A stretch of 64,000 nucleotides of DNA, taken from the IMG/VR virus record IMGVR_UViG_3300018077_000007, positions 20,524 to 84,523 of that record. One strand, given 5' to 3'. Of the stretch, positions 1-64,000 are shown one piece after another; positions within the stretch are counted from its first letter, which is position 1, and each line of letters opens with the position of its first letter. Both the position numbers and the translations under genes were made by a program. The notes below the pieces were generated by a model. That model was not told the DNA's origin and ran no database searches. It saw nothing but the letters and a program-made list of their open reading frames with translations. Source of the stretch: a virus.

Positions 1-225
1 GACGCTGGCGCCGGCGGGAACCTCGCCTGGGCCTCCAACATGTTCCTGGCGCGGCAGGCTCTCTGCTTTGCGTGGGGGGCGCCGCCCGAGGCGTGGGAGC
101 AGCTCTTCGACTACGGGGCGCAGCCGGGCTTCTGTATCGGGGCCATCTGGGGGGCGAAGAAGTCGGTCTATGCCGGGGTCGATCACGGGTACATAGAATT
201 AAGAACAACAAGAACGAATTTATAG
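1..225 (+). CDS. Major capsid protein, C-terminal fragment (N4-gp56/DUF4043 type)
   Basis: Frame 1 reads ...MFLARQALCFAWG..WEQLFDYG...IGAIWGAKKSVY..DHGYI, matching the C-terminal pattern I recall for this capsid family; truncated by the window edge. Confidence 0.8.
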   Translation, partial: DAGAGGNLAWASNMFLARQALCFAWGAPPEAWEQLFDYGAQPGFCIGAIWGAKKSVYAGVDHGYIELRTTRTNL

Positions 226-245
226 TTCAACGAAATCAGATAGTT

Positions 246-902
246 ATGGTGACAGTGGAAACCGGGCTTGACATGATGGAACCAACCGGAATCGGTGGTC
301 AGGTCGTGCAGTTACAGAAGAAGTGCGGCCATTGTCGTGTGGTCAAGCCGATGGCGGATTTCCACCGAAGCCGGAACAGATCGGACGGGAGGCAGGGGTG
401 GTGCCGCACGTGTGGCCTTGCCTCTAAGGCCTCTCGCCGGGTACGAAAACGCCCGCTTGCTCCGCCGGGTTTGAAGCGGTGTGCGACGTGCGGAGAAACC
501 AAGCCGGTCAGTGACTTTCGCCAACGGGTAGATGGACAACGATATGACGGCTCACATGGTGGACTCGGCCTGTATGCCTATTGCCGTCCCTGCGAACGGG
601 CTTACAACAATGAGCGGGCTCGGGAGTTCAGCCGGACCGATCAGGGCAGGGTTGCTCGGCGCGAGAAGGTGCGGCGCGATTGTCGTGACGGGAAATATCA
701 AGCCCGCCTCTTCGTGGCCATGTCTCTCAAGTATGGCTATCTCACGAAAGGCCCTTGTGAGGTCTGCGGCAGCGCCCGGGTTCACGCCCACCACACTGAC
801 TACAGTGACCCACTCAACGTTCGATGGCTTTGCCCGACCCATCACGGGCAGCTTCACACGGGCACCTTCACCATCACGGCACACAAGGAGACGGTCGGAT
901 GA
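246..902 (+). CDS. Free-standing HNH homing endonuclease with zinc-finger repeats
   Basis: Two CxxC...CxxC modules (KKCGHC, KRCATCGETK) and C-terminal CEVCG..HAHHTDY.DPLNVRWLCPTHH; start codon uncertain. Confidence 0.8.
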   Translation: MVTVETGLDMMEPTGIGGQVVQLQKKCGHCRVVKPMADFHRSRNRSDGRQGWCRTCGLASKASRRVRKRPLAPPGLKRCATCGETKPVSDFRQRVDGQRYDGSHGGLGLYAYCRPCERAYNNERAREFSRTDQGRVARREKVRRDCRDGKYQARLFVAMSLKYGYLTKGPCEVCGSARVHAHHTDYSDPLNVRWLCPTHHGQLHTGTFTITAHKETVG

Positions 903-1855
903 AAAGATTCGCCATGACGCATCGACGGGTTTCGCGCAGTCTCGCGGCGGCCCTCGCCGCCGTCCTGCTCCTCGGGCCGGGGTGGTTCGGGTCCCTCGGG
1001 CTCACCCAGGTCCAGGCCCAAACGCAACGCTACTGGTGGTCGGTCGTGAACGAGCGCGGGGAGGTCTACCCGCAGGGGGCCGTCACGTGCTCGGTCCACC
1101 CGCATAACATCGCCTCCGAGGGCACCCACGTCTATTCCACGATGGGGAGCCCCGGCAGCGGGACCACGAGCCCGCTCGTCAGCAATGCCCAGGGGGTCTT
1201 TGAGTTCTTCTGGACCTCGGCCTCGGCCAGCTTTGATGTCGTGTGCGTCGGGCGGGGTGGCATGACGCGGCAGAAAATGACGGACAACACGATTCATCTC
1301 CTGATGATGGATCGCTCTGGGGTCCGTCGCGTGTCCCGCTTCGCCTTCCACAACGCGGCCGGGACCGGGAACGCAGGCCAGATCGGAACCGACGTGGTGA
1401 TCCCGCAGGGCGGTGTCATCCGCGATGTCATCGTGAACGTGACCTCGTGGGGGCGCGGCATCTCGCAGCATCTCAACATCGGGTTTGCAGGCAACCACGC
1501 GGTCTCGACCATGACCGCCCTTGCCGACGGGCTCAACCTCAGTAGCCACGGCGTGGGGTGGATTCGGCCCCATGCCATCGCGACGGCGGGATTTGGCAAC
1601 GTGTTGGCCGGCAACCACCGCGGCGGGGCACTCTCGCGGTTCCACCAATCCATCTGTTTCGGTGGCGTGTGTAGCGGCATCACCACGGCCGGCGGCATTT
1701 CACTCTATCTGGAAACGCCGTACCTCGTCCATCTCGCCGGTGGCCTTCAGGTGACCTATCAGATTTCGCTGAACCCCGACACCATCGCGGGCCACGCCTA
1801 CATCTTGTGGGATCAGCTTCATATCGGGGCGAACCGCTGGAGCACGGTGGACTAG
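899..1855 (+). CDS. Signal-peptide-bearing virion-module protein
   Basis: AAGGAG RBS, ATG at 899 overlapping the HNH stop; basic then hydrophobic N-terminus ending VQA|Q; Gly/His-rich. Confidence 0.7.
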   Translation: MKRFAMTHRRVSRSLAAALAAVLLLGPGWFGSLGLTQVQAQTQRYWWSVVNERGEVYPQGAVTCSVHPHNIASEGTHVYSTMGSPGSGTTSPLVSNAQGVFEFFWTSASASFDVVCVGRGGMTRQKMTDNTIHLLMMDRSGVRRVSRFAFHNAAGTGNAGQIGTDVVIPQGGVIRDVIVNVTSWGRGISQHLNIGFAGNHAVSTMTALADGLNLSSHGVGWIRPHAIATAGFGNVLAGNHRGGALSRFHQSICFGGVCSGITTAGGISLYLETPYLVHLAGGLQVTYQISLNPDTIAGHAYILWDQLHIGANRWSTVD

Positions 1856-1946
1856 CCCCGAAGCATAGCGAGTCCGGTGCGAGCACACCGCAGAGGCGGG
1901 TCGGGGGAGAGGCCCCCGGCCCGTCTTGGGTGATTGAGGAGGGACG

Positions 1947-3464
1947 ATGCGCGAAGCGTGGACACTGGCCCCCCGATGGGTGCTGAGTCTCACCGAGCGG
2001 CATGTGGCGCTCGGGGTCTGGATGGCCCTCGGGGTGCTGGTGGTCGTGCCGTTCCCGGTGCACAACTGGCCGATGGTGGAGCGGGCGGTCCCGATCATGT
2101 GGCTCCTCCTGGGCGGAGCTGTCTGTCTCTGCGCCAAGCTCGCCCTGCCGACGGTGCCCGGCCTGCATCGGGTGGCGTGGCCCTTGGCGGCATTGATCGC
2201 GTGGGCCTTGATCCGGGCGGGGATGATGGCGTTTCCGCTCCGGGCGTTGCAACTGCTCCTCCTGCTGGGCATGGCCGGGATGCTGTCAATGGCGGCCCGC
2301 ACGCTTGATCCACGAGAGGTCCGGTGGGTGGCGTGGGCGATGTTCGCGGGCATCGCGTATGAGGCCATCCTGGGCCTCGTGAATATCACGCCACTCCTCT
2401 CGCCGCTGTGGCGGATGGCGCTGCTCGGGGTGTGGGCACCGTTCATCTGGGCGGGCCTCGTCATCCTCATGGTGGTCAGCGTGGTCCGGTCTGGATGGCC
2501 GCCGAGTCGATTCCACCTGGCGGGCCTCTGGGCGGGGGCGGTCGGCGTCGGCCTGTGGTGGATCGTGCGAGACGTGACCGTGATGGCTGGCCCCTACCCC
2601 TACATGACGTTCGTGGAGCCCGCGTACTTCGGCAAACCGATGGGCTTTCTCACACACACCAACTATTTTGGCTCCCTGATGGCCCTCGGCCTGCCGCTGG
2701 TCTGGTCGCTGGTGGGGCTCCTCCCAGCAGCCGCTCTCTATGCCCTCATCATCACGTCCTGGTCCGGAGGGCCGATCATTTCGGCCTCGGTTGGGGCCAT
2801 CCTGATGGCGTGGCCGAGTCTGTCGCGTCGGTGGCGGGCGGTCCTGGTCGGCGTCTGCGTGGCCTCCGTCGGGTGGGTGATGACGGTCCATGAGTGGCGG
2901 CTTTCGGGGCGCTGGCAGGTGTGGCAGGCGATCTGGCCCGAGGTGAAACGGTATCCCCTGATCGGGCAGGGGCTCGGGTCCTGGCGCATCTGGGCCGACA
3001 ACTACAACGTCAAACTCTCGGTCGCGGCCAACAAGCCCGTCGTGTTCGCCACTCTCCAAGCCCACAACGAAGCCTACCAACTCTGGTTCGAGCTGGGGCT
3101 GATCGGGCTCGGGTTGGGCCTCGCGTGGGTGCTCTGGCTTGGGCGCGATGCGTGGCGGCTCTGGTGGGCCTGCCCAGCGGGCACCCCAGAGTTTTGGTCC
3201 CCGGGGCACGTCCCGCTCGACCGGGCCTGGATCGCCATGATCGCGGTGGCGGTGGTCAACTCGTTCGGGAGCCCGATCTTTCACCTGCCCGGGCAAACCG
3301 TTTTTGTGCTGTTTGCGATGGCCCAAATGCAGGCGTCAACGGCGCGGCTTGCAGCGCTGACGCCAGACCCAGGATCCGACAACGGCACGGGATCGTCCCG
3401 CGCCCAACGGAGGCACGTCCATGGCACCCATCCCCGAAGACATCGCCCAGTCGTTGCCGCTTAA
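1947..3464 (+). CDS. O-antigen ligase / O-oligosaccharyltransferase family (Wzy_C) membrane protein
   Basis: About 12 hydrophobic segments; motifs GFLTHTNYFG, SGRWQVW, PLIGQGLGSW, QAHNEAYQLWFELGLIGL. Confidence 0.85.
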   Translation: MREAWTLAPRWVLSLTERHVALGVWMALGVLVVVPFPVHNWPMVERAVPIMWLLLGGAVCLCAKLALPTVPGLHRVAWPLAALIAWALIRAGMMAFPLRALQLLLLLGMAGMLSMAARTLDPREVRWVAWAMFAGIAYEAILGLVNITPLLSPLWRMALLGVWAPFIWAGLVILMVVSVVRSGWPPSRFHLAGLWAGAVGVGLWWIVRDVTVMAGPYPYMTFVEPAYFGKPMGFLTHTNYFGSLMALGLPLVWSLVGLLPAAALYALIITSWSGGPIISASVGAILMAWPSLSRRWRAVLVGVCVASVGWVMTVHEWRLSGRWQVWQAIWPEVKRYPLIGQGLGSWRIWADNYNVKLSVAANKPVVFATLQAHNEAYQLWFELGLIGLGLGLAWVLWLGRDAWRLWWACPAGTPEFWSPGHVPLDRAWIAMIAVAVVNSFGSPIFHLPGQTVFVLFAMAQMQASTARLAALTPDPGSDNGTGSSRAQRRHVHGTHPRRHRPVVAA

Positions 3465-4062
3465 GCGCGGGCCGGGGCGCCCCGCCCGCCCGGTCCAGTC
3501 CGGTCCGCCTCCCGAGGAGGCGGACGGCCCCGCCGTGGCCGTCGCGGTGGCCCCCGTCGGGGTGGACCTAAGCGGGTTCGTCTCCATCGAGCAGCAGATC
3601 CTCGCCCCGGTCCTGCCGGTCATCACGGATGCCAAGGGCCAGGGGGCCATTGTGGTGTATCTCGGGGCGGGGGATCGGTACTCTTGCGCCAAGCCCGGCA
3701 AGGTCGTGCGCGAGTCCTATGAAATCGCCCCCAACGAGTTTGAGATCCACTATTCCGTGTCCGAAGCCGGCATGGAAGCCCATGTGTTCGAGAGCCGGGA
3801 TCTGGTGGGACACATCGTCTCCTCCCGGATCGTGGGCAGTACGGCGCCCCCGGCCGTCCAGGGACGCCCCTTTTGCCGATGCGCCCATCCCGAACACCTC
3901 CGGCTGTTCATGCGGGAGGTCGATGAGGCGAAGCGGCACCTTTTTCGCCTCTTCATCCCGCCCGAGGCGAACGCGGCCTTTACCCGGTACGTCCAGGAAC
4001 GGGAGCGGAACATGCGGGAGCAGCAACAGTTCGAGGAGGATCTGATCCGCAACGCTTCGTAG
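3421..4062 (+). CDS. Hypothetical protein
   Basis: GGAGG RBS, 213-aa ORF, operon context. Confidence 0.7.
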   Translation: MAPIPEDIAQSLPLKRGPGRPARPVQSGPPPEEADGPAVAVAVAPVGVDLSGFVSIEQQILAPVLPVITDAKGQGAIVVYLGAGDRYSCAKPGKVVRESYEIAPNEFEIHYSVSEAGMEAHVFESRDLVGHIVSSRIVGSTAPPAVQGRPFCRCAHPEHLRLFMREVDEAKRHLFRLFIPPEANAAFTRYVQERERNMREQQQFEEDLIRNAS

Positions 4063-4103
4063 TCACCTCTGCCCCCCGGGGCAGAACGAAAGGAGTCCAT
4101 CCC

Positions 4104-4382
4104 ATGAGTGACGGGCGGTCAGTGCCTGAGAAGATTGACGGGAGCCCCTTCGTCCCGAAGGGCGACTTCGAGAACCTGAATGAAGGCCCCCCCACCGGCC
4201 CGGGGGATTTGCCCGAAGCCGAAGCCGCCGGCAAGGCGTTCGGCGGTCTGAAGCGCGGCCCGACCTATTCGACCGTGACGGGGCCGGCGAAGGTCCCGAT
4301 GCTGAAAGAGGTCGATAACCCGACTGACCTTCGGGGGTTGGAGAGCTATCCGATCACGTCGAAGGGCGGCGAGAAAGACTGA
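4104..4382 (+). CDS. Hypothetical protein
   Basis: AAGGAG RBS, 92 aa. Confidence 0.65.
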   Translation: MSDGRSVPEKIDGSPFVPKGDFENLNEGPPTGPGDLPEAEAAGKAFGGLKRGPTYSTVTGPAKVPMLKEVDNPTDLRGLESYPITSKGGEKD

Positions 4383-4394
4383 TCCAGAGGCTCC

Positions 4395-4751
4395 ATGCGG
4401 CGGCCCTGGCCCGGGTTCCTCGTGGGGGGGTGCGTGACCGTGGTGCTGGTGGCCACGGCCCTCGCCCAAGGGTTGCCGACGCGCCGGACGGCGACCTGGC
4501 GAGTGATCTGTACCGCCACGACCAGCCATGCCGTGGCCAGCCGGGATCGCCCCCGGGCCGTGACGTTCGGCAACATGGGGACGATCACCCTCTATCTCGG
4601 CAGTTCGGATGACGCCGTCCCCCGGATCACGCTTCATGCCGGGGCCACGCGGGCCTACACCAACACCTTTGCCGGGTTCGTGTGTGGCACGGCGGGCGAG
4701 TACGGCGGCACGGGGTCTACCACCTTGGAGGTCGAAGAGGAGCTCCCTTGA
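4395..4751 (+). CDS. Signal-peptide-bearing protein
   Basis: MRRPW, hydrophobic stretch, ALA|Q. Confidence 0.65.
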   Translation: MRRPWPGFLVGGCVTVVLVATALAQGLPTRRTATWRVICTATTSHAVASRDRPRAVTFGNMGTITLYLGSSDDAVPRITLHAGATRAYTNTFAGFVCGTAGEYGGTGSTTLEVEEELP

Positions 4752-5641
4752 AGAAGTTCCCCTGGAGGCTTGTGGTGGCGGTCCTCGGGGCTGCGGGCCT
4801 CCTCCTGGGAGCCACGGTCACGTACTCCCCGTATCGCCCGACCGGGCCGGTAGTCTTCCAGCCCGGCTCGGTCACGGTGCCGCAGGTGACCGGCACCACC
4901 GGCCTCTTCAGCGGCCTCTACTGGCCGCTTGCGAACCATCTCGGCGTCACAATCAGCGGCCATGAAGCCGTCCGGTTTCACGGGACGGCCCTGACGCTTC
5001 ACCACACCACGGCTCTCCGATTCACCCACTCTGAAGCCCAGATGCACGGGGGCCAGCGGAGCCACATCACGGCCCTCCGGATCAGCACCGTTGGGGCGGC
5101 GTCCAGCACCGATCCTGACGGGAACGACCAGCTCGTGGTGGGCCATGCCAGCACGGTGCTCCGGTTCGAGACCATTGGGGGGGAACTCTTCCGCCTCCAC
5201 GCAGGCGGACTCATGGCGGTGGCCAACGGCTCGTGGACGATCGGCACGTCCGCTGGCAGCCGCCCGAACGCCATCCATGTCCAAACCTCAATTGAGGCCC
5301 GCCAGTTCATCGCCCGGATTCACTCGACCACCATCGCCTCGGAGGGGACGGCGGCGGTCAATATTGAGCGGATTAACCCCTCTCGGGACTATATCGAGTT
5401 GACCTGTAACGATGCCAATGGGTGCACGATTGTCATGGTGATCGGGGCCGATGCGGATGGCGGCGGCCTAGTCGCGGGGACCCGCGTCACGTTCGCTAAC
5501 GCGGGATCGAATACCATCAACTTTTCTGATACAGCAGGCCGATCCGAACTGTCGGCAGCCTTGGCGGCGGCAGTGGATCAAACGATCACGCTGGTCTATT
5601 CCGGCGTGAAGTGGCGAGAAGTAGGGAGATCAAGCAATTGA
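4748..5641 (+). CDS. Signal-peptide-bearing fibre/decoration-like protein
   Basis: GAGGAG RBS, TTG start overlapping the previous stop; MKKFPWRLVVAVLGAAGLLLGA; His/Thr/Gly-rich beta-type sequence. Confidence 0.65.
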   Translation: MKKFPWRLVVAVLGAAGLLLGATVTYSPYRPTGPVVFQPGSVTVPQVTGTTGLFSGLYWPLANHLGVTISGHEAVRFHGTALTLHHTTALRFTHSEAQMHGGQRSHITALRISTVGAASSTDPDGNDQLVVGHASTVLRFETIGGELFRLHAGGLMAVANGSWTIGTSAGSRPNAIHVQTSIEARQFIARIHSTTIASEGTAAVNIERINPSRDYIELTCNDANGCTIVMVIGADADGGGLVAGTRVTFANAGSNTINFSDTAGRSELSAALAAAVDQTITLVYSGVKWREVGRSSN

Positions 5642-5663
5642 TCGCCACCCCCGCGCCCAAGCC

Positions 5664-6734
5664 ATGACGCGCCGATGGGGTTGCTCGGTCGCCCTCCTGA
5701 CCGCCGTGTTCCTGGCCGGCGTGCTCCTCGCCCAGTTGACGCCAGCCCCCGCGCAGGTCACGCCGGGGCGTCCGCAGGTCGTCAACGTCCAGCACATCAG
5801 CACGGTGGTCCACATTGCGGCAGCGGCAGCGCCGTGGCCGTTCTCAATGGCGATGGCCACGCGCTGTGTCAATACGGCGGGAACCGCGTTCGAGGCGTGC
5901 GGGGGAGGGGCCGGCGGTGGCGACGCCGTGAACGTGTTCCATCAATCGACCATTCGGCATATCTCCTCCATCACCCACGTCGGCGGCACGATCAGCCTCG
6001 TGAACCAAGCCGGGACGTATGCGACCTTCACCGGCACCACCCTCGACGTGACGTGTACGGGATGCGCGGCGGCCTCCGTCGTGGCGGTGTCGCATATCTC
6101 CGGAGCGGTCCATATCGGGGGGACCATCGGCGGTGCCCAGTTCCATATCCAAGGGCTTGGGACTCCCGGCCAGTCGCACGGCGGGGTGCTGTCCATTCAA
6201 GGCATTGGGGGCGGAAACCCCGTGCCGGTCATCGGGACCATCGGGCTCCCAGTGAATCAGCAGGGCGTGTGGAACATCCAGGCGACCCATCAAGGGGGCC
6301 AATGGAACATGGCTCACGTGACCTCCGTGACCCATGTGGCGGTCACCGCATTCGGATCAACGGCGGTCGATCCATGCATGGGGCGCTCGAAATCCTACGT
6401 CGGCATCAGCCAGACGGCGGGCACGCAATTGGTCACCGGGGTCGCCAACCAGCGGGTCTACGTTTGTTCACTCAACGTCGTGTCCGCCACCGCACAGAAT
6501 TTAGCGGTTGTGGCGGGGACGGGCGTGACCTGTGCGACCACGACCGTTGGGGTGCCGGGCCTAACGGGAGGGGCGACCGCCGCGACGGGATGGAATCTCG
6601 CGGCGAACGGCGGGTTGACGTTCGGGGCTGGAGCGGCCGCCATCGCGCAGACCACCGTCAATGGCGATTCGGTTTGTTTACTCCAGTCCGGGACCGGCCA
6701 AGTCTCGGGAGGTCTAAGTTATGTCACGCAATGA
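5664..6734 (+). CDS. Signal-peptide-bearing fibre-like protein with H-x5-H repeats
   Basis: N-terminal signal ending APA|Q; HISTVVH, HISSITH, HISGAVH, HVTSVTH repeats; G/T/A/V-rich. Confidence 0.7.
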   Translation: MTRRWGCSVALLTAVFLAGVLLAQLTPAPAQVTPGRPQVVNVQHISTVVHIAAAAAPWPFSMAMATRCVNTAGTAFEACGGGAGGGDAVNVFHQSTIRHISSITHVGGTISLVNQAGTYATFTGTTLDVTCTGCAAASVVAVSHISGAVHIGGTIGGAQFHIQGLGTPGQSHGGVLSIQGIGGGNPVPVIGTIGLPVNQQGVWNIQATHQGGQWNMAHVTSVTHVAVTAFGSTAVDPCMGRSKSYVGISQTAGTQLVTGVANQRVYVCSLNVVSATAQNLAVVAGTGVTCATTTVGVPGLTGGATAATGWNLAANGGLTFGAGAAAIAQTTVNGDSVCLLQSGTGQVSGGLSYVTQ

Positions 6735-7908
6735 GGACCACAGGGGACTCGTGGGCGTCTGGGGCCTGATCCTCTCTGCGGCTCTGCTCGTCGTGTTCTC
6801 TGCCCCGGCAGGGGCGCGCCCCATCCTCCCCGTGGCCACCTATCCTGCCGGGACACAGGCATTTGGCCCGCTCATGCTTCCGGCCACCGTGCACGATCTC
6901 GCCTTCGAGGTTGATGTCAGCGCGCACACGGATCCTGCTGCGGACCTGGTCGTCTCGGTGGACCTCTCCCGCGATGGGGGGACCACCTGGCAATTCTGGA
7001 AGGGGGTCTCTCGCCGTGGGGGAATCAAACGGCATCCCGACACGGGGCTGCCGGTCCCCCTGATGACCTCGCGCCACTGGCTCCCGCCGGGACCGACGTG
7101 GGTCCGGGGCACCGTGACGGTAACGCACCCCCTGCAATTCGCCCTGGATCTGGAAACCGCGCAGAACGACGCCGACCCGCGCCTCCGGCCCACGGTCGCG
7201 GCTCCGGATGAGCATCGGTCCCTCTCGTTCGATACCTCGACCAACGGGGGCAACAACAACAATGTCACGAGCATCTCGTGGTCTCATACGACGGCGGCCA
7301 CGGCGAAGGCCCTCGCGGTCTTCGGGTTCGTGGCGGATGGCACCGACGGCTCCCGCGACATCAGCAACGTCACCTATGCGGCGGTGGCGATCACCAGCCT
7401 CATTGTGGACATCGACAACTCGGTGGGCAACATCGAGATGGAAGTGTGGTATCAGCTCTCCCCGACGACCGGCGCCCAGACCGTGGCCATCACGGGGAAC
7501 GGCGGGGCTGGCTCGGCGGACGAGTTGACGGGGGTGGCCGTCACGCTCATTGACGATGTGGGCGCGCCCACGCTAGACACGAGCGGGAGCGGAACCGGCA
7601 ACGCGGACACTGGGAGTCAGTCCCTGACGATTGCGGACAATGCCTTCATGGTTGCGGGGATCATCACGGATCTCGCCAACCCGCTCAACCTGTCGGTGAC
7701 CGTTGGGACCGAGCGGCAAGAACTGGACGTGGGCGGGCAAACGGTTGGCGGCGCGACCCGAGGCCCGCTGACCCCAGCCGGTGCCTACGCCATCACATGG
7801 GGCATCTCGGGGAATGCCGAGTTCGCCATCGGCGCGCTCTCGTTTGCCCCGGCGGTGGCGGGAGGGGCGGCGGTCCCGCTCCGGACCCTGATGGGCGTCG
7901 GGCAATAG
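6721..7908 (+). CDS. Signal-peptide-bearing virion/adhesin-like protein
   Basis: Hydrophobic N-terminus ending AGA|R; beta-rich TSISWSHT-type domain; C-terminal LRTLMGVGQ. Confidence 0.7.
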   Translation: MSRNEDHRGLVGVWGLILSAALLVVFSAPAGARPILPVATYPAGTQAFGPLMLPATVHDLAFEVDVSAHTDPAADLVVSVDLSRDGGTTWQFWKGVSRRGGIKRHPDTGLPVPLMTSRHWLPPGPTWVRGTVTVTHPLQFALDLETAQNDADPRLRPTVAAPDEHRSLSFDTSTNGGNNNNVTSISWSHTTAATAKALAVFGFVADGTDGSRDISNVTYAAVAITSLIVDIDNSVGNIEMEVWYQLSPTTGAQTVAITGNGGAGSADELTGVAVTLIDDVGAPTLDTSGSGTGNADTGSQSLTIADNAFMVAGIITDLANPLNLSVTVGTERQELDVGGQTVGGATRGPLTPAGAYAITWGISGNAEFAIGALSFAPAVAGGAAVPLRTLMGVGQ

Positions 7909-7912
7909 CGCC

Positions 7913-8194
7913 ATGTTCCCTGATCTGCACCCGTTCAGCTACGTGGAGGTGACGGTTTCGACCGACGTGGTGAGCCTGTCCGTCCCGGCGGAGACCTGCT
8001 TTGCCGTGCTCCGATTCGAGGATGGGCCGGTGCGGTATCGCGTGGATGGGGGCGCCCCCTCCACCACCGTTGGGTTGCCGGGCGAGCACGGCGATCAGCT
8101 GCCGCTCTGGTATCAATCGGTCGCCCAATTCCGCGTGATTCGGAGCGGCGGGGCGGATGGCGTGGTTCGGGCGACGTTTTATCGGAAGCGGTAA
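7913..8194 (+). CDS. Hypothetical virion-module protein
   Basis: 93 aa, VRYRVDGGAP motif, contiguous operon. Confidence 0.65.
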   Translation: MFPDLHPFSYVEVTVSTDVVSLSVPAETCFAVLRFEDGPVRYRVDGGAPSTTVGLPGEHGDQLPLWYQSVAQFRVIRSGGADGVVRATFYRKR

Positions 8195-8210
8195 CCCGGA
8201 GGAGGAGGGG

Positions 8211-8456
8211 ATGCCCATTGATCCCGTGTGGGTGGTAAGTGGCCTCTTGGCGATCATTGGGGCCGTGCTGGGGTTGTCGGTGAAGATCATTTTGCAGAAC
8301 CTCCAGCGACAGCACCAGGAGAACCTTGAGCAGTTCAAGACGATTTCGGCCGAGATCCATACGCTCAATACCCTGTTCCTGGACCATATCCGGGACCATG
8401 CGACGGGGGCGTTTCAGGCCCGCGCCCGCCAAGGAGGGGAGCCGTGGAAACCATAA
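8211..8456 (+). CDS. Small single-TM protein
   Basis: GGAGGAGG RBS; one TM helix then coiled coil. Confidence 0.65.
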   Translation: MPIDPVWVVSGLLAIIGAVLGLSVKIILQNLQRQHQENLEQFKTISAEIHTLNTLFLDHIRDHATGAFQARARQGGEPWKP

Positions 8457-8809
8457 GTGCCGACTGGTCGCGGATTGACGGGGGCCTCATCTATACCTGG
8501 GTGCTCACGCCTGGGCATCCGGCGCAGCCGGTCTGGGCGGGGGCCACGCCGATCCGCCTGGTGCAGGCGAGCGGCTATTTTGGGGGCGCGCGGGTCGGCC
8601 TCGTGGGTAGCCTCTTGATTGACGGCCCGTTTCATCCGATCCCGACGGCTGACGGCGGCGGGCCGTTTCTGGTGACGCGGTCGGGCGGCGCGGCCCTCAG
8701 CCTCGTGGGCCTGTGGCTCCGCCCAGAACTCGTCGGCGGCGATACGACAACGGCGGTGACCGTGATGGTCGCCTTGCTGAATCCTGGCCATCAACGGCCG
8801 ATGGATTGA
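8444..8809 (+). CDS. Hypothetical protein
   Basis: AAGGAGG RBS, GTG start. Confidence 0.6.
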   Translation: METISADWSRIDGGLIYTWVLTPGHPAQPVWAGATPIRLVQASGYFGGARVGLVGSLLIDGPFHPIPTADGGGPFLVTRSGGAALSLVGLWLRPELVGGDTTTAVTVMVALLNPGHQRPMD

Positions 8810-8823
8810 CAGGAGCTATGCGC

Positions 8824-9450
8824 ATGGCACCAACGCCCTCCACCCCCGACGCGATTCACATCGCCGCCGAGCAACTGCGGGTCGTCAAGCATCGGTTCCT
8901 CCTGCCGTGGCTGGAAATGTCGGACGCCCTGGATGCGGCGTCGGAGACGATTCTCGCCATTGGCGAAGCCGAACAGCGGCGGGCGCGGCTTCAGGAAGAA
9001 CTGGCGGCCCTCGGGGCCGACGTGGCCACTCGGCGGGCCGAGACGACCGACGCGCTGATCGCTCTGACGGTGGAACACGACACGGCCCTGGCGACGCTGG
9101 GCGCGACCTACGCCGCCAAGCACGCCACGCTGGAACAGGACTTTGCGAGGACCGTCAGCCAGCGACAGGCCACGCTGGCGGCCACGCTGGAGGAGACGTC
9201 GCGGCAGATCACGGAGGCCACCACACACCTGACCGAGGTGCGCCGCGAGCAGGCCGAGGCCCTGAAGGCGCATCAGCACACGCTCAAGGTCTCGGCCGAG
9301 CGGGCGGACCAGCACCTCCAGGAGGTCCTCACGCGCACCGTGGCGGCCGACAAAGAGCTGCGCCGGCTGGATGCTCGCGTGCGGGAACTCCGCAGTGAGG
9401 CGCAGCGGGAAGCGACCCGGCTCCGGGAATTGGCGGATCGGGCGGGGTGA
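8824..9450 (+). CDS. Coiled-coil protein
   Basis: AGGAG RBS; long heptad-rich helix. Confidence 0.7.
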   Translation: MAPTPSTPDAIHIAAEQLRVVKHRFLLPWLEMSDALDAASETILAIGEAEQRRARLQEELAALGADVATRRAETTDALIALTVEHDTALATLGATYAAKHATLEQDFARTVSQRQATLAATLEETSRQITEATTHLTEVRREQAEALKAHQHTLKVSAERADQHLQEVLTRTVAADKELRRLDARVRELRSEAQREATRLRELADRAG

Positions 9451-9458
9451 GATAAGCC

Positions 9459-10358
9459 ATGGCGTTCGATGCGTATACGACGGCCGAGGCGTATATCCTC
9501 GACCGGGTGGGCGAGGATGGGACGGTCACGACCACTATGCTGGCCTCGCTCGCGAGGGATTTTTTGATCGCGCGGTGGCGGGATCTGGTGCTCCGCTTCC
9601 CCTGGATCGGGCTGACCAAGACCCCCCCCGGGATTTTTTTAACGAGCGATGACATCAGCACCCTCACCATTACCGTGGCCGCGACGGGGATCGCCGCGGC
9701 CGGGACGCTCTCGGCGGCCCCGGCGGGGAGCCTCTCGCTTGTGGACTACAAGATGCGCCCGACCGGCAAGGACTGGGTGGCCCGGGTGACGGTCCATGCG
9801 GCGGATGGCACGGCGGTCACGCTCGATGCCGTCCCCGAAACCCTCGCGGCGGGATCCGCCATCACGCTTTTTCAGGATGAATACACGTTGGCCTCTGATG
9901 TGGCCCTCTTCATTGATGGCCTGTGGACCCAGGAGGGGAACTTTGTGGCCCTCGTGGGCGAGGAGGAGTTGAAGGCGAAGTGGCCGGATCCGCCGGCCTC
10001 GGGGTATCCGCCCGAAGCGTTTGCTCGGCTGACGATGCGCCGCGTGCGGCTGTCGTCCTATCCCACGGCCCTGAAACGGATCGAGTATCCCTATACCCGC
10101 ATGCCCGCCGATCCCTCGGGCAGCGGCACCGTGGACTTGCCGAGTCAGTTACGCACCGTCTGGGTGGAATTGGCCCTGGCCGATCTGCTGGATGAGAAGT
10201 ACGACCGGCGAGCGCATCCGGTGTTGCTCAAGGCCGAGGGCAAACTGGAGCAGTTGATCGGGCTGGAATCCCGGTTTCGGATGGGCGAGGGGATGCTGTC
10301 GCACGGGACGCGGGTGGCCCCGTATGGAGATGTGAAGCGGGGAGGGTACGGCTCTTGA
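9459..10358 (+). CDS. Putative head-tail adaptor (tail tubular protein A-like)
   Basis: Helical N-terminus ending FPW, YTLASD, LSSYP..IEYPY motifs; position before the nozzle gene. Confidence 0.55.
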   Translation: MAFDAYTTAEAYILDRVGEDGTVTTTMLASLARDFLIARWRDLVLRFPWIGLTKTPPGIFLTSDDISTLTITVAATGIAAAGTLSAAPAGSLSLVDYKMRPTGKDWVARVTVHAADGTAVTLDAVPETLAAGSAITLFQDEYTLASDVALFIDGLWTQEGNFVALVGEEELKAKWPDPPASGYPPEAFARLTMRRVRLSSYPTALKRIEYPYTRMPADPSGSGTVDLPSQLRTVWVELALADLLDEKYDRRAHPVLLKAEGKLEQLIGLESRFRMGEGMLSHGTRVAPYGDVKRGGYGS

Positions 10359-11580
10359 CATCCTCCACCGGATTGAAGTCCGGGGATTCCAACACCGACG
10401 CCACCCGGAAGGAGGCGCGGCATTGAGGTTCGCGGTTCACTGCCCGGCGGTGCTGCACCAAGGCTCCCCGCGCTGGCACGGCCTGTCCGGCCGCGATGTT
10501 ACGTGCTGCATTGGTATCGGCATGGCAGTGGAACCCGCAGACTACGCAACGGAAGCTCGCTTGGCTCTCACGAGACGCCGCCGCGACATGCCCGCACTCG
10601 CTGCACTGCTGGCTGGTGTACCTCGGGTCAACTCGGCGAACTCTCCCGTGCGCTTTGTGTTCAAGGCGCGTGAGGAACAGGCCCCAGCCTTGCGCCAAGA
10701 TGCTGCGGTTGAGGCCGGCCTTTTGCGCGACATTCCGACCGGGCGTTTGGAGGGTGCCGTGCGCCGAGCGCGTCATGGCACCGACGTTGAGATTCTCGAC
10801 CTTCAGGACATCGTAGCGGCGGGCGAGGCTCGTGGTCGTCTGCTCCACCCAGTCCTTGCGGCGGGCCGTCTCGTGGGCTCGGAGCCGGGCGATGGCACGC
10901 TTGACCCGTCGCCGACGGTTCGAGCCCCGCTGGGCGCGGGCGAGGCGGCGCTGGAGCCGGAGGAGGCGCTCCGCTTCCTTGGGCCGCAGGACAGGCGCGT
11001 GGAGGCTCTCGCCTTCACTCGTCATCACGCTGACGGCGACTCCACGGTCAAGGCCAACGATCTCGCCCGTCCCTGGGCCGGGGAGGGGTGCCGGGATGTG
11101 GGCGAAGGCAATGTGCCAGCGGCCTGCGGGATCGCGCGTCACGCGGTACGATTTTACGCATGGAATCGGCCTCGTCTGTCGAAAGCGCACCCAGCCGATC
11201 TTCGGCACGAAGAGCGCCGTATGACGACGGTTCAATCGCCGCACATGACTGGGTTGAAGCGCGACGATGCGGAAGCCCTCGTCACGATCCCGCTTGCGCC
11301 ACGTCGGGCGCCGGTGAGTGCCCCCGAAGAAGTTCCGTTTGGCTTGGTCGAAGTCTCGGAGTGCCTGCTGCTGGACGATGACGCTGCCCTCGGCGAGCCA
11401 TGGTTCAGCCGCACGCAACTCCGTGAGTTGCCGGCTCAATTCGGCGTAACCGGGCGCTGTCTTTCCCGGTTGCCAGAGTCGCCACTGCTCCAAACAGAGG
11501 TTCCAGAGAAACCGCGCCTGACCGCAGGCGTTTACCAGCATGGGCTCTTGTTCACGGGAGGGGTACAGGCGAAAGCGCAT
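10228..11580 (-). CDS. tnpB: RNA-guided endonuclease TnpB
   Basis: RFRLYP N-terminus; RuvC-I GLDRG, RuvC-II VENL, zinc finger CSECG/CVVCG, RuvC-III ADTNAARNI; ORF reads through the right end. Confidence 0.95.
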   Translation of the reverse strand: MRFRLYPSREQEPMLVNACGQARFLWNLCLEQWRLWQPGKTAPGYAELSRQLTELRAAEPWLAEGSVIVQQQALRDFDQAKRNFFGGTHRRPTWRKRDRDEGFRIVALQPSHVRRLNRRHTALFVPKIGWVRFRQTRPIPCVKSYRVTRDPAGRWHIAFAHIPAPLPGPGTGEIVGLDRGVAVSVMTSEGESLHAPVLRPKEAERLLRLQRRLARAQRGSNRRRRVKRAIARLRAHETARRKDWVEQTTTSLARRYDVLKVENLNVGAMTRSAHGTLQTPGRNVAQKAGLNRSILAQGWGLFLTRLEHKAHGRVRRVDPRYTSQQCSECGHVAAASRESQASFRCVVCGFHCHADTNAARNIAAGQAVPARGALVQHRRAVNREPQCRASFRVASVLESPDFNPVEDVKSRTLPASHLHTGPPASRATASPRPSETGIPARSTAPVCPRP

Positions 11581-11804
11581 TTAGGCGCGCCTGAGGTAGG
11601 CATCGACCGCCCGGCGGATCAGTTCGGCCACCGTCAGGCCGGTGGTCTCGGCGAGCCGCCGCAGCAGGGTGAGTTGCCGCTCGGTCAGATGGAAGTTGAC
11701 GCGCTGCATACCCCGAGTATACACACTCACGTTGGGCGTGTCCACCCACACACGGCGCTTCCTCCCCGCGCTGAAGCGCAGGGTTTCCGCGCCGGGAGCA
11801 TCCG
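10355..11804 (-). mobile_element. IS200/IS605-family (IS1341-like, no TnpA) element: RHH gene + tnpB
   Basis: Minus strand: TCAT|CGGATGC..CCCTGCGCTTCAGCGCGGGG left-end hairpin; right end CCCCGGACTTCAATCCGGTGGAGGATGTCAA. Confidence 0.85.
11581..11709 (-). CDS. CopG/ribbon-helix-helix protein
   Basis: MQRVNFHLTERQ...GLTVAELIRRAVDAYL; stop abuts the tnpB ATG. Confidence 0.8.
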   Translation of the reverse strand: MQRVNFHLTERQLTLLRRLAETTGLTVAELIRRAVDAYLRRA

Positions 11805-12065
11805 ATGAGCGTGACGGCATGGATTCCGGTGGTTCTGCTTGTCGCGCAACTCTTAACGCCCTATTCGCCAGAAATGGTCAAGGAGTTTGAAGCCATCCCG
11901 ATTGGGGAAACTCGGGATGTGGCCTTCCCACAAGGTGACGGTTGTAATTCGTGTACGTGCCCGGTCCACCGGACCTCGGAAACGCATATCAAAGTCGGCA
12001 ACTCTTGCCGCTGCACCCTCGTGAATTGTCGTCCGCTCTTTTCGCCGGAGATCCCGTTCAAATGA
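11805..12065 (+). CDS. Small secreted Cys-rich protein (pacifastin/VWC-like)
   Basis: Hydrophobic N-terminus; GDGCNSCTC...CRCTLVNC. Confidence 0.6.
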   Translation: MSVTAWIPVVLLVAQLLTPYSPEMVKEFEAIPIGETRDVAFPQGDGCNSCTCPVHRTSETHIKVGNSCRCTLVNCRPLFSPEIPFK

Positions 12066-12628
12066 CGACATGGGTGGGTGCTCTGGTCAGGATCGTCGTT
12101 GGAGGGCTCGTCTTCGCGAGCCTCTCTCTCCCAGGCCCCCTCATGGCCCATCCCGGGCGATTGGACGCGAAGGGTTGCCACCATGTCGAAACGAAGTTCG
12201 TCTATAAGTCGGGAAAGGTCGCCGAAGTGGGAGACTCTCATTGCCATCGCTCTCTTGGCGACATGCGGCTTGACGGCCTCGAAGTGCTCCAACAACCGCC
12301 GCTTGGCTTCCTGGAGTCGATTCCCTCGTCGCCGATCCCTCCCTGCTGGCCTGCGGGGGTGCCGTCCGTGAATCAGTGGACGCTCCACCGGGCCGAGATG
12401 CGCGAGGCGGATGGGCATACCTGGCTCGGGGCGCATTACCGATTGCCCTCGGGGCAGATGCTCTCGGCGGTGTGGCTGGATGGCGAGATCGTGGCCATCG
12501 ACCCTGATCCCGCCGGCCCGGTGCCCATGTGGATTCAGGCAGGCCGCGTCGAAATCCGGGACGGGGGACCGCACCGGTTGCGGCGAATCGAGCCCCCCGG
12601 GCCGTGCCGGTGGGAGCGGTGGCCATGA
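12062..12628 (+). CDS. Signal-peptide protein with YHYH-like domain
   Basis: LMA|HPGRLDAKGCHH...SHCHR; ATGA overlap. Confidence 0.7.
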   Translation: MTTWVGALVRIVVGGLVFASLSLPGPLMAHPGRLDAKGCHHVETKFVYKSGKVAEVGDSHCHRSLGDMRLDGLEVLQQPPLGFLESIPSSPIPPCWPAGVPSVNQWTLHRAEMREADGHTWLGAHYRLPSGQMLSAVWLDGEIVAIDPDPAGPVPMWIQAGRVEIRDGGPHRLRRIEPPGPCRWERWP

Positions 12629-12969
12629 GCGAACTCCGCTGGACCCTCACCGTGCCCGAACCGACCCGGTCCTGGGATGAATGCCGCTTGGCCGCCGTGG
12701 AGTTTCGGTTTCCGGCTGACGCCCCGCCGGGCGTGACGCTCCGGTGGGAGCGGCGCCAGGGTGGCCAGATTGTGCAAGCGGATGGACTCGCCCTCGCGTG
12801 GGCGGAGATGGGGGATCCCACAGCCCTCTTGACGGCGTTGCTGGATTGGGCGACGGACCGGATGAAGACGGCGGGGGTCCTGCCCAGGGCCGCCGTGAAA
12901 GAACTCGGGCCAACACCCGAGAAGCCCGTGCCGGCGGCGGTGCCGGAACCGGGGATCACGCTGCGATGA
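12625..12969 (+). CDS. Hypothetical protein
   Basis: ATGA-coupled ORF. Confidence 0.55.
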   Translation: MSELRWTLTVPEPTRSWDECRLAAVEFRFPADAPPGVTLRWERRQGGQIVQADGLALAWAEMGDPTALLTALLDWATDRMKTAGVLPRAAVKELGPTPEKPVPAAVPEPGITLR

Positions 12970-13190
12970 GAACCCTGCCCGTCACGTATCCACGAGACCC
13001 CGAGACGCCAGGCGCGGCGATCCGCCCCTGCGTCCGCTGTCATCTCGATTTCTTGGCAGTGGCGGTGGCGGATCTGAGCGCCCTGGATCCCGCACTGTCG
13101 CGCTTCCCTGATCTCTGTGTCGGCTGCCGGGTCCTTGAGGCCCGGATGCTCCCTGACCGCCCATTGCCCATGTGGGCCACGGGGATATAG
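12966..13190 (+). CDS. Small zinc-binding hypothetical protein
   Basis: ATGA-coupled; CVRC...CVGC. Confidence 0.5.
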   Translation: MRTLPVTYPRDPETPGAAIRPCVRCHLDFLAVAVADLSALDPALSRFPDLCVGCRVLEARMLPDRPLPMWATGI

Positions 13191-13195
13191 CGGTC

Positions 13196-14755
13196 ATGCC
13201 CTACGACGGCATTCCGGTGATCGAAATCCAACTTGGAGGCGAAGGGCTCTGGGGGGTGAGAAATCGTGGGCTCATCCCACAAAGCGCCCTCATCCAACTC
13301 AGAAATGCCACCCTCGAAGACCACTCGGTGCGCTCCGGTGGCGGGGCCACGAAACTCGGCGACGCCATCGGGGCCGTCACGCTCCAGGCCGCCATTGACT
13401 ACTGGCCGGCGGTCACGACGCAACGGACCCTCGTGTCCGTCGGGGACGGGACGCTGCGGAAGGACACGGGGAGCGGGGCCGGGTGGTCCACCCTGGCCAG
13501 CGGGTTGACGACGTCGGGGCAAGTGGCGATCTGGGTGCCCGGGGGGGCCGAAAGCACCGGACGGGATCGGAAGGCGTTCCACGTCGATGGGGTGAACGCC
13601 GTGCAGGTGCTGGCGGCGGATGGGGCCGCGACCGCTGCGCTGGCGAGTCCGCCGGCGGCGTGGGCCGGGGCCAACCAACCGCGCACGCTGTTTGTCCACC
13701 AAGCGTATCTGTTCGGCGGGGGCTCGCCGAATGACCCCCACCGGCTCCACCGGAGTTTGAACACCAACCATGAAGACTTTCTGACGACGCCCTATTCGCT
13801 CCTGATTGATCCCGGTGCCGAATTCGGGGAATACATCGCCGCTGGGACCACCTTCAAAGGCGGCGCCATCATCTGGAAATTCCCGGAGGGCGTGTTTTTC
13901 ATCGACACCTCCGACGTGGCGACCCCGGCGAACTGGCGCGTGATCCGCGTGGGGCGTCCCGGCATTGCGGGGCCGCTCTGTTGGGCCGCCGTGGAAGATG
14001 ATCTGATCTGGGTCTCGCCCGACGGGTCCTGGCATCTCCTGAGCGCCACCCAAGCCACCGGGAGCGTGAAAGCATCGGATATTTCCACGCGCAAGCTCGG
14101 GAGCTTCTTCCGGGACAACGTGAACTTGGCCCAACTCGCCACGGCCCAGATGATCTACTACGCCAACAAGGGCGAGATTCAACTGGCCTGCCACGGCCAG
14201 GGCCAGACGGCCAAGAACCGGCGGTTTCATATTGATCGCAACAAGCTCACGGATGAGCGGTGGATCTACTGGGACCGGGATCGGAATGAATCGCTCTTCC
14301 TCCGCAAGCGCTCGGGCATCCAAATCCCCGCCATGGGGGATAACGCCGGGCAGGTGTGGGAACTGGACCGGGTGGCCCGAAGTGCCGACGGGGTCGCCTA
14401 CACCTTTGAATGGTGGCTCCGGGATCTCGACTTTGGGGAAGTGGTGCGCGGGTGGCGCGGGCGCAAAACCAACGGGCGGTTTTTGCAACTGGAATATGAC
14501 GCCCGGGATAGCGTGACCCATGCGGTGGAGGTCTATCGAGACGGCACCTTGTCCCAGACGATCAACTTTGTGCTGGACGGCGGGGCCGGAACGCTGCCCT
14601 TCACCCTCCCGATCACGTTTGGGGTCGGGGGGTTGCGCATCTCGCGCCCGCAACGGCTGCTCGGCCAGGCGCAACGGTGGAGCTTTCGGGGCCGCACGAC
14701 GACGGCGAGTGATACGTCGATCACGCGACTCCTGATCGGGGCGGAGGCGGCATGA
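13196..14755 (+). CDS. Tail nozzle / tubular protein B-like (P22 gp10-like beta-propeller)
   Basis: About 519 aa, beta-rich, Trp-containing repeats; lies between adaptor and ejection genes. Confidence 0.6.
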   Translation: MPYDGIPVIEIQLGGEGLWGVRNRGLIPQSALIQLRNATLEDHSVRSGGGATKLGDAIGAVTLQAAIDYWPAVTTQRTLVSVGDGTLRKDTGSGAGWSTLASGLTTSGQVAIWVPGGAESTGRDRKAFHVDGVNAVQVLAADGAATAALASPPAAWAGANQPRTLFVHQAYLFGGGSPNDPHRLHRSLNTNHEDFLTTPYSLLIDPGAEFGEYIAAGTTFKGGAIIWKFPEGVFFIDTSDVATPANWRVIRVGRPGIAGPLCWAAVEDDLIWVSPDGSWHLLSATQATGSVKASDISTRKLGSFFRDNVNLAQLATAQMIYYANKGEIQLACHGQGQTAKNRRFHIDRNKLTDERWIYWDRDRNESLFLRKRSGIQIPAMGDNAGQVWELDRVARSADGVAYTFEWWLRDLDFGEVVRGWRGRKTNGRFLQLEYDARDSVTHAVEVYRDGTLSQTINFVLDGGAGTLPFTLPITFGVGGLRISRPQRLLGQAQRWSFRGRTTTASDTSITRLLIGAEAA

Positions 14756-14764
14756 GCCGGCCGC

Positions 14765-15742
14765 TTACAGGAGCCGCTGTGTCTTTCTCCGCCGGGGCAC
14801 GTACCCATAAGGATTGGGACCGTGATGCTTCCCCTCAAGGATGAGCGAGACGGTTGCCCGGCTGACCCCGTGGCGTTGCGCGAGCCAGTGATGGGGGGCG
14901 TCTGGGTTATCGGCGGCATCGCGACGGAGCGCATCGACTTCGGGCGCGAGGAGGTTTCTGTAGGAAGGGCGAACGCGCAATCCTTTGGGCATCGGGACGT
15001 GCTTCCACGTCTGCCCTCGGATTACGTCGCTAATGTGTTGGCGGGAGACGCCAATTTGATCGGCCAAGGTAAAAATCGTTTCCCCGCCCTGCATGTACCG
15101 CCGACGAATGTCAACCACAAGACTTTCGTTCAACTTCACCGTTGTCCCACGCACGCGGGTTCCTCGGATAGGACGGAGTTCTATAGCGGCCCCGCCCGCG
15201 TCGCGACGCCCTCTGCGCTTCAAAATCACGCTAATGTGGTTCTTCGATACTCCGTAGGTGCGGGCGAGATCCGCGGCCGTCACGTTCAGGTTTGTCGCGT
15301 AGGTATCTCGGATGGCGCACACCTGCGCGTCCGTCAACTTCGCCGAATGGTGCCGCTCGCCCCGCGCCCGCAGAATCGGCGGGGGCAGAGTGTTGTTCAT
15401 CACCCGTGGAAGCGGCGGGGCTGGAGAGTGGCGGCGGTCGGCCATGTTGTCCTGAGCCGACCCAGGCCGAAGATGTTCTGGATTCACGCAGGGCTTGTTC
15501 GAGCAAGCATGGAGGATGAACAGGCCAGGCGGAATTGGCCCGTTCGCCAGTTCCCAGGCGATGCGGTGGGCCAGTTCATAGCGGGTGGCCCGTCCACGAG
15601 GCGAGGTCACCGTTACCGCGACGGTGCCGTATCCTTCTCGTCGGTCATGGGCGGCTCCGTGCCAGATCCAGCACGTGGGCGTTTTTTCAATTCTCGCCCA
15701 GTACGCTGCGAGGTCGATATGCCCGCCCTGGAGATTCTCCAT
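14765..15742 (-). CDS. HNH homing endonuclease with tandem HTH repeats
   Basis: CWIWHG..GYG..AHRIAWEL..GPIP..ILHACSNKPCVNPEHL..DNMAD; three KLT/KLN-type HTH units. Confidence 0.9.
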   Translation of the reverse strand: MENLQGGHIDLAAYWARIEKTPTCWIWHGAAHDRREGYGTVAVTVTSPRGRATRYELAHRIAWELANGPIPPGLFILHACSNKPCVNPEHLRPGSAQDNMADRRHSPAPPLPRVMNNTLPPPILRARGERHHSAKLTDAQVCAIRDTYATNLNVTAADLARTYGVSKNHISVILKRRGRRDAGGAAIELRPIRGTRVRGTTVKLNESLVVDIRRRYMQGGETIFTLADQIGVSRQHISDVIRGQTWKHVPMPKGLRVRPSYRNLLAPEVDALRRDAADNPDAPHHWLAQRHGVSRATVSLILEGKHHGPNPYGYVPRRRKTQRLL

Positions 15743-15863
15743 GAGTAGCCGATCCTTTCTTCAGTTACGGAGTCGTTGCATTCATTGTTGTATACCAACT
15801 TCTGTTTGTCAAGCTCGGTGTATCGGGTCCGCACGGACTCACACAGAAAGGAGGTGATGCCCA

Positions 15864-17438
15864 ATGACAACCACGTGGAAACACTCTATAGCAATGATCT
15901 TTTGCTTGGTTGTGGTCTTCGCGTGGCTATCCCCGGCTGCTGGACAGGGTTCCTGCTCGATTTTCAGATCCTGGAGCGCCGGGGATCAGTAACGGCTAAC
16001 CGCTGCTGATTTGACCACCTCGATGACGACCCTGGGCGTCACGAATATGCTCGTGAATTGCCTGGACTCGTGGTCCAACTCGGACGCCCAGATGCAGACC
16101 ACGACCTCGCCGTTCACCACCGCGATCTCGCGTCCGAGCGGGCTCGACGGCGAAGTGGAACGGCTCCGGTACATGTGGTCCCACGTGATGGGCTATAGCC
16201 AGTGGTATCGGCATGACGAGAACCTCCAGTTGCGGGATCGCATGGTGGCGAACCACCGGGGGGCCTTGACCTCGGCGGGCGAAGGGCTCTACCGAGGGCA
16301 GGCCACGCTAGGCGCGAACCTCCGGTACCACGCCGTCAGCTACGGGTTTGAAAACCAGGGCGCGCACCACGAAACGGCGCTCATGCTGATCCACGTGGGC
16401 GCGACGGCCCGGTTCATGGTCTCGCTCGGCGGCGATGTCCACGCCCTGTCCACGATGGCGACCGGCCCGGGGGCGCAACGGTTCCCGGCCTACGCGACGG
16501 CGCGGTGGCATGGGACGGGTCTCTGGTTCCCCTCGGACGGGCAACTCGGCATTTCGGTCGGGGGCGATAGCCCGTATCGGTTCCACGCCACGGGCTTCAT
16601 GGCCCACGCGATCCTCTTCATGCACGCCGGATCGGGGCAATACACCGCGTTCGTCGCCCACGCCAATTCCTCGGTGACGCGCACCTACCGGCTCCCGCAG
16701 ACCTTCGGGACGCAGGGGCAGGCGTTGGCGATGGGGCCAAATGCCGGAGGCTTTGCGGATCTGGAATGGACCAACGTTGCCATCGCCCTACCAGTATCAG
16801 TCGCCAGTGGCGGCACCGGCCTTACTTCGGGCACTTCGGGCGGGATTCTCGGATTCACGGCATCGGGGACGCTCGCCTCGTCAGCCGCCTTGACCGCCAA
16901 CGCCCTTGTCCTGGGCGGCGGGGCCGGGGCCACTCCGACCGTGCTGGGGTCTCTCGGCACGACGACGACGGTGCTGCATGGCAACGCGGCGGGTGCCCCG
17001 TCGTTCGGTGCCGTGAGCTTGTCCGCCGACGTGACAGGCAATCTTCCCGTCGCCAATTTGAATAGTGGAACGGGGGCGGGTGCCACGACGTTCTGGCGCG
17101 GGGATGCAACCTGGGCGACAGCCTCGTCCCTCGAAACGGGCGTCTACGTCAACGAGACGGGCGTCAAGGTGGCCGGGACGATTTACCAGAACACGAGCGG
17201 GCGCAAGCGACGGGTCTATCAAAACGTCGAGGGGGCTGGCTCAGGGAAGCTCAGCGCTCTCGTGGAGGTCGGGACTGCCTCGCCTCCGACGATTGCCATT
17301 GCCAATCTGATTATCGATGTCAATGCAGCGGCGGTCAACCACTCACTGCCCGTCTCCTATGAGGTGCCCAACAATAATTACTACCGCCTCACTATCACGA
17401 CGGGGAGTGTTACGCGGTGGGTGGAAATTGATGAATAG
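15864..17438 (+). CDS. Tail fibre-like protein with signal peptide, interrupted by in-frame TAA at 15990
   Basis: AGGAGG RBS, ATG 15864 ([27 protein letters not shown]|Q) in frame with ORF 16011-17438; fibre motifs [31 protein letters not shown]. Confidence 0.7.
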
Positions 17439-17700
17439 TCAACTATCCCGAAGGCTCCGCCTCTGGGGTTCTCTCCTGATCGCGGGATTCTGCGCCTTTT
17501 CCCCAGTGGGGGCTCTCGCTCAACCCCCGCCGTTGTCCTGTGAGGACCAACTCCGCACCGTGCGGGTCTATGCCGACACGCTCAGCAACGTCCGCCAGCG
17601 GATCGAACTGGACGCCGCCCAAACGATTGCGACGCTGTTGAAGCGGATCGAGCAACTTCAGGCGGAAGTCACGGCCCTGAAAGGCACGAAAAAGGAGTAG
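17431..17700 (+). CDS. Signal-peptide coiled-coil protein (possible fibre chaperone)
   Basis: ALA|Q signal; [16 protein letters not shown]. Confidence 0.6.
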
Positions 17701-17704
17701 CGGG

Positions 17705-19297
17705 GTGGCCAACGAAGACATCGGCTTCACCGACTACACCGACTGGAGTTGGCTCCAAGCCCTGGGGTTTGAGGACTTCCGGTTCCCCGAGACGCAGTAC
17801 GGGGTCTCGCCCGTTGACTTCCGTCCGGCCCTCGGCGATCAGGTGTTCGAAGATCCGTTCGGGCCGCCGGTTCAGCCCGCGTTCGAGATCACGCCAGAAT
17901 TTCAGAGTCTCCTTCAGAACGTGCCTCCCGAAGATTTACGGGATTGGGGCGTGGATACCACGACGGGGCAAATTGTCGATACAAAGACCGGGAAGTCGCC
18001 GGAGAGCCTCAGCGCCCGAGATGCGGCCATCATTGCCGCCGTTCAGAAGCAACCGACCTGGCAGGATCGGCTCTTACAGTTTGGCATTCCCACGGCGGCG
18101 GCGCTCGCGGGAACTGGGGTGGCCCGGCTCATCACGGGCGGTCCCACGACGGTCAAACTCCCCGAACTCACCGGGCCGGGGCCGGTCGCCACGGCGGGGC
18201 AGAACACGCTCCTGACGGCCCTGACCTCGCCGGCTCTCCGAAACGCCCTGACGCTCGCGCAAGGGGGTGATGGGACCTGGAGCCTTCCCGGAACGCCGGG
18301 GATGCCGAGTGCCACGGGCGGGCAAGATTTGGAACGCCTGATCCGATCGGCCCTCACGGGTCAGCGCACCATTGCCGATCTGGCGACCGCCGCCGCAGGC
18401 CGAGAATTCGGGGCCGCCGAAGAAGAAGCCCCGCTCCAGCGGCTCTACCGGCTGGCGGCGCTGGCCCAACTGCCCGCGTTCATGGCCCGCCCCGGCCAAG
18501 CCGATGCCATGGCCCCGCTGCTCCAGGCGTATGCGGCGGCGAATCTGCCGCCCGCCGGGCCGATGACCGATCCCACGACGGCGGCGTTGACGGCTGAACT
18601 GGAAGCGGCCTTTGCGGGCAAACTCGATCCTGAAACGGAACGCCGGATTGCCGAAGCGCGGACCTCGCTACGCAACACCTTGGCGGCCCAACTCTTGATC
18701 AATCCTGGCGATGTCGAGTTGACGACGCCGGGGGCACAGCGCATGGCGGAATTCGAGCGCAATGCCGAGGAACTCCGGGGGGGCCAGCGGCGCCAGACGA
18801 TTTCGACCCTCGCGCCCATCGAGCAGCAGCGGCGGCAATTCAACGTGACGACGCCACTGCTGACCCGGATGCAAAATCTGGGGCTGCTGCTGCCGGAGGA
18901 ACGGATTCGGACCCTGTCGGACGACGAGCGGCGCCGGGTCGGGTTGGCCGAACAACTCACGTTCTCAGGGCTCGGGCGGATCAATCCCGCCACCACCGCC
19001 GGCACGCTCTCGAACCTGCTGCCGATCTCCCCCCTGCTCGGGATTCAGCAGACCGATGCCGACCGGCAACTCCAGAATGCGCTCCGGGTGCAGGCGGCGC
19101 TCTCGGGGTTCCAGGCCGAGACGCAGGGGAACCGCGATCTGGCGACGGCCATCAACCAAGCCTTCGGGATCGGGGCTTCGGCCCTCGCGCCCCGCGCCTC
19201 GTCAACCATGGACCTCTTGCCGCTGATGTTGGCGGGGGGCATGATGAGCCGCACTCCCGGCACTCCGCTCAGCGCAGAGTCCCTGATGGTGGGCTAA
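17705..19297 (+). CDS. Putative ejection/internal virion protein
   Basis: AAGGAG RBS; Ala/Gln/Leu-rich helical 530 aa; position. Confidence 0.6.
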   Translation: MANEDIGFTDYTDWSWLQALGFEDFRFPETQYGVSPVDFRPALGDQVFEDPFGPPVQPAFEITPEFQSLLQNVPPEDLRDWGVDTTTGQIVDTKTGKSPESLSARDAAIIAAVQKQPTWQDRLLQFGIPTAAALAGTGVARLITGGPTTVKLPELTGPGPVATAGQNTLLTALTSPALRNALTLAQGGDGTWSLPGTPGMPSATGGQDLERLIRSALTGQRTIADLATAAAGREFGAAEEEAPLQRLYRLAALAQLPAFMARPGQADAMAPLLQAYAAANLPPAGPMTDPTTAALTAELEAAFAGKLDPETERRIAEARTSLRNTLAAQLLINPGDVELTTPGAQRMAEFERNAEELRGGQRRQTISTLAPIEQQRRQFNVTTPLLTRMQNLGLLLPEERIRTLSDDERRRVGLAEQLTFSGLGRINPATTAGTLSNLLPISPLLGIQQTDADRQLQNALRVQAALSGFQAETQGNRDLATAINQAFGIGASALAPRASSTMDLLPLMLAGGMMSRTPGTPLSAESLMVG

Positions 19298-19301
19298 TTC
19301 C

Positions 19302-20999
19302 GTGGCCATCACCTTTGCGGCCCCCGCACCCACCGGGGCAGGGCTCTCGGCCTTCCTGGACGCCTACCTCAAGGGCCGGGGGGTTAAGCGGGAGGAAGAG
19401 AGCGACGAGCTCCGCCGCACCCTCGCGGCCATGCAGCTCCTTCAGGCTGGCCAGGCGTATCAGGCGGGCGAGCGCACGACTGCCGAACAAGCCCTCGTGC
19501 CAGAAGCGATTCAGCGGGCTCTCGCTGTGCCGGAGCGCACCACGGCGCTCCCGGCGACCGGCATCCCGGGCACCGAAGCCGTGCCCCAGGTCTCGGAATA
19601 CCCCGGCTATGCCGCGCCCGCCGAGATGCCAGGGCGCACCGTTCCGCTTGGACGCACCCCCGCCGATGTGCTGTCCGCCTTGCAGCCTGAGCAGATGGTG
19701 GCGTTGCTGAAACACGCGCCCGGCGTGCTCCCCGCGATGGGGCTCCAGAGCGAGGAACAGATCCGCCAGCGGGAACGCCGGGAGCAAGGCCGCCAGAAGA
19801 TGCGCACCCTCTATGCGCAAATTCAAGACCTGGGGAAGTCCCGCCGGTGGATTGACGAGCTGGACAAGGAAATCGAGGGGATGGGGGTTCTCCTGGAGAT
19901 GGCCGACACTCCCGAGCAAATGGCGGGGGTGCAGGGCGAGCGCCGCAAGCTGTTGGTGACTCGGAAAACCCTCGAAGATGACGAGATTGAGCGCACGCTT
20001 GGCCCGCAGGAGAAAACGCGCATCTGGGAGGCCGTGGAGACCGCGCGGGTCGCCAAACTCAAGGGCACAGATGTGGCCCCCGCCATGAGTGCGTTGCACC
20101 AAGCGATCGGCACCGCCACGACAAAATTCGGGCGGGCCGAGGGGGAGAAGATCACGGATCGCATGTCGAAGAAACTCCTCGATGATCTCGTGGAGGACCC
20201 GACCGAGCGCGAGTTTCATCGGGCCGTCTGGACCGACGTGCGGGGGCGGCTCACGGCGAATGAACCCTGGTCCCCGGCGCTCTGGGCCAAGTCGGCGCGC
20301 GCCGTGATCGCAGCGGACCCGCAGCGGTACGGGGCGATGGGGTTCACCCTCCTCCAACATAAAACGGTCCCTGACTGGTTCAAGGAGGCATTCTTTGCGG
20401 GGGCGGGCACCGTGCCGGGACTGACGGACAAGGGACTCCCGCCAGAGATCCATGTCGGGAAGATCCAAGAGGAAGACGAGGCCCGTCGGCAAGGTCGGTT
20501 GCCGACGTTGCAGGGCACGATTCAGAAAGCGCAAGCCTGGGTGCAGGGAAAGGCCACCCGCGATCCGGTGGCCTTGGCGCAATTGCGCCAGATCACGCAG
20601 GGGCAAGTCGATCAGGCCCAGCGGGATGTGCGCGACGCCGAACGCCATTTGGTCGAGGCTCAGAAGGAAGGCTTCCGGATGAGGGACTTCCTGCCAGGAC
20701 TGGAAGCGAAAGTGACGGCCGCGAATGAAGTCGTCAAAGCGCGGGTCGCTGACCTGAAAGCGGTCGAGCAAATGGTGGTGGCGTCGCTGCCGCCGGGCCT
20801 GCGGGAGGTGTATGAAAAAGGCAAACCCGCGCCTGCACCGCCCCCGCCAGACATGAACCAGGTTCGAGCCCGGCAGAAGGCCCTGACCGAGGAGGAACAC
20901 GCGAAGGAAGGGGCCACGCCCGAGAAGATCAAGGCGGCGGTGAAAGCGCGACTGCAACAGGAGTTTCCGACCCTTCCCTCCATATATTTCCCCCGATAA
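19302..20999 (+). CDS. Putative ejection/internal virion protein
   Basis: 565-aa helical protein immediately before the giant gene. Confidence 0.6.
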   Translation: MAITFAAPAPTGAGLSAFLDAYLKGRGVKREEESDELRRTLAAMQLLQAGQAYQAGERTTAEQALVPEAIQRALAVPERTTALPATGIPGTEAVPQVSEYPGYAAPAEMPGRTVPLGRTPADVLSALQPEQMVALLKHAPGVLPAMGLQSEEQIRQRERREQGRQKMRTLYAQIQDLGKSRRWIDELDKEIEGMGVLLEMADTPEQMAGVQGERRKLLVTRKTLEDDEIERTLGPQEKTRIWEAVETARVAKLKGTDVAPAMSALHQAIGTATTKFGRAEGEKITDRMSKKLLDDLVEDPTEREFHRAVWTDVRGRLTANEPWSPALWAKSARAVIAADPQRYGAMGFTLLQHKTVPDWFKEAFFAGAGTVPGLTDKGLPPEIHVGKIQEEDEARRQGRLPTLQGTIQKAQAWVQGKATRDPVALAQLRQITQGQVDQAQRDVRDAERHLVEAQKEGFRMRDFLPGLEAKVTAANEVVKARVADLKAVEQMVVASLPPGLREVYEKGKPAPAPPPPDMNQVRARQKALTEEEHAKEGATPEKIKAAVKARLQQEFPTLPSIYFPR

Positions 21000-21005
21000 T
21001 TCCCT

Positions 21006-24000
21006 ATGGCGAGTCCGTTTGAGACGGCCCTCGAAGAAGACCTTGCGGAACTCACCGGACACCGCCCCAAGGGGCGCCCGCCCGTCCCGCCCGTCCTTTC
21101 TCCTTTCGAGCGAAATCTCACGGAGGATCTGAAGGCGCTCACCGAAGAGAAACGCACCCGGCTCGCCGAGGAAGCCTTTGGCATTGACCTGGCGGGGCGC
21201 CCCCGGCCCACAATGGAGGAAGTGGCTGGCGTTTCCCCTGCTCAGATCCTTGCCCCCGCCCTTCCGACCTCTCCCGAAGCCGCCGCCGCCCTGAGCCTCC
21301 GCACCGCTCCAGAGCCGGTCATCCCCCCCGTGCCGTCTCACTTGGAGGTGCTCCGTACTCCGCCGGGGCAGCCCGGTCCGGGGATCGCGCCGGTGATCCC
21401 GGCGGGAGCGCCGTTGCCGGGGCGAGTGCAGCCCGTGAGTCGCCCGCCCGCCATGACCGCCGAGATGGCCTTCGCGCAGGCTCCCGAGGCGATGGTTGAG
21501 GCTCCTTCGACCACGCCTGACATCCTGGCGGCGCTTGCGGCACTCCCTCGGGTGGCGCGTCCGACTCTCGAAGAGATGACCCCAGAGGCTAAGTTGCTTC
21601 GGAGCCTCATGGCTCTTCCGTCCGAGGTCTTTGCTCAACAGGGTCCTCCGGCCCCTCCGCCCAAGATCACGCCCTACCAAGCCCCCTCGGTCTTTGAACC
21701 TCCTGAAACCGTGGCGGGTCGGGCAGGCCGAGCGATGGTCTTCGGACTCCGCACTGGAGCAGTCGGGCAATTTGCCCGGTGGCTCAATCAGCAGATCGGC
21801 GAGCAGCTTCCGGGGCCACCGTCCGGTCCCGTGCAGGCCATTGATCCTGACAACGCCTTTGAGCAATTGATTGCACTGGGCACCAGTCTCGGGACCGATT
21901 GGAAGCTCTTCAGCTTTGGCGGCAAGGTCGGCATGGAAGCCATGTCCCGCGTGCTCAACGGTATCGGAGCTGGGATGACGAAGCGGGGCGTCGCGGCAGG
22001 GCTTACCGAGGCCGAGGCCCGTGCTGCGGCCCAGCAGGTGCTTCGGGAGAATCCGGTGGTCCAAATGCTCACCGGGGCTGCGGTGGGGGCCAGCGCCCTC
22101 GCGATTCCTGGAGCGGCTCGGGAAACAAGTCGAGAACTCGTGACCGGTGAACCCTTGCAACCCGGCAAGATCGCAGCGGCGGCAGGCAAGGAAGCGATCA
22201 TCGGGGGGTTAACCTTTGGGGTCGCTGCCCCGATTGATTCCCGAATCCTCCGGGCTACCGCCCTGATCTTGGGGTTTGGAACATTGCCGCCGATTGTCCA
22301 GGAACAGCGGATGCCCACGGCCCACGACCTCATCAACGCGGGCGTGTCGATTGGACTCATTGAATTAGCCGCCGCCCTGATGGGAGTCAGGAGCGGGTGG
22401 CAGGCACGCCAAGCCAGAGGTGAACCACTTCCCGAACTGGGGCGCGATGTTGTTGGGAACGTGATTTATGACCGAGTTCTCGGCATTTTCAAGCGGAAGG
22501 GAATGTCGGAGAACGAGGCGCGGGCGAGTGCGGATCGCTTGATTCAGGAAACGGTTGGGGTTGCCGCCAAGCCGACACGGGCGACGACCGGTGCCCAGCC
22601 AGCCACACCGGGAGAAGCTGGTTCCCTCGCCCGCCCCCGCGAGGGGTTGACCGAACCCGAAATCGAGTTGGACGTGCTGGAGCGCCGGGCCGCCGAACTG
22701 CACCGCCAGATCGCCGCCGAGGAAGCGGCACCCGCGCCGCCCCCCCCGCCAGCGGCTCCTCCCGCGCCCCTGCCGCCTCCAGCGCCCCGACCTCCTGCCC
22801 TCGTGCCCGTTCCACCGGCTCCCACTGAGATCGCCCCGCCTGTGCCCCCGGTGGCCCCAGGAGCCCCTCTTCCGGCCCCGATTGAGCGCCCTCCGGCCCC
22901 TGTGACATGGGGGGGGTGGCAAGAAACCCCCACAGGGCCACCGTTGGAGTTGTGGACCCTGACCGAGGCCATTCCGGGCCATCCCGATGGTTCGACGGTC
23001 GGCCGGGAGACCTTGGAAGCGGCAGGGTTCACGGTGCCCGAACCTCCAGAGATCCCGCCCCAAGTCCCGGCTCCGACCCGTCCAGCCCCCCAGGTTCCCG
23101 TTCCACCGGCTGGAGTTGCGGGCGCTCCTCCGCCATCCGTTCCTGAAACTGCCCCGGGGGCAGAATTGCCACCTGAGACTCCACGTGGAACATTACCCAC
23201 CGAAGGATTCACGCGGGTTGGCGCTGCCGAATACGGGGACCTGCCGAAGGAAGGGCGCTCCATCTACAACCCGACCGGACTCCGTGGGCGCGTCGTCGGA
23301 TCGGATGCGGAGAACTTCTACGTGAGTCGGCTCGCTGGATCCGTCGCCTGGGTGGATAAATACCCCCGACAACTGATCGAAGACACGCAAGCCTACTTTA
23401 CCGAAGGCGCTGCCGTCCAGACCCCCTATGGCCCCGCCACCCTCGTCACGCCACCGGCCCGCGATGACCGGGGCATGGTGATGGTGACGGTGCGCTGGCC
23501 GGCGGGCATTCCAGCAGAAGTGTCCGACCGCCTGGGCGCATCGGCGCTCTTGGATGCCCCGGTCTTCCAGGGGCGTCCCGAAATGCAGGCTGATTGGGTC
23601 GGCTGGCGAACCGTGCGCCCCGGCTATCCCTCGGTGGGGCAATGGAAGCTCCGGCAACCTATCAAGGGGCATGAGAGCGGGGAAGTCGTCACCGCCTTAG
23701 CTATTCGGGATGCAGGATTCCGGGCACCGATTCCTCCAGAAGCCCCGCCGGCTCCCCCCACCGCTCCCAAGGCCCCCGTTGCCCCGGTGCCGCCACCGCC
23801 GAAACCGCCCCGACCAGGAAAACGCCTTCTCAGGCCAGATCAACTCAGCGATTTTCGTCCCGGCATTGACCGGGTGGAACGGCGCGGAGATCGCACCTTT
23901 GTGGTGGACTCCCTCGGGGAACGGGCACCCGTTGAAGTGCAATCGGATGTCGTGATTCCAGAGATCGAAACTCGGCTCCGCGCCCAACGTACCCAACCTG

Positions 24001-27000
24001 CGTTGCGCAACCGAGCCATTCAAGCAATTCGACAAACCCCGTTCCTTTCACCAGAAGGAAAGGCCGAGCGTCTTCGGATTCTTGAAGAGCCAGAGGAACT
24101 TCCAGCCCCAGAAGCGGCACCTCCGGTCACGCCGACAGTACAGCCGACCCCGCCTCCTTCGGGGGTGATCCCGGTCCCCCGCCCGACCGACTATCGGCTG
24201 GTTCAACGGCTCCCAACCGATCCCGTCACCATTCAGATGCGGGAACCGACCGGGCGCTGGACCACGGCCACCACCGTTGATGATGTCCCGGCCGCTGAAG
24301 AATGGGTGAGGGCCTGGGGAGGAACGATTATCCGGCGTACCCTGCCACCCCCGCCCCTTACCGCTGGCTCCCGCGTCCGGCTCAAGGATGGGCGGGACGG
24401 GACGGTCGAAAGCCTCAAGGGCGGCGTGGCCCGCGTGAAACTGCCCTCGGGGCAGAAGGTGAACGCCCCGCTGCGGTCGCTGACGCCGAAAGAACCCGAG
24501 ATTGCCGTCCCTGCCGCCCCACCGCCCACCCCAACCCTGGAAGAAGGGCAGCGACAAGGAACCCTCGTCCCAATTGAGCCTGCCACCACCAAGGCGATTT
24601 CGGATCAGGTCAGCGAGTACCTGAAACGGCTAGAGCAGGTTGAAGGGACGCTAGAGCCCGAAGAGATCGCCGAGGGCCAGGTGTTACTGACTCGGGTGCA
24701 GGATCATCTGGATGAACTGCCCGCCGCCGCCCTGTCCCAACGAGCCGATATGCGGGCGGCGGAAGAAAAACTCCGGCTTCCAGCCGAACAGGGAACTCGG
24801 CCGGAATACGTTGGGCCGACTCGCCCGCCTCCTTCACCGCCCGAACCGCCGAAGCCCATTGATCTTGACCGCCTCGGGCCATCCATGCGGCGAGCTGAGA
24901 TTCGCGGCGCGAAGGTCGGGCAGGCTGTCACGTTTCGAGGAGAGACCTGGGCGCTGGCGAAATCGGGATACTGGACGCATGGTGGTGAGACCCTGGCGAC
25001 CCAGGCCCTCGTCTCACATTTCGAGTCGATGAGTCGCCAACCGGCTCCGATCCCGCCAGTTCCGCCAACCGAGGTTCTTCCCTCTGGGCGTGTGCAACTG
25101 GCCGATGGGCGTCAAGGAACCGTCGTCGGACGGTCCGAAGGTCTTGCCCCCTGGAAAGGAATCATCACGCGGGTTCGGCTCGACGACGGAACGGAGGTGA
25201 ACGTTCGGACCGACCGCTTGACTTCTGTGCCAGCCGCGCCCACACTGGCTGGTGAGGAGGGTGGCCGTGCCGTTATCCCACCACGAGAACCCGAACGTCC
25301 CGCCGAGTCTCGCGGCCCAGATCGAAGACCACTGGCGGAAGTATCGCCCGAACCTAGTCCGCGCCCTAGAGGCGGACAGCCAGTTGAAGGACTCGGTGGA
25401 GGAGGCCGCGCTCCTGACCGTGGAGGCGCTGGACGACCTGCTGGAGAAACGGGTGCCATACAACCAAGCGTGGGAGGCCGTCCGCCACGAGTGGGCGTTC
25501 CTGCCGGCGGAAGACGAGGTGCCCGACCTGCCCCTTCCGTTCCTACCAATCTCGATTACCGCTTCACCCCAGACGACGCCGCCCGCATCGTAAGCGGCGG
25601 TCCTAAAGAGCGCGTTCGCCGCAACCTCGATAGCATCCGGCTCCTCAAAGAGATTGAGGCGGCTGGGCGCCCCGCCACCCCCGAAGAACAGCAAACCCTG
25701 GCTGCTTACGTTGGGTGGGGACCCTTCAAACAAATCTTTGAGCGCTACTGGGATCCGAAATGGGCCGATCTCTACCAAGAGATCAAGGACACCCTCACCG
25801 AGGACGAATACGAAGCCGCCCGCGCCTCCAGCCTGAACGCCTTCTATACCACGCCGGGAGTGGTAGAAGCGATGTGGGGCGCAGTCAAGCAGTTCGGACT
25901 ACCGGGTGGTCCCGCAACCCGCATCCTTGAACCCGCGATGGGGATCGGGTACTTTTTCGGCTTTATGCCCGACACCTTCACGGGGGTCCGGCGCGTCGGC
26001 GTGGAATTGGATCCGATCACGGGCCGGATGGCCACGCTCCTCTTCCCCAGTACCCGCGTCCATGTCCAGGGCTTCGAGACCGTGCCGTTTCCGAAGAACT
26101 TCTTTGATCTGGCGGTCAGCAACGTGCCGTTCGGGGAGTTCGGCGTCCATGACCCAGCTTATCGCCGAGAACCGTTCCTCACGGAGTCGATCCATAACTA
26201 TTTCTTCGCCAAGGCTCTCGATGTGGTCCGGCCTAGTGGCGTCGTCGCGTTCATCACGTCACGCTATACCTTGGATGCACGAAATTCCCGATTTCGCCAA
26301 TGGCTCGCGGATCGGGCGACCTTGTTAGGAGCGGTCCGGCTCCCCGAGACGGCCTTTCAACGCGCCGCTGGCACCGAAGTCGTTACCGACATTCTCTTCT
26401 TCCAGAAGTACCCCTCGGGCACGACCCCGACCTGGGTAGACAGCACCCCGATGCAGGTCAGTGGCGTCACGAAACATGTGAACGCCTATTTCCAGGAGCA
26501 TCCCGAGATGGTCCTGGGCCGGCATGTGGTCGAACGCGGGATGTACGAACCCGAGGCATTAACCGTCAAGCCAACTGGCGATCTCCTTCAACAATTAGCG
26601 GCGGCCCTCGCCGAGTTGCCGGAGGATGTGATCCGATCCGCCGGAATTCCCGTGCGCGACCCCCTCCCTGCCGCCGTGCCAGAACCGCCCGGTGCGGTCA
26701 AAGACGGCGGGTTCTTTCTTGACCAGGGGGCGATCTTCCGTAAGCACGGGACCGAAGCGGTCTCTGCCGACATTCCCGTCGCCCAGATCCCGAAGGTCAC
26801 GGCACTCCTCCACATTCGGGACGCGGCCCGCGAGGTGCTCCGGGCGCAACTCGAAGAGCTTCCTGATGCCGAATGGGAGACGGCCCGCACCCACCTCAAT
26901 CGACTCTACGACATCTTCCTCAAGCGACACGGACCGCTTTCGGCTCGAACGGTCCACCGAGAATTCACGGGCGACCCCGATTTCCCGTTCCTGCTGGCGC

Positions 27001-30000
27001 TCGAAAAGAGTTATGACCCTGACACGAACCGGGCGGAGAAGGCCGACCTCTTCATAAAGCGCACCATCCAGCCGTACCGACCCCCCGAGCGAGCTGAGAC
27101 CCCCCAAGCGGCCCTCCTGATCGCTCTGAACGAAACCGGGCGAGTGGATCTGGCCCGGATGGCGGCGCTGGTCGGGCAGTCTCCAGAAGGCGTCCAGACA
27201 GCCCTGGCCGGGTTGATTTATAAGAACCCTGAAGGCGACTGGGAAACCGCCGAGGAGTATCTCTCGGGCAACGTGCGGGAGAAGCTCCGGGCCGCCGAAG
27301 TCGCCGCGTCCCTAGAGTCTCTGTATCAGCCGAATGTTGAGGCACTTCTCCGCATCCAGCCGACGGATTTAGTCCCAGGTGAGATCGAGGTGCGCCTGGG
27401 ATCGCCGTGGCTCCCGACCGACACGGCGGAAGCCTTTATTGGGCATCTCCTGGGCGCACAGCCGAGTGCCTTCCGCGTGGGTCATCACGCCGCGACGGCC
27501 ACGTGGACCATTGAGGCGCGTGGATACCAAGGCGACCGTGTTCTCCAGAGTGCTGAGAATCTTCGGGTCTGGGGATCGGAGAACTACCGGGCCGTGGAGT
27601 TAATTCGGGATTCCTTGAATGGGGCATTCCCCACGGTTTGGACAAAAGATGCGGATGGAAAGAATGTGGTGGACCAAGACGCCACCCTTGCGGCCCGCGA
27701 CCAGCAAGAGAAAGTGAAGGCCGAGTTTCGGAAGTGGGTGTGGACCGACGAGGACCGGGCCACCGCATTGGCCCAACTCTACAACGAGCAGTTCAATGCC
27801 CTCCGGCTCCGGGAGCACGACGGGCGCCATTTAGAGTTGCCCGGCATGGCCAAGGGGGTACTCCGGGATGGTGATCTCGCCGCCCATCAAAAGAACGCCG
27901 TCTGGCGCATCCTCCAGGGCGGCAATGCGCTCATTGCCCACCACGTCGGATCAGGGAAAACCTATGTGGCCGCCGCCGCAATGATGGAGTTGCGTCGGCT
28001 CGGATTGGCCCGGAAGCCTATGCTGGTGGTGCCGCGAAGTCGGCTGGAAGGCACGGCAGCCGAGTTTCTTCAACTCTATCCCGCCGCCCACCTGCTGGCC
28101 ATCCAGCCGGAAGACTTGACGCCGCAGAAGCGTCCCGAACTGATGAGCCGGATTGCCACCGGCGACTGGGATGCCGTCACGGTGAGCCGAGAGAGCTTCG
28201 AGCGCCTGCCGGTGCGGAACGCGACCCTCGCCACTTTTATTCGGGAACAACTGCAAGAGTTGGAGGACGCGATCCGGGCCGAGAAGGTCGCCGAGGGACG
28301 CAGCCGAAGCCCGCTCATCCGCAAACTCGAAGTCGCCAAAAAGAAGCTGGAACAGAAGCTAAAAGACGCTCTCAAGCCCGAAGCGAAGGATGTTGCAGTA
28401 GCGTTTGAGGAATTAGGGGTCGATGCCCTTTTCGTGGATGAGGCCCAAGCCTATAAGAATCTGCCGGTCCGCACAGCGGCCCGCAACATCGCGGGGATCA
28501 ACACGGCGGAATCCAACCGGGCCTTCGATCTGTTTATGAAGAGTCAATGGCTCCTGCGCCGCAACAACGGGCGGGGACTGATCTTTTTGACGGGGACCCC
28601 GATTACCAACACCATTGCGGAGATGTATACGCTCCAGCGGTTTCTTGATCTTCCGCGTCTCCGGCAGTTGGGGCTGGCCGAGTTCGACGCTTGGCGGGGG
28701 CAGTTTGGCGAGATCGTTCAGAGCGTAGAACTGAACGTTCAGGCGACGGGATACCGGGTCAAGAGCCGGTTTGCCAAGTTTGTGAATCTGCCGGAACTCT
28801 TAACGCTCTATCGCACCGTGGCGGATGTGCAGACTGACGCGATGCTGAAGCTCCCGAAACCGGGGCTGGCGGGGGGCCGGCGCCGGGAGATCGTGACGAC
28901 TCCGCATCCACGGATGCGCGCCTTCCTGGACGAGTTGAACCATCGGGTGGAAGCCATCCAGAAGCGTGTCGTTGAACCGACCGTAGACAATATGCTCAAG
29001 GTAAGCACCGATGGACGGAAAGCCGCCATTGACATGCGGTTGTTCGATCCGACAGCCGGAGACGTGGCTGGGGGGAAAACCAGCCGAGCCGCCGAGGCCA
29101 TCTACGAACAGTGGCACGTCAATCGGGCGATGAAGGGAACCCAACTCGTATTTGTGGACTTTTCAGCCCCGGCGACGGGAGCGTTCTCCGTGCCGACGGA
29201 CCTCCGCAACAAGTTGGTTAAGTTAGGCATTCCGAAGGCCGAGATCGCCTTTATTCAGGACGCGAAGAACGTCAAGGCTCAGGAACAACTCTTCCAGAAT
29301 GTTCGCCGGGGGCGCATTCGGGTGTTGATCGGGTCCACGGAGAAGATGGGGATTGGGGTGAACGTCCAAAACAAGGTGGTGGCCCTCCACCATCTGGATG
29401 CGCCCTGGCGTCCTGCCGATCTGGAACAACGTGAAGGCCGCGCTTTGCGGCCCGGCAACGAAAACGCCGAAGTCGAGGTTCTGCTCTATCTCACTCCCGG
29501 TTCCTTCGATGCCTATATGTGGCAAACCCTGGAGCGCAAGGCTCGGTTCGTCGACCAGATCATGCGGGGCGAAGTCGGAGTGCGGTCGGCGGAGGACATT
29601 GAGGGCCGAGCCTTCACCTACGCGGAGTATAAGGCCCTCGCGTCGGGGAACCCCATCGTGGCCGAAAAGGTCCAGGTGGACGCGGACATTCTGCGGTTGG
29701 GACGCCTCCGCGCCCACCATGACACACAGCAATGGCAGATCCGGCGCGATCTCGCGGGGCTCCCCGTACGCTTGGCCGAGGCCGACAAGCGGGTGACGGC
29801 AATCCAATCCGACATCGGAACCCGCAATCAAGACCGCCCCGCTGAATTCAGCATGACCATCGCGTTGATGCTCCGCACGGAACACCGTGGCACCTTCACC
29901 GATCGAGTCGAAGCGGGTGAGCAACTCTGGAAAATGTTGAATGCGGCTCGTGGAAGCAGCGCGCCAACGAAACTTGGCGAATTTGCTGGCTTTGCCCTCA

Positions 30001-33000
30001 TGGTAAAGGGGTTTGATACTTCAGACATTACGCCCGCCGTTTGGCTGGAGGGCCAAGCCGAGTATCCGGTTTCGACGCTTTCGGAAACCGGATTAGGTGT
30101 GATTCGCAGCATCGAAGGGCAACTTCTGCACCTCGAAAGTAAACTCACCGAAGCCGAGGCCGACCGTGCTGCCCTCCAGCAGAAGCGCACGACGCTCGAA
30201 GGTGAACTCGATAAACCGTTCCCAGAGGCCGCCAAACTGGCGGAACTGGAGCAACGCCAAGAAGAACTGGCGCAGCAGCTTGATCTCACGGCCAACGACC
30301 ATCAGGCGGCAGGGCAAGAGACCGAGCCCGACGAGGGGGCCGAAGAACCCCCCGAGATCCGCGAACCCGAGTCCCGAATCAACCCCGACGCTGTTCGCGG
30401 GTTCCTGTCTGAAATGCGCGTGGAGCGGGAAGGGGAAACCCGGGCGACGGCCGCGATGGACCCCCGGCTTCTCAAGGTGTTGGGCGGGAACCTCTATACC
30501 GGCGATCTCGGGAAAATCGCGGTGAAAGAGATGCTCCAGAACGCCGTGGACAGCGTGCGTGGTCTGGCCGACCAAGCTCAGGGGCGCGTGACGGTCGACG
30601 TGACGTTGACAGGCGATACCAAGACCATCGCGGTTGAGGATAACGGGGTCGGCATGACCCCCGAGGTGGCGACCCAGGAGTTGGTGGACATCGGCGGAAG
30701 CCAGAAGGTCGCCGGTGCCTCGGGTGGGTTCGGGATCGCCAAGGTCGCGATCTTCGCCAACGCTGCCACGATTGACGTGGAGACCACCGCGAAAGATCCG
30801 GCGGGCCAGGGGGCCACGCGCACGAGGCTCTCCGGCTCATCCGACGAATGGCTTGACCCGCAGCAGGGACTTCGCGTGGAGACCGAGCGGATGGCTCCCG
30901 ACACGCCGACCGGAACTCGAATCAGCATTACCCTGGCCGATACCGTGCAGACGAATCCCTATGAGACCCGCAGCTTTCTGAACAGCTTCCTCCAGTGGCA
31001 TCGGCTCCCGGTCTCGTTCCAGTTCCGTCTCAATGGGGAGATTCAAGCCCTGCCGCAGGGACGGGTTGACCCGCTGAAGACCCTCACGATTCCAGGCGGG
31101 ACGATTGAGCTGTTTGCCACGTCCGACCTGGTGTCTCAAAGCGTAGTCCAGGTCGAAATCCTCAACCACGGACTCCCGCAGTTCCGCCAGGCGTTCTTTC
31201 TCGGGGTGGAGACACAGATCCCGGGGCGGATCGTGGCCGATATTCAGTCCCGAGAAGGGCCAGAAGCCCCCGAGTATCCGTTTTCGCCGGATCGGGAACG
31301 ACTCCGGCCGACGACCGAGAGGGCACTGACCGACTATCTGAAGGATGAACTCGCCAAAGACGCGATCACCAACGAGCGCCGCGAGTACCAACGCATCCTG
31401 TCGGAGGCTCCGGTCATTCCCGGCACGGGCGGTCACCGGATCGTGGACACGACGGAGGGGGTCTCCCGTGATCTCCTCGAAGCGATCGCCACATCCGACG
31501 CCACCCGTCGCGTCTCAGGACACCTGGCCGGGATCGTCGCGCGCCTGCGAGCTGAATTGGCCCGCGTGGAGGCGCAACCGTACTGGGCACCAGAGCAAAT
31601 TCAGTATTTTGGCTTGAGCGTCGCCGGGGCGCACTTGGGGATGAATCTCAATGGCCGCTTGATTGAAGGGAGAGATGACGCCCCCAACCTCGTGGCTTTC
31701 AATCCCTATAGCATCCTCGATGAAGTGCAGACCTTGGCGCAGGTGGCCGGGTTGGCGGCCGACGAAATTCCCCAGCAGTTTGCCGCGAGAGCCGTATTCA
31801 CGGTCATCCACGAACTGGCGCATCAAGCGAGCGGAGCGCACGAACAAACGTATGCGGGAGCCTTGACACGAGCGGGCGGCAACCTGATAATGCAGGCGGC
31901 GCAGGCCACCGCCGCATTGACGGCGCTCGTGAAGGAGCAGAACAATGCCATCCTCCGCACCCTCGCTGCCGACCTTGCCCGGCTCCGCCCTCAGTGGGGC
32001 GGAGAAGACCGTCTTAGCAAAGTTGTCACCGGCCTTGCAGCAACCACCGGAGCCGAAGGCCCTCCGGCTCCTCTTGGCAGACGCGAAGGCGCAGGGGCTC
32101 GACCCAGAGAAGCTCTACCAGCTGGCCGTCCAGGTGCGGTCCCCAGCATGGGTCCCGGCCCCGCCGTACCCGGAGGTCCGCCCGGCGTAGTCCAGGAACC
32201 CATCCTGCCCCCAGCACCCTACGGCGGGGCCGAACCGGCGGGACCGGAATACCGCGCCGCCATGGTGCAGCAGATTCTCGACGACCTCGTGACGGCGGGT
32301 CGGAGAGAATTGAAGACCGCCCCAACCTTTCCCGCGTGGCAAGCCCGGATGTTGGCTCAATGGGGCGATTGGACACGCCCGTATCTTCAGGCGACCTATG
32401 ATCGGCTGACAGCGCCGGAAACTGCCCCGAGGGCAGAACCGACGACCGCCGGGACCCCGCTGCGCCCAGAGCCCGAACCCGCTCCCCCCGAACCCGAACC
32501 GATGGATGCTGGAGTCCCGCCGGTGGAACCGCCGCCGCCCCAGGCCGAGACGATGGCCGCCCCGAATTTCCAGCCGCCGCGAACCCCGAGAGAACGGCAA
32601 GAATTGATCGCCAAGGCCGCGATCCTGAAGCGGCTCGAAGACGTGCTTCGGGTGCCGATCCAGACCGGGCGCGTGAGCCGCCCAGGAGCTCGAGGCGTCT
32701 TCCTCGTCGAACCCGAAGTGATCCGGCTCCGGTGGGCCGGAAACCTCCATACGGGGCTCCATGAGATCGGCCATTTCCTCCACAAGCGCGGGATGCTGCC
32801 CGAGGGGTGGGCGGCGCGGCTCGAAGCATTAGGGCAAGGGCATGAAGGCGATCCCGAACGCGAAGGCACCGCCGAGTTCGTGCGTCTGTTCGTCATGGAC
32901 CCTGCGGGCGCGGAGGCCGCCGCGCCCGGGTTGCCAGACGCCTTCACGGCCCGCCTGAATCGGGACTGGCCCCGCGCCCTCGAAGCCCTCCTCTGGGCCA

Positions 33001-35912
33001 AGGAACGGCTGGCGGAATTTCGTCAGGCCCCTCTCCTGGCCCGGATTGAAGCGTCAACCGTGAAAGGCACTCGCCCGTTCCTGGCGCATCTCCGCAGCCG
33101 ATCCTTCGCAGAGTGGGCCGTCCGGTTTTATACCGCTGTGGTGGACGATCTGGAACCGATCCGCCTGATCGACAGGATTGTGGAAGAGGCCCAGGGGGAG
33201 CCGCTGCCCACGGATCGGCAAGCCTATGTACTGGCCCGGATGGCGCACGGGTGGACCGGGGTGGCGGCGGTTGCCGTGACCGATGGCGTGCCCGATTGGA
33301 ACACGCTGGTCCCCCGCACGGATGTCCCGAGCTTCGTCAAGGCCGTGGAACCGATCTGGAAGGACTGGACGCGGTTTGGGGCCTATGTCCAGCTTCGGCG
33401 GGTGGTGGACGACCTCGTGGGTGCGGAGGCCCCGCCAGCGGACCTCACGGGGCCGGGACGGGCCAAGTGGGACGCGGCCCAACGGCGGCTCCAGGAAGCC
33501 GGGCGGCGCCGGCTCGCCGCGTGGGAGACGACGCCCGCCGAGGCCCAACGGCTCGTGGAGCAGATCGAGACCCCCGCGTTTCGACAGGCGGCCGAGGACC
33601 TCTATCGCTGGAATGGCGCGATCCTGGATTTCGTCGCAGCCTCGGGACGCTACGCCCCGGAGTTTTTGGATCTGCTCCGCCGGATGCACGCCCACTACGT
33701 GCCGTTTTATAGCTGGGTGGAGGAACCCGATGCGATGCCCGGTCCACCCGGCGGCGGCAATCGGCTGGCGAACTTGCCCAGTCCGATTCGGATGCTGCGG
33801 GGGAACGAGTTGCCGCTCCTTGATCCGCTCCTCGCCCTCGTGCGGAACGGCTTCGCCCTCATCAACGTGGCGATTCGGAATGACGTGGGGGCGACCCTCG
33901 TGGACAACATCGAGTCGGTCGAAGGGTTGGGGCATCTCCTCCATCGGGTGCCCCCTCAGATGGTGCCGACGCGCGTCTCTCTCGAAGAAATGCGCGGGCC
34001 AATGGAAGAGGCCGGGCTGGATCTGTCGGATGCCGATCTGTCCACCATGGGCACGGTGTTCCGGCCCGCTCGCGGGAAGGAGCAGGCCCCGTATCTGGTG
34101 ATCTATCGCAATGGGAAGGCTGAACATTACGCCGTCGATCCCCTGCTCTACCAATCGCTCCTGTTCCTGACGCCTCCTGAAGCGAATCTTGCCGTGAAAA
34201 CGGCGGCGTTCTTCGCCAAGATGCTCCGAGGCGGGGTAACGCTGAGTCCATCGTTTGCCGTGGCGAACGTTGTCCGGGATCAGGTGACCGTCGCGGCCAC
34301 GGCGAAGGCCGTCCCGTTCCGTGAATGGGCTGAGGGGGTGGCGGCGATTATCGGCGGCACCGAAGTCGCGAAGCAGTACGCCGCGAGTGGAGCCTCGATC
34401 TTCGGGATTCGCGGGGACGACGTGCGAAGCCTTGAACGCCTGATCCGCCGGGCAGCGCAGGGGCGATTTTCCACGCTCCGAGATGTGGGGGATCGACGGC
34501 AGGGGATGCGGGCTCTCTGGGAGGTGATGGCCGACGCGATAGACGCCATCAGCAGCGGGCAGGAAGCCATCACGGAACGGGCCACCCGCGTTGGCGTCTT
34601 CGGGCGTCAATTAGAACGGCCTAGACCCGAAGATGTCGCCTCCGAACGACCACAACGGGCCATCGCCTTGCGAGCTGGGTTTGAGAGCCGTGAGGCGAGC
34701 GTGGATTGGCGACGGCATGGTGGCAGTCCCGCCCTCCGGCAATTTGCTATGACGACGGTCTTTTTCAATCCCTGGATTCAGGGCGAGGACAAATTCGCCC
34801 GGACCATCGGGGGCAAGCAGAGCCGCGCCCGTGCCGCCTGGATGGGGGCCATCCTGTTTGGAGCCGGGCTGGTGGCGTATCTTTGGAACAAAGAGCATCC
34901 GTCCTGTTGGGATCAGCGGGCCACCTACGAGAAAGACACGAACTTTATCGTGTGCCTGCCGGGGGGGGAGGAGGCCGTGAAGGTGCCGGGCGCGTGGGAG
35001 TGGCACGTTGGATTTATCGCGATCCCGCGCCGGGTGTTTGAGTATTTTGACCGCACCGATCCCGACATCCTCCATAACTTTCTTCGGACCTCTGGGCGCG
35101 GGCTCTTTCCCGGCAGTTGGCTTCCGAACATTTTCGTGCCCTGGCTGGAAAACGCGATGAACTGGTCCATTTTCCCGGGGCGCCCTTTGGTGCCCCGGGG
35201 TGTAGAAGGTCGGGAACCCGCCGAGCGTGACACGCCTGGGACCGCCGAAGTCGCCCGGCGGATCGGGAAGGCGCTGAACTATCCCCCTCCGTTCGTCCAG
35301 AACGTCATCCGGGGCTATTTCGGCACGGTCGGGATGGAACTGACGCGGCTCCTCGATCCGCTCCTGGCGGATCCCACCGCCCCGCCCCCGGCTCGGCGGC
35401 TGAGTGATTATCCCGTCATCCGCCGGTTCTTCGCGTCTGGCCCGTCCCTCCAGTCCGAATGGATCGAACGATTCTACCGATACCGCAAGCAAGCGACCGA
35501 GGCGAAGGGGAGTTATGACCAGAAGCAGAAGATCGCCGGGTGGGCGGCATTGGTCGCCACCGATGAGGGTCGGAAGGAACTCCGACGCCGTGAACTCCAG
35601 GGCGATCCCCGGCTCCACGAGGTGGAGCGCTTTGCAAAAGCGCGGGCCTGGGAATTGACGATCGCCAGCAGTTTTGAGCACACCGCCAGCCTGTTTGCCC
35701 AGAGCCGGGAAGACTTCGAAGCGATCCGCGCCGATCCGAAGCTGACGCCCGAGCAGAAACAGGTGGAGTCGGACAAGATCAAACGAGCCATGGTGCAGGA
35801 AGCGAAGGAACGGGTGCAGGGAGCCGACCTCTTGCGGCGCACCCTTAGCATCCAGGCGGCGGAGAAGGCGGCGGCGGCGGAGAAGGCGACCGCCGCAGGA
35901 GGAGGCCGATGA
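21006..35912 (+). CDS. Giant polyvalent virion protein (4968 aa): DarB-like N6-adenine MTase + SNF2 helicase + GHKL ATPase + HExxH domains + LPD38-like C-terminus
   Basis: ILEPAMGIG and SNVPFG (MTase); HHVGSGKT, VDEAQAYKN, TGTP, QREGRALRPGN (SF2); KEMLQNAVD, EDNGVGM, GGFGIAK (GHKL); HELAH, HEIGH. Confidence 0.9.
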   Translation: MASPFETALEEDLAELTGHRPKGRPPVPPVLSPFERNLTEDLKALTEEKRTRLAEEAFGIDLAGRPRPTMEEVAGVSPAQILAPALPTSPEAAAALSLRTAPEPVIPPVPSHLEVLRTPPGQPGPGIAPVIPAGAPLPGRVQPVSRPPAMTAEMAFAQAPEAMVEAPSTTPDILAALAALPRVARPTLEEMTPEAKLLRSLMALPSEVFAQQGPPAPPPKITPYQAPSVFEPPETVAGRAGRAMVFGLRTGAVGQFARWLNQQIGEQLPGPPSGPVQAIDPDNAFEQLIALGTSLGTDWKLFSFGGKVGMEAMSRVLNGIGAGMTKRGVAAGLTEAEARAAAQQVLRENPVVQMLTGAAVGASALAIPGAARETSRELVTGEPLQPGKIAAAAGKEAIIGGLTFGVAAPIDSRILRATALILGFGTLPPIVQEQRMPTAHDLINAGVSIGLIELAAALMGVRSGWQARQARGEPLPELGRDVVGNVIYDRVLGIFKRKGMSENEARASADRLIQETVGVAAKPTRATTGAQPATPGEAGSLARPREGLTEPEIELDVLERRAAELHRQIAAEEAAPAPPPPPAAPPAPLPPPAPRPPALVPVPPAPTEIAPPVPPVAPGAPLPAPIERPPAPVTWGGWQETPTGPPLELWTLTEAIPGHPDGSTVGRETLEAAGFTVPEPPEIPPQVPAPTRPAPQVPVPPAGVAGAPPPSVPETAPGAELPPETPRGTLPTEGFTRVGAAEYGDLPKEGRSIYNPTGLRGRVVGSDAENFYVSRLAGSVAWVDKYPRQLIEDTQAYFTEGAAVQTPYGPATLVTPPARDDRGMVMVTVRWPAGIPAEVSDRLGASALLDAPVFQGRPEMQADWVGWRTVRPGYPSVGQWKLRQPIKGHESGEVVTALAIRDAGFRAPIPPEAPPAPPTAPKAPVAPVPPPPKPPRPGKRLLRPDQLSDFRPGIDRVERRGDRTFVVDSLGERAPVEVQSDVVIPEIETRLRAQRTQPALRNRAIQAIRQTPFLSPEGKAERLRILEEPEELPAPEAAPPVTPTVQPTPPPSGVIPVPRPTDYRLVQRLPTDPVTIQMREPTGRWTTATTVDDVPAAEEWVRAWGGTIIRRTLPPPPLTAGSRVRLKDGRDGTVESLKGGVARVKLPSGQKVNAPLRSLTPKEPEIAVPAAPPPTPTLEEGQRQGTLVPIEPATTKAISDQVSEYLKRLEQVEGTLEPEEIAEGQVLLTRVQDHLDELPAAALSQRADMRAAEEKLRLPAEQGTRPEYVGPTRPPPSPPEPPKPIDLDRLGPSMRRAEIRGAKVGQAVTFRGETWALAKSGYWTHGGETLATQALVSHFESMSRQPAPIPPVPPTEVLPSGRVQLADGRQGTVVGRSEGLAPWKGIITRVRLDDGTEVNVRTDRLTSVPAAPTLAGEEGGRAVIPPREPERPAESRGPDRRPLAEVSPEPSPRPRGGQPVEGLGGGGRAPDRGGAGRPAGETGAIQPSVGGRPPRVGVPAGGRRGARPAPSVPTNLDYRFTPDDAARIVSGGPKERVRRNLDSIRLLKEIEAAGRPATPEEQQTLAAYVGWGPFKQIFERYWDPKWADLYQEIKDTLTEDEYEAARASSLNAFYTTPGVVEAMWGAVKQFGLPGGPATRILEPAMGIGYFFGFMPDTFTGVRRVGVELDPITGRMATLLFPSTRVHVQGFETVPFPKNFFDLAVSNVPFGEFGVHDPAYRREPFLTESIHNYFFAKALDVVRPSGVVAFITSRYTLDARNSRFRQWLADRATLLGAVRLPETAFQRAAGTEVVTDILFFQKYPSGTTPTWVDSTPMQVSGVTKHVNAYFQEHPEMVLGRHVVERGMYEPEALTVKPTGDLLQQLAAALAELPEDVIRSAGIPVRDPLPAAVPEPPGAVKDGGFFLDQGAIFRKHGTEAVSADIPVAQIPKVTALLHIRDAAREVLRAQLEELPDAEWETARTHLNRLYDIFLKRHGPLSARTVHREFTGDPDFPFLLALEKSYDPDTNRAEKADLFIKRTIQPYRPPERAETPQAALLIALNETGRVDLARMAALVGQSPEGVQTALAGLIYKNPEGDWETAEEYLSGNVREKLRAAEVAASLESLYQPNVEALLRIQPTDLVPGEIEVRLGSPWLPTDTAEAFIGHLLGAQPSAFRVGHHAATATWTIEARGYQGDRVLQSAENLRVWGSENYRAVELIRDSLNGAFPTVWTKDADGKNVVDQDATLAARDQQEKVKAEFRKWVWTDEDRATALAQLYNEQFNALRLREHDGRHLELPGMAKGVLRDGDLAAHQKNAVWRILQGGNALIAHHVGSGKTYVAAAAMMELRRLGLARKPMLVVPRSRLEGTAAEFLQLYPAAHLLAIQPEDLTPQKRPELMSRIATGDWDAVTVSRESFERLPVRNATLATFIREQLQELEDAIRAEKVAEGRSRSPLIRKLEVAKKKLEQKLKDALKPEAKDVAVAFEELGVDALFVDEAQAYKNLPVRTAARNIAGINTAESNRAFDLFMKSQWLLRRNNGRGLIFLTGTPITNTIAEMYTLQRFLDLPRLRQLGLAEFDAWRGQFGEIVQSVELNVQATGYRVKSRFAKFVNLPELLTLYRTVADVQTDAMLKLPKPGLAGGRRREIVTTPHPRMRAFLDELNHRVEAIQKRVVEPTVDNMLKVSTDGRKAAIDMRLFDPTAGDVAGGKTSRAAEAIYEQWHVNRAMKGTQLVFVDFSAPATGAFSVPTDLRNKLVKLGIPKAEIAFIQDAKNVKAQEQLFQNVRRGRIRVLIGSTEKMGIGVNVQNKVVALHHLDAPWRPADLEQREGRALRPGNENAEVEVLLYLTPGSFDAYMWQTLERKARFVDQIMRGEVGVRSAEDIEGRAFTYAEYKALASGNPIVAEKVQVDADILRLGRLRAHHDTQQWQIRRDLAGLPVRLAEADKRVTAIQSDIGTRNQDRPAEFSMTIALMLRTEHRGTFTDRVEAGEQLWKMLNAARGSSAPTKLGEFAGFALMVKGFDTSDITPAVWLEGQAEYPVSTLSETGLGVIRSIEGQLLHLESKLTEAEADRAALQQKRTTLEGELDKPFPEAAKLAELEQRQEELAQQLDLTANDHQAAGQETEPDEGAEEPPEIREPESRINPDAVRGFLSEMRVEREGETRATAAMDPRLLKVLGGNLYTGDLGKIAVKEMLQNAVDSVRGLADQAQGRVTVDVTLTGDTKTIAVEDNGVGMTPEVATQELVDIGGSQKVAGASGGFGIAKVAIFANAATIDVETTAKDPAGQGATRTRLSGSSDEWLDPQQGLRVETERMAPDTPTGTRISITLADTVQTNPYETRSFLNSFLQWHRLPVSFQFRLNGEIQALPQGRVDPLKTLTIPGGTIELFATSDLVSQSVVQVEILNHGLPQFRQAFFLGVETQIPGRIVADIQSREGPEAPEYPFSPDRERLRPTTERALTDYLKDELAKDAITNERREYQRILSEAPVIPGTGGHRIVDTTEGVSRDLLEAIATSDATRRVSGHLAGIVARLRAELARVEAQPYWAPEQIQYFGLSVAGAHLGMNLNGRLIEGRDDAPNLVAFNPYSILDEVQTLAQVAGLAADEIPQQFAARAVFTVIHELAHQASGAHEQTYAGALTRAGGNLIMQAAQATAALTALVKEQNNAILRTLAADLARLRPQWGGEDRLSKVVTGLAATTGAEGPPAPLGRREGAGARPREALPAGRPGAVPSMGPGPAVPGGPPGVVQEPILPPAPYGGAEPAGPEYRAAMVQQILDDLVTAGRRELKTAPTFPAWQARMLAQWGDWTRPYLQATYDRLTAPETAPRAEPTTAGTPLRPEPEPAPPEPEPMDAGVPPVEPPPPQAETMAAPNFQPPRTPRERQELIAKAAILKRLEDVLRVPIQTGRVSRPGARGVFLVEPEVIRLRWAGNLHTGLHEIGHFLHKRGMLPEGWAARLEALGQGHEGDPEREGTAEFVRLFVMDPAGAEAAAPGLPDAFTARLNRDWPRALEALLWAKERLAEFRQAPLLARIEASTVKGTRPFLAHLRSRSFAEWAVRFYTAVVDDLEPIRLIDRIVEEAQGEPLPTDRQAYVLARMAHGWTGVAAVAVTDGVPDWNTLVPRTDVPSFVKAVEPIWKDWTRFGAYVQLRRVVDDLVGAEAPPADLTGPGRAKWDAAQRRLQEAGRRRLAAWETTPAEAQRLVEQIETPAFRQAAEDLYRWNGAILDFVAASGRYAPEFLDLLRRMHAHYVPFYSWVEEPDAMPGPPGGGNRLANLPSPIRMLRGNELPLLDPLLALVRNGFALINVAIRNDVGATLVDNIESVEGLGHLLHRVPPQMVPTRVSLEEMRGPMEEAGLDLSDADLSTMGTVFRPARGKEQAPYLVIYRNGKAEHYAVDPLLYQSLLFLTPPEANLAVKTAAFFAKMLRGGVTLSPSFAVANVVRDQVTVAATAKAVPFREWAEGVAAIIGGTEVAKQYAASGASIFGIRGDDVRSLERLIRRAAQGRFSTLRDVGDRRQGMRALWEVMADAIDAISSGQEAITERATRVGVFGRQLERPRPEDVASERPQRAIALRAGFESREASVDWRRHGGSPALRQFAMTTVFFNPWIQGEDKFARTIGGKQSRARAAWMGAILFGAGLVAYLWNKEHPSCWDQRATYEKDTNFIVCLPGGEEAVKVPGAWEWHVGFIAIPRRVFEYFDRTDPDILHNFLRTSGRGLFPGSWLPNIFVPWLENAMNWSIFPGRPLVPRGVEGREPAERDTPGTAEVARRIGKALNYPPPFVQNVIRGYFGTVGMELTRLLDPLLADPTAPPPARRLSDYPVIRRFFASGPSLQSEWIERFYRYRKQATEAKGSYDQKQKIAGWAALVATDEGRKELRRRELQGDPRLHEVERFAKARAWELTIASSFEHTASLFAQSREDFEAIRADPKLTPEQKQVESDKIKRAMVQEAKERVQGADLLRRTLSIQAAEKAAAAEKATAAGGGR
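25267..25593 (+). CDS. Nested +1-frame gene, TnpV-like helical protein
   Basis: GAGGAGG at 25254-25260, GTG at 25267; HWRKYRPNLVRALEADSQL...AWEAVRHEWAFLPAE. Confidence 0.6.
   Translation: MPLSHHENPNVPPSLAAQIEDHWRKYRPNLVRALEADSQLKDSVEEAALLTVEALDDLLEKRVPYNQAWEAVRHEWAFLPAEDEVPDLPLPFLPISITASPQTTPPAS
31945..32190 (+). CDS. Nested +1-frame small helical protein
   Basis: AAGGAG 7 nt before ATG 31945; amphipathic helices ALRLLLADAKAQGLDPEKLYQLAVQV. Confidence 0.45.
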   Translation: MPSSAPSLPTLPGSALSGAEKTVLAKLSPALQQPPEPKALRLLLADAKAQGLDPEKLYQLAVQVRSPAWVPAPPYPEVRPA

Positions 35913-36409
35913 GCGGACAGAACGGAACCGGCAACGGCTCCCGGTGGCGCTCGACGCACAAGCATCACCCCGAGAGATGGCCGGCCCCGTTCGGGCGGGG
36001 ACCGGATGGCTGGCCCCTGGTCGGATGCCTCCGGCCCTCCTGCGGGGCTCCCGTGCCCTGGATCAAGCGGGCCGGGAAGCTCATCCTGCCCTCGGCCTAC
36101 TACCCGCTGAAATACTGTGGGGTGACCTGTAGCCTCCTGGCCCAACGCGCGGGGTTCTTTCCGCCTCGGCGACTCTCCCCGATTGATCTCTACCGGGCAG
36201 AGCCAGCGTTACCGTCCCCGATTTCGCCGGCATGGCCATCTCGTGACGAAGTACGGTGGTGCCCCCATTGCCATGCGAGTCGGGCCAACCTCCGCGTCGT
36301 CGGGACCGGCCTCTCCTGCTTTCAGTGTGGCACCCTGATCTTCACGCAGGAGGTCGATGTGGAGATGGAAGCGGCGATCCTGTGTGGACGCATGGAGAAA
36401 CCGTCGTGA
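35909..36409 (+). CDS. Zinc-finger hypothetical protein
   Basis: GGAGG RBS, ATGA overlap, several CxxC. Confidence 0.6.
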   Translation: MSGQNGTGNGSRWRSTHKHHPERWPAPFGRGPDGWPLVGCLRPSCGAPVPWIKRAGKLILPSAYYPLKYCGVTCSLLAQRAGFFPPRRLSPIDLYRAEPALPSPISPAWPSRDEVRWCPHCHASRANLRVVGTGLSCFQCGTLIFTQEVDVEMEAAILCGRMEKPS

Positions 36410-36840
36410 GTCGCTTTCTTGATCCGCTCCGGGCGGAGCAACTTGACAGTGTGCGCTGGATGACCCTTACGCCGCTTCGGTATGAATCTACCCTCTTGAG
36501 TGATCTGGTCAGCGTGCCCGCCCGATTCATCACGGACTTCGCCTCGGTGCCACGCTGGTTGCCGGTGACGTGGTATCTCGCCGGCAACACGGCTCACCGG
36601 CCAGCGGTGATCCACGATTGGCTCTACCAGCGCCACGTCGTTGAGGGGATCGAGCGGGGCACCGCAGATGCGGTGCTCTACGAAGCAATGGGGGCAGACG
36701 AGATTGAACCCATCCCCGCGTGGCAGCAATGGATCATCTGGTCTGGAGTCCGCGCTGGCGGGTGGGTCGCCTGGCGGAACCACGAACGCCGGGGAGCGCA
36801 GCTCAACCCGAAGTGGACTGCGGCGGGGTGGCCGGCATGA
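36406..36840 (+). CDS. DUF1353 family protein
   Basis: VPARFITDFASVPR...AVIHDWLY...AD..LYEAM. Confidence 0.85.
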   Translation: MSRFLDPLRAEQLDSVRWMTLTPLRYESTLLSDLVSVPARFITDFASVPRWLPVTWYLAGNTAHRPAVIHDWLYQRHVVEGIERGTADAVLYEAMGADEIEPIPAWQQWIIWSGVRAGGWVAWRNHERRGAQLNPKWTAAGWPA

Positions 36841-37352
36841 GCCAGCCGGTGACCGTGCCGGAATTTTCCAATCTCGCCAGTCCTGACCTCTGGGACGACG
36901 TGACCCTAGTGGCGGCCACCGTGTTTCTCGAAGCGGACGGGGAACCTGACGAGGGCAAACTCGCCGTCGCGTATGTGATCGTGAATCGACGCGACGCATG
37001 GCGGCTTTCCACGCGCCAAGTCGTGTTGGGACCCGAAGGGAGCGCGTGGGCGGATGCCAAACCGTTTGAAGCCTTTAGTTGCTGGAATGACGATTTTCGC
37101 CGAGTGGCCCAATCCCGCTTGGTAGCTGCCGGTCAGCAAGAACGGTGCTGGTGGGCGGCGACGGGGGCGCTCTGGCGGAGCCTGCCTGACCCGACTCAGG
37201 GGGCAACCTTTTATCTCAACGTGCCCCTGACGCTGAAAATTCGGGCCGACGGGCGCTTGCCCGCTTGGGCCGCTGATCCCGCCGACCGGACTCGCCCCGA
37301 TCCCAGCAAGGTAACCGTTGTCATCAACCGGCATACGTTTCTGCGGGCCTAA
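36837..37352 (+). CDS. Endolysin, cell-wall hydrolase SleB/Hydrolase_2 family
   Basis: TVFLEADGE..GKLAVAYVIVNR, FSCWN, DPTQGATFY, INRHTF. Confidence 0.9.
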   Translation: MSQPVTVPEFSNLASPDLWDDVTLVAATVFLEADGEPDEGKLAVAYVIVNRRDAWRLSTRQVVLGPEGSAWADAKPFEAFSCWNDDFRRVAQSRLVAAGQQERCWWAATGALWRSLPDPTQGATFYLNVPLTLKIRADGRLPAWAADPADRTRPDPSKVTVVINRHTFLRA

Positions 37353-37399
37353 CCCGCAAACACTGCCCTGCGAGGCAAGGCAGAAAGGGAGCGAAAATC

Positions 37400-38489
37400 A
37401 TGGCCCCTGAGACACCACCGCTCAACGGGTCGGGGATTGCCGCCGAGTTGACCCGGGCCTTGGTCCGCCCGATCATTTCTCTTTATCTAGTCGGCACCTG
37501 TGGCTGGCTGTGGCTCCATGGGCAGCCGGTTCCACCGGAATTGATGACCCTCACGACGGCGAGCGATGGATCGCCAAACGTGGAGGATAAAGAACGACCA
37601 TTTCTTTCCAGGTCGCCATGTGTGACGTGCCCTAGCAGCAGATGAGGTAAGGGCAGCGCGTTCCTCGGGTTCACAAGCCACGAATTTCCCCCGAACATTA
37701 TTTGCTTGACATGTTCATGTGCATGGATATACTGGCACCATGTTTAAAGTGAAACTCCCAACAGTCAAGTGTCCCAAGTGCGGGCATCAATGGACCCCCA
37801 AGGTCCGCATTATCACACGTTGCCCGCGTTGTTTTCGGCATATCTAAAACGGCTATGTGGGCGGAAATGGGCGGAATTGGAAGGGGAAAGTGGGAAGAGA
37901 GATTTTTGAGCCGTGTACATAAATCGGATTCGTGTTGGCTATGGCGCGGTGGGGAATTCGTATCTGGATATGGGGCAGTCCAATGGAAAAGGAAACACCT
38001 TTCCGCGCATCGTGTTGCATGGCAATTAAAGTTTGGGCTAATCCCCCCAGGATTGAGCGTTCTGCACGCCTGCGATACTCCAGCCTGCGTGAATCCTGAG
38101 CATTTATCCCTTGGAACGCAAGGAGCCAACAATGCGGATATGGTTTCCAGGGGCCGAGCCCGAGGAAACGCCAGATTAGATCCTTTGCTGGTTCGTCAAA
38201 TAAGGTCCGCAAGCGGTACACAGGATCAGATCGCTCAGCAGTTCGGAATCTCGCAATCTTTAGTAAGCAAAATTGTTCATAGGAGGCTTTGGAAATGGGT
38301 TCTATGAAGGGAGGCCATATCGAGAGTGTCTACATCGCCCTGGTGTTCGGCGGCCGTCCCGAACAACGCCCGTGGTTTCGCTTTTGGTGGGGGGGGGCCC
38401 GGCGACGATGGATCTGGGTTTGGGTGCTGGGGGCCTGGGTGGGGGCGATGGGGATCATCCTAGCCCTGAGTGCGTGGGGAATCCTATAA
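37400..38489 (+). CDS. Putative holin split by a ~770-nt insertion (parts 37400-~37560 and ~38330-38489)
   Basis: LVRPIISLYL..VPPELMTLTTA can be joined in frame to YIALVFGGR..; follows the endolysin. Confidence 0.55.
37706..37733 (+). promoter_or_regulatory. Sigma70-type promoter, probably leaderless transcript
   Basis: TTGACA-N16-TATACT with ATG 6 nt downstream. Confidence 0.7.
37740..37847 (+). CDS. 35-aa zinc-ribbon protein
   Basis: MFKVKLPTVKCPKCGHQWTPKVRIITRCPRCFRHI; below the ORF-track cutoff. Confidence 0.65.
   Translation: MFKVKLPTVKCPKCGHQWTPKVRIITRCPRCFRHI
37855..38307 (+). CDS. HNH homing endonuclease with HTH
   Basis: CWLWRG..GYG..AHRVAW..VLHACDTPACVNPEHLSLGTQGANNAD. Confidence 0.9.
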   Translation: MWAEMGGIGRGKWEERFLSRVHKSDSCWLWRGGEFVSGYGAVQWKRKHLSAHRVAWQLKFGLIPPGLSVLHACDTPACVNPEHLSLGTQGANNADMVSRGRARGNARLDPLLVRQIRSASGTQDQIAQQFGISQSLVSKIVHRRLWKWVL

Positions 38490-38502
38490 GAGGAGGGGGC
38501 TC

Positions 38503-38679
38503 ATGCGACAATTCCTGTTCGGACTTTTGATGGGGACGGTGCTGGCCACGGCGGGGGGCGTCTGGGCGTGGGGGCATACCCCGACCGACCAACTCCGGGG
38601 ATTACGCGATGATCTCCAGCGGCAGCAGCAGCAAGAACAGATCGACCGGATGCTGCGCCCGCTGCAACGACCCTGTTAA
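38503..38679 (+). CDS. Small signal-peptide/TM protein
   Basis: GAGGAGG RBS; MRQFLFGLLMGTVLA. Confidence 0.6.
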   Translation: MRQFLFGLLMGTVLATAGGVWAWGHTPTDQLRGLRDDLQRQQQQEQIDRMLRPLQRPC

Positions 38680-38739
38680 GGTGGGGAGAGGTTCAATTCT
38701 GCCCTGCGGGACAACGTCTCAAGAGGAGGAGGATTCACC

Positions 38740-39072
38740 ATGAAGAAGCTCTTGATTGTTCTGCTCAGCGCGGTCCTGCTGAGCGGGTGCGCCGCGTTCG
38801 GCATCACGCCCATCGGGACCGTGGCGACCACCGGGATCACCTGTTACGCGGTGAAGGATCGGGATCTCGTGATCGCCCTGGGCCTGATCCTGTGTGAAAA
38901 GGAGGGCAAAGTGGTCGGGACGGCGGGCGGGGCCGCGCCGGGGTTAGGCCACGGGATTGCCCCGGTGTTGGGGGCGGCGCTTTTGGGCGCCGGGATCGCT
39001 GTGGGGGCGGGAATGCTTGAGATCGGGGTACCGGCGACGGCCGTCACGATCTCGCCGCCCGTGGTGCCGTAA
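38740..39072 (+). CDS. Lipoprotein with C-terminal TM helix (u-spanin candidate)
   Basis: Lipobox LLSG|C plus hydrophobic IAPVLGAALLGAGIAVGAGML; lysis module. Confidence 0.6.
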   Translation: MKKLLIVLLSAVLLSGCAAFGITPIGTVATTGITCYAVKDRDLVIALGLILCEKEGKVVGTAGGAAPGLGHGIAPVLGAALLGAGIAVGAGMLEIGVPATAVTISPPVVP

Positions 39073-39297
39073 ATGGACCGCTCCCGTACCGAACATCTCG
39101 CTTGGTGCAAGCAACGGGCGCTGGCCATCGTGGATGCTGGCGATCTGCACCAGGCCTTCAGCAGCATGGTCAGCGATCTCGGGAAACATCCTGATACGAT
39201 TGAGCATCCTGGCATTTTACTCGGGGCGGCGCTCTTGATGAGCGGACGCCTATCGACCGCCACAAAGATGCGGTCGTTTATCGAGGGGTTCAATTAA
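39073..39297 (+). CDS. Hypothetical phage protein
   Basis: EHLAWCKQRAL..SMVSDLGKHP..FIEGFN. Confidence 0.7.
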   Translation: MDRSRTEHLAWCKQRALAIVDAGDLHQAFSSMVSDLGKHPDTIEHPGILLGAALLMSGRLSTATKMRSFIEGFN

Positions 39298-39303
39298 GGG
39301 GAC

Positions 39304-39591
39304 ATGCCGATGGAGCCGACCGTCCGTTACCGCGTGGTGGTGACGAAAATCACCGAGAAGATCACGAGGAAACCCACATGGCAGTGTCTCTATACCGATG
39401 TGACCTTTGCCGACGTGCGCCGCCAGAACCCCGACGCCAAGCAATACGACTATGCCACGGGCGACCTTCCCACCGTGGAAAGTAACGAAATCTACAATCA
39501 GACCGTCGGTGGCGAGTTTGATCTGTGGGGTGTGATCCAGGCGGTGAATGCCAAATCGGCCCCTGGGGGTAACCCCCTGCCCGGAGCGTAA
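39304..39591 (+). CDS. Hypothetical protein
   Basis: Contiguous ORF with RBS. Confidence 0.6.
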   Translation: MPMEPTVRYRVVVTKITEKITRKPTWQCLYTDVTFADVRRQNPDAKQYDYATGDLPTVESNEIYNQTVGGEFDLWGVIQAVNAKSAPGGNPLPGA

Positions 39592-39596
39592 GGGAC

Positions 39597-39839
39597 ATGG
39601 GTGCGTCTTTTTACTGGCAAGCTGTCTCGGGAACCGAGTTGGGCGTAGACGCTCCGAGCTCGTTTCTTATGATGTTGCGCAAGGCGTTCGGAAACGAGCC
39701 GTGGACCCTCACTACTTTCAGCATTGAGCGGCTTGAGGGGATGGCGGCGGCGGACGAAACGCATTTTGAAGCCCTGCATCGGCTCATAGATGCGATCCAC
39801 ACGCATGGGGCAATCCGGGTCTGGGGGGAATCACGATGA
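39597..39839 (+). CDS. Hypothetical protein
   Basis: Contiguous ORF. Confidence 0.6.
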   Translation: MGASFYWQAVSGTELGVDAPSSFLMMLRKAFGNEPWTLTTFSIERLEGMAAADETHFEALHRLIDAIHTHGAIRVWGESR

Positions 39840-40192
39840 ACGAGCACCTGTCCAAGCCGCAACTGGAGCTTCTTCGCGCGGCCTGTAGGGGCGAGGGCAA
39901 AGTCCGCCATTGGGGTACACTCCCCCGCACGCTTGAAATCCTCCGTAGCGCTGGCTACATCAAGAAGGATTTGGCGATTCGGGATGAGGTAGCGCGCGGC
40001 AAATTCCTCGAAGGGCAACGGACCATGATCGCGATGGCCTCTAAACAATTGGAGGCGGGCGATTGGCAAGGCGCACTGTCGTCCCTCCGATCAGCGGAGG
40101 ATGCCCAGCGGCAACTGGACCAGCAGGCCGATTGGATCACGGAGGCGGGGCGGGCGGTGGTGGTGGAGGCGTCTGCGCCAGATCATGCTTGA
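39836..40192 (+). CDS. Hypothetical protein
   Basis: ATGA overlap. Confidence 0.6.
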   Translation: MNEHLSKPQLELLRAACRGEGKVRHWGTLPRTLEILRSAGYIKKDLAIRDEVARGKFLEGQRTMIAMASKQLEAGDWQGALSSLRSAEDAQRQLDQQADWITEAGRAVVVEASAPDHA

Positions 40193-40355
40193 GCACGAGC
40201 GCATTGCCCTCAACCCCTGTGGATGCCGGAACGACAAGGTGACGGGGCTCTATACGTTCATCTGCCCGGCCCATGAAGGGGAGCGAGATGCCGCGCTTGG
40301 GCAAGCGCGGTTGAAACGGAAGACGCCGACTCAAGAGAGTGAGGGAACGCCATGA
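40185..40355 (+). CDS. Small Cys/His protein
   Basis: PCGC...CPAH; overlaps both neighbours. Confidence 0.5.
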   Translation: MLEHERIALNPCGCRNDKVTGLYTFICPAHEGERDAALGQARLKRKTPTQESEGTP

Positions 40356-40771
40356 GACCTCAAGACGCCAAAATTGGGACGCGGGTTCGTTCGCTCGTTG
40401 CGTTTTCGGGGGTTCCGCTCGGAACTGAGGACGTGATTGACGAGGATTACAGGACGGGCGTGACTATCGCATGGGACGTGCCGGAGCATCGGTTGCCGAC
40501 CGGCTATCGCATCTACGACGGCAGACCAGCGATTCAAAGCGGGATTCTCCGAGATGGATTCGACAAGGCCACGGCGTTGCATTATTTGGCCGTGGTGCTG
40601 CTCTGTGACATCTGCGGCCTCCGACTTTCTGAGGATGATGCCCTCGGGTGCTCTTTGGAGGGGTGTGACGCCTTCCTCTGCGGAAAGTGGGTTTGCGAGA
40701 CGGACCACCGGGACACCCATGGGGCAGGTCGGCAGTATGCCAGGGATGTACGCGGGAGGGAGAGGCCGTGA
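40352..40771 (+). CDS. Hypothetical protein with C-terminal zinc finger
   Basis: ATGA overlap; CDIC..C..C..C. Confidence 0.6.
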   Translation: MRPQDAKIGTRVRSLVAFSGVPLGTEDVIDEDYRTGVTIAWDVPEHRLPTGYRIYDGRPAIQSGILRDGFDKATALHYLAVVLLCDICGLRLSEDDALGCSLEGCDAFLCGKWVCETDHRDTHGAGRQYARDVRGRERP

Positions 40772-40941
40772 TGAAAACGAAGAAGTACGAGGCGCAAGTC
40801 GCGGAGATTCGCTGGCAGGAGCAGGAGTGGCGACTCGCCGTCACCGATGGGGCATTCACGCTTGTTGTGAATGACAAATTCAAACGCCGGGATGCGCTGG
40901 TGACAGCGATGCGGGCGTTAAGAAAAGGAGCGGGAAAATGA
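40771..40941 (+). CDS. Hypothetical protein
   Basis: GGAGAGG RBS; coupled on both sides. Confidence 0.55.
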   Translation: MKTKKYEAQVAEIRWQEQEWRLAVTDGAFTLVVNDKFKRRDALVTAMRALRKGAGK

Positions 40942-41555
40942 TTGACCGACGGCAACTAGAGGAAACGCTCCACGCCCGATTTGGCGGAGTGATTAGCTCG
41001 GGGTCCCACGCGCCAGACGGCCTCGGGTGCGCCCTGGAGGTCTGGTCGCAGGCCGAGGGGGTGGCGTGGACTGACAACCCGAGGGCGCTGGATCTGCCGG
41101 ATATTCGCCCGCTGAATGACGGTCCCTGGCCGTCGGACTCGCTACGCACGGAATGGATGGTCAACGTGCTCCACGCGGTTGTCCCAGCGTGGCGGCACGA
41201 CCGCGTGGGGTTTGCCCGGCGACTCGCGCTCGGGACGGTACGGGATCTGCTCCCGCCTCTCCTGAGGCGAATCGGGATGACGCAAGCGGCGGACGGCTGC
41301 GCGTCGGCTGCGGATTTGCCAGGCGCCAGGCACGCCGCCTGGCACGCCGCCAGGTACGCCGCCGACGCCGCCGCCGACGCCGCCGCCGCCAGGTACGCCG
41401 CCGCCGCCAGGTACGCCGCCAGGCACGCCGCCAGGCACGCCGCCGACGCCGCCGACGCCGCCGCCGCCGCCGGCAGGAGCGAGAGCGGCAGTACTATGCT
41501 GATCCGCGCGTGCCAGGTGTGGATCGCGGCGGCGGAAGAGGGGGAACGGAAATGA
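40938..41555 (+). CDS. Hypothetical protein with Ala-rich repeats
   Basis: AAGGAG RBS; CALE..WTDNP..LND motif; AARYAA/AARHAA repeats. Confidence 0.7.
   Translation: MIDRRQLEETLHARFGGVISSGSHAPDGLGCALEVWSQAEGVAWTDNPRALDLPDIRPLNDGPWPSDSLRTEWMVNVLHAVVPAWRHDRVGFARRLALGTVRDLLPPLLRRIGMTQAADGCASAADLPGARHAAWHAARYAADAAADAAAARYAAAARYAARHAARHAADAADAAAAAGRSESGSTMLIRACQVWIAAAEEGERK
41325..41472 (+). repeat. Low-complexity GCC-rich tandem repeats
   Basis: Irregular GCCGCCAGGYAC and GCCGCCGAC units within the CDS. Confidence 0.85.
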
Positions 41556-41600
41556 ATCCCGGCATTGTGATGAGAAAGCGAAACTCGCACGGGGGAACCC

Positions 41601-42509
41601 ATGAAACTCCTCACGACCCTTGATCGCGCGAAGTGGCTGGAGGCCCGGCAGCTTGGGATTGGCTCCTCGGATGCCCCGGTGCTGGTCGGGGCGAGCCGGC
41701 GGAAGAGCCTCCTCGAGCTCTACGCCGAGAAAGCCGGGCTCGTAGAAGACAGCACCGAAGAGACCGAGTTGATGGAGGCGGGCCTGGAGCTCCAGCCGGG
41801 GATCGGGCGCATGTTCGCCCGGCGCACGGGGCGGACGCTGATCGACGTGGCGCCGTGGACCGTGTATCAGAGTGCCGAGGAGCCCTGGGCGCTGGCTTCG
41901 CCGGACTTCTTCTGCGGCCCCGTCAACGGGCACGAGACTCCTGGGGGCGTCGAGGTGAAGTTCGTCACCTTCGTCCAGGGGGACGACTGGGACGAGGAGC
42001 CGCCGCTGGCCGCGCAGATTCAGGTCCAGCACCAGATGTACGTCTGCGAGCGGGACTGGTGGACCGTGGCGGGGCTCGTCCGGGGGAAGCTCAAATATGC
42101 CGACGTGGAGCGGGATGAGCGGTTCCTCAAGGTGTTATGCGGACTGGCTCGGGACTTTATGCGCCGGATCGAGTTGCAGGATCCGCCGACGCCGGACGCC
42201 TCCGAGTCGGCCCGCCGGATCCTGGCCGGGTTATTTCCCCGCGAAGCGATGGGCAAGGTGATCCCGCTCCCGCCCGAGGCGTGGACGTGGGATGAGCAGT
42301 ATGTCACGGCGACGGCGGACGAGAAGGACGCCAAAGCGCGGAAGGACGAGGCCGGGAACCAACTCCGGGCGTTGATCGGGGATGCCGAGCGCGGGGTCTT
42401 GCCGGGGGGCGGATCCTGGACCCTCAAGACTATCGAGCGGCACGAGCAACCTCGGGAGGCCCGCACGATTACCTACCGGGATCTCCGGCGGCATAAGGAG
42501 AAATCATGA
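41601..42509 (+). CDS. YqaJ/lambda-exonuclease family recombination nuclease
   Basis: WLEARQLGIGSSD, ASPDF, VEVK, QVQHQM. Confidence 0.9.
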   Translation: MKLLTTLDRAKWLEARQLGIGSSDAPVLVGASRRKSLLELYAEKAGLVEDSTEETELMEAGLELQPGIGRMFARRTGRTLIDVAPWTVYQSAEEPWALASPDFFCGPVNGHETPGGVEVKFVTFVQGDDWDEEPPLAAQIQVQHQMYVCERDWWTVAGLVRGKLKYADVERDERFLKVLCGLARDFMRRIELQDPPTPDASESARRILAGLFPREAMGKVIPLPPEAWTWDEQYVTATADEKDAKARKDEAGNQLRALIGDAERGVLPGGGSWTLKTIERHEQPREARTITYRDLRRHKEKS

Positions 42510-43708
42510 TAGGCGAACAGGACGAACCGAAAAAACCGGAAATCCGAGAACCCGAAGTGATCGAATCCTGGGGGAACCCGCTGGCGGCCCTGAACCGAGT
42601 GGAGATTGATATTCAGATCGCCACGGCCAAGCGGTGGCCGCGCTCCATTGGGCGGTTCAAGGAGCTCGTCCGCACCCTGGCCACGTTGGACGAGGAGACG
42701 GCGGGGAGTATGTTCTACGCCCTGCCCCGAGAGGGGCGGACTATTGATGGCCCGTCGATCCGGTTCGCGGAGATCGTCGGGTCGGCGTGGACCAACCTCC
42801 GGTACGGGGGGCGCATCATGGGGATTGACGAGCGGCACGTCACCGCGCAGGGGGCCGCGTTCGATCTCGAGAACAACCTGGCGTGCACCGTTGAAGTCAA
42901 GCGCCGCATCACGGACAAGCATAACCGGCGGTATTCTGACGACATGATTACCACAACGTCACAGGCCGCCATTTCGATCGCCCTGCGCAACGCCATCTTT
43001 CGCGTGGTGCCGTTCGCGCTCATCAAGGATGTCTACGAGGAAGCGCGGACGGCATCAATCGGCAAAGGCAAGACGATGGCGCAACGCCGCCAGCTCGCCG
43101 CCGACACGTTCGCCAAGTGGGGCGTCGCCCCAGACAAGATGTGCGCAGTGGCAGGCAAGGCTTCCCTCGACGATCTCGATGACGAGGCGTTGATCAAGCT
43201 GCGGGGGATCGTGACCGCGATCCGGGACGGGGAGACCACGATAGACGAGGTGCTCCGAGAGGTCCTCGCCCCGACCACGGAGGAGAAATCAAACGAAGCG
43301 AAAGGCAAACTCACCACGCTGACTGAGAAGCTCGAAACGGCCCAGGATCGACGATCTCCAGGGGGACCGGTGCCTTCCCCTCCCCCCCCCCTGGAAAGTC
43401 CAGCGGCGGTGCCGCAGGGGACCCCAGAGGTTAAGTCCGAGCCGAAGGCGGTCGAACCGCCTCCCGAAACCGGAGCGCCCCTTGACGCAGGCGGTCCCAG
43501 TCCAGAGCGGGACGCCGTGCTCATGGACATCACGGCCCTGATGGCCGAGATTCGACCCACGCCCGAGGAGGAACAATGGATGTGGGGAAAATACGGCGGC
43601 GGGATGGGGGAACCGGCACCCATCGAGCGGCTGGTGGCGATGCGCACCTATTTGCAGGGTGTGCTTGCGGCGGTGGCGGCGAAACGGCCAGCTGCGCGAA
43701 AGAAGTAA
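42506..43708 (+). CDS. Putative single-strand annealing/recombination partner
   Basis: EIDIQIATAKRWPRS, GPSIRFAE, SIALRNAI; coupled to YqaJ. Confidence 0.55.
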   Translation: MIGEQDEPKKPEIREPEVIESWGNPLAALNRVEIDIQIATAKRWPRSIGRFKELVRTLATLDEETAGSMFYALPREGRTIDGPSIRFAEIVGSAWTNLRYGGRIMGIDERHVTAQGAAFDLENNLACTVEVKRRITDKHNRRYSDDMITTTSQAAISIALRNAIFRVVPFALIKDVYEEARTASIGKGKTMAQRRQLAADTFAKWGVAPDKMCAVAGKASLDDLDDEALIKLRGIVTAIRDGETTIDEVLREVLAPTTEEKSNEAKGKLTTLTEKLETAQDRRSPGGPVPSPPPPLESPAAVPQGTPEVKSEPKAVEPPPETGAPLDAGGPSPERDAVLMDITALMAEIRPTPEEEQWMWGKYGGGMGEPAPIERLVAMRTYLQGVLAAVAAKRPAARKK

Positions 43709-43709
43709 G

Positions 43710-43847
43710 ATGCCCACGCACACGTTCACCCCCGGAGACATTCGCGCCCTGAAGCGGGCGAAGCAGTATGTGTCGTTTCCGATAGGAAAGACCGGGCGCT
43801 ATGAAGTGTTAAGCGCGAGCCTCGTCAACGGCAGGTGGCGGGCCTGA
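43710..43847 (+). CDS. Hypothetical protein
   Basis: Short contiguous ORF. Confidence 0.4.
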   Translation: MPTHTFTPGDIRALKRAKQYVSFPIGKTGRYEVLSASLVNGRWRA

Positions 43848-43859
43848 CCGTCGCTCGCC

Positions 43860-44072
43860 GTGGCGGTGCGCCACGGATGCCAGATGAACCCCAAACATCT
43901 TTTTCAAGATAAGAAAGCGTCAGATATTTTCGATACATGGATCGCGGCGGTGGCCCGGTTGCTGAAATATCACAGCACCGATGCGTATAACGACGCCTGT
44001 CGCCTGAATCGCACCGAGGTCATTCGCCGGATCACGGCCCTCCCGGTGCGGACGTATACGATCAGGGGGTAG
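43860..44072 (+). CDS. Hypothetical protein
   Basis: ORF in operon. Confidence 0.45.
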   Translation: MAVRHGCQMNPKHLFQDKKASDIFDTWIAAVARLLKYHSTDAYNDACRLNRTEVIRRITALPVRTYTIRG

Positions 44073-44074
44073 CC

Positions 44075-44284
44075 GTGCCGGGCTTTACGAGATTTCAGGA
44101 GTCCGCCCCGGCGCGCCCCACCCTCTGGCCTCCAGCCTTTGGACTCGGCCAGCGGATCGGGGAATCGGCCCGGCGGTTGAATCTGTCCTATGCGGACGCC
44201 AAGGCGAAGGTGCAGGTGAGCCGGGCGCGGGGGCTCCGGCGGGCGCGCCAGGCGATGCGCGCCAAGAGAATGAAGAGAGAATGA
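44075..44284 (+). CDS. Hypothetical protein
   Basis: ORF in operon. Confidence 0.45.
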   Translation: MPGFTRFQESAPARPTLWPPAFGLGQRIGESARRLNLSYADAKAKVQVSRARGLRRARQAMRAKRMKRE

Positions 44285-44550
44285 TGCGGCGCGAATTCAC
44301 GATTGAGCCAGCCGATTGGGCCGAACTTGTTCGCCTCTCGCATGAGGCTCTGAACATGCCGGTCATGGCGTTATCCCTTGCCGATGGCCTCGCGGGGCGT
44401 GATTTCGCGTCGCAGGCGAGAGAAGCTGTCATGCGCGTGTGGAGCCGGCTTGGCCGGAAATATGGATTCCACGAAGACACGACTGAACCTGTGAATGAGT
44501 CTGAGCGACGCATTTCCGCTATCGTTCGGGAACCGGATAGTGCTTTCTGA
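44281..44550 (+). CDS. Hypothetical protein
   Basis: ATGA overlap. Confidence 0.6.
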   Translation: MMRREFTIEPADWAELVRLSHEALNMPVMALSLADGLAGRDFASQAREAVMRVWSRLGRKYGFHEDTTEPVNESERRISAIVREPDSAF

Positions 44551-44660
44551 TGCCGAGGCTGAGGGTTATGTCACCACGCTGCTCCAGCACTTCGCAGCAG
44601 CACGGGCGGGCGCGGAGTAGCGCAGAGGAATAGAGATGTCAACTACCACTGCCCAGCCGG

Positions 44661-45098
44661 ATGAGTGATATGGACTGGAAAACAGCAGAAGGCCAAGTTG
44701 TCGAACTGAAGTACGAGCTTGCCGAGGCGCTGGCAGAAGTCACACGCACGAATCAGCAACTTCGAGAGCACGATTTCAAAATCAATGAGTTGACTGCCTC
44801 CCTCCGCACTCTCACCGCGCAGGTAGGGGCGATGCGGTCCCTGTTGGAACGAGTCCGCACAGCCGAGGACCCCAAGGAATACTTGTCTAATCTTAAGGCG
44901 GTTCTTGGGTCGTCCGACGCCGGTCTTTCCCTCCTCCAGGTGGTGGAGGCGGCGCAGGCATTTATGGCCCAGAGCTTTTTAGATCACGATCAGGACCAAC
45001 GCAGGATTTCCATCATCCGAGGCAGCGGGTATGCGGAATTAGCAGCCGCCATCGCCGCGCTCCAGCGGGAGCCGGGATGGGAGAAGATCGGTGCCTGA
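44661..45098 (+). CDS. Coiled-coil hypothetical protein
   Basis: Heptad-rich ORF. Confidence 0.6.
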   Translation: MSDMDWKTAEGQVVELKYELAEALAEVTRTNQQLREHDFKINELTASLRTLTAQVGAMRSLLERVRTAEDPKEYLSNLKAVLGSSDAGLSLLQVVEAAQAFMAQSFLDHDQDQRRISIIRGSGYAELAAAIAALQREPGWEKIGA

Positions 45099-45537
45099 CC
45101 CTCTTGACCTCGACGCGATCAAGGCGTACTGCGAAGCGGATCAGCCAGGCGGTTCAAGCTGGATCAACTTCTTAGGGTGTGCGCGCCGCGATCTCCCCCG
45201 CTGCCTGGACGTGATCGAGACGATGCGGGAGGCGCTGGCAAAAATAGAGCGGTGGCCTATCGGGGATGAGGCCGGAATCCGGGAGATGTGTCGGGTCGCC
45301 CTTGCGCTCGTGAAGGATGGGGGTAAAAACGTGAGCATGGCAACGCTGGAACGAGCTATCGTGGTTGAAGCCCGGAAAGTGCTGAAGAATCCAAAACTGC
45401 GGATCAAGGACATCATGGAGTGGTCAACCAGCAAGATGAAAGAGAATGACGGGGAGATTATCATTCGCGTTGACGATCCAGGTGTCTACGTCGCCGTGAA
45501 GCGGGAACATGACCATCGAAAGCAGAAAAACTCCTGA
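45091..45537 (+). CDS. Hypothetical protein (paralogous N-terminus with 45629-45913)
   Basis: MPDPLDLDAIKAYC..ARRDLPRCLDVIE. Confidence 0.6.
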   Translation: MPDPLDLDAIKAYCEADQPGGSSWINFLGCARRDLPRCLDVIETMREALAKIERWPIGDEAGIREMCRVALALVKDGGKNVSMATLERAIVVEARKVLKNPKLRIKDIMEWSTSKMKENDGEIIIRVDDPGVYVAVKREHDHRKQKNS

Positions 45538-45628
45538 TGCCAACGTGTAAACGCTGTGCCGTTCGGTCGATCTGCTGGCTCTGCTGGGGTTGTGCGAAGC
45601 ACTGTTGCCGGGGCAAAGGAGGCTCCTG

Positions 45629-45913
45629 ATGCCTGAGCCTTTCGACCTCGTGGCGATCAAGGCGGACTGCGCAACCCCGGCGGAAAAGATGGCTGGGTGG
45701 AAAGCTCATGACATTGCTCGATTTGCCTTCCGCGCCCGCACCGACCTCCTCCATTGCGTGGCGGTGATCGAGGCGCTGCAGGAGGCGCTCATGCAAGTGC
45801 TCAGTATCACGGCAGAATGGCCTGCCGACTTCACTGATCGGGACTACATTCAGATGCGCCAATCAGTCCGGGCTACCCTCGGGCTCGTGCGGGGGGGGGG
45901 GAAGCATGACTGA
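45629..45913 (+). CDS. Hypothetical protein (paralog of 45091-45537)
   Basis: AAGGAGG RBS; MPEPFDLVAIKADC..ARTDLLHCVAVIE. Confidence 0.6.
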   Translation: MPEPFDLVAIKADCATPAEKMAGWKAHDIARFAFRARTDLLHCVAVIEALQEALMQVLSITAEWPADFTDRDYIQMRQSVRATLGLVRGGGKHD

Positions 45914-46166
45914 GTCTACGCGGAGGAGGAGGGTCACGAGCATCACGCTTGACCACGATACCCTCGTGCTGGCGAAAATCGTGGCTGCGAAGAGGGGGTG
46001 GCGAATCTCCCGGCTGATGGAGAATGCCATCCTCCTGTTTTGCAAGGGCTGTGAAGAGACGACAACGCAGGCCATCGTGCGAGAAGCAGAGAGGTCGGCG
46101 GCGCATAGAGATCAACAGGCGTCTATTGCCGCTCGCCTGTGCGTGAAGGAGACTCCGGATGCCTGA
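45906..46166 (+). CDS. RHH-like DNA-binding protein
   Basis: VTSITLDHDTL..AK..A...ISRLMENAI. Confidence 0.55.
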   Translation: MTESTRRRRVTSITLDHDTLVLAKIVAAKRGWRISRLMENAILLFCKGCEETTTQAIVREAERSAAHRDQQASIAARLCVKETPDA

Positions 46167-46380
46167 GCCGTATCGGTATTGTCAATAGCGGAGTTCTTGG
46201 ACTCAGAGATGGCGGTGTTCGTGGAAGAGGGCGGGGTTCGTTTCGACAATGCCGGACCGATTCCTGCCAAGCAAGTGAAACGGCTCGTTATCTGGCTAGA
46301 GCGGTATCTGATGGCCACGGAAGGTTTTGGGTGGCGATAGTGATGCGACGGTGGCGAGGCCACAAGAAAGTGCCCGACTA

Positions 46381-46782
46381 GTGTCCGTCAATACGAGCGC
46401 CAAGGGTCGTCGCCTGCAAACCCTGGCCAAGCACGCGCTCGAAGCGAGAGGCTACCGGGTGGAGGTGGCTCGAAATGTGGTCCGATGGATTCCCACGAAA
46501 GCTCGGACGGCGCTTGGTCGCCTTGATGCGCCCAGTCACCCGATCTCCACCCATCACGATCTCTTCACTCTCTGGGATCTTCTCTGGTGCCGGGAGGACG
46601 GGGTACTGGGGCTCGCGCAGGTCACGACGCTGGAGAACCTGTCGCATCGACGGAAGAAAATCCTGGCCGACGGATTCCCCCTGACCCCGCAGTGCTGGAT
46701 TCTCGCCTACGTCGGGGGGCGGGGCGCGCATTTCCGGCTCTACCGCCCGCCGTTTGAGGCGTGGGAGGAGACGGTTCGATGA
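46381..46782 (+). CDS. Holliday-junction resolvase-like PD-(D/E)xK nuclease
   Basis: KGRRLQ..LEARGYRVE..DLFTLWDLL..LAQVT. Confidence 0.65.
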   Translation: MSVNTSAKGRRLQTLAKHALEARGYRVEVARNVVRWIPTKARTALGRLDAPSHPISTHHDLFTLWDLLWCREDGVLGLAQVTTLENLSHRRKKILADGFPLTPQCWILAYVGGRGAHFRLYRPPFEAWEETVR

Positions 46783-47150
46783 CGAGGCATGTGCGGCGTA
46801 TCTAGTAGGCCGATGAGGGAACCTCCTAAAAGGCATGTCACACCGGACTGGAAAAGGCGAACGAGAGGCTAGAAAACGGAGCAGCAGGAATCGGCGCCGC
46901 AGCGTCGAACTCCTGCCACCCGTTGCGGGGTGGACGCCGCTGAAGCTCGGGCGCAAGAAGATGCGGGCGCTGTGGAGATCCCGCATCGGCACCAGTCACG
47001 GGAAATATGTGGCATGACGGGCATACGGGTGACCGAGGCCGAACGTCGGATCGCGAGGCGAACCAGGGAGCTGTCCATTGTCAGCGCCTCGTCCGCACAT
47101 GCTCTTCTCCCGACCCTCCCCCGGTGGTGGCGGCACGACGAGGCGGGCGC

Positions 47151-47828
47151 GTGAGTAAGTTACACGACTATCTCTTCTACGAAGAGCCGAAGATCATGCT
47201 GTACTGCGGCGATTCGGGGGAGATTCTTCCGATGCTACCGGCGCTCGGCACGATCATCACTGACCCGCCGTATGGTATCGGTTATCGCTCGAATCACAAC
47301 AGCTCTCGGAAAGGGACCTGGGCGCGCTGGGTTCGATACGAAAACATGCCTGGCATTGTCGGCGACGATAAGTCTATCGACCCATCCATGATTCTGAAAT
47401 GGGATCGAGCCGTGATCTTCGGCGGTCAATATCTTGCCGATCGGCTCCCGCCCTCGCGCTGCTGGCTTATATGGGACAAACGCGACGGCATCGGACCGAA
47501 TAATCAAGCCGATTGTGAACTGGCCTGGACGAACCTCGACAAACCGTCTCGCCTTTATCGGCATCTCTGGTCAGGACTGCTCCGGGCTGGAGAAGAAAAT
47601 GTGGCTCTGACTGCGAAGCTGCATCCGCATCAGAAACCGGTGGCCCTCATGGAATGGATCATCCAATACGCCGACGCCGCCCCGCCGATCATCGATCCCT
47701 ATTCAGGCAGTGGCTCGACTCTGGTTGCAGCAAAACGGCTCGGCTATACGGCCATCGGCATCGAAATTGAGCCGACGTACTGTGAGATTGCGGTAAAGAG
47801 GCTTCGCCAAGAAGTACTCCAGTTGTGA
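47151..47828 (+). CDS. DNA amino-methyltransferase (N6A/N4C, beta class)
   Basis: IITDPPYG, HPHQKP, IDPYSGSGST. Confidence 0.92.
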   Translation: MSKLHDYLFYEEPKIMLYCGDSGEILPMLPALGTIITDPPYGIGYRSNHNSSRKGTWARWVRYENMPGIVGDDKSIDPSMILKWDRAVIFGGQYLADRLPPSRCWLIWDKRDGIGPNNQADCELAWTNLDKPSRLYRHLWSGLLRAGEENVALTAKLHPHQKPVALMEWIIQYADAAPPIIDPYSGSGSTLVAAKRLGYTAIGIEIEPTYCEIAVKRLRQEVLQL

Positions 47829-47867
47829 CTTTCCAGCGGCGTCGAGGGCGAGGGAGGAAGTTCGATA

Positions 47868-48785
47868 ATGCAAGAAGACGTGCTCGCAATCAGCTTGTGC
47901 GCTGGCGTGGGCGGTCTTGACCTTGGCTTCCACCAAGCGTGGAAAAACATCCGCACGGTCGCATATGTCGAATTCGACCCGTTCTGCCAGGACATCCTCC
48001 TTCGGCGTATGGACGACGGACGGCTGGATCGTGCCCCGATCTATCCTGACCTCCGCACGTTCGACGGAACTGCTTGGTGCGGACTGGTTGACCTCGTATA
48101 TGGCGGCCCTCCGTGCCAGCCGTTTTCCGTGGCTGGAACGCGAAGAGGCGCAGGAGACCCACGGAACCTCATCCCCGACACGCTCCGAGTCATCCGAGAA
48201 TGTCGGCCCGCAGTTGTCTTTTTGGAAAATGTGTCTGGTGCGCTGCCGTACTTCTTCCATGACGTGTTGCCCGAGTTACACGGCATGGGCTACACCACTC
48301 AGACGCGACTCGTTACGGCGGCAGAAGTCGGCGCGCCGCACAAGCGGCAGCGGATCTTCGTCCTGGCCCACCGCGAAGGTGTCGTCGGGGGCTTATCAGT
48401 ACGGTGCCCACAAAAATCCGATTCTGAATCTGGACGGGGCAGCTCGGTTCTGGCCACAACCCAAGGCAACCGACTGGAAGGACGCGCGACGCTCGGCGAA
48501 TCGGGGCGGGAAACAATTACCAGAAGAGGCTCGTCTCTGGCTCACGCCCGACGTACCGAACGGGGGGCGGGTCAAGAGGCCGGGGCAATCCCGCCTTGGC
48601 CACCAGGCCCCTCGGAGCGGGATCAGTGGGCCGCCATCCTCGCCCGCTGGCCCGAGCTCGCGCCGGCAGTGGCAGACACCAAGCGCCCAGAAATTCACCA
48701 AGCGGCGGCAACACGGAAGCAGCGAACGAAACGAGGAACTACTGCCGATTCAGGCGCAAATGGGAAATCCGAAACTTCGCCTTAA
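47868..48785 (+). CDS. C5 cytosine methyltransferase, motifs I-VIII
   Basis: SLCAGVGG, GGPPCQPFS, LENV, HKRQRIF. Confidence 0.9.
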   Translation: MQEDVLAISLCAGVGGLDLGFHQAWKNIRTVAYVEFDPFCQDILLRRMDDGRLDRAPIYPDLRTFDGTAWCGLVDLVYGGPPCQPFSVAGTRRGAGDPRNLIPDTLRVIRECRPAVVFLENVSGALPYFFHDVLPELHGMGYTTQTRLVTAAEVGAPHKRQRIFVLAHREGVVGGLSVRCPQKSDSESGRGSSVLATTQGNRLEGRATLGESGRETITRRGSSLAHARRTERGAGQEAGAIPPWPPGPSERDQWAAILARWPELAPAVADTKRPEIHQAAATRKQRTKRGTTADSGANGKSETSP

Positions 48786-48936
48786 TCCTAAATTCGTTTC
48801 CTGGCTCCAAGGCTTCCCGCTGGACTGGCTGGAGGGGAGCCACATGAACCAACTGAAGGCCCTCGGGAATAGTTGCGTACCCGCGCAGGCGGCGGAAGCG
48901 TTTCGGATGCTGTGGGCGGTGGAGCCCCGTGGCTGA
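47917..48936 (+). CDS. Overlapping-frame C5 MTase part (WPTP-like repeats, motifs IX-X); true start unknown
   Basis: WPTAK, FWPQP, LWLTP, WQTP, then LNPKFVSWLQGFPLDW..LKALGNSCVP. Confidence 0.7.
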   Translation: MTLASTKRGKTSARSHMSNSTRSARTSSFGVWTTDGWIVPRSILTSARSTELLGADWLTSYMAALRASRFPWLEREEAQETHGTSSPTRSESSENVGPQLSFWKMCLVRCRTSSMTCCPSYTAWATPLRRDSLRRQKSARRTSGSGSSSWPTAKVSSGAYQYGAHKNPILNLDGAARFWPQPKATDWKDARRSANRGGKQLPEEARLWLTPDVPNGGRVKRPGQSRLGHQAPRSGISGPPSSPAGPSSRRQWQTPSAQKFTKRRQHGSSERNEELLPIQAQMGNPKLRLNPKFVSWLQGFPLDWLEGSHMNQLKALGNSCVPAQAAEAFRMLWAVEPRG

Positions 48937-49246
48937 CCTGATCCGGTGGCGGCGGCAGCGGATTCGGATCTCGCTGCAGGACGGCGACTCGCCAGAGGTG
49001 CCCGCGTGGGTGGCCAAGGGCTTAGCCGTCCATTTCCTGCGGGGACGGGACCATGTGCCGGGATGGCGCGTCACCCACGTAGACAGCGGCCAGGGCATCC
49101 AGCCGTGGGGCCTGACGCGCGCCCGGGCGTTCGCTTTTGCGCGGGCGTTGCTGCGAGTAGGAGAGTGGCAGCAGGACGCCGAGCACGTCTTCGGATACAA
49201 AGCCCGCGCTATGCGGGTGCGCAAGCGGATCTTTGGGCATGCCTGA
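48929..49246 (+). CDS. Hypothetical protein
   Basis: GGAG RBS; GLAVH..WRVTHVDSG motif. Confidence 0.6.
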   Translation: MADLIRWRRQRIRISLQDGDSPEVPAWVAKGLAVHFLRGRDHVPGWRVTHVDSGQGIQPWGLTRARAFAFARALLRVGEWQQDAEHVFGYKARAMRVRKRIFGHA

Positions 49247-49589
49247 CGCGAACGGCTACCCGATTGGAGAAGGTTCATTCGATTGGAATGAACTCCGCGA
49301 ATCTGGCAGGAGGTTTGGCCGACCTGCGAGTTACGGCTGGCGTGTATTCAACCAGCCAAACCCTGCCATGTTTAAGATTGGCCATGGGTTGAAGCGCGGG
49401 ATGTATCAAAAGAACGGCCAACTCGGGGATGGGTATTCGGGCCGCGTCTCGTGTTACCGGGGCACACAAAACCACAGCGGCAAAACTCTACCGCGTGTTA
49501 ACAATAGAGCGCATGAGGCGCGGCCTCGGGCCGATGGTAGTGGTACGTTATCTTTTTTCAGCTTGACCCGAGGAGCCCTTTCTTGTGGC

Positions 49590-49754
49590 CTACGCCTCTC
49601 GAACGGCCCGTTCCAGGGCCACGATGATGAACACCTTCAGGGTGATCCGCTGAGCGGCAGCTGTGGCCTTCGCCTGCCAGATCAGGTCTTCGGGGAAGTC
49701 CTTCAAGGTGAGGGCTTTGCGCCGCTGGCCTTTAGGGGTCCGATCCCTTTTCAT
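49590..49754 (-). CDS. Small RHH-like regulator (54 aa)
   Basis: MKRDRTPKGQRRKALTLKDFPEDLIWQAKATAAAQRITLKVFIIVALERAVREA; GGAGG RBS; upstream TTGACA-N17-TATCTT on minus strand. Confidence 0.7.
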   Translation of the reverse strand: MKRDRTPKGQRRKALTLKDFPEDLIWQAKATAAAQRITLKVFIIVALERAVREA

Positions 49755-49794
49755 GGCTCCACCTCCACTAGAAAGATAGTATAGATATGATGGC

Positions 49795-50553
49795 TTGTCA
49801 AGCGAAAAACGCGCGTGCTACAGTGGGCCTGTGGCAGAGATCAGTAAGCGGGCCTGGGCTGGGGTGGGCGGCATTGTCGTGGGGGCGCTGCCGTGGTTGC
49901 TCAGCCAGAAGGGCATAGCCGTGCCCGGGTGGGTGGTGACCGTTCTAGGCTTGTGTGCAATCGGCGTGCTTGCATACAGTGTCTGGCCAGGACTCGTGTG
50001 GGCCTGTGGCGTGGGTCTTCGCACTCAGCGAATGGTGTGGAGAAGCAGCAGCGGGAAATCTTCCGATCAAGACGACAAGCCGTTCTGGGCGGCAATTGTG
50101 GCCACGGCTCTCGTGGTGTCTGCGGCGTGGTGGTGGGCGTCGCTAGAATCCGTCTCCGTACAGCCGATTGCCCCGATCACGACGGCAGCCCTCAAGTCCG
50201 GTACGGCTCGGCTGATTCCGTCAATGCGGGCCTTCATCCAGCAAGCCGCGCATGAGATCGAAACGTTGGATAACGCCCACGTCGCCGTCTACCTCAACGT
50301 GAAGTCGCCAGCAGAAAGGATGGCGCTCATCGGAGCCCACGGGTTACAGCGGGACAACCTGTCACTTCGGCACAGCAATGAGTATGCGGACCGATTCAGG
50401 GCAGAAGCCATCCGGCTTCGAGATGCGATGTTGGCACGTCTGCCAACCCATTACAAGGACACGAAGATCACCCCGCTGTACGAAAATCCTGTGACGATGA
50501 CTTCCATTCGCGGCATCGCCGACGATCTGGAACGCCTTGCAAAACCGCGTTGA
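49795..50553 (+). CDS. Membrane protein
   Basis: Three TM segments then a helical domain; start uncertain. Confidence 0.6.
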   Translation: MSSEKRACYSGPVAEISKRAWAGVGGIVVGALPWLLSQKGIAVPGWVVTVLGLCAIGVLAYSVWPGLVWACGVGLRTQRMVWRSSSGKSSDQDDKPFWAAIVATALVVSAAWWWASLESVSVQPIAPITTAALKSGTARLIPSMRAFIQQAAHEIETLDNAHVAVYLNVKSPAERMALIGAHGLQRDNLSLRHSNEYADRFRAEAIRLRDAMLARLPTHYKDTKITPLYENPVTMTSIRGIADDLERLAKPR

Positions 50554-51097
50554 CCCCGTGACCGGGACGATCCTCTGCGAAACGCCCGAGGAGGCCCTAG
50601 CCCTCTCGCGCCGCATCGAGGCGGAGAAGAACGGTGATCTGTCGCCGCAGCACCAGACCCCTCTGGCGCCGAGCATACCGCCAGTCTCCGTCCCCGTCGA
50701 GTTGCGCCCTCGACCCGAGCGGAGGCGAGGCAAGCCCCGCGAGGTACCGACGAATCTCGGGGCTCTGACACCCGAGCGAGTCAAGACGTTGCGGACAATC
50801 ATCAAGGGGACGAAGCAGGAAACATTCATCAATGTGCTCTGCGCATCGGGCGAGGGGCTGAGGGACACCGACCTGTGGAAGATCCTGGGATTCAAGAAGA
50901 ACATTGAGTTGGCCGGCATCACAGGGGCGCTGAAGAAGAACGTGACGAAAGTCGGCATCGGCGAGGAGTTCATCGAGCGGCGGCGCGAGGTCATTGGCCC
51001 ACGCCTTGGATGGCGATTTTCGTTAACGCCAAAATTCAAGGAGACGATGCGGGAAGCGGGATGGATTTTTAGGCGACCGGTGAAACTCACAGGCTGA
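50537..51097 (+). CDS. Hypothetical protein (possible wHTH)
   Basis: 186-aa ORF, ETPEEALAL motif. Confidence 0.55.
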   Translation: MQNRVDPVTGTILCETPEEALALSRRIEAEKNGDLSPQHQTPLAPSIPPVSVPVELRPRPERRRGKPREVPTNLGALTPERVKTLRTIIKGTKQETFINVLCASGEGLRDTDLWKILGFKKNIELAGITGALKKNVTKVGIGEEFIERRREVIGPRLGWRFSLTPKFKETMREAGWIFRRPVKLTG

Positions 51098-51134
51098 GAC
51101 GGCGAAGGCCACCATCCACGGTGGCCTTCGCCTG

Positions 51135-51447
51135 GTGCAGTTCACCCCCAAACAAGCCTCGCCGGCTGACAGGAGGAGTCTGCTTGCTCACCTTACCAGA
51201 TTGGCCCCTCGTCCGCAAGATCTGCGGGACAGAGGTAGTGTCCAGTCCTGGGAGGGGCCGTTCACGTTTGAAGGGCGGAAAACCCCTCCTGGACGACGCC
51301 TCTGGGAAGCGGACCATATCGTGCCGGTTTCGGAAGGAGGCGGGGAATGCGGGCTCACAGGATACCGGACCCTGTGCCTTTGGGTGTCACCTGGTCGTGA
51401 CGGCCACGCTCCGGAGGCGACTGGTCGCCAACCGGGCGATCAGATGA
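51135..51447 (+). pseudogene. Frameshifted HNH nuclease remnant
   Basis: WEADHIVPVSEGGGECGLTGYRTLCL in one frame continues as GCHLVVTATLRRRL in another. Confidence 0.6.
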
Positions 51448-51731
51448 GTCGGGGCGATGGCGACCTGGCCTTCCTGTTCCGCCACCCCTGCGGCTGCGCC
51501 TCGGCGGTCGTGGTGGAGGACCCGGGCACGTTGCATTACGTGGACACACTCATCTTGTGGAAGCGCCGCAAGACCGGTACCATCGAGCACGTGACCGTGG
51601 ACGCGGCCCGCGAGGCGCTCGCCAGGACGTTCAAACGGCATCCCGCCGGGCAACGGCGGCGGAAGGACTGGGCGACCCCGCACCAGGACGGCGGGGATCT
51701 GCGCATCGGGGACGAGGAGGCGACCGAGTGA
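51444..51731 (+). CDS. Hypothetical protein
   Basis: ATGA overlap; HPCGC. Confidence 0.55.
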   Translation: MSRGDGDLAFLFRHPCGCASAVVVEDPGTLHYVDTLILWKRRKTGTIEHVTVDAAREALARTFKRHPAGQRRRKDWATPHQDGGDLRIGDEEATE

Positions 51732-52552
51732 GCCTGAGAATTCTGAGCCTCGGGGCCGGGGTGCAAAGCACGGCGGTCTATTTGCTCGCGCTTGATGGCA
51801 AAATCACACCGATTGACGCGGCGGTGTTTGCGGACACTCAAGAGGAATCGGACGCCGTGTATCGACACCTGGAGTGGTTGCAGAATCTCCACGGGCCGGC
51901 TATCTACGTACGGACTGCCGGGAAGTTGGGCAATGATCTCCAGCGCGGGATAAACTCCACGGGCCAGCGCTTTGTATCCATTCCCGCTTACACCGCGCCG
52001 GTGGGCGTGCGCCCCGCGATCGGCATGGTCCAGCGCCAATGTACGCAGGAGTATAAAATCCGCGTTGTGGAGCGCACGATCCGGCGCGACATCTTGGGGC
52101 TGAAGCCCCGCGCTCGGTGGCCGAAGGATCGCCCCGTCGTGCAGCTGTTCGGCATTTCCACCGACGAAGCACGGCGGGCGACGAGCATCCAGCGTCGGTT
52201 TAAGGGAATTCGCACGGTGGACTTCCCCCTCCTAGCCCTGGGGTGGACCCGTGGAGACTGTCTCCGGTTCCTGGCGGATCGTGTCCCGCATCCGGTCCCT
52301 CGGTCCGCCTGCGTCTTTTGTCCCTTCAAGTCCGATGCGGAGTGGTGGCTCCTTCAGCAAACCGATCCGGCGGGGTGGCGGCGGGCGGTGGAGATCGACG
52401 AGGCCATCCGGGAGAAGTCATTCGCGCGTCGGATGAAGCAATCGCTTTATCTTCATCGGTCGGCTCGCCCCCTAGCGGAGATTGAGTTTGAGCCGAAACA
52501 GCATGAGTTTCCTGGGTTTGCCCTCGAATGCGAAGGCGGGTGCGGGACGTAA
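51728..52552 (+). CDS. PAPS-reductase-like PP-loop Fe-S protein
   Basis: ILSLGAGVQST, FADTQEE, RQCTQEYKI, GISTDE, SACVFCPF, CEGGCG. Confidence 0.85.
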   Translation: MSLRILSLGAGVQSTAVYLLALDGKITPIDAAVFADTQEESDAVYRHLEWLQNLHGPAIYVRTAGKLGNDLQRGINSTGQRFVSIPAYTAPVGVRPAIGMVQRQCTQEYKIRVVERTIRRDILGLKPRARWPKDRPVVQLFGISTDEARRATSIQRRFKGIRTVDFPLLALGWTRGDCLRFLADRVPHPVPRSACVFCPFKSDAEWWLLQQTDPAGWRRAVEIDEAIREKSFARRMKQSLYLHRSARPLAEIEFEPKQHEFPGFALECEGGCGT

Positions 52553-52560
52553 GTTTTTTC

Positions 52561-52715
52561 TTGCGTCGCGCGAGGGTAGGCGGGTAGGATAGTCGAGATG
52601 CAATCCGACGATCCATTGTGACACCTATAGAACTTCGGGATCTAGCTTCGGGGCCACCCGGAGCGAAAACGCTGCTTCCTTCGTCGGATTGCAGGCGCTG
52701 ATCCCGGAGATTTTT
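52561..52715 (+). promoter_or_regulatory. Promoter plus structured leader RNA, copy 1 (c4-like)
   Basis: TTGCGT-N18-TAGGAT; crossing helices 52599-611/52681-693 and 52633-642/52700-709. Confidence 0.7.
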
Positions 52716-52736
52716 TGGCCGTGAAACGAGAGGCCC

Positions 52737-53033
52737 ATGAGCCGAGGCGTCCACAGAGGAGTCTATGGGGCGCTATTCGATGATCCTGACTATCAAACGC
52801 TCTCTTTTCAAGCCCGTCTTGTGTTGCTCACGGTGCGCCTGTGCGCCCAAGCGGGTCCCGCCTCGATCTTCCGGTACTATGTCGAACTGCTCGCTCGGCA
52901 GACTGGGCTCCCTCAGAAACAGGTGGAAACCGCCCTGGCTGAGTTGGCCGCCACCCCGTCTCCTGATAGTCCTTGGATAGTCTATGACAAGGCTATCGTA
53001 TGGGTCAGAAACGGTGGCGGGTGCGGGACGTGA
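52737..53033 (+). pseudogene. Truncated replication initiator (N-terminal domain only)
   Basis: RGVYGALFDDPDYQTLSFQARLVLL; ends abruptly in a duplicated GGCGT* tail. Confidence 0.65.
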
Positions 53034-53042
53034 AGTTTTTTC

Positions 53043-53200
53043 TTGCCCTCTCGCCGGGCGAGCGGGTAAGATCGGGGCCGTGATGCACCTCGGCGAGTTG
53101 CCGCAGACACCAAACTTCGGGACCTAACCCTCGGAGCCATCCGAGGCTATGGCCTCCTCTCTCTTCGCCGAGGTGCGGGGGCTGGTCCCGGAGATGTTTC
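53043..53200 (+). promoter_or_regulatory. Promoter plus structured leader RNA, copy 2
   Basis: TTGCCC-N18-TAAGAT; helices 53084-096/53165-177 and 53115-124/53184-193 covary with copy 1. Confidence 0.7.
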
Positions 53201-53220
53201 TGTTCCAGTGAGACGGGGGC

Positions 53221-54030
53221 GTGAGCCGCTATCGGCGCGTGCTAACTCGCATCTGGGAGGATGACAAATTCCCATCCCTTTCTGTCGATGGCCGCCTCCT
53301 CTTTCTCTACCATTTGACCTCACCCCGGTCCACGCCGTTCCTCCTCTACGTGGAAGGCCCGGGAGGCATAGCCGATGCCTTACGCTTGCCTTCGGCTAGG
53401 CTTCGCTTAGCCATGACTGAAGTCTCCAGAAATATGATGGTTGATTACGCAGATGACGGGTCCCTAATGGTGTTCCTCCCACAGGCCCTCACGATCCCAG
53501 AGAACGCGCCAGAGAGCCTGAACGCTATAAAAACCTGGACAAACCTGTTCCACGATCTCCCTAAAACACCGTTTCGAAACAAGTGCTTGAGCCATTGGCT
53601 AAGCCTTGGCGATGGCATACACCATGCCTTCACCCTTGCCTTCGTCAAGGCATGCACTATGGCTAACACTATGGCCCCCATACAGGAGCAGGAGCAGGAG
53701 CAGGAGCAGGAACCCCCTATAGTCCCCCACGGGGGACCTGATCAGGTTCAAGTTCAAGCGCAAGACCTCCTCGGATTTTTGAACCGGAAAGCCGAGAAGA
53801 GCTTTCGGGGGGTGCCGGTCAATCTCCGTCCGATCATGGCTCGGCTGAAAGAAGGCGCAACGGTGGAGGACTGTCGGGGCGTGATCGCCCGAAAGGTGCG
53901 CGAGTGGAAGGGCACGGAGCAGGAGAAGTATCTCCGACCCGAGACCCTGTTCGGCGCGACGAAGTTCCACGGCTATCTCGGCCAGCAAATGCCGGAGGAG
54001 CCGAGCGATGCTGAACGACGAATGCCCTGA
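53221..54030 (+). CDS. Phage replication initiator / replisome organizer
   Basis: RIWEDDKF..LS.DGRLLFLY, QEQEQEQE linker, C-terminal YLRPETLFGATKFHGYL. Confidence 0.85.
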   Translation: MSRYRRVLTRIWEDDKFPSLSVDGRLLFLYHLTSPRSTPFLLYVEGPGGIADALRLPSARLRLAMTEVSRNMMVDYADDGSLMVFLPQALTIPENAPESLNAIKTWTNLFHDLPKTPFRNKCLSHWLSLGDGIHHAFTLAFVKACTMANTMAPIQEQEQEQEQEPPIVPHGGPDQVQVQAQDLLGFLNRKAEKSFRGVPVNLRPIMARLKEGATVEDCRGVIARKVREWKGTEQEKYLRPETLFGATKFHGYLGQQMPEEPSDAERRMP

Positions 54031-54325
54031 CTGCGAGGTTCGGCTGAAGAAGGGTACCTGCCCGAAGTGCGGGTGGACCGGGACCCTGACGATCCTGCCC
54101 CCTCGCGGCGCGGCCTTGTCGTGGGAATTCACGTCGCCCGCCGAGCTGCTGGATCCCGAGGCCGTGCCGAGGCTGGTCAAGGAACTGGTAGCAGAGCTCT
54201 CATTGGACGCGCCCCGCACGCCGGGGGTGCGAGCAGAGATGCACCCCTGTTCGAGATGCGGCATCGCGTTCGCCGGGGACTACCGGGAGCCCGTGTGCTC
54301 GAATTGCTGGTTTACGGAACGCTAA
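54008..54325 (+). CDS. Zinc-finger hypothetical protein
   Basis: GGAGGAG RBS; four CxxC. Confidence 0.6.
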   Translation: MLNDECPDCEVRLKKGTCPKCGWTGTLTILPPRGAALSWEFTSPAELLDPEAVPRLVKELVAELSLDAPRTPGVRAEMHPCSRCGIAFAGDYREPVCSNCWFTER

Positions 54326-54846
54326 TGGCATACTCCAGCTATTTCGAACAACTCAAACATCCCAAGTGGCAGAAGAAGCGTCTTGAGATTCTTCAGCTCA
54401 ATGAATTTACCTGCGAGGAGTGCGGTGCAGATGACCAGACGCTTCATATTCATCATTCCTATTACGAAAAGGGGCGCGCGCCTTGGGATTATCCTGAATC
54501 GAGCCTTCATTGTCTGTGTGCAGCCTGCCACCAAAGGATCCAGAATTCTCAAAGCCTCTTGCAGCGGCAAATTGGAAGGCTTGATCTTAGCGATACTGAA
54601 GTGATGATTGGCTACGCGATGGGGTTAGAGTTCCGTGCGTACCCAGTGGTTCGACTCCGCGTGTTCTCTTATGCGGTAGCGCAAGGCATCGGCGATGCGT
54701 GGGGCGTGACTCCAGAACAGATTATCGAAGCTCTTGAGGCGGGTCGGATCGACGGATATACACTGGACTCGTTGGTCCGGTTGCAGATCCAGCCACAATA
54801 CGGACTCGTGGGCGAGGTGCCCAACGCGGAGGGCAAGGAATGTTGA
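54325..54846 (+). CDS. HNH-family nuclease domain protein
   Basis: PKWQKKRLEIL..FTCEECG..LHIHH..PWDYP..LCAACH. Confidence 0.8.
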   Translation: MAYSSYFEQLKHPKWQKKRLEILQLNEFTCEECGADDQTLHIHHSYYEKGRAPWDYPESSLHCLCAACHQRIQNSQSLLQRQIGRLDLSDTEVMIGYAMGLEFRAYPVVRLRVFSYAVAQGIGDAWGVTPEQIIEALEAGRIDGYTLDSLVRLQIQPQYGLVGEVPNAEGKEC

Positions 54847-54992
54847 TCTCGATCAGCATCGCTTTGAGCGTGCTCGTGGTGGCCCTTGCGTGGGGCTGTC
54901 TCCGCGCCGCCGCGCATGGGGCGTAGGCCATCACCCCGACACCCCGAGTGCCGGTGGCCGTTGTGTTGGCCTGAAACAGAGAGGAGGATCTC

Positions 54993-55502
54993 ATGGCCGA
55001 ACTTCACACCCTACCGCCTATTGAGGCCGCTCCGCCATCCCCAGATCTCCCGGGCCAGATCGCTCGGCTCCAGCGGCACCTTCAGCGCCGGAAGGACGCT
55101 CTGGCGCGACTGGAGAAAACCCTGGCCCAGACTCGGCAGAAGCTCCGGAAGACGGCGGAACTCTACGAACTGGCCCGGGTGGCGCTGGCGATCGCGCTCC
55201 CCTTGGCCCGGCAGGATCGTCCCACCGAGGTCGCCGCAGTCTTGGAGGAAACGATCAGCGCGATTCTGTACGGGTCCCCCGAGGCACGGACGCGCATCTT
55301 CGCAGCGGCCCGGAAACGGGATGAGGCGCTCTTGACGCTGCGGGCGAAGGTGACGGAGTTACACGGGGCATTGAGCCGGGCCAAGCGCACGATTCGGGGA
55401 TGGCGGAGCCACGGGTGGACGCAGACGGAAGAGGCGCAAGGATGGGCACTCTACCAAAGCTCTCCCGAGATGCAGGAGATCAACAGGGCGCTCGGGGAAT
55501 AA
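54993..55502 (+). CDS. Coiled-coil hypothetical protein directly upstream of the array
   Basis: GAGGAGG RBS; TAA ends 2 nt before the first repeat. Confidence 0.7.
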   Translation: MAELHTLPPIEAAPPSPDLPGQIARLQRHLQRRKDALARLEKTLAQTRQKLRKTAELYELARVALAIALPLARQDRPTEVAAVLEETISAILYGSPEARTRIFAAARKRDEALLTLRAKVTELHGALSRAKRTIRGWRSHGWTQTEEAQGWALYQSSPEMQEINRALGE

Positions 55503-55504
55503 AC

Positions 55505-56085
55505 GAGCGAGCCAGAGGAGTAAAGGCACCCGCGATGAAGGAGCGAGCCGTCAAGATGGAGTCCCCCGTTATCACGGAGCGAGCCGCCAGGTTCAAGACA
55601 CCCATATCTCAAGAGCGAGCCGCGTTGTTGGAGACATCCGCGACAAGAGAGCGAGCCGGTAAACAGGAGGCACCCGTGATGGAGAAGCGAGCCGTAAGAG
55701 GGAAGTCACCCGCGACGAGCAAGCGAGCCGCCCTGAACAAGCTACCTGTGGAGGAAAAGCGAGCCGCCCAAGGTGAGGCACCCGTAATGAATGTGCGAGC
55801 CGGTAAAGGGGAGACCCCCATGAGGCGGAAGCGAGCCACGCGAACGAAGACCCCCGCAAGCGAGGAGCGAGCCGACAAAGGTGAGGCACCCGTCCAAGAA
55901 GAGCGAGCCGTGAGAATAGAGGCACCCGCTTCAGAAGAGCGAGCCGCGCAGAACGAGACACCCGTCTCAGGAAAGCGAGCCGCGCTCTTTAAGCCACCCG
56001 TGGGGGGAAAGCGAGCCTCGCTCGGTGAGTTACCCGTGACGGAAAAGCGAGCCGAAGAGATTGAGTCACCCGGACGAAATGAGCG
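55505..56085 (+). ncRNA. TIGR-type tandem interspaced guide RNA array, 16 x 36 nt
   Basis: Unit = RAGCGAGCC-N9-RAGNCACCC-N9; exact 36-nt period, variable 9-nt spacers, terminal partial repeat GAGCG; adjoins a Nop-domain gene. Confidence 0.9.
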
Positions 56086-56788
56086 TCTTTCTCCTCATCT
56101 CCCGCGCCTCGCCACGCTTTTCCAGTCGATCCAGCGAGATCGCGTAGGACTTGAACGGTCGCTGGCCACCAAAGCCGACGTGCATGATCCGAGGGCAAAG
56201 GAGATTTATGAACAGTTGATCCGCCTCGAAGAGACCGTCGTGGCCTATCTCCACACGGAATGTCATCGGAGCCCGGTCTGGCCCTGGCTCTCCAGCGTGA
56301 AGGGGATCGGCGAGCGCCTGGGGGGGATGCTGGTCGGGCTCATCGACATTCACCGCGCCCCGTCAATTTCAAGTCTCTGGAAGTTCGCGGGGCTTGCCCC
56401 GGGGGCAGATCGCCGCGTCAAGGGGCAGAAGCTCCCCTACAACAACCTCCTGAAAAAGACGTGCTTCCTCGTGGCGCGCCAATTCATCCTCGCCGGGACG
56501 CAACCCTACGAGGGCGTCTACCGGGAGGCTAAGGCGTATTACGAGCAGAACCGCCCCGAGTGGCGCCCAGGGCACTGCGATTTGGCGGCGCGGCGGAAGG
56601 CCGTCAAATTGTTTCTCGGACACCTCCACACAAGGTGGTGTGAGGCCGAGGGGCTCCCGATCCGGCCCCCCTATGCGATGGGGGTTTTGCACCATGATGG
56701 ATATATTCCGCCGCCAGAACGTGTTCAATGGTCTGTCCCACCAGCGAGCGCAAACCCAGGACTTCAGTCCGGGGACAAGCGAGCCTAG
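56036..56788 (+). CDS. TasA-like Nop-domain RNA-guided DNA-binding protein (start uncertain; frame open back to 55535/55400)
   Basis: Coiled coil then WLSSVKGIGERLGGML, ISSLWKFAGL, PYNNLLK, AARRKAVKLFL; no DEDD/RuvC or HNH domain seen. Confidence 0.85.
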   Translation: MTEKRAEEIESPGRNERLSPHLPRLATLFQSIQRDRVGLERSLATKADVHDPRAKEIYEQLIRLEETVVAYLHTECHRSPVWPWLSSVKGIGERLGGMLVGLIDIHRAPSISSLWKFAGLAPGADRRVKGQKLPYNNLLKKTCFLVARQFILAGTQPYEGVYREAKAYYEQNRPEWRPGHCDLAARRKAVKLFLGHLHTRWCEAEGLPIRPPYAMGVLHHDGYIPPPERVQWSVPPASANPGLQSGDKRA

Positions 56789-57875
56789 CATGCAGATTAC
56801 GCTGAAGCTGCGACTTCGGGATCGGCATGCGGCGAAGCTCGCCCGCCACGCCAGGGCGGTCAACTATGTATGGAACTACTGCAACGAGCGACAGCGGCAG
56901 GCGGTCCGCGAGTGCCGCCGCTGGCTCAGCTACCCAGCGCTGGCGGCGCTGACGGCAGGCACGAGCGTGGATCTCGACCTCCACGCCCATACGATTCAGC
57001 GCGTGTGCCTTGCCTATGCCGCCGCACGCCGAGCGCATAAGAAGCCGTGGCTGAGGTGGCGCGGACGGCGGTCACTCGGCTGGGTGCCGTTCAACACGGG
57101 CCACGTTTCGTTCGATGGCGAAGCCTTCACCTTTCGTGGTGTTCGCTACGAGACGATGCACCTCCGGGAGATTCCGACCGGGGCGGTGATCGGTGCTGGT
57201 TCTTTCAACGCTGACGCCCGTGGTCGTTGGTACATCAACCTGCCAGTCGAAGTGCTGGAAGCCACCAGCGCCAGCATTACCCACGTCGGGATCGACCTGG
57301 GCCTCAAAGACTTCGCTACGCTCTCGACCGGCGAAAAGATCGCCGCCCCGCGTTTCTACCGGGCGTCCGAGACCAAGCTGGCGACGGCGCAGCGCGCCCG
57401 CAAGACACGTCACGCTCGCGCGATCCACCGAAAGATCGCCGCCCGCCGGCGGGATTTTCTGCACAAGACGAGCGTACAACTTGTGAAGCGCTTCGGGCTC
57501 ATCTTCGTCGGCGACATCAACCCCTCGCAACTCGTTCGGACCACGATGGCGAAGAGCGTACTCGACGCCGGGTGGTCGAACTTCCGGGCCATGCTCCGCT
57601 ACAAATCGCGATTACGCGGTGGTGGGGTGTGCTTGGAAGTCTCGGAACATTTGAGTACCCAGACCTGCTCGGAGTGCGGCAGGTTGCCCGCTTCGAGGCC
57701 GAGAGGTATCGCAGGTCTGCGTGAGAGGGTGTGGCGGTGCGACGACTGCGGGACGGTCCACGACCGCGACGTGAACGCCGCCCGCAACATCCTCCGTCTG
57801 GGACAGCAGACGCTCGGAGGAGGAGCCCATGTCTGAGATCGGGAAGCCCCGGTCTTTAGACCAAGGAGCTGTCAC
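56726..57875 (+). mobile_element. IS200/IS605-family tnpB-only element (left boundary 56726-56729)
   Basis: Left-end hairpin CCCAGGACTTCAGTCCGGGG; right end GAAGCCCCGGTCTTTAGACCAAGGAGCTGTCAC; removing it restores an in-frame TGA for the Tas gene. Confidence 0.8.
56790..57836 (+). CDS. tnpB: Compact TnpB (348 aa) with rearranged RuvC-II
   Basis: GIDLG; FVGD instead of xED; downstream EVSE; CSECG/CDDCG; HDRDVNAARNI. Confidence 0.93.
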   Translation: MQITLKLRLRDRHAAKLARHARAVNYVWNYCNERQRQAVRECRRWLSYPALAALTAGTSVDLDLHAHTIQRVCLAYAAARRAHKKPWLRWRGRRSLGWVPFNTGHVSFDGEAFTFRGVRYETMHLREIPTGAVIGAGSFNADARGRWYINLPVEVLEATSASITHVGIDLGLKDFATLSTGEKIAAPRFYRASETKLATAQRARKTRHARAIHRKIAARRRDFLHKTSVQLVKRFGLIFVGDINPSQLVRTTMAKSVLDAGWSNFRAMLRYKSRLRGGGVCLEVSEHLSTQTCSECGRLPASRPRGIAGLRERVWRCDDCGTVHDRDVNAARNILRLGQQTLGGGAHV

Positions 57876-58002
57876 TGAACACGGTTCCTGGGCGCCGCGC
57901 GAAGAGGACTTGGATCCCGCCATTCGGCAGCGCGAGCGACGCCAAATCCTATTGAAGTGTGCTGGTTACCGGCGCGCCCGACGACGCACAGGGCCGACAT
58001 GA
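57829..58002 (+). CDS. 57-aa ORF whose start is supplied by the IS right end
   Basis: GGAGGAGGAG RBS; MSEIGKPRSLDQGAVT-EHGSWAPREEDLDPAIRQRERRQ; ATGA overlap with next gene. Confidence 0.45.
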   Translation: MSEIGKPRSLDQGAVTEHGSWAPREEDLDPAIRQRERRQILLKCAGYRRARRRTGPT

Positions 58003-58646
58003 TTCAACACAAACATTGGCAGTTCGAACGAGAAGAAGATCTCGACGAGTGTCTTCGGCAACGGGCGCAGGGCGGGTTTGCCGAGAACCTTGAAACATGC
58101 GAATTAGTTCAACTCGCCGACTCGTTGCAGCGGTGGGCGAAGACCGGGCACAAAAACCTACCGGAGTATCTCGAATCCGTCTGCGGGTTGAACTATAGAT
58201 CTCTGCGTCGCTATCTGAGCATTGTGGAGGCACTGGCCACGGTCGGGGAGCCACTCAGGAAGGCCGTGCGGGATCTGCTCTTGGCAATGGGGGCGAAGAA
58301 GGCCAGCATTCTGGCACCGTGGATCGAGGAGCAGGGCGAGGCGGTGACGGTGGAGGCCGTCGCGGCGTGGGCCGAGCAGGCGGCGGGCATGACCGAGGCG
58401 GCGTTTCAGGAAGCGGTGACCACGGCGCGCGGGGCGAAGCCCCGGGGGGCGGCAGGCGACGCCGAGGCGCAGGTCTTGAAACTCCTGCTGTCCGTCGTGC
58501 CTCCCGAACGATATGCGTGGGCCGAGCGGGTCTACCGGATGGCCGCGCGGGTGGCTGAGACGACGAACCCGATCTATGCGTATCTGGTGGCCTTGGAGTT
58601 GCTCGCGCAGGACTTGGCGCACCAGGGGCATCCGGTGGAGGGATAA
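57999..58646 (+). CDS. Hypothetical helical protein
   Basis: MIQHKHWQFEREEDLDECLRQR..; possible HTH LNYRSLRRYL. Confidence 0.65.
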   Translation: MIQHKHWQFEREEDLDECLRQRAQGGFAENLETCELVQLADSLQRWAKTGHKNLPEYLESVCGLNYRSLRRYLSIVEALATVGEPLRKAVRDLLLAMGAKKASILAPWIEEQGEAVTVEAVAAWAEQAAGMTEAAFQEAVTTARGAKPRGAAGDAEAQVLKLLLSVVPPERYAWAERVYRMAARVAETTNPIYAYLVALELLAQDLAHQGHPVEG

Positions 58647-58687
58647 CCTGTGTTCGTCGGCGGGGCTGGCCAAGGAGAACAGGGGCA

Positions 58688-59062
58688 ATGACACCTGACC
58701 AATCGCCCGTAAACAAAGCGCTTGAGCTTTTGCAAACATTGGCGGATAAAGTTGGACGGACGACGGCGGAGCTCTGGCCGGAGATGGTACGGGCGCACAA
58801 GATTCGAGCGCTCGGCGATTTTGCCGCTGCCGTGCTGCTGGCACTCATCGGGGGGATGCTGGTCGGGCTCGCGTATTCACAGCCATGGATGATGTACACA
58901 GGAGGCATTGTTGACCCAACGCGCTGGATGTGGTTGGGAATCGGGTCATTGTTCCTCTTGTTTGTCGGTGTGGTCGCCGTGGTGGCGACATTGCCACAAG
59001 CTCTCACGGTCCTCTCGGCCGCCACCGGAGATTTAGCCAAGCACCTGCTCGAAAGGAAATGA
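58688..59062 (+). CDS. Two-TM membrane protein
   Basis: LADKVGRTTAELWPEMV plus two TM helices. Confidence 0.7.
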   Translation: MTPDQSPVNKALELLQTLADKVGRTTAELWPEMVRAHKIRALGDFAAAVLLALIGGMLVGLAYSQPWMMYTGGIVDPTRWMWLGIGSLFLLFVGVVAVVATLPQALTVLSAATGDLAKHLLERK

Positions 59063-59081
59063 GGTTTTGGAGGAAAGGAGA

Positions 59082-59798
59082 ATGGAAATGCCGCCCGATC
59101 CCTGTGTATGGACCACGTTCGCGTGGGTAAATTATGGGTTGTGCATTGACCCGGCCCTCAGTGCGGACAGGCAGCGCAAAGCGAGGAAAGCGCACGACTT
59201 AGTTGTGCAGTATTTAGGCCAGCACCCCGAACTCGTCCCTCGCTACAACCATTTCTCGGATCGCATCCGGTTCCCCGAGCGTGACTTGCTCTATTTTGAT
59301 GTGCTGGCACTGGCCCAAGCTAAGCAGAAAAGGTCTCCGGTATGTTTTTCCGGCGCCGGTGGTGCCGATCCTGAGCGATGCGGGATGGGTAGCGGTCCTG
59401 GGGATCGCCCGGTGCCGGAAATTGATCTAGCCCGATGCGCTTCGGCAGCGGGCGGTGCAGATCCGAAACCCCTGAGGCGAACGATGACACGTGCGGCACG
59501 CGAGGCGTTGATCCAGGCGGCCCTTGACGGGGTTCCGCAACTGATCGGGAGGTTGTTCGACGGTCGGGGCGGCTATTGCGCCCTCGGAGTCCTAGAGAAG
59601 CTCAGCGACGAACAGACGGGGCTCTCCACCCCCGTCAACGCCTGCCCGATCTGTGGAGCGACGGAGGAAACCTATCACAACGGTTACGAAATTAGGAATG
59701 AAGGCGCGCTGCTTGTCCACTACAATAACGACCACCTCTTCGACTTTCTGACCTGTGCCAACAAAATGCCCGTGTCGGAGGAGGCGGCAGATGCCTAA
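59082..59798 (+). CDS. Hypothetical protein (may be two fused ORFs)
   Basis: AAGGAG RBS; C-terminal YCALGVL..NND..F domain. Confidence 0.5.
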   Translation: MEMPPDPCVWTTFAWVNYGLCIDPALSADRQRKARKAHDLVVQYLGQHPELVPRYNHFSDRIRFPERDLLYFDVLALAQAKQKRSPVCFSGAGGADPERCGMGSGPGDRPVPEIDLARCASAAGGADPKPLRRTMTRAAREALIQAALDGVPQLIGRLFDGRGGYCALGVLEKLSDEQTGLSTPVNACPICGATEETYHNGYEIRNEGALLVHYNNDHLFDFLTCANKMPVSEEAADA

Positions 59799-59904
59799 CC
59801 AGATCATCCAGCTTCAGCCCTGGCGCGACAGGCTGCTTGGCCTGACCGAGGATGGCGAAATCTACCGCCTCCGAGATAAAAATGAACAAACAGCGGCTGT
59901 GTAA
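59791..59904 (+). CDS. Short ORF, possibly truncated by the HNH gene
   Basis: GGAGGAGG RBS; MPNQIIQLQPWRDRLLGLTEDGEIYRL. Confidence 0.45.
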   Translation: MPNQIIQLQPWRDRLLGLTEDGEIYRLRDKNEQTAAV

Positions 59905-60979
59905 AGGTGGGCACCCTTATGCGCCCATGCGGTCTCGTCGGGGATGGCTTCGCTGTCGGATGTGCCACAATGCACGCGGGCGCTCGCTTAATGCTCGACG
60001 GCGCTTAGAAAAGCTCGCCCGATATGGCACAAGTGACCGGCGGACTTTGCGCCGAAAACAGACCGGCGTTCTTAAGTGTGAACGATGCGGCGAAATGTTT
60101 CACCGCCGGGTATCCGAGCGACCGTATGCCTTTGCGCGTCGCCGCTTTTGTTCATGGCGGTGTTTCAAGTTAACTCCTCAGCCACCTCGCCCGCGCACAG
60201 CACTCGTTATTCAGCATCCATGCCGACAATGCGGGAAACTCACAGACAACAAGGCATCTTTTTGTTCCCGAGCGTGTTGGGCTCTTCGACCAGTCAAACC
60301 GAAAAGAAACTGTGCGGTCTGTGGTCAACCCTGTAAATCTTCCAGTGCAAATACCTGTTCACGAGATTGTCAAAAGCTGAGGACCAGAAAACAGAGAGCG
60401 TGTCAGCATTGCGGCATGGTATTTTGGGTGCACAACTCTTCGTTAAGGCGGGGCGGAGGAACATTTTGCGGTTTATCGTGCTACAGCGCAGTACGCGGTC
60501 AACGCCCGAGTTTCATGGAGGCGGTGTGCGATCAATGCGGGAAGCCATTTCGTCGGACCCGGGCGGCGCTCATGCGTAATAAAAAGGCGGTGTTTTGCAG
60601 TCCCCTATGCTTCCGTGAGTATTTTCAGGGTCCCCGTCATAGCGCATATCGTCCCGGTGAGGGTCGCCACGGGGTTTATATTGCCGGATGGCAGAAATTA
60701 TCTGAGCAAGTCCGAGAGCGTGACAGCCATTGCTGCCAACGATGTGGGAAACCGGAAATGGAGAATGGGGTAAAACTGTCTGTAGATCATATAATCCCGT
60801 GGCGAGTATTCGAGGAGAATGAAAAGAATCTAGCCAATGATCCTAAAAATCTCGTGAGCCTCTGTCGGAATTGTCATGGGTGGAAAACCAGCCGAGCGGA
60901 AAGCCGTTGGCTAAGAGGCGACGTTGTCGATTTTAAACAATATGAAAGGGCGATTGCCCTTCCGACCGCTTCTAGGTAG
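59882..60979 (+). CDS. HNH endonuclease with multiple CxxCG..FCSxxC zinc fingers
   Basis: Repeated CxxCGxxF..FCS; VRERDSHCCQRCG..VDHIIP..NLVSLCRNCH; lower GC. Confidence 0.9.
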   Translation: MNKQRLCKGGHPYAPMRSRRGWLRCRMCHNARGRSLNARRRLEKLARYGTSDRRTLRRKQTGVLKCERCGEMFHRRVSERPYAFARRRFCSWRCFKLTPQPPRPRTALVIQHPCRQCGKLTDNKASFCSRACWALRPVKPKRNCAVCGQPCKSSSANTCSRDCQKLRTRKQRACQHCGMVFWVHNSSLRRGGGTFCGLSCYSAVRGQRPSFMEAVCDQCGKPFRRTRAALMRNKKAVFCSPLCFREYFQGPRHSAYRPGEGRHGVYIAGWQKLSEQVRERDSHCCQRCGKPEMENGVKLSVDHIIPWRVFEENEKNLANDPKNLVSLCRNCHGWKTSRAESRWLRGDVVDFKQYERAIALPTASR

Positions 60980-61120
60980 TCTGGCGTCAAACGTGCGCCG
61001 GAGGATAGCAAGGTTGAGTTTTTCGAGTGGCGAAAAAGGAGGTTTCTCAACGAGAACGAATTAGAAACAAACTTTTGTATCTAAATGCGACCGGACCTAA
61101 AAAGAAAGCGATGATGAATC

Positions 61121-61288
61121 ATGCCAGCTAAAAGCAAGACCCAACAAGCCCTGATGGCGATCTGCTCGCATTCGCCGCTCCATGCGAAAGGCGAGTGTCC
61201 GGCCAACATGACCAAGGAGCAGATGAAGGAGTACGCCCGGACCCCCGCCAAGAATCTCCCCGAGCGGAAGCGGCCCCCGAAGCGGTAA
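61121..61288 (+). CDS. Small basic protein (DUF3008-like)
   Basis: MPAKSKTQQALMA..MTKEQMKEYA.TP.KNLPERK. Confidence 0.7.
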   Translation: MPAKSKTQQALMAICSHSPLHAKGECPANMTKEQMKEYARTPAKNLPERKRPPKR

Positions 61289-61300
61289 GGGCGGTTGCGG

Positions 61301-61555
61301 ATGTTGATAATACGCCGGCCGTGGCTGATTCTCGGGATCGTGCTGCTTTGGGTCGGGACTGGACTGCTGGGGTTTGGCATTACCTTGGCCTCGTTCCAGC
61401 ACGACTTCCCCCTGATCGCCAAGGAGGATTGCGCCAGGCAACGCCGCGAGCTCGCCTTTCTGATTCTCGCTGGACCCGCCGGCCTCGTTCCGATCGGCTT
61501 GAGGGATATTCCCTTCGGCAGAGTTCAGTGGCGGTGCCCAGGACAGGCCCCATGA
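61301..61555 (+). CDS. Membrane protein
   Basis: Two hydrophobic segments. Confidence 0.55.
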   Translation: MLIIRRPWLILGIVLLWVGTGLLGFGITLASFQHDFPLIAKEDCARQRRELAFLILAGPAGLVPIGLRDIPFGRVQWRCPGQAP

Positions 61556-62106
61556 CGCTCCTGCGCTTCCCTGCCCACGAACCCGAGGGCGAACTGCCCA
61601 TCGTGCCCTTCGCGGACGCCGTGCGCCTGACGGTTCTGCGGGAACGGCTGGAGGGGCGCTTTGTCGCCCGGATTCACTGGGGGGTGGGGCCGGTGCCGCA
61701 CGGGGCCGTGGCGGTCGGCCTCGAACTGGACAACGGCGAGCGGTGGGCGTTCATGGCCCTGCCCAACCCTCCCGGGGGCTTCTACCGGACCACGATCCTG
61801 GAGCAGTGCATCCTGCCGCAGAAGATTTGGACCAAGAAAATGACCCGGCATTTCCGGCGGGGCCGGGCGCAGGCGGGCGAGCCTCCGGCGGACGAGATCC
61901 AGAAGCAGGTGGAGGATACCCTGATCCTGGGGGTGCTTCCGCAGGCCCCGACCGCCCAAGGGGATAAGCAGTTCATCCTCGAAGTCCGGGATGACGCTGG
62001 CCGCACCTACCCGGTCTGGTTCACGTCGGGCCGGTCGGAGCACGACCCGAGCTTTGCGGCCCTGGAAGTGCGGCCGGATCGCCATTCATGGCTGGTGCGG
62101 CCTTGA
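61552..62106 (+). CDS. Hypothetical protein
   Basis: ATGA overlap, GC3-rich codons. Confidence 0.6.
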   Translation: MTLLRFPAHEPEGELPIVPFADAVRLTVLRERLEGRFVARIHWGVGPVPHGAVAVGLELDNGERWAFMALPNPPGGFYRTTILEQCILPQKIWTKKMTRHFRRGRAQAGEPPADEIQKQVEDTLILGVLPQAPTAQGDKQFILEVRDDAGRTYPVWFTSGRSEHDPSFAALEVRPDRHSWLVRP

Positions 62107-62261
62107 ACGGGGGTCCTTGGTGAGACCGTGAGCTGCTGGATCTGGATCGCGGGAGCGGTGGCCAGCGGGGTGGTGGGCGTGGTGCTCGCCGTGGTCGGTC
62201 TGTGTCTCTTTGGTGAAAGTCTCCCCGAGGCCGATGACGCTGGCTGGAAACCGGACAGATC

Positions 62262-62549
62262 ATGGCGCAAGACTCCGTGACGGCGGCTCCAAACTGCCCC
62301 GCAGGGCAGAATCGTGGGGCTCTCTGGTGGCAGCGGTGGCAACGGGTGGCCGCCGAGTGCCCACGCCACGCCTCCGTCGAAGCGCACCGGCGCGGGGACT
62401 TCGCCCACGGGACGACGCCTTACGGAGCGGGTGTGGTGTGCGTCCAGAACGCCCAGATGGCGGTCGGGTGGATTCCGGGGTGGCGGCCAACCCTTCGCCA
62501 AGCGCTCGCGTGGGTTCGGGATCGGGGAGAAAAGGGGGAGAGACCGTGA
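62262..62549 (+). CDS. Hypothetical protein
   Basis: ORF in operon. Confidence 0.45.
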   Translation: MAQDSVTAAPNCPAGQNRGALWWQRWQRVAAECPRHASVEAHRRGDFAHGTTPYGAGVVCVQNAQMAVGWIPGWRPTLRQALAWVRDRGEKGERP

Positions 62550-62559
62550 GGCCCTCGCG

Positions 62560-63081
62560 ATGATCGCGGTTCGGTCTGACGATCCCCGCGCGTTTTACGT
62601 GCATCCACTCGGAACGCCGGAGATTGAAGGCCAAGTGGTGACGGATACCATTGTGATCGGCGCGCATGAGGCGGTGTGTATCACCGGGTTCCGCAAGGTC
62701 CCCCGAGACTGTGAGTGCGGAGCCGTGCGGCTGGCTCGCCTGACCGATCCTCCGTTCACCTCCGCCGAACTGCCAGCCCTGAAAATGGCGGCGCTCGCCG
62801 AGATTTCCTGGGATCACGCGGAGTGGACGGTGAAGCGCCAGCCGCAACGGGATACGCAGCTTTTTCCTTTGCTGTGGCCAGTCTACGGTTGGCACATTCG
62901 ACTGGAGTTGGCTGACCCTCGCCTCTCGTCCCCGCTGGTCAACGCCGTGGCCGTCCTGGGCACCTCGCCCGTCGAGCCTGGGTCAAGTTTCTTTGATGCG
63001 ATCCGTCGGCTCCGCACGTGGGCCGAGGAGGAAGTGCTCCGCCGGCTGGATTTGCTTCCGCCCGAGGAACCAGAGACGTGA
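62560..63081 (+). CDS. Hypothetical protein
   Basis: ORF in operon. Confidence 0.55.
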   Translation: MIAVRSDDPRAFYVHPLGTPEIEGQVVTDTIVIGAHEAVCITGFRKVPRDCECGAVRLARLTDPPFTSAELPALKMAALAEISWDHAEWTVKRQPQRDTQLFPLLWPVYGWHIRLELADPRLSSPLVNAVAVLGTSPVEPGSSFFDAIRRLRTWAEEEVLRRLDLLPPEEPET

Positions 63082-63485
63082 CATCGATGACGATTCCCCG
63101 TGGGCTAGTCGTCGCCAACGCCGGGTGCCCCTGCGCCTGCCCTGAATGCGGAGCCCCGAGTTTTATCGCGCATCCGGCTGGTTGTATGGTCGGTCAGGCT
63201 CACCCCCTGCCAGGTAGCGGTGCCATGACCGCCATCGCCTGCCCCGACAGCGAGGCGCACCGGGCGCGCTACTTTGCTTGGCGAGCGCGGGATGAACGCG
63301 ACCGGATCGCGGCCAGGACCCGGGCCAGGAACGTGCAGGCGTGGCTGGAGGCCGACGGGGATTTGGAGGCGCACGTGGACCCGGTGGCCGTGGCCGCCGC
63401 GTGCCGAAGCATTCGGCGGGCGTGTTGGGGGGTGCTGCTCCTCGCGCTCGGGCTCGGCGTTGCCGGGTGGCTTCGATGGGGATGA
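63078..63485 (+). CDS. Zinc-finger plus C-terminal TM protein
   Basis: GTGA overlap; CPECG; C-terminal TM. Confidence 0.55.
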   Translation: MTSMTIPRGLVVANAGCPCACPECGAPSFIAHPAGCMVGQAHPLPGSGAMTAIACPDSEAHRARYFAWRARDERDRIAARTRARNVQAWLEADGDLEAHVDPVAVAAACRSIRRACWGVLLLALGLGVAGWLRWG

Positions 63486-63630
63486 ATCGCCAGCGGGATG
63501 CTGCCCCGAAGGGCAACGGGAGTCCCGCCCACGGGTCGCCCGCTCGGTGTCAATGTCTGTATCACAAGTCGCTCCGGGCCGCACACGCCGCAGCCGACAA
63601 GGCGGTCAGGCCGACGAGACGGAGGACGCC

Positions 63631-63816
63631 ATGAACGCCGAATCGAAGATCGTGGTGGGGAGCGACAAGCGTCGCTGTTGGGGCGGGCTTCTTTTGCTGG
63701 TGATTTCTTTCGGGGGCTTAGGTGTTCTCATTTGGTTTCGGCGGCTGCGCGTGACGGTGGCCACGACCCGAACTCGTCCGGCAACGTGGCACACGGGGCG
63801 CGGGACCAACGGGTAG
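63631..63816 (+). CDS. Small TM protein
   Basis: GGAGG RBS; one TM helix. Confidence 0.5.
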   Translation: MNAESKIVVGSDKRRCWGGLLLLVISFGGLGVLIWFRRLRVTVATTRTRPATWHTGRGTNG

Positions 63817-63823
63817 CGACGAC

Positions 63824-64000
63824 GTGATTGAGATCAGCGACCGCGACTTGTTGCTCCCGCCCGGCTTCGAGCGCGCCCCCGCGTTCGCGCCGCGCTATAT
63901 TCCGTCCCCGACGGTGGAGCGGTTCTTGGCGGCCGTTACCACCGGCCCGGTGGACGTGATGCGGCTGATCGTGCTCATCTCCAGTCGGGGCGAGGGGAAA
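63824..64000 (+). CDS. Terminase large subunit, N-terminal fragment
   Basis: ..YIPSPTVERFL..RLIVLISSRGEGK (hydrophobic strand plus Walker A); expected position before portal/capsid genes. Confidence 0.65.
   Translation, partial: MIEISDRDLLLPPGFERAPAFAPRYIPSPTVERFLAAVTTGPVDVMRLIVLISSRGEGK

Follow-up and report, generated by a model that had tools for sequence, protein, structure and literature searches.

TIGR-Tas systems bind DNA under RNA guidance, are compact and need no PAM. A dual-repeat TIGR array is defined by two distinct repeats of 8-12 nt that alternate with spacers of about 9 nt in 36-nt units beside a tas gene. The published repeat model gives each repeat a 2-nt box D, a 4-nt gap and a 3-nt box C, and TIGRFinder recognizes the edge repeat by an extra base pair, in that the end bases of its 4-nt gap are complementary. 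Dual-repeat TIGR-TasA systems such as FpTasA from Flavonifractor plautii (Faure et al. 2025, PMC12045711) combine a solo Nop-domain Tas protein with an array beside the gene whose 36-nt units each hold two different 9-nt repeats in alternation with two spacers of 9 nt, and the closing 3' truncated edge repeat of the array and the phage setting are likewise described there; all of these features are shared by the locus reported here. A second comparator, SpTasH from Salicola phage CGphi29 (PDB 9W03 and others; PMC13421893), is also phage-encoded and also has a dual-repeat array, and tblastn with the protein studied here matches the Salicola phage CGphi29 record as well; SpTasH carries an N-terminal HNH nuclease and cuts DNA, and its residues Y289 and H296 are described (PMC13421893; preprint) as the catalytic dyad of pre-tigRNA maturation. 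A related Nop-type RNA-binding domain is found in the IS110 recombinases, which use a bridge RNA, and in the archaeal Nop5 box C/D RNPs (PMC12045711).

Arrays lying inside tas genes have been described in a preprint (Xu et al. 2026, 10.64898/2026.09.09.750476), which reports intragenic tigRNAs, those of BlTasA among them, whose guide units form part of the tas reading frame and leave it intact, and which suggests that tigRNA maturation and Tas translation may be linked. Its worked example has a stem-loop array located in the wedge loop, and dual-repeat arrays in frame within tas are mentioned there as a less frequent layout. The same source shows tigRNA-guided repression of transcription by MbTasA, a nuclease-free TasA; MbTasA is a different TasA from the one treated here, for which repression is by analogy the proposed function.

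The locus lies in a 64-kb window, by which we mean the whole stretch of DNA that was analyzed, from a freshwater-sediment phage; the phage origin agrees with the source record, a virus contig in IMG/VR that is 84.5 kb long and has an estimated completeness of 90%. With high confidence we read the locus as a tailed-phage TIGR-TasA system of the dual-repeat type, in which an array of 16 guides lies 5' of, and in frame with, the gene for a nuclease-free Tas Nop-domain protein that has kept its maturation dyad, in which translation probably starts inside the array, and in which one transcript would yield 36-nt tigRNAs for a roadblock or repressor aimed at targets outside the phage. The features are as follows.

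54993..55502, plus strand: 169-aa ORF upstream of the array, ending in a stop codon 2 nt ahead of the first edge repeat
55505..56080, plus strand: dual-repeat TIGR array, 16 units of 36 nt (register table and pattern search)
56081..56085, plus strand: shortened 17th edge repeat GAGCG, which closes the array (register table)
55679..56788, plus strand: most likely tasA ORF, 369 codons, from an ATG in array unit 4 with the best Shine-Dalgarno match
56036..56728, plus strand: conserved Tas core (coiled-coil and Nop domain), homologous to TaTasR (9MTY) residues 107-326
56672..56695, plus strand: codons of Tyr213 (56672-56674) and His220 (56693-56695), numbered from GTG 56036
56729..57875 (putative boundaries), plus strand: putative IS605-family element with tnpB (ORF 56790-57836; Pfam)

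The array of 16 units in exact 36-nt register that the original prediction had proposed is borne out at 55505-56080, where the register table places every unit at a step of exactly 36 nt in the order edge repeat, 9-nt spacer A, loop repeat, 9-nt spacer B. The first edge repeat is complete, and the proposed edge sequence, RAGCGAGCC, is exact in 15 of 16 units, all at exact 36-nt steps, with the single deviating unit carrying GTGCGAGCC at 55793 in its place. This motif occurs 16 times in the window, where 2.46 copies are expected and where 0 of 100 shuffles reach 16; 15 of the copies lie within the array and one lies at 56777-56785. The loop repeat had been given as RAGNCACCC, which stands as a consensus, with 15 of 16 units at no more than one mismatch, but is exact in 10 units and inexact in six. 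When edge repeat, 9-nt gap and loop repeat are searched as one pattern with up to three mismatches, all 16 units are recovered, and the window outside the array gives eight weak matches against 5.87 expected. The suspected shift of the repeat/spacer boundary by 1 nt is real, since a G follows the edge repeat in 13 of the 16 units and the loop repeat in 14 of them, and on the published model the repeats read AG-CGAG-CCG (edge) and AG-NCAC-CCG (loop), which puts the 9-nt spacers at columns 11-19 and 29-37 of the unit. All 16 loop repeats and 15 of the 16 edge repeats have AG as box D, and box C is CCG in 13 of 16 repeats of either kind, as compared with UG (box D) and CCA (box C) in TaTasR. Because the end bases of the gap are complementary in all 16 edge units (CGAG) and in 6 of 16 loop units, the TIGRFinder rule assigns the edge/loop phase of the array. 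The closing GAGCG reads Glu-Arg in the tas frame, immediately ahead of the conserved N-terminal helix of TasA. The anatomy is that of a TIGR-type dual-repeat array, as predicted, and the locus differs from the published TIGR-TasA loci in the in-frame fusion of the array to the gene with no start codon between, in having no terminator after the array, which tasA follows directly, and in a C-terminus altered by a putative insertion sequence. Neighboring units are no more alike (5.4 of 16 positions) than random pairs (5.1 of 16; permutation p 0.31), which leaves recent tandem duplication unsupported.

The protein is a sequence homologue of the solved Tas proteins, as had been supposed. In PDB searches with cut-offs of E 10 and E 1, Tas proteins alone were returned: 9MTY, a TasR RNP, and TasH were found at E 2.4e-17 and 4.6e-9 with the single protein (phmmer), and at E 6.1e-47 and 1.4e-29 with the family profile (alignment A1). 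The best solved relative is TaTasR, of which residues 107-326, comprising the coiled-coil and Nop domain, align with the phage protein, whereas the RuvC domain of about the first 100 residues is missing from it, as is the HNH nuclease of SpTasH. Pfam finds neither an HNH nor a RuvC nuclease domain, in agreement with the original prediction, and the region N-terminal of the Nop core consists entirely of the array-encoded repeat; no longer, fused homologues were found at E <= 1e-10, which is weak evidence. With no nuclease domain beside the Nop core, the protein is by its sequence of the TasA type. The core also matches phrog_4285 (E 1.2e-33) and has 3401 representative relatives at E <= 0.001, and the motifs named at the outset, VKGIG (56297-56311), SLWKFAGL (56372-56395) and AARRKAVK (56585-56608), are all located in the ORF that ends at 56788. 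In the HMMER alignment Y213 and H220 correspond to Y289 and H296 of SpTasH, and alignments A1 and A2 show no variation at Y213 and at least 90% conservation at H220; as judged from these alignments, the Tyr/His dyad for tigRNA maturation is kept in the phage TasA.

Related loci place the array in a family context. Besides the window, 186 related tas loci were compared, and in 118 of them an array of at least four units, with a GCGAGCC core and 36-nt spacing, lies beside tas and is co-oriented with it. Among 90 distinct arrays of at least five units, the window array included, the second base of box D is the same in edge and loop repeats in 88 (A/A in 80, T/T in 8), and the third base of box C is the same in 82 (A/A in 77, G/G in 5, the window being among the G/G arrays). 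This covariation of both boxes between edge and loop repeats agrees with published TIGR behavior.

The array had been described as followed by the protein, and tasA does lie 3' of it, but the two are fused in frame, with no ATG between the array and the conserved core. An ORF from 55400 to 56788 runs in frame through the complete array, which translates as a regular ERAxxxExPxxx repeat, and the tas frame contains no stop in the 192 codons of the array, as compared with 11 and 8 stops in the alternative frames. No in-frame ATG, GTG or TTG occurs from the end of the array to the first Tas helix, and the next in-frame start, GTG 56180, falls behind that helix. Translation most likely begins inside the array at ATG 55679: the start-codon scan gives -10.3 kcal/mol at this ATG versus -3.1 at GTG 56036, the public gene call P0001 has the same length as the 369-codon ORF, and the alternative in-frame starts are ATG 55535, 55556, 55787 and 55820 and GTG 56000 and 56036. 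From 55679, about 11 array units would most likely be translated as an ERAxxxExPxxx tail ahead of the coiled-coil and Nop domain. A Met between array and core is likewise lacking in the nearest homologues, P0002 (81%), P0003 and P0008, and at least three in-frame units occur in 15 of 190 other family proteins. Their position varies, since P0088 carries the array internally between conserved Tas segments, P0073 and P0103 carry units both N-terminally and internally, and P0100 carries them C-terminally. Of 13 family proteins with at least four periodic units, 12 use the Glu-Arg-Ala frame, whether the units are N-terminal, internal or C-terminal; this frame preference is an observation of the present analysis and not of the preprint, and its near-exclusive use would imply joint selection on RNA and protein.

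We tentatively propose, as a possibility that falls somewhat short of an even chance, that the array doubles as coding sequence, such that translation starts inside it and yields at least 11 N-terminal ERAxxxExPxxx repeats, that cutting of the edge repeats by TasA's own Tyr/His severs the 5' part of its mRNA, making guide maturation and TasA shut-off one event, and that RNA and protein are under joint selection. A rather unlikely alternative, under which the locus would still be a TIGR-TasA system, is that the array is a non-coding 5' leader, with a TasA of 250 aa made from GTG 56036, or TasA made from some other weak start close to where the array ends, and with the frame open by chance and spacer composition. 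In its favor, most relatives have arrays upstream or downstream of tas that contain stops in every frame, and in most the tas ATG is found directly behind the last edge repeat; in L107, the nearest relative among those compared at the DNA level (44% identity), tas has its own ATG 3' of the array. The probability of finding no stops depends on the null, being 0.16 with random 9-mers of the phage genome and 0.14 with column-preserving shuffles, neither significant, but 0.002-0.017 when spacer letters are shuffled with composition kept, in which case 4-5 stops are expected. The purine content of the spacers, 0.63 in the window, is not counted as evidence of coding because the non-coding arrays of relatives share this richness (about 0.55-0.65). 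Against a leader stand the poor ribosome site at GTG 56036, the same lack of a Met in P0002, P0003 and P0008, and the internal in-frame arrays of the family; furthermore, the loop repeats of many relatives contain TAA in the tas-fusion frame, whereas 0 of 16 loops in the window do. The opposite extreme, that the 36-nt periodicity is a protein-coding tandem repeat only, encoding a disordered N-terminal domain of 12-residue repeats with no guide-RNA role, would account for a frame that is open in all 16 units and for their regular translation, but is very improbable. The Arg codon of the units is CGA in 16 of 16, although CGA makes up only 12% of this phage's Arg codons, and the Ala codon is GCC in 16 of 16 versus 44% usage in the phage, while other positions are near random, and these frozen synonymous sites indicate that selection on the array works at the nucleotide level. 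The homologous arrays outside tas, mostly with stops in all frames, and the covariation of box C and box D between the two repeats also argue against a purely coding repeat.

Two further alternatives concern the protein and its neighbor. We give almost no credence to the view that the protein is what remains of an IS110-family transposase reduced to its C-terminal domain, with the repeats unrelated to it. Its sole Pfam match is indeed Transposase_20 (PF02371), though a weak one below the cut-off (E 0.017; 16 bits versus 21.3), and PHROG and protein-atlas clusters carry the name 'transposase', but these names are automatic labels derived from PF02371. Neither an IS110 chain nor archaeal Nop5 scored in the PDB sequence searches, the DEDD (RuvC-like) catalytic domain that IS110 transposases carry at the N-terminus is absent, and arrays co-occur with the protein family. 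The locus also lacks the bridge RNA of the IS110 recombinases and a fibrillarin partner. A composite system of TasA with the neighboring TnpB, in which a nuclease-free guide binder recruits or regulates a RuvC nuclease, is also highly unlikely. Such a system would fit with the position of the tnpB ATG (56790), which begins 1 nt past the tasA stop, and with a full-length TnpB ORF with OrfB_IS605 (1.6e-14) and Cas12f1-like TNB zinc-ribbon (4.1e-21) domains in Pfam; yet a TnpB relative lies beside tas in 0 of the 186 other loci, a second, distant TnpB is present elsewhere in the phage genome, and related TnpB 3' ends occur in other contexts in contigs of other samples (loose ends at 57836). Moreover, TasA homologues stop 1-6 residues after an IPPP-like motif, whereas the phage TasA runs about 20 codons further, into the element. 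Most likely, then, TnpB belongs to an unrelated IS insertion outside the TIGR system, and the putative insertion, located where tasA naturally ends, extends the gene by about 20 foreign codons to a new stop (56786-56788), an altered C-terminus 8 residues past the Y/H loop region that might affect TasA function.

Candidate hairpins at the IS ends fold no better than shuffles (z -0.35 and -0.38). In contigs of three other freshwater-sediment samples the array is unchanged where covered, and no IS-free empty site was found among them. The orphan RAGCGAGCC at 56777-56785 lies inside the putative left end of the IS, and a search for a second array starting there found no more units downstream. The recruitment of a separate effector, which had been suggested, is unsupported, since neither TnpB nor any of six non-replication neighbor ORFs recurs beside tas in the 186 other loci and the neighboring replication-initiator ORF does so in 4 of the 186. 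The upstream ORF (54993..55502) matches no family and shows no conservation next to tas. No Rfam family was found in 54500-59000 at E <= 1, no promoter in a scan of 54800-58200, and no close phage relative via two flanking ORFs.

Guide targets were sought in the 84.5-kb phage genome with the array masked, using spacer A plus the reverse complement of spacer B and the opposite geometry, gaps of 0-2 nt or 0-4 nt, and 9+9, 8+8 and shifted 9+9 registers. The best matches had 2-3 mismatches of 16-18 positions, equal to those of shuffled spacers, and regulation of the phage's own genes by its tigRNAs was rejected as unsupported. The preprint (10.64898/2026.09.09.750476) notes that chance matches to an 18-mer are expected in large sequence collections.

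By analogy with the published family, the region would be transcribed as one RNA, on which TasA dimers would bind box D and box C of the edge and loop repeats and cut inside the edge repeats to release 36-nt tigRNAs, as many as 16 of them. Each would base-pair across an 18-bp site, through spacer A to one strand of the DNA and through spacer B to the opposite strand, and the nuclease-free complex would act there as a sequence-specific roadblock or repressor, with its targets probably outside the phage genome. To this we add from the present locus that translation of TasA from inside the array, likeliest from ATG 55679, would produce the disordered ERAxxxExPxxx tail, that guide maturation would cut the 5' coding part of TasA's own mRNA, and that guide production may thereby be coupled to the shut-off of TasA synthesis.

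The TIGR-TasA of this phage is of an already published and catalogued kind and is not a new kind of system, and the in-frame layout of array and tasA was already noted in the 2026 preprint (10.64898/2026.09.09.750476). The published worked example is a stem-loop array in a wedge loop, and the phage locus presents instead a 16-unit dual-repeat array at the 5' end. As an example from a phage it is clean, its array being long and its maturation dyad intact, and its repeats add a record of AG/CCG box variants, covarying across both repeats. Its layout is the rarer one, with tasA continuing the frame of a dual-repeat array, and so offers a convenient natural case for testing if guide maturation is coupled to effector translation. 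If the array does double as coding sequence, the maturation of the guides and the shut-off of TasA would be a single event.

The array lies on the + strand at 55505-56080 and consists of 16 units in exact 36-nt register, each made up of an edge repeat (RAGCGAGCC), spacer A, a loop repeat (RAGNCACCC) and spacer B, which reproduces the count, the spacing and the two repeats of the original prediction. The window has 16 copies of the edge repeat (2.46 expected), a count reached by 0 of 100 shuffles; 15 copies fall within the array, whose remaining unit reads GTGCGAGCC, and one additional copy is at 56777. The loop repeat is exact in 10 of the 16 units and has at most one mismatch in 15. The base 3' of the repeat is G in 13/16 units for the edge repeat and 14/16 for the loop repeat, in agreement with an earlier suspicion that the repeat/spacer boundary was shifted by 1 nt. 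Given this trailing G and the published model (box D of 2 nt, gap of 4 nt, box C of 3 nt), the repeats become AG-CGAG-CCG and AG-NCAC-CCG, and the 9-nt spacers move one base rightward of the register first proposed. The end bases of the CGAG gap are complementary in all 16 units, compared with 6/16 for the other gap, and by the TIGRFinder rule repeat 1 is therefore the edge repeat, as had been assumed. The features flanking the array are as follows.

54993-55502: helical ORF of 169 aa without a family match, ending 2 nt 5' of the first edge repeat
56081 (start): truncated 17th edge repeat, GAGCG, directly after the 16-unit array
56729-57875 (approximate): putative IS with TnpB at the natural stop of tasA; boundaries tentative
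56790-57836: TnpB ORF, directly 3' of tasA (OrfB_IS605, 1.6e-14; Cas12f1-like TNB, 4.1e-21)

In HMMER searches of the PDB, the 250-residue portion of the ORF 3' of the array (56036-56785) matches two sets of solved chains. One is 9MTY, the TasR-tigRNA-DNA complex of Faure et al. (PMC12045711), with E 2.4e-17 across 9MTY residues 107-326. The second consists of TasH of Salicola phage CGphi29 (SpTasH), with E 4.6e-9. A profile built from 25 family members improves these values to 6.1e-47 and 1.4e-29 and scores against no other PDB entry. A Nop fold is predicted from this homology to Tas proteins of solved structure. Pfam gives a below-threshold match to Transposase_20 only and finds no nuclease domain, as originally claimed, and the protein is therefore of the TasA type. 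Residues Y213 and H220, numbered from GTG 56036, align with Y289 and H296 of SpTasH, which PMC13421893 describes as catalytic in pre-tigRNA maturation; in family alignments Y213 is invariant and H220 nearly so. According to the Xu et al. 2026 preprint (10.64898/2026.09.09.750476), this Tyr/His dyad marks dual-repeat systems.

The family numbers 3401 representative proteins at E <=0.001 and 1238 at <=1e-10, but only 29 at <=1e-30. Among GenBank phages, Microcystis phage Mvi-JY20 has the best relative, an unannotated gene with 40.5% identity. Tas homologues labelled as hypothetical protein or transposase are found in this phage, in Arthrobacter phage Talia1610 and Rhodococcus phage Peregrin, and in 13 mycobacteriophage records, several of the mycobacteriophage relatives carrying the transposase label, and these are probably unrecognised Tas genes.

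The original prediction had an array followed by a protein. The protein does lie 3' of the array, but the array is not separate from it, since ORF 55400-56788 is open through all 16 units and reads in frame into tasA. The tas frame has no stops across the array, compared with 11 and 8 in the other two forward frames. When spacer letters are shuffled, 3.8-5.1 stops are expected in the tas frame and P(0) is 0.002-0.017; P is 0.16 with random 9-mers taken from the phage genome and 0.14 with column-preserving shuffles, so that the stop statistics alone are suggestive only. The 3' side of the array has no in-frame ATG, GTG or TTG before GTG 56180, which is past the conserved first helix. Within the array, the ribosome site of GTG 56036 (unit 14) is weak, at -3.1 kcal/mol, and the best site (-10.3 kcal/mol, with AGGAGG 8 nt upstream) belongs to ATG 55679 in unit 4, where the public gene call, P0001, also starts. 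The closest homologues, P0002 (81% identity), P0003 and P0008, have ERA-type repeats running into the core without a Met, and others, such as that of locus L107 (44%), have their own ATG immediately after a truncated edge repeat.

In-frame units at 12-residue spacing number at least three in 16 of 191 family proteins (15 besides the window's own) and at least four in 13, of which 12 use the Glu-Arg-Ala frame, suggesting that just one array frame is tolerated as protein; this preference was not found described in the accessible part of the Xu et al. preprint. In P0088 ten units sit between conserved Tas segments; P0103 and P0073 carry units both N-terminally and internally, and P0100 carries nine at the C-terminus. 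If proteins of the P0088 type are made whole, their internal arrays are necessarily translated, which by analogy makes translation of the window's array plausible.

Codon use in the repeats points to a further constraint. The array Arg codon is CGA in 16/16 units, compared with 12% of Arg codons in the long ORFs of the phage, and the Ala codon is GCC in 16/16 compared with 44%; the conserved codons are frozen at synonymous sites, and the repeats are therefore under nucleotide-level constraint, so that a purely protein-coding repeat was rejected. The comparison set comprised 186 related loci drawn from viral, genome and metagenome collections, some being one contig duplicated across two collections. 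In 118 of these, at least four units with the same GCGAGCC core recur every 36 nt in the orientation of tas, either 5' or 3' of it. Nearly all arrays contain stops in all frames (counted in the first 106 loci), and in many relatives the loop repeats read GAGTAACCCA, which gives a stop in the Glu-Arg-Ala frame. Edge and loop were compared in 90 distinct arrays of at least five units, counting that of the window: they share the second box D base in 88 (A/A 80, T/T 8) and the third box C base in 82 (A/A 77, G/G 5; mixed 8), and the window's array belongs to the G/G group. Faure et al. (PMC12045711) describe this covariation of edge and loop for a symmetric Tas dimer. In a Candidatus Eisenbacteria MAG contig (L081:700-990), an array upstream of a 44%-identical tas looks decaying or irregular, its edge cores drifting off the 36-nt register and just ~3 regular units adjoining the gene.

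At the other end of tasA, TnpB appears from sequence to be an unrelated insertion, which changed the C-terminus of TasA by adding ~20 codons and a new stop. Homologues end 1-6 residues past an IPPP-like motif and the window's ORF extends ~20 codons more, the tnpB ATG lies 1 nt past the extended stop, and excising ~56729-57875 would join TGA 57876 to codon 56726-56728. Related TnpB 3' ends are found in other contexts on contigs of other samples, and 0/186 other tas loci have a TnpB relative. The putative end hairpins fold no better than shuffles, and an empty site was not seen in contigs from other samples. The edge-repeat 9-mer at 56777-56785 makes up the final three codons of the extended ORF and falls within the left end of the putative IS. 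Neither a loop repeat nor an additional unit follows it, and it may have arisen by chance or be left over from a downstream array. The phage also has a second, distant TnpB-like stretch on the - strand (window 10456-11133; genome 30979-31656), which is 27% identical to residues 142-348 of the first TnpB (E 2e-11).

The IMG/VR record (84,523 bases, estimated completeness 90%) is present in several freshwater-sediment metagenomes, and PHROG matches in the neighbourhood comprise HNH endonucleases and a replication initiator. The initiator ORF recurs in 4/186 related loci, and the 169-aa ORF and four other tested neighbour ORFs in none; searches of the viral collection and of the surroundings of other tas genes gave no relatives of the 169-aa ORF. 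When the phage genome itself was searched with all 16 guides in each of the two geometries, allowing gaps of 0-4 and three registers, no match was better than those of shuffled guides, so that any targets may be external; 18-mers match large sequence collections by chance.

At the level of sequence, the locus carries every testable defining feature of a dual-repeat TIGR-TasA system, a kind already published (PMC12045711, 2025). The Xu et al. 2026 preprint (10.64898/2026.09.09.750476) catalogues 6,685 TIGR arrays, describes the intragenic layout and a TasA repressor role, with transcription blocking demonstrated for MbTasA, and suggests a link between tigRNA maturation and translation. Beyond the locus anatomy and homology, which the analysis shows directly, the family suggests that array and tasA would share one transcript, on which TasA dimers would recognise box D/box C and, through Y213/H220, cleave within the edge repeats to yield 36-nt tigRNAs. 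Spacer A would pair with one strand and spacer B with the opposite strand of an 18-bp site, and the nuclease-free complex would block transcription, as for MbTasA. The point of note for this locus is its long in-frame 5' array. Since the likely start codon lies within it, maturation would cut the coding 5' part of the mRNA and may thereby limit TasA synthesis.

Follow-up and report, generated by a model that had tools for sequence, protein, structure and literature searches.

In a freshwater-sediment phage, a dual-repeat TIGR guide array occupies the 5′ portion of the reading frame of tasA: the frame runs without a stop through all 16 array units into the body of a protein homologous to Tas, and no usable start codon follows the array. 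The explanation that we consider probable is that TasA is translated from start codons within the array, that the resulting N-terminal tail is a by-product, and that guide processing would act back on TasA synthesis. Positions refer to the window, the whole stretch of 64,000 nt that was analysed (positions 20,524 to 84,523 of IMG/VR record IMGVR_UViG_3300018077_000007). The features of the locus are as follows.

54993..55502, + strand: upstream open reading frame of 169 aa, coiled-coil-like, with a TAA stop 2 nt before array unit 1
55400..56788, + strand: open reading frame of 462 aa counted from its first ATG, continuing through all of the array and on into tasA; upstream, the frame stays open as far back as 55325
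55505..56080, + strand: dual-repeat TIGR array; its 16 units are spaced at exactly 36 nt, and each consists of an edge repeat RAGCGAGCC(G), a 9-nt spacer A, a loop repeat RAGnCACCC(G) and a 9-nt spacer B
56081..56085, + strand: truncated 17th edge repeat, GAGCG, read as E-R and abutting the conserved helix 1 of TasA
56081..56788, + strand: TasA body of 235 aa, with coiled-coil helices and a Nop-type domain and no nuclease domain
56672..56695, + strand: Y198 (56672-56674) and H205 (56693-56695), a putative pre-tigRNA processing dyad
56790..57836, + strand: gene for TnpB, carried by an insertion of the IS200/IS605 type that lies at the 3′ end of tasA

The segment 55505-56080 is a genuine TIGR guide array on the tas strand, as the preliminary description had proposed. 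Column by column, a unit contains 9-10 fixed, 8-9 variable, 9-10 semi-fixed and 8-9 variable positions. Edge and loop repeats both begin with RAG and finish with CC(C)G, with a trailing G after the edge repeat in 13 of the 16 units and after the loop repeat in 14; this agrees with the shared box D motif at the start and box C motif at the end that the accessible part of Faure 2025 (Science, PMC12045711) gives for edge and loop repeats of TIGR arrays. The last base of the array adjoins the tasA body. The arginine codon of the edge repeat is CGA in 16 of 16 cases, as against 13% of arginine codons in 23 long phage open reading frames, so the constraint acts on nucleotides; third codon positions are invariant in the repeats, spacer codons vary freely, and the spacer residues have no conserved pattern beyond the one that the repeats dictate. 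When spacer pairs were compared with the phage's own 84.5 kb, 10 sites had at most 3 mismatches in 18 (3-9 sites in ten shuffled controls), and none had fewer than 2. Pieces from runs X3-X5 are identical to the window across the array (0 differing letters). A search of RNA runs for the locus gave no match. A search of Rfam with 54500-58500 gave no match, and no terminator-like site was found on the + strand from 54993 to 56590.

The predicted protein is a Nop-type Tas homologue by sequence comparison, and array and gene together would constitute a TIGR-Tas system. As a single sequence, TasA matched chain 9mty_A (E 5e-17) and TasH 21kl_A (4e-9); profile A1 matched the same chains at 2e-49 and 1e-33, and IS621 only at 0.17. 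We take 9mty_A to be TaTasR; according to its PDB title, the entry was deposited as an IS116/IS110/IS902 C-terminal-domain protein. Pfam yielded only a sub-threshold match of TasA to Transposase_20 (E 0.017). A total of 48 TasA homologues were found. In helix 1, residues Q15, Q18 and R21 do not vary in A2. Relatives (A1 and A2) keep Y198 without exception and H205 almost always; the two align, as counted on the printed alignment, to Y289/H296 of SpTasH, identified as the catalytic residues for pre-tigRNA cleavage in the accessible part of the SpTasH report (NAR 2026, PMC13421893). Such a Y/H dyad, on the C-terminal loop of the Nop domain, is a feature of the self-processing, dual-repeat Tas clade.

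The inserted IS supplies, with its left end, the last ~15 residues of TasA and the stop codon. The TnpB product matches Cas12f1-like_TNB (4e-21) and OrfB_IS605 (2e-14) in Pfam; contigs of other runs match the window only from about 56744-56948 to 57836 and then diverge from it. TnpB was rejected as a part of the TIGR system because it belongs to an IS copy that is present in other contexts too. The upstream 169-aa frame has only sub-threshold Pfam matches and no PHROG match, and tblastn found no relative of it in 146 other tas loci.

Within the array, the tas frame contains no stop codon, as against 11 and 7 in the other two + frames; the minus-strand frames contain 6, 1 and 5. In the frame of 55400..56788 the units read (E/K)RA-xxx-(E/K)xP-xxx, as had been described from the sequence, with three exceptions: unit 9 opens on V (GTG), ETS stands in unit 4, and a CCT makes unit 7 read KLP. 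The 192 array-encoded residues (A32, E27, R25, K18 and P16, with no C, H, W or Y) matched no protein family. This tail is expected to be disordered, and its composition and its place before helix 1 are consistent with that. The E-R-A frame is the one in which the repeats yield the fewest stops, and in-frame starts arise in it readily, because the last letter of box C opens a codon.

From 55400 to 56036 there are 16 in-frame ATG, GTG or TTG codons, and the next is GTG 56180. The principal candidates are these.

55400, + strand: ATG, the first in-frame ATG of the 462-aa frame
55535..55537, + strand: ATG in unit 1, spacer B, the first in-frame ATG of the array, 33 nt past the stop of the upstream gene
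55665..55681, + strand: AGGAGG (55665-55670), 8 nt, then ATG 55679 (unit 5)
56024..56038, + strand: GGTGAG (56024-56029), 6 nt, then GTG 56036 (unit 15), the last in-frame start before the body

The three starts named in the preliminary description (ATG 55400, ATG 55535 and GTG 56036) are all present, ATG 56079 is out of frame, as it had noted, and its statement that no in-frame start separates the array end from the conserved domain also stands, there being none between GTG 56036 and GTG 56180. A start at GTG 56180 would remove TasA residues 1-33, including the invariant Q15, Q18 and R21, and the stretch from query residue 3 onward aligns to the solved chain 9mty_A. With no start between 56036 and 56180, and with the conserved helix deleted by a start at 56180, translation of TasA must, to judge from sequence, begin in or before the array. 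ATG 55679 is the best Shine-Dalgarno-like start of the region and the gene caller's pick (public gene call P0001, 369 aa, beginning MEKRAV); ATG 55535 has AAGG 8 nt and GAGG 16 nt upstream. A Shine-Dalgarno-like 4-mer precedes 39 of 112 crude open reading frames of the phage, against a background of 26%, which is too crude for ranking the starts. Gene callers place arbitrary starts within such arrays (369 aa here, where 417-462 aa are possible), and array finders will overlook arrays of this kind if they mask coding sequence.

In the reading that we prefer, array and tasA would be made as one transcript, and initiation would take place either at ATG 55535, the first of the array, or further inside, at starts with a Shine-Dalgarno-like motif such as ATG 55679 with its AGGAGG. 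From 1 to 16 units would then be read as a charged, proline-punctuated (E/K)RAxxx(E/K)xPxxx tail in front of the body with its coiled coils and Nop domain; most likely, this tail is tolerated as a by-product of an array packed against its gene. If translation starts in or before the array, one or more complete edge repeats (the last of them at 56045-56053) lie between the start codon in use and the body; since the Y/H dyad is kept, processing at edge repeats would detach the body of the gene from its start codon. The maturation of guides and the translation of TasA would compete for one RNA, and each cut, in stripping the start codon off the body, would exert negative feedback on the protein, an effect that the preliminary description had proposed as well. 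According to the accessible part of Faure 2025 (PMC12045711), TasR is required for processing and is not itself the catalyst, so self-cleavage by TasA is an extrapolation from TasH. With TasA's own processing sites lying between start and body, and with the dyad conserved, the coupling is directly testable.

Whether the open frame reflects chance or selection was assessed with 20,000 shuffles of the window array per null model, scoring the probability that no tas-frame stop arises. Shuffling the 9+9 spacer letters within each spacer gave 0.004; shuffling 8+8 letters and pooling the letters each gave 0.015, and a null that preserved nothing but column composition gave 0.14; two further shuffle runs, with the array taken as 15 units, gave 0.038 and 0.031. 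The array has 0 stops where 3.3-5.2 are expected. The earlier estimate of a few percent, suggestive and not decisive, is a fair summary of these values (0.004-0.04, and 0.14 with columns kept). The evidence that the whole array of the window is held open is moderate, and a P near 0.03 may be a selection effect, the window being one of 32 examined arrays of at least eight units.

Comparison of stop frequencies in homologous arrays, which had been suggested as a check, revealed no depletion: all 127 related arrays together contain 458 stops against ~494 expected (0.93), the 20 upstream tas-adjacent arrays have 64 in the same frame against 67.0, and 64 downstream arrays have 232 against 242.5. 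Across the wider family, the open frame is not selected. The spacer codons of the window are unlike phage codons (GC3 0.56 versus 0.74), and the four free spacer codons have no significant periodicity (T at positions 1, 2 and 3 in 7, 15 and 8 of 64, p 0.11). A codon-like signal in the spacers was rejected as coding evidence; it is significant only when repeat-touching codons are included (T: p 0.0002).

Among 191 relatives, 26 have at least three in-frame units, which are N-terminal in 20, C-terminal in three and inside the Nop domain in three. In one of the last group (P0066), 10 units are flanked by Nop residues 61-179 and 310-363, so translation through the units is obligatory there. Gene calls of relatives take in 7-11 units, and two proteins (P0017 and P0096) have non-array leaders ahead of their units. 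In the nearest relatives (P0002, at 83% identity, P0003 and P0008) the units pass directly into S(P/V)HLPR(L/I)ATL(F/Y)Q and, as judged from protein calls, no Met separates the helix from the last unit; by eye, a Met occurs there in 5 of the 19 relatives with N-terminal units. Elsewhere, many homologous arrays contain in-frame stops (for example, 16 in the 14 units of L010), the protein in a clade of 44-51% identity (P0011 and L007) begins downstream of the array, with an MPRKKK start of its own, and most of the distant TasA genes begin past their arrays. The preliminary description had held that homologous arrays with in-frame stops and a conserved downstream start would refute its proposal; this combination occurs in distant relatives and is absent from the nearest ones. 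Scans of viral contigs with A2, P0066 and P0071 recovered only relatives of at most 42% identity, or none, and a search for longer fused homologues found none above 412 aa, which is weak evidence.

The main competitor, which we regard as possible though clearly the less likely, is that the overlap is minimal: TasA would start at GTG 56036 or GTG 56000, only the last one or two units would be translated, and the other 14 would be plain non-coding guides, open by chance and through T-poor spacers. The column-preserving null, the undepleted stops of the family, the low spacer GC3 and the absence of codon periodicity all fit this, as do the many relatives whose protein starts just past the final edge repeat (ERAM...; L054, L050 and L087). 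However, the Shine-Dalgarno-like motifs of both GTG codons are weak or absent, whereas ATG 55679 has AGGAGG at 8 nt; the composition-only nulls make a stop-free array rare; and the gene calls of relatives take in 7-11 units, two of them with leaders before the array. At the other extreme, the array might be wholly untranslated, with TasA made from GTG 56180 or from a non-canonical codon after the array. The start positions of most of the distant TasA genes favour this, but we consider it very improbable: from 56085 to 56180 the frame is without ATG, GTG or TTG and, by reading, also without CTG, ATT, ATC or ATA, and a start at 56180 loses the invariant helix-1 residues.

Two further explanations give the encoded polypeptide more weight. 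The tail could be a selected, functional part of the protein and the array dual-coding, with its spacers under constraint as guides and as codons alike; for this speak the missing stops of the window array, the arrays inside Nop domains, and a second phage (G001), which has no stop in 37 window-type units where 5.9 are expected (probability of a stop-free array 0.033, 0.157 and 0.349 in its three runs). We think it unlikely, given repeats that are fixed at the nucleotide level (CGA in all edges), spacer residues patterned only by the repeats, undepleted stops in the family and a tail that matches no protein family. The same low probability attaches to a broader idea, that selection keeps the E-R-A frame open in this lineage and that array polypeptides have a role of their own, with arrays persisting detached from Tas. 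The G001 genome is a complete phage genome of 86.8 kb with terminal repeats and 41 window-type units; no tas homologue was found in it (best E 0.76, filters off), and the stop of its 385-aa array frame overlaps the ATG of a 93-aa frame by 4 nt. Such a 4-nt overlap is a usual sign of translational coupling. If the idea were true, spacers would be under a double constraint, and TIGR arrays would give rise to new genes and to new disordered segments of proteins. The remaining reading, an ordinary 12-residue protein repeat in place of a guide array, would account for the open frame and for a period that is a multiple of three. It is the least credible of all, as the third codon positions are invariant in the repeats while the "spacer" codons are free, the same edge word recurs at over 100 loci, in arrays upstream or downstream of tasA that are mostly full of stops, and the architecture agrees with the published TIGR definition.

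SgrS/SgrT and RNAIII/hld are examples of a single transcript that acts as a functional RNA and is also an mRNA, and in them the coding and RNA-acting parts are mostly separate; in the window, by contrast, every guide unit would itself be codons. The locus otherwise resembles the dual-repeat TIGR-TasA systems in the accessible part of Faure 2025 (PMC12045711), with 36-nt units of alternating edge and loop repeats and two ~9-nt spacers, a truncated edge repeat closing the array, and a nuclease-less Nop-domain protein beside a same-strand array in a phage. It differs from those systems, as that part describes them, in having a box C of CC(C)G and not CCA, in lacking a terminator after the array, where the tasA body follows instead, and in an array that abuts the tasA body in frame with no start codon between. 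In SpTasH, too, a flexible C-terminal stretch of the Nop domain holds a Tyr and, seven residues on, a His; however, TasH carries an HNH nuclease domain, an array within its gene is not reported in the accessible part of that paper (PMC13421893), and processing by the window TasA is putative.

The in-frame arrangement itself is not new. Dual-repeat arrays within tas coding sequence have been reported in general terms in the accessible part of Xu et al. (bioRxiv 10.64898/2026.09.09.750476), the only account of the arrangement found in the literature, whose TIGRSafari tables or supplements may list this record; that part also describes TasA proteins as RNA-guided repressors and proposes a coupling of guide maturation to Tas translation. 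Like the intragenic arrays described there, the window array lies at the 5′ end of the tas coding sequence with the frame intact (here, from the sequence). The worked case in the same part, BlTasA, has a stem-loop array in the wedge loop, whereas the window has 16 dual-repeat units, the type given there as the less frequent intragenic case. As the window TasA retains the Y/H pair, self-cleavage of its own mRNA becomes a concrete prediction.

The virus record (IMG/VR; 84.5 kb, completeness estimate 90%, G+C 64%), whose sequence in the window is also contained in freshwater-sediment metagenomes, carries a TIGR array of guide-RNA units directly ahead of tasA. The features concerned are these:

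55505-56080, + strand: TIGR array of 16 units, each exactly 36 nt
from 56081, + strand: truncated 17th edge repeat (GAGCG), directly 3' of the array
56790-57836, + strand: TnpB gene of the IS200/IS605 type, part of an IS insertion at the 3' end of tasA

In each unit the edge repeat (RAGCGAGCC) comes first and the loop repeat (RAGnCACCC) second, each followed by nine variable letters; G is the first variable letter after the edge in 13 of the 16 units and after the loop in 14, and RAG at the start and CC(C)G at the end are common to both repeats. A covarying box D/box C pattern is described as a feature of dual-repeat TIGR arrays (Faure et al. 2025, PMC12045711), and the window repeats (RAG...CC(C)G) show the box D/box C pattern of such arrays. 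The repeats are conserved as nucleotide sequence: all 16 edges encode Arg as CGA, although CGA accounts for just 13% of the Arg codons of 23 long phage ORFs, indicating an RNA or DNA repeat rather than a protein repeat. The spacer letters (55505-56080) are purine-rich (A 0.30, G 0.37, C 0.16, T 0.17), with a G+C content below that of the phage (64%), and a pyrimidine directly follows the G after the loop repeat in 15/16 units.

The preliminary description had reported an array free of stops in the Tas frame, each unit translating as (E/K)RAxxx(E/K)xPxxx. In the frame of ORF 55400..56788 no stop was counted inside the array, and the translated pattern holds apart from three small exceptions; the other + frames have 11 and 7 stops in the array, and those of the minus strand 6, 1 and 5. 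In-frame ATG, GTG and TTG codons, all of which were listed, number 16 from 55400 to 56036; the next is GTG 56180, which bears out the earlier reading that no in-frame start lies between the array end and the conserved domain, and ATG 56079 is indeed out of the Tas frame. A start at GTG 56180 would cost 33 residues, including Q15, Q18 and R21 (counted from 56081), which are invariant in a 13-sequence alignment (A2), and the stretch before it also aligns to a solved chain from query residue 3. Translation of TasA therefore very likely begins inside or before the array. Even for the last possible start, GTG 56036, one complete edge repeat (56045-56053) plus the truncated 17th would still separate start codon from body; that most of the array is translated has about an even chance.

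The body, encoded from 56081, has 235 residues and 48 homologues in a near-length search (3089 in a representative library). The homologue profile matches solved chain 9mty_A (E 2e-49) and TasH (21kl and others; E 1e-33), against only 0.17 for the IS110-family transposase IS621; no nuclease domain was found in the 235 residues, and Tas homology without such a domain identifies the protein as TasA. Its Y198 and H205 align to Y289 and H296 of SpTasH, the residues given as catalytic in metal-independent cleavage of pre-tigRNA (PMC13421893), and the Y/H dyad is conserved, with a putative role in processing. Contigs from other runs share with the window only the stretch between about 56744-56948 and 57836, beyond which they diverge. 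In the insertion (window 56744-57836), the left end of the IS provides the ~15 C-terminal residues of TasA as well as its stop codon; diverged copies in groundwater and sediment runs have only this part in common with the window and continue into other flanks.

Could the open frame have arisen by chance? With 20,000 shuffles per null model, shuffling letters within each spacer gave 5.2 expected stops in the Tas frame (P(0) = 0.004); with the shuffle restricted to the eight letters that are clearly free, 3.8 were expected (P = 0.015), and with per-column composition kept, 1.6 (P = 0.14). In two later runs P was 0.038 and 0.031. GC3 is 0.56 in spacer codons versus 0.74 in phage ORFs, and codon periodicity in the four free codons per unit was not significant. 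The open frame of the window by itself is no more than suggestive, as had been judged from the sequence.

Relatives provide evidence that such units are NEVERTHELESS translated. Among 191 relatives known as proteins (gene calls rather than proteomics), 26 contain three or more xRA motifs spaced 12 residues apart. The units are N-terminal in 20 (P0018 has the most, 11, while P0050, P0071 and P0151 have 8 each), C-terminal in three (12 units in P0123) and within the Nop domain in three. In P0066, residues 61-179 and 310-363, which align to residues 44-160 and 157-210 of the window's TasA, flank ten units; with aligned Nop segments on both sides, these units must be translated. All in-frame units of relatives lie in the E-R-A frame, for which the fewest stops are expected in the window (3.8; the other + frames give 6.5 and 9.6). 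No other sequence compared has an in-frame run as long as the 16 units of the window. Units inside the Nop domain (ten in P0066, nine in P0152, five in P0059) occupy the site of a CxxC...CxxC insert found in other relatives. In P0096 four in-frame units stand between a CxxC...CxxC zinc-ribbon-like leader and the TasA body, and would serve as a linker between two domains. P0123, P0053 and P0109 have 7-12 C-terminal units each, and at locus L084 (3657-3837) the TasA ORF continues beyond its Y/H loop and takes in four units of the downstream array in frame before its first stop.

Across loci retrieved by protein (6 + 80 + 18 + 42) and by DNA pattern of the unit (26), the edge word AGCGAGCC repeats every 36 nt, on the upstream as well as the downstream side of tasA. 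A chain was counted if it had a minimum of 4 or 5 edges and no more than one mismatch, exact duplicates being dropped; since the threshold applies to this edge word, arrays with other edge words lie outside the count. Stops were not depleted in 20 upstream tas-adjacent arrays in the tas frame (64 observed, 67.0 expected), in 19 upstream arrays out of that frame (66 and 73.2), in 64 downstream arrays (232 and 242.5) or in the full set of 127 arrays with five or more edges (458 and ~494, a hand sum). Among 32 arrays with at least 8 units, that of the window is the only tas-adjacent one with a stop-free + frame. In-frame stops and a start downstream of the array, named in the preliminary description as evidence against its proposal, are found across the family at large: many distant TasA genes begin at or after the final edge repeat (for example 'ERAM...' of L054, L050 and L087), and the clade of L007 and P0011 has its own 'MPRKKK' leader behind an array lying in another frame. 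The nearest relatives differ; in P0002 (83% identity), P0003 and P0008 the units run directly into the conserved helix with no Met. Inspected by eye, the 19 N-terminal cases divide into 14 that lack a Met between units and helix and 5 that have one, in a protein view that cannot show GTG/TTG starts. At many TasA loci (L054, L050, L087 and L001) the start ATG consists of the last A of the final edge's box C plus TG, so that letters are common to array end and gene start.

A second phage genome, G001 (86,757 nt, terminal repeats, completeness estimate 100%), contains two minus-strand blocks with 41 window-type units between them (L177, G001:C1:1-7000; record positions ~185-2276). Searches found no tas homologue in it (best E 0.76 with filters off) and no other similarity to the window phage. 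For the 37 units that belong to strict 36-nt chains with five or more edges, its E-R-A frame has 0 stops versus 5.9 expected (P0 for three runs 0.033, 0.157 and 0.349). A 385-aa ORF traverses the first array, and its stop has a 4-nt overlap with the ATG of another ORF, of 93 aa; neither has a Pfam or PHROG match. CC(C)G-type arrays (n = 31) include 7 stop-free ones versus 4.2 expected (hand sum of P0 values). G001 and these counts hint that some arrays are kept open but do not prove it.

Array anatomy, reading frame, Tas homology, conservation of the dyad and the absence of a later start are established, and a mechanism can be proposed. The upstream ORF, array and tasA would share one transcript; the + strand has no terminator-like site ahead of 56590, nor any sigma-70-like promoter within 54000-58500. 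Initiation would occur at ATG 55535, 33 nt past the upstream stop, and/or at AGGAGG-ATG 55679, the start of the public gene call (P0001). The array-encoded tail (A32 E27 R25 K18 P16; C, H, W and Y absent) is probably tolerated rather than functional. Cutting of edge repeats by TasA would part the start codon from the gene body, so TasA would restrict its own synthesis while guides mature; we consider feedback linked to processing in this way an evenly balanced proposal.

The in-frame arrangement is real and explained in outline, and its kind is already known. A link between maturation and translation has been suggested by Xu et al. (bioRxiv 10.64898/2026.09.09.750476), whose worked example is a stem-loop array in a protein lacking the Y/H loop. 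The window, in contrast, is a clear dual-repeat case in which TasA has the Y/H dyad; the dyad makes the maturation-translation prediction sharper, and the kind of arrangement is unchanged.
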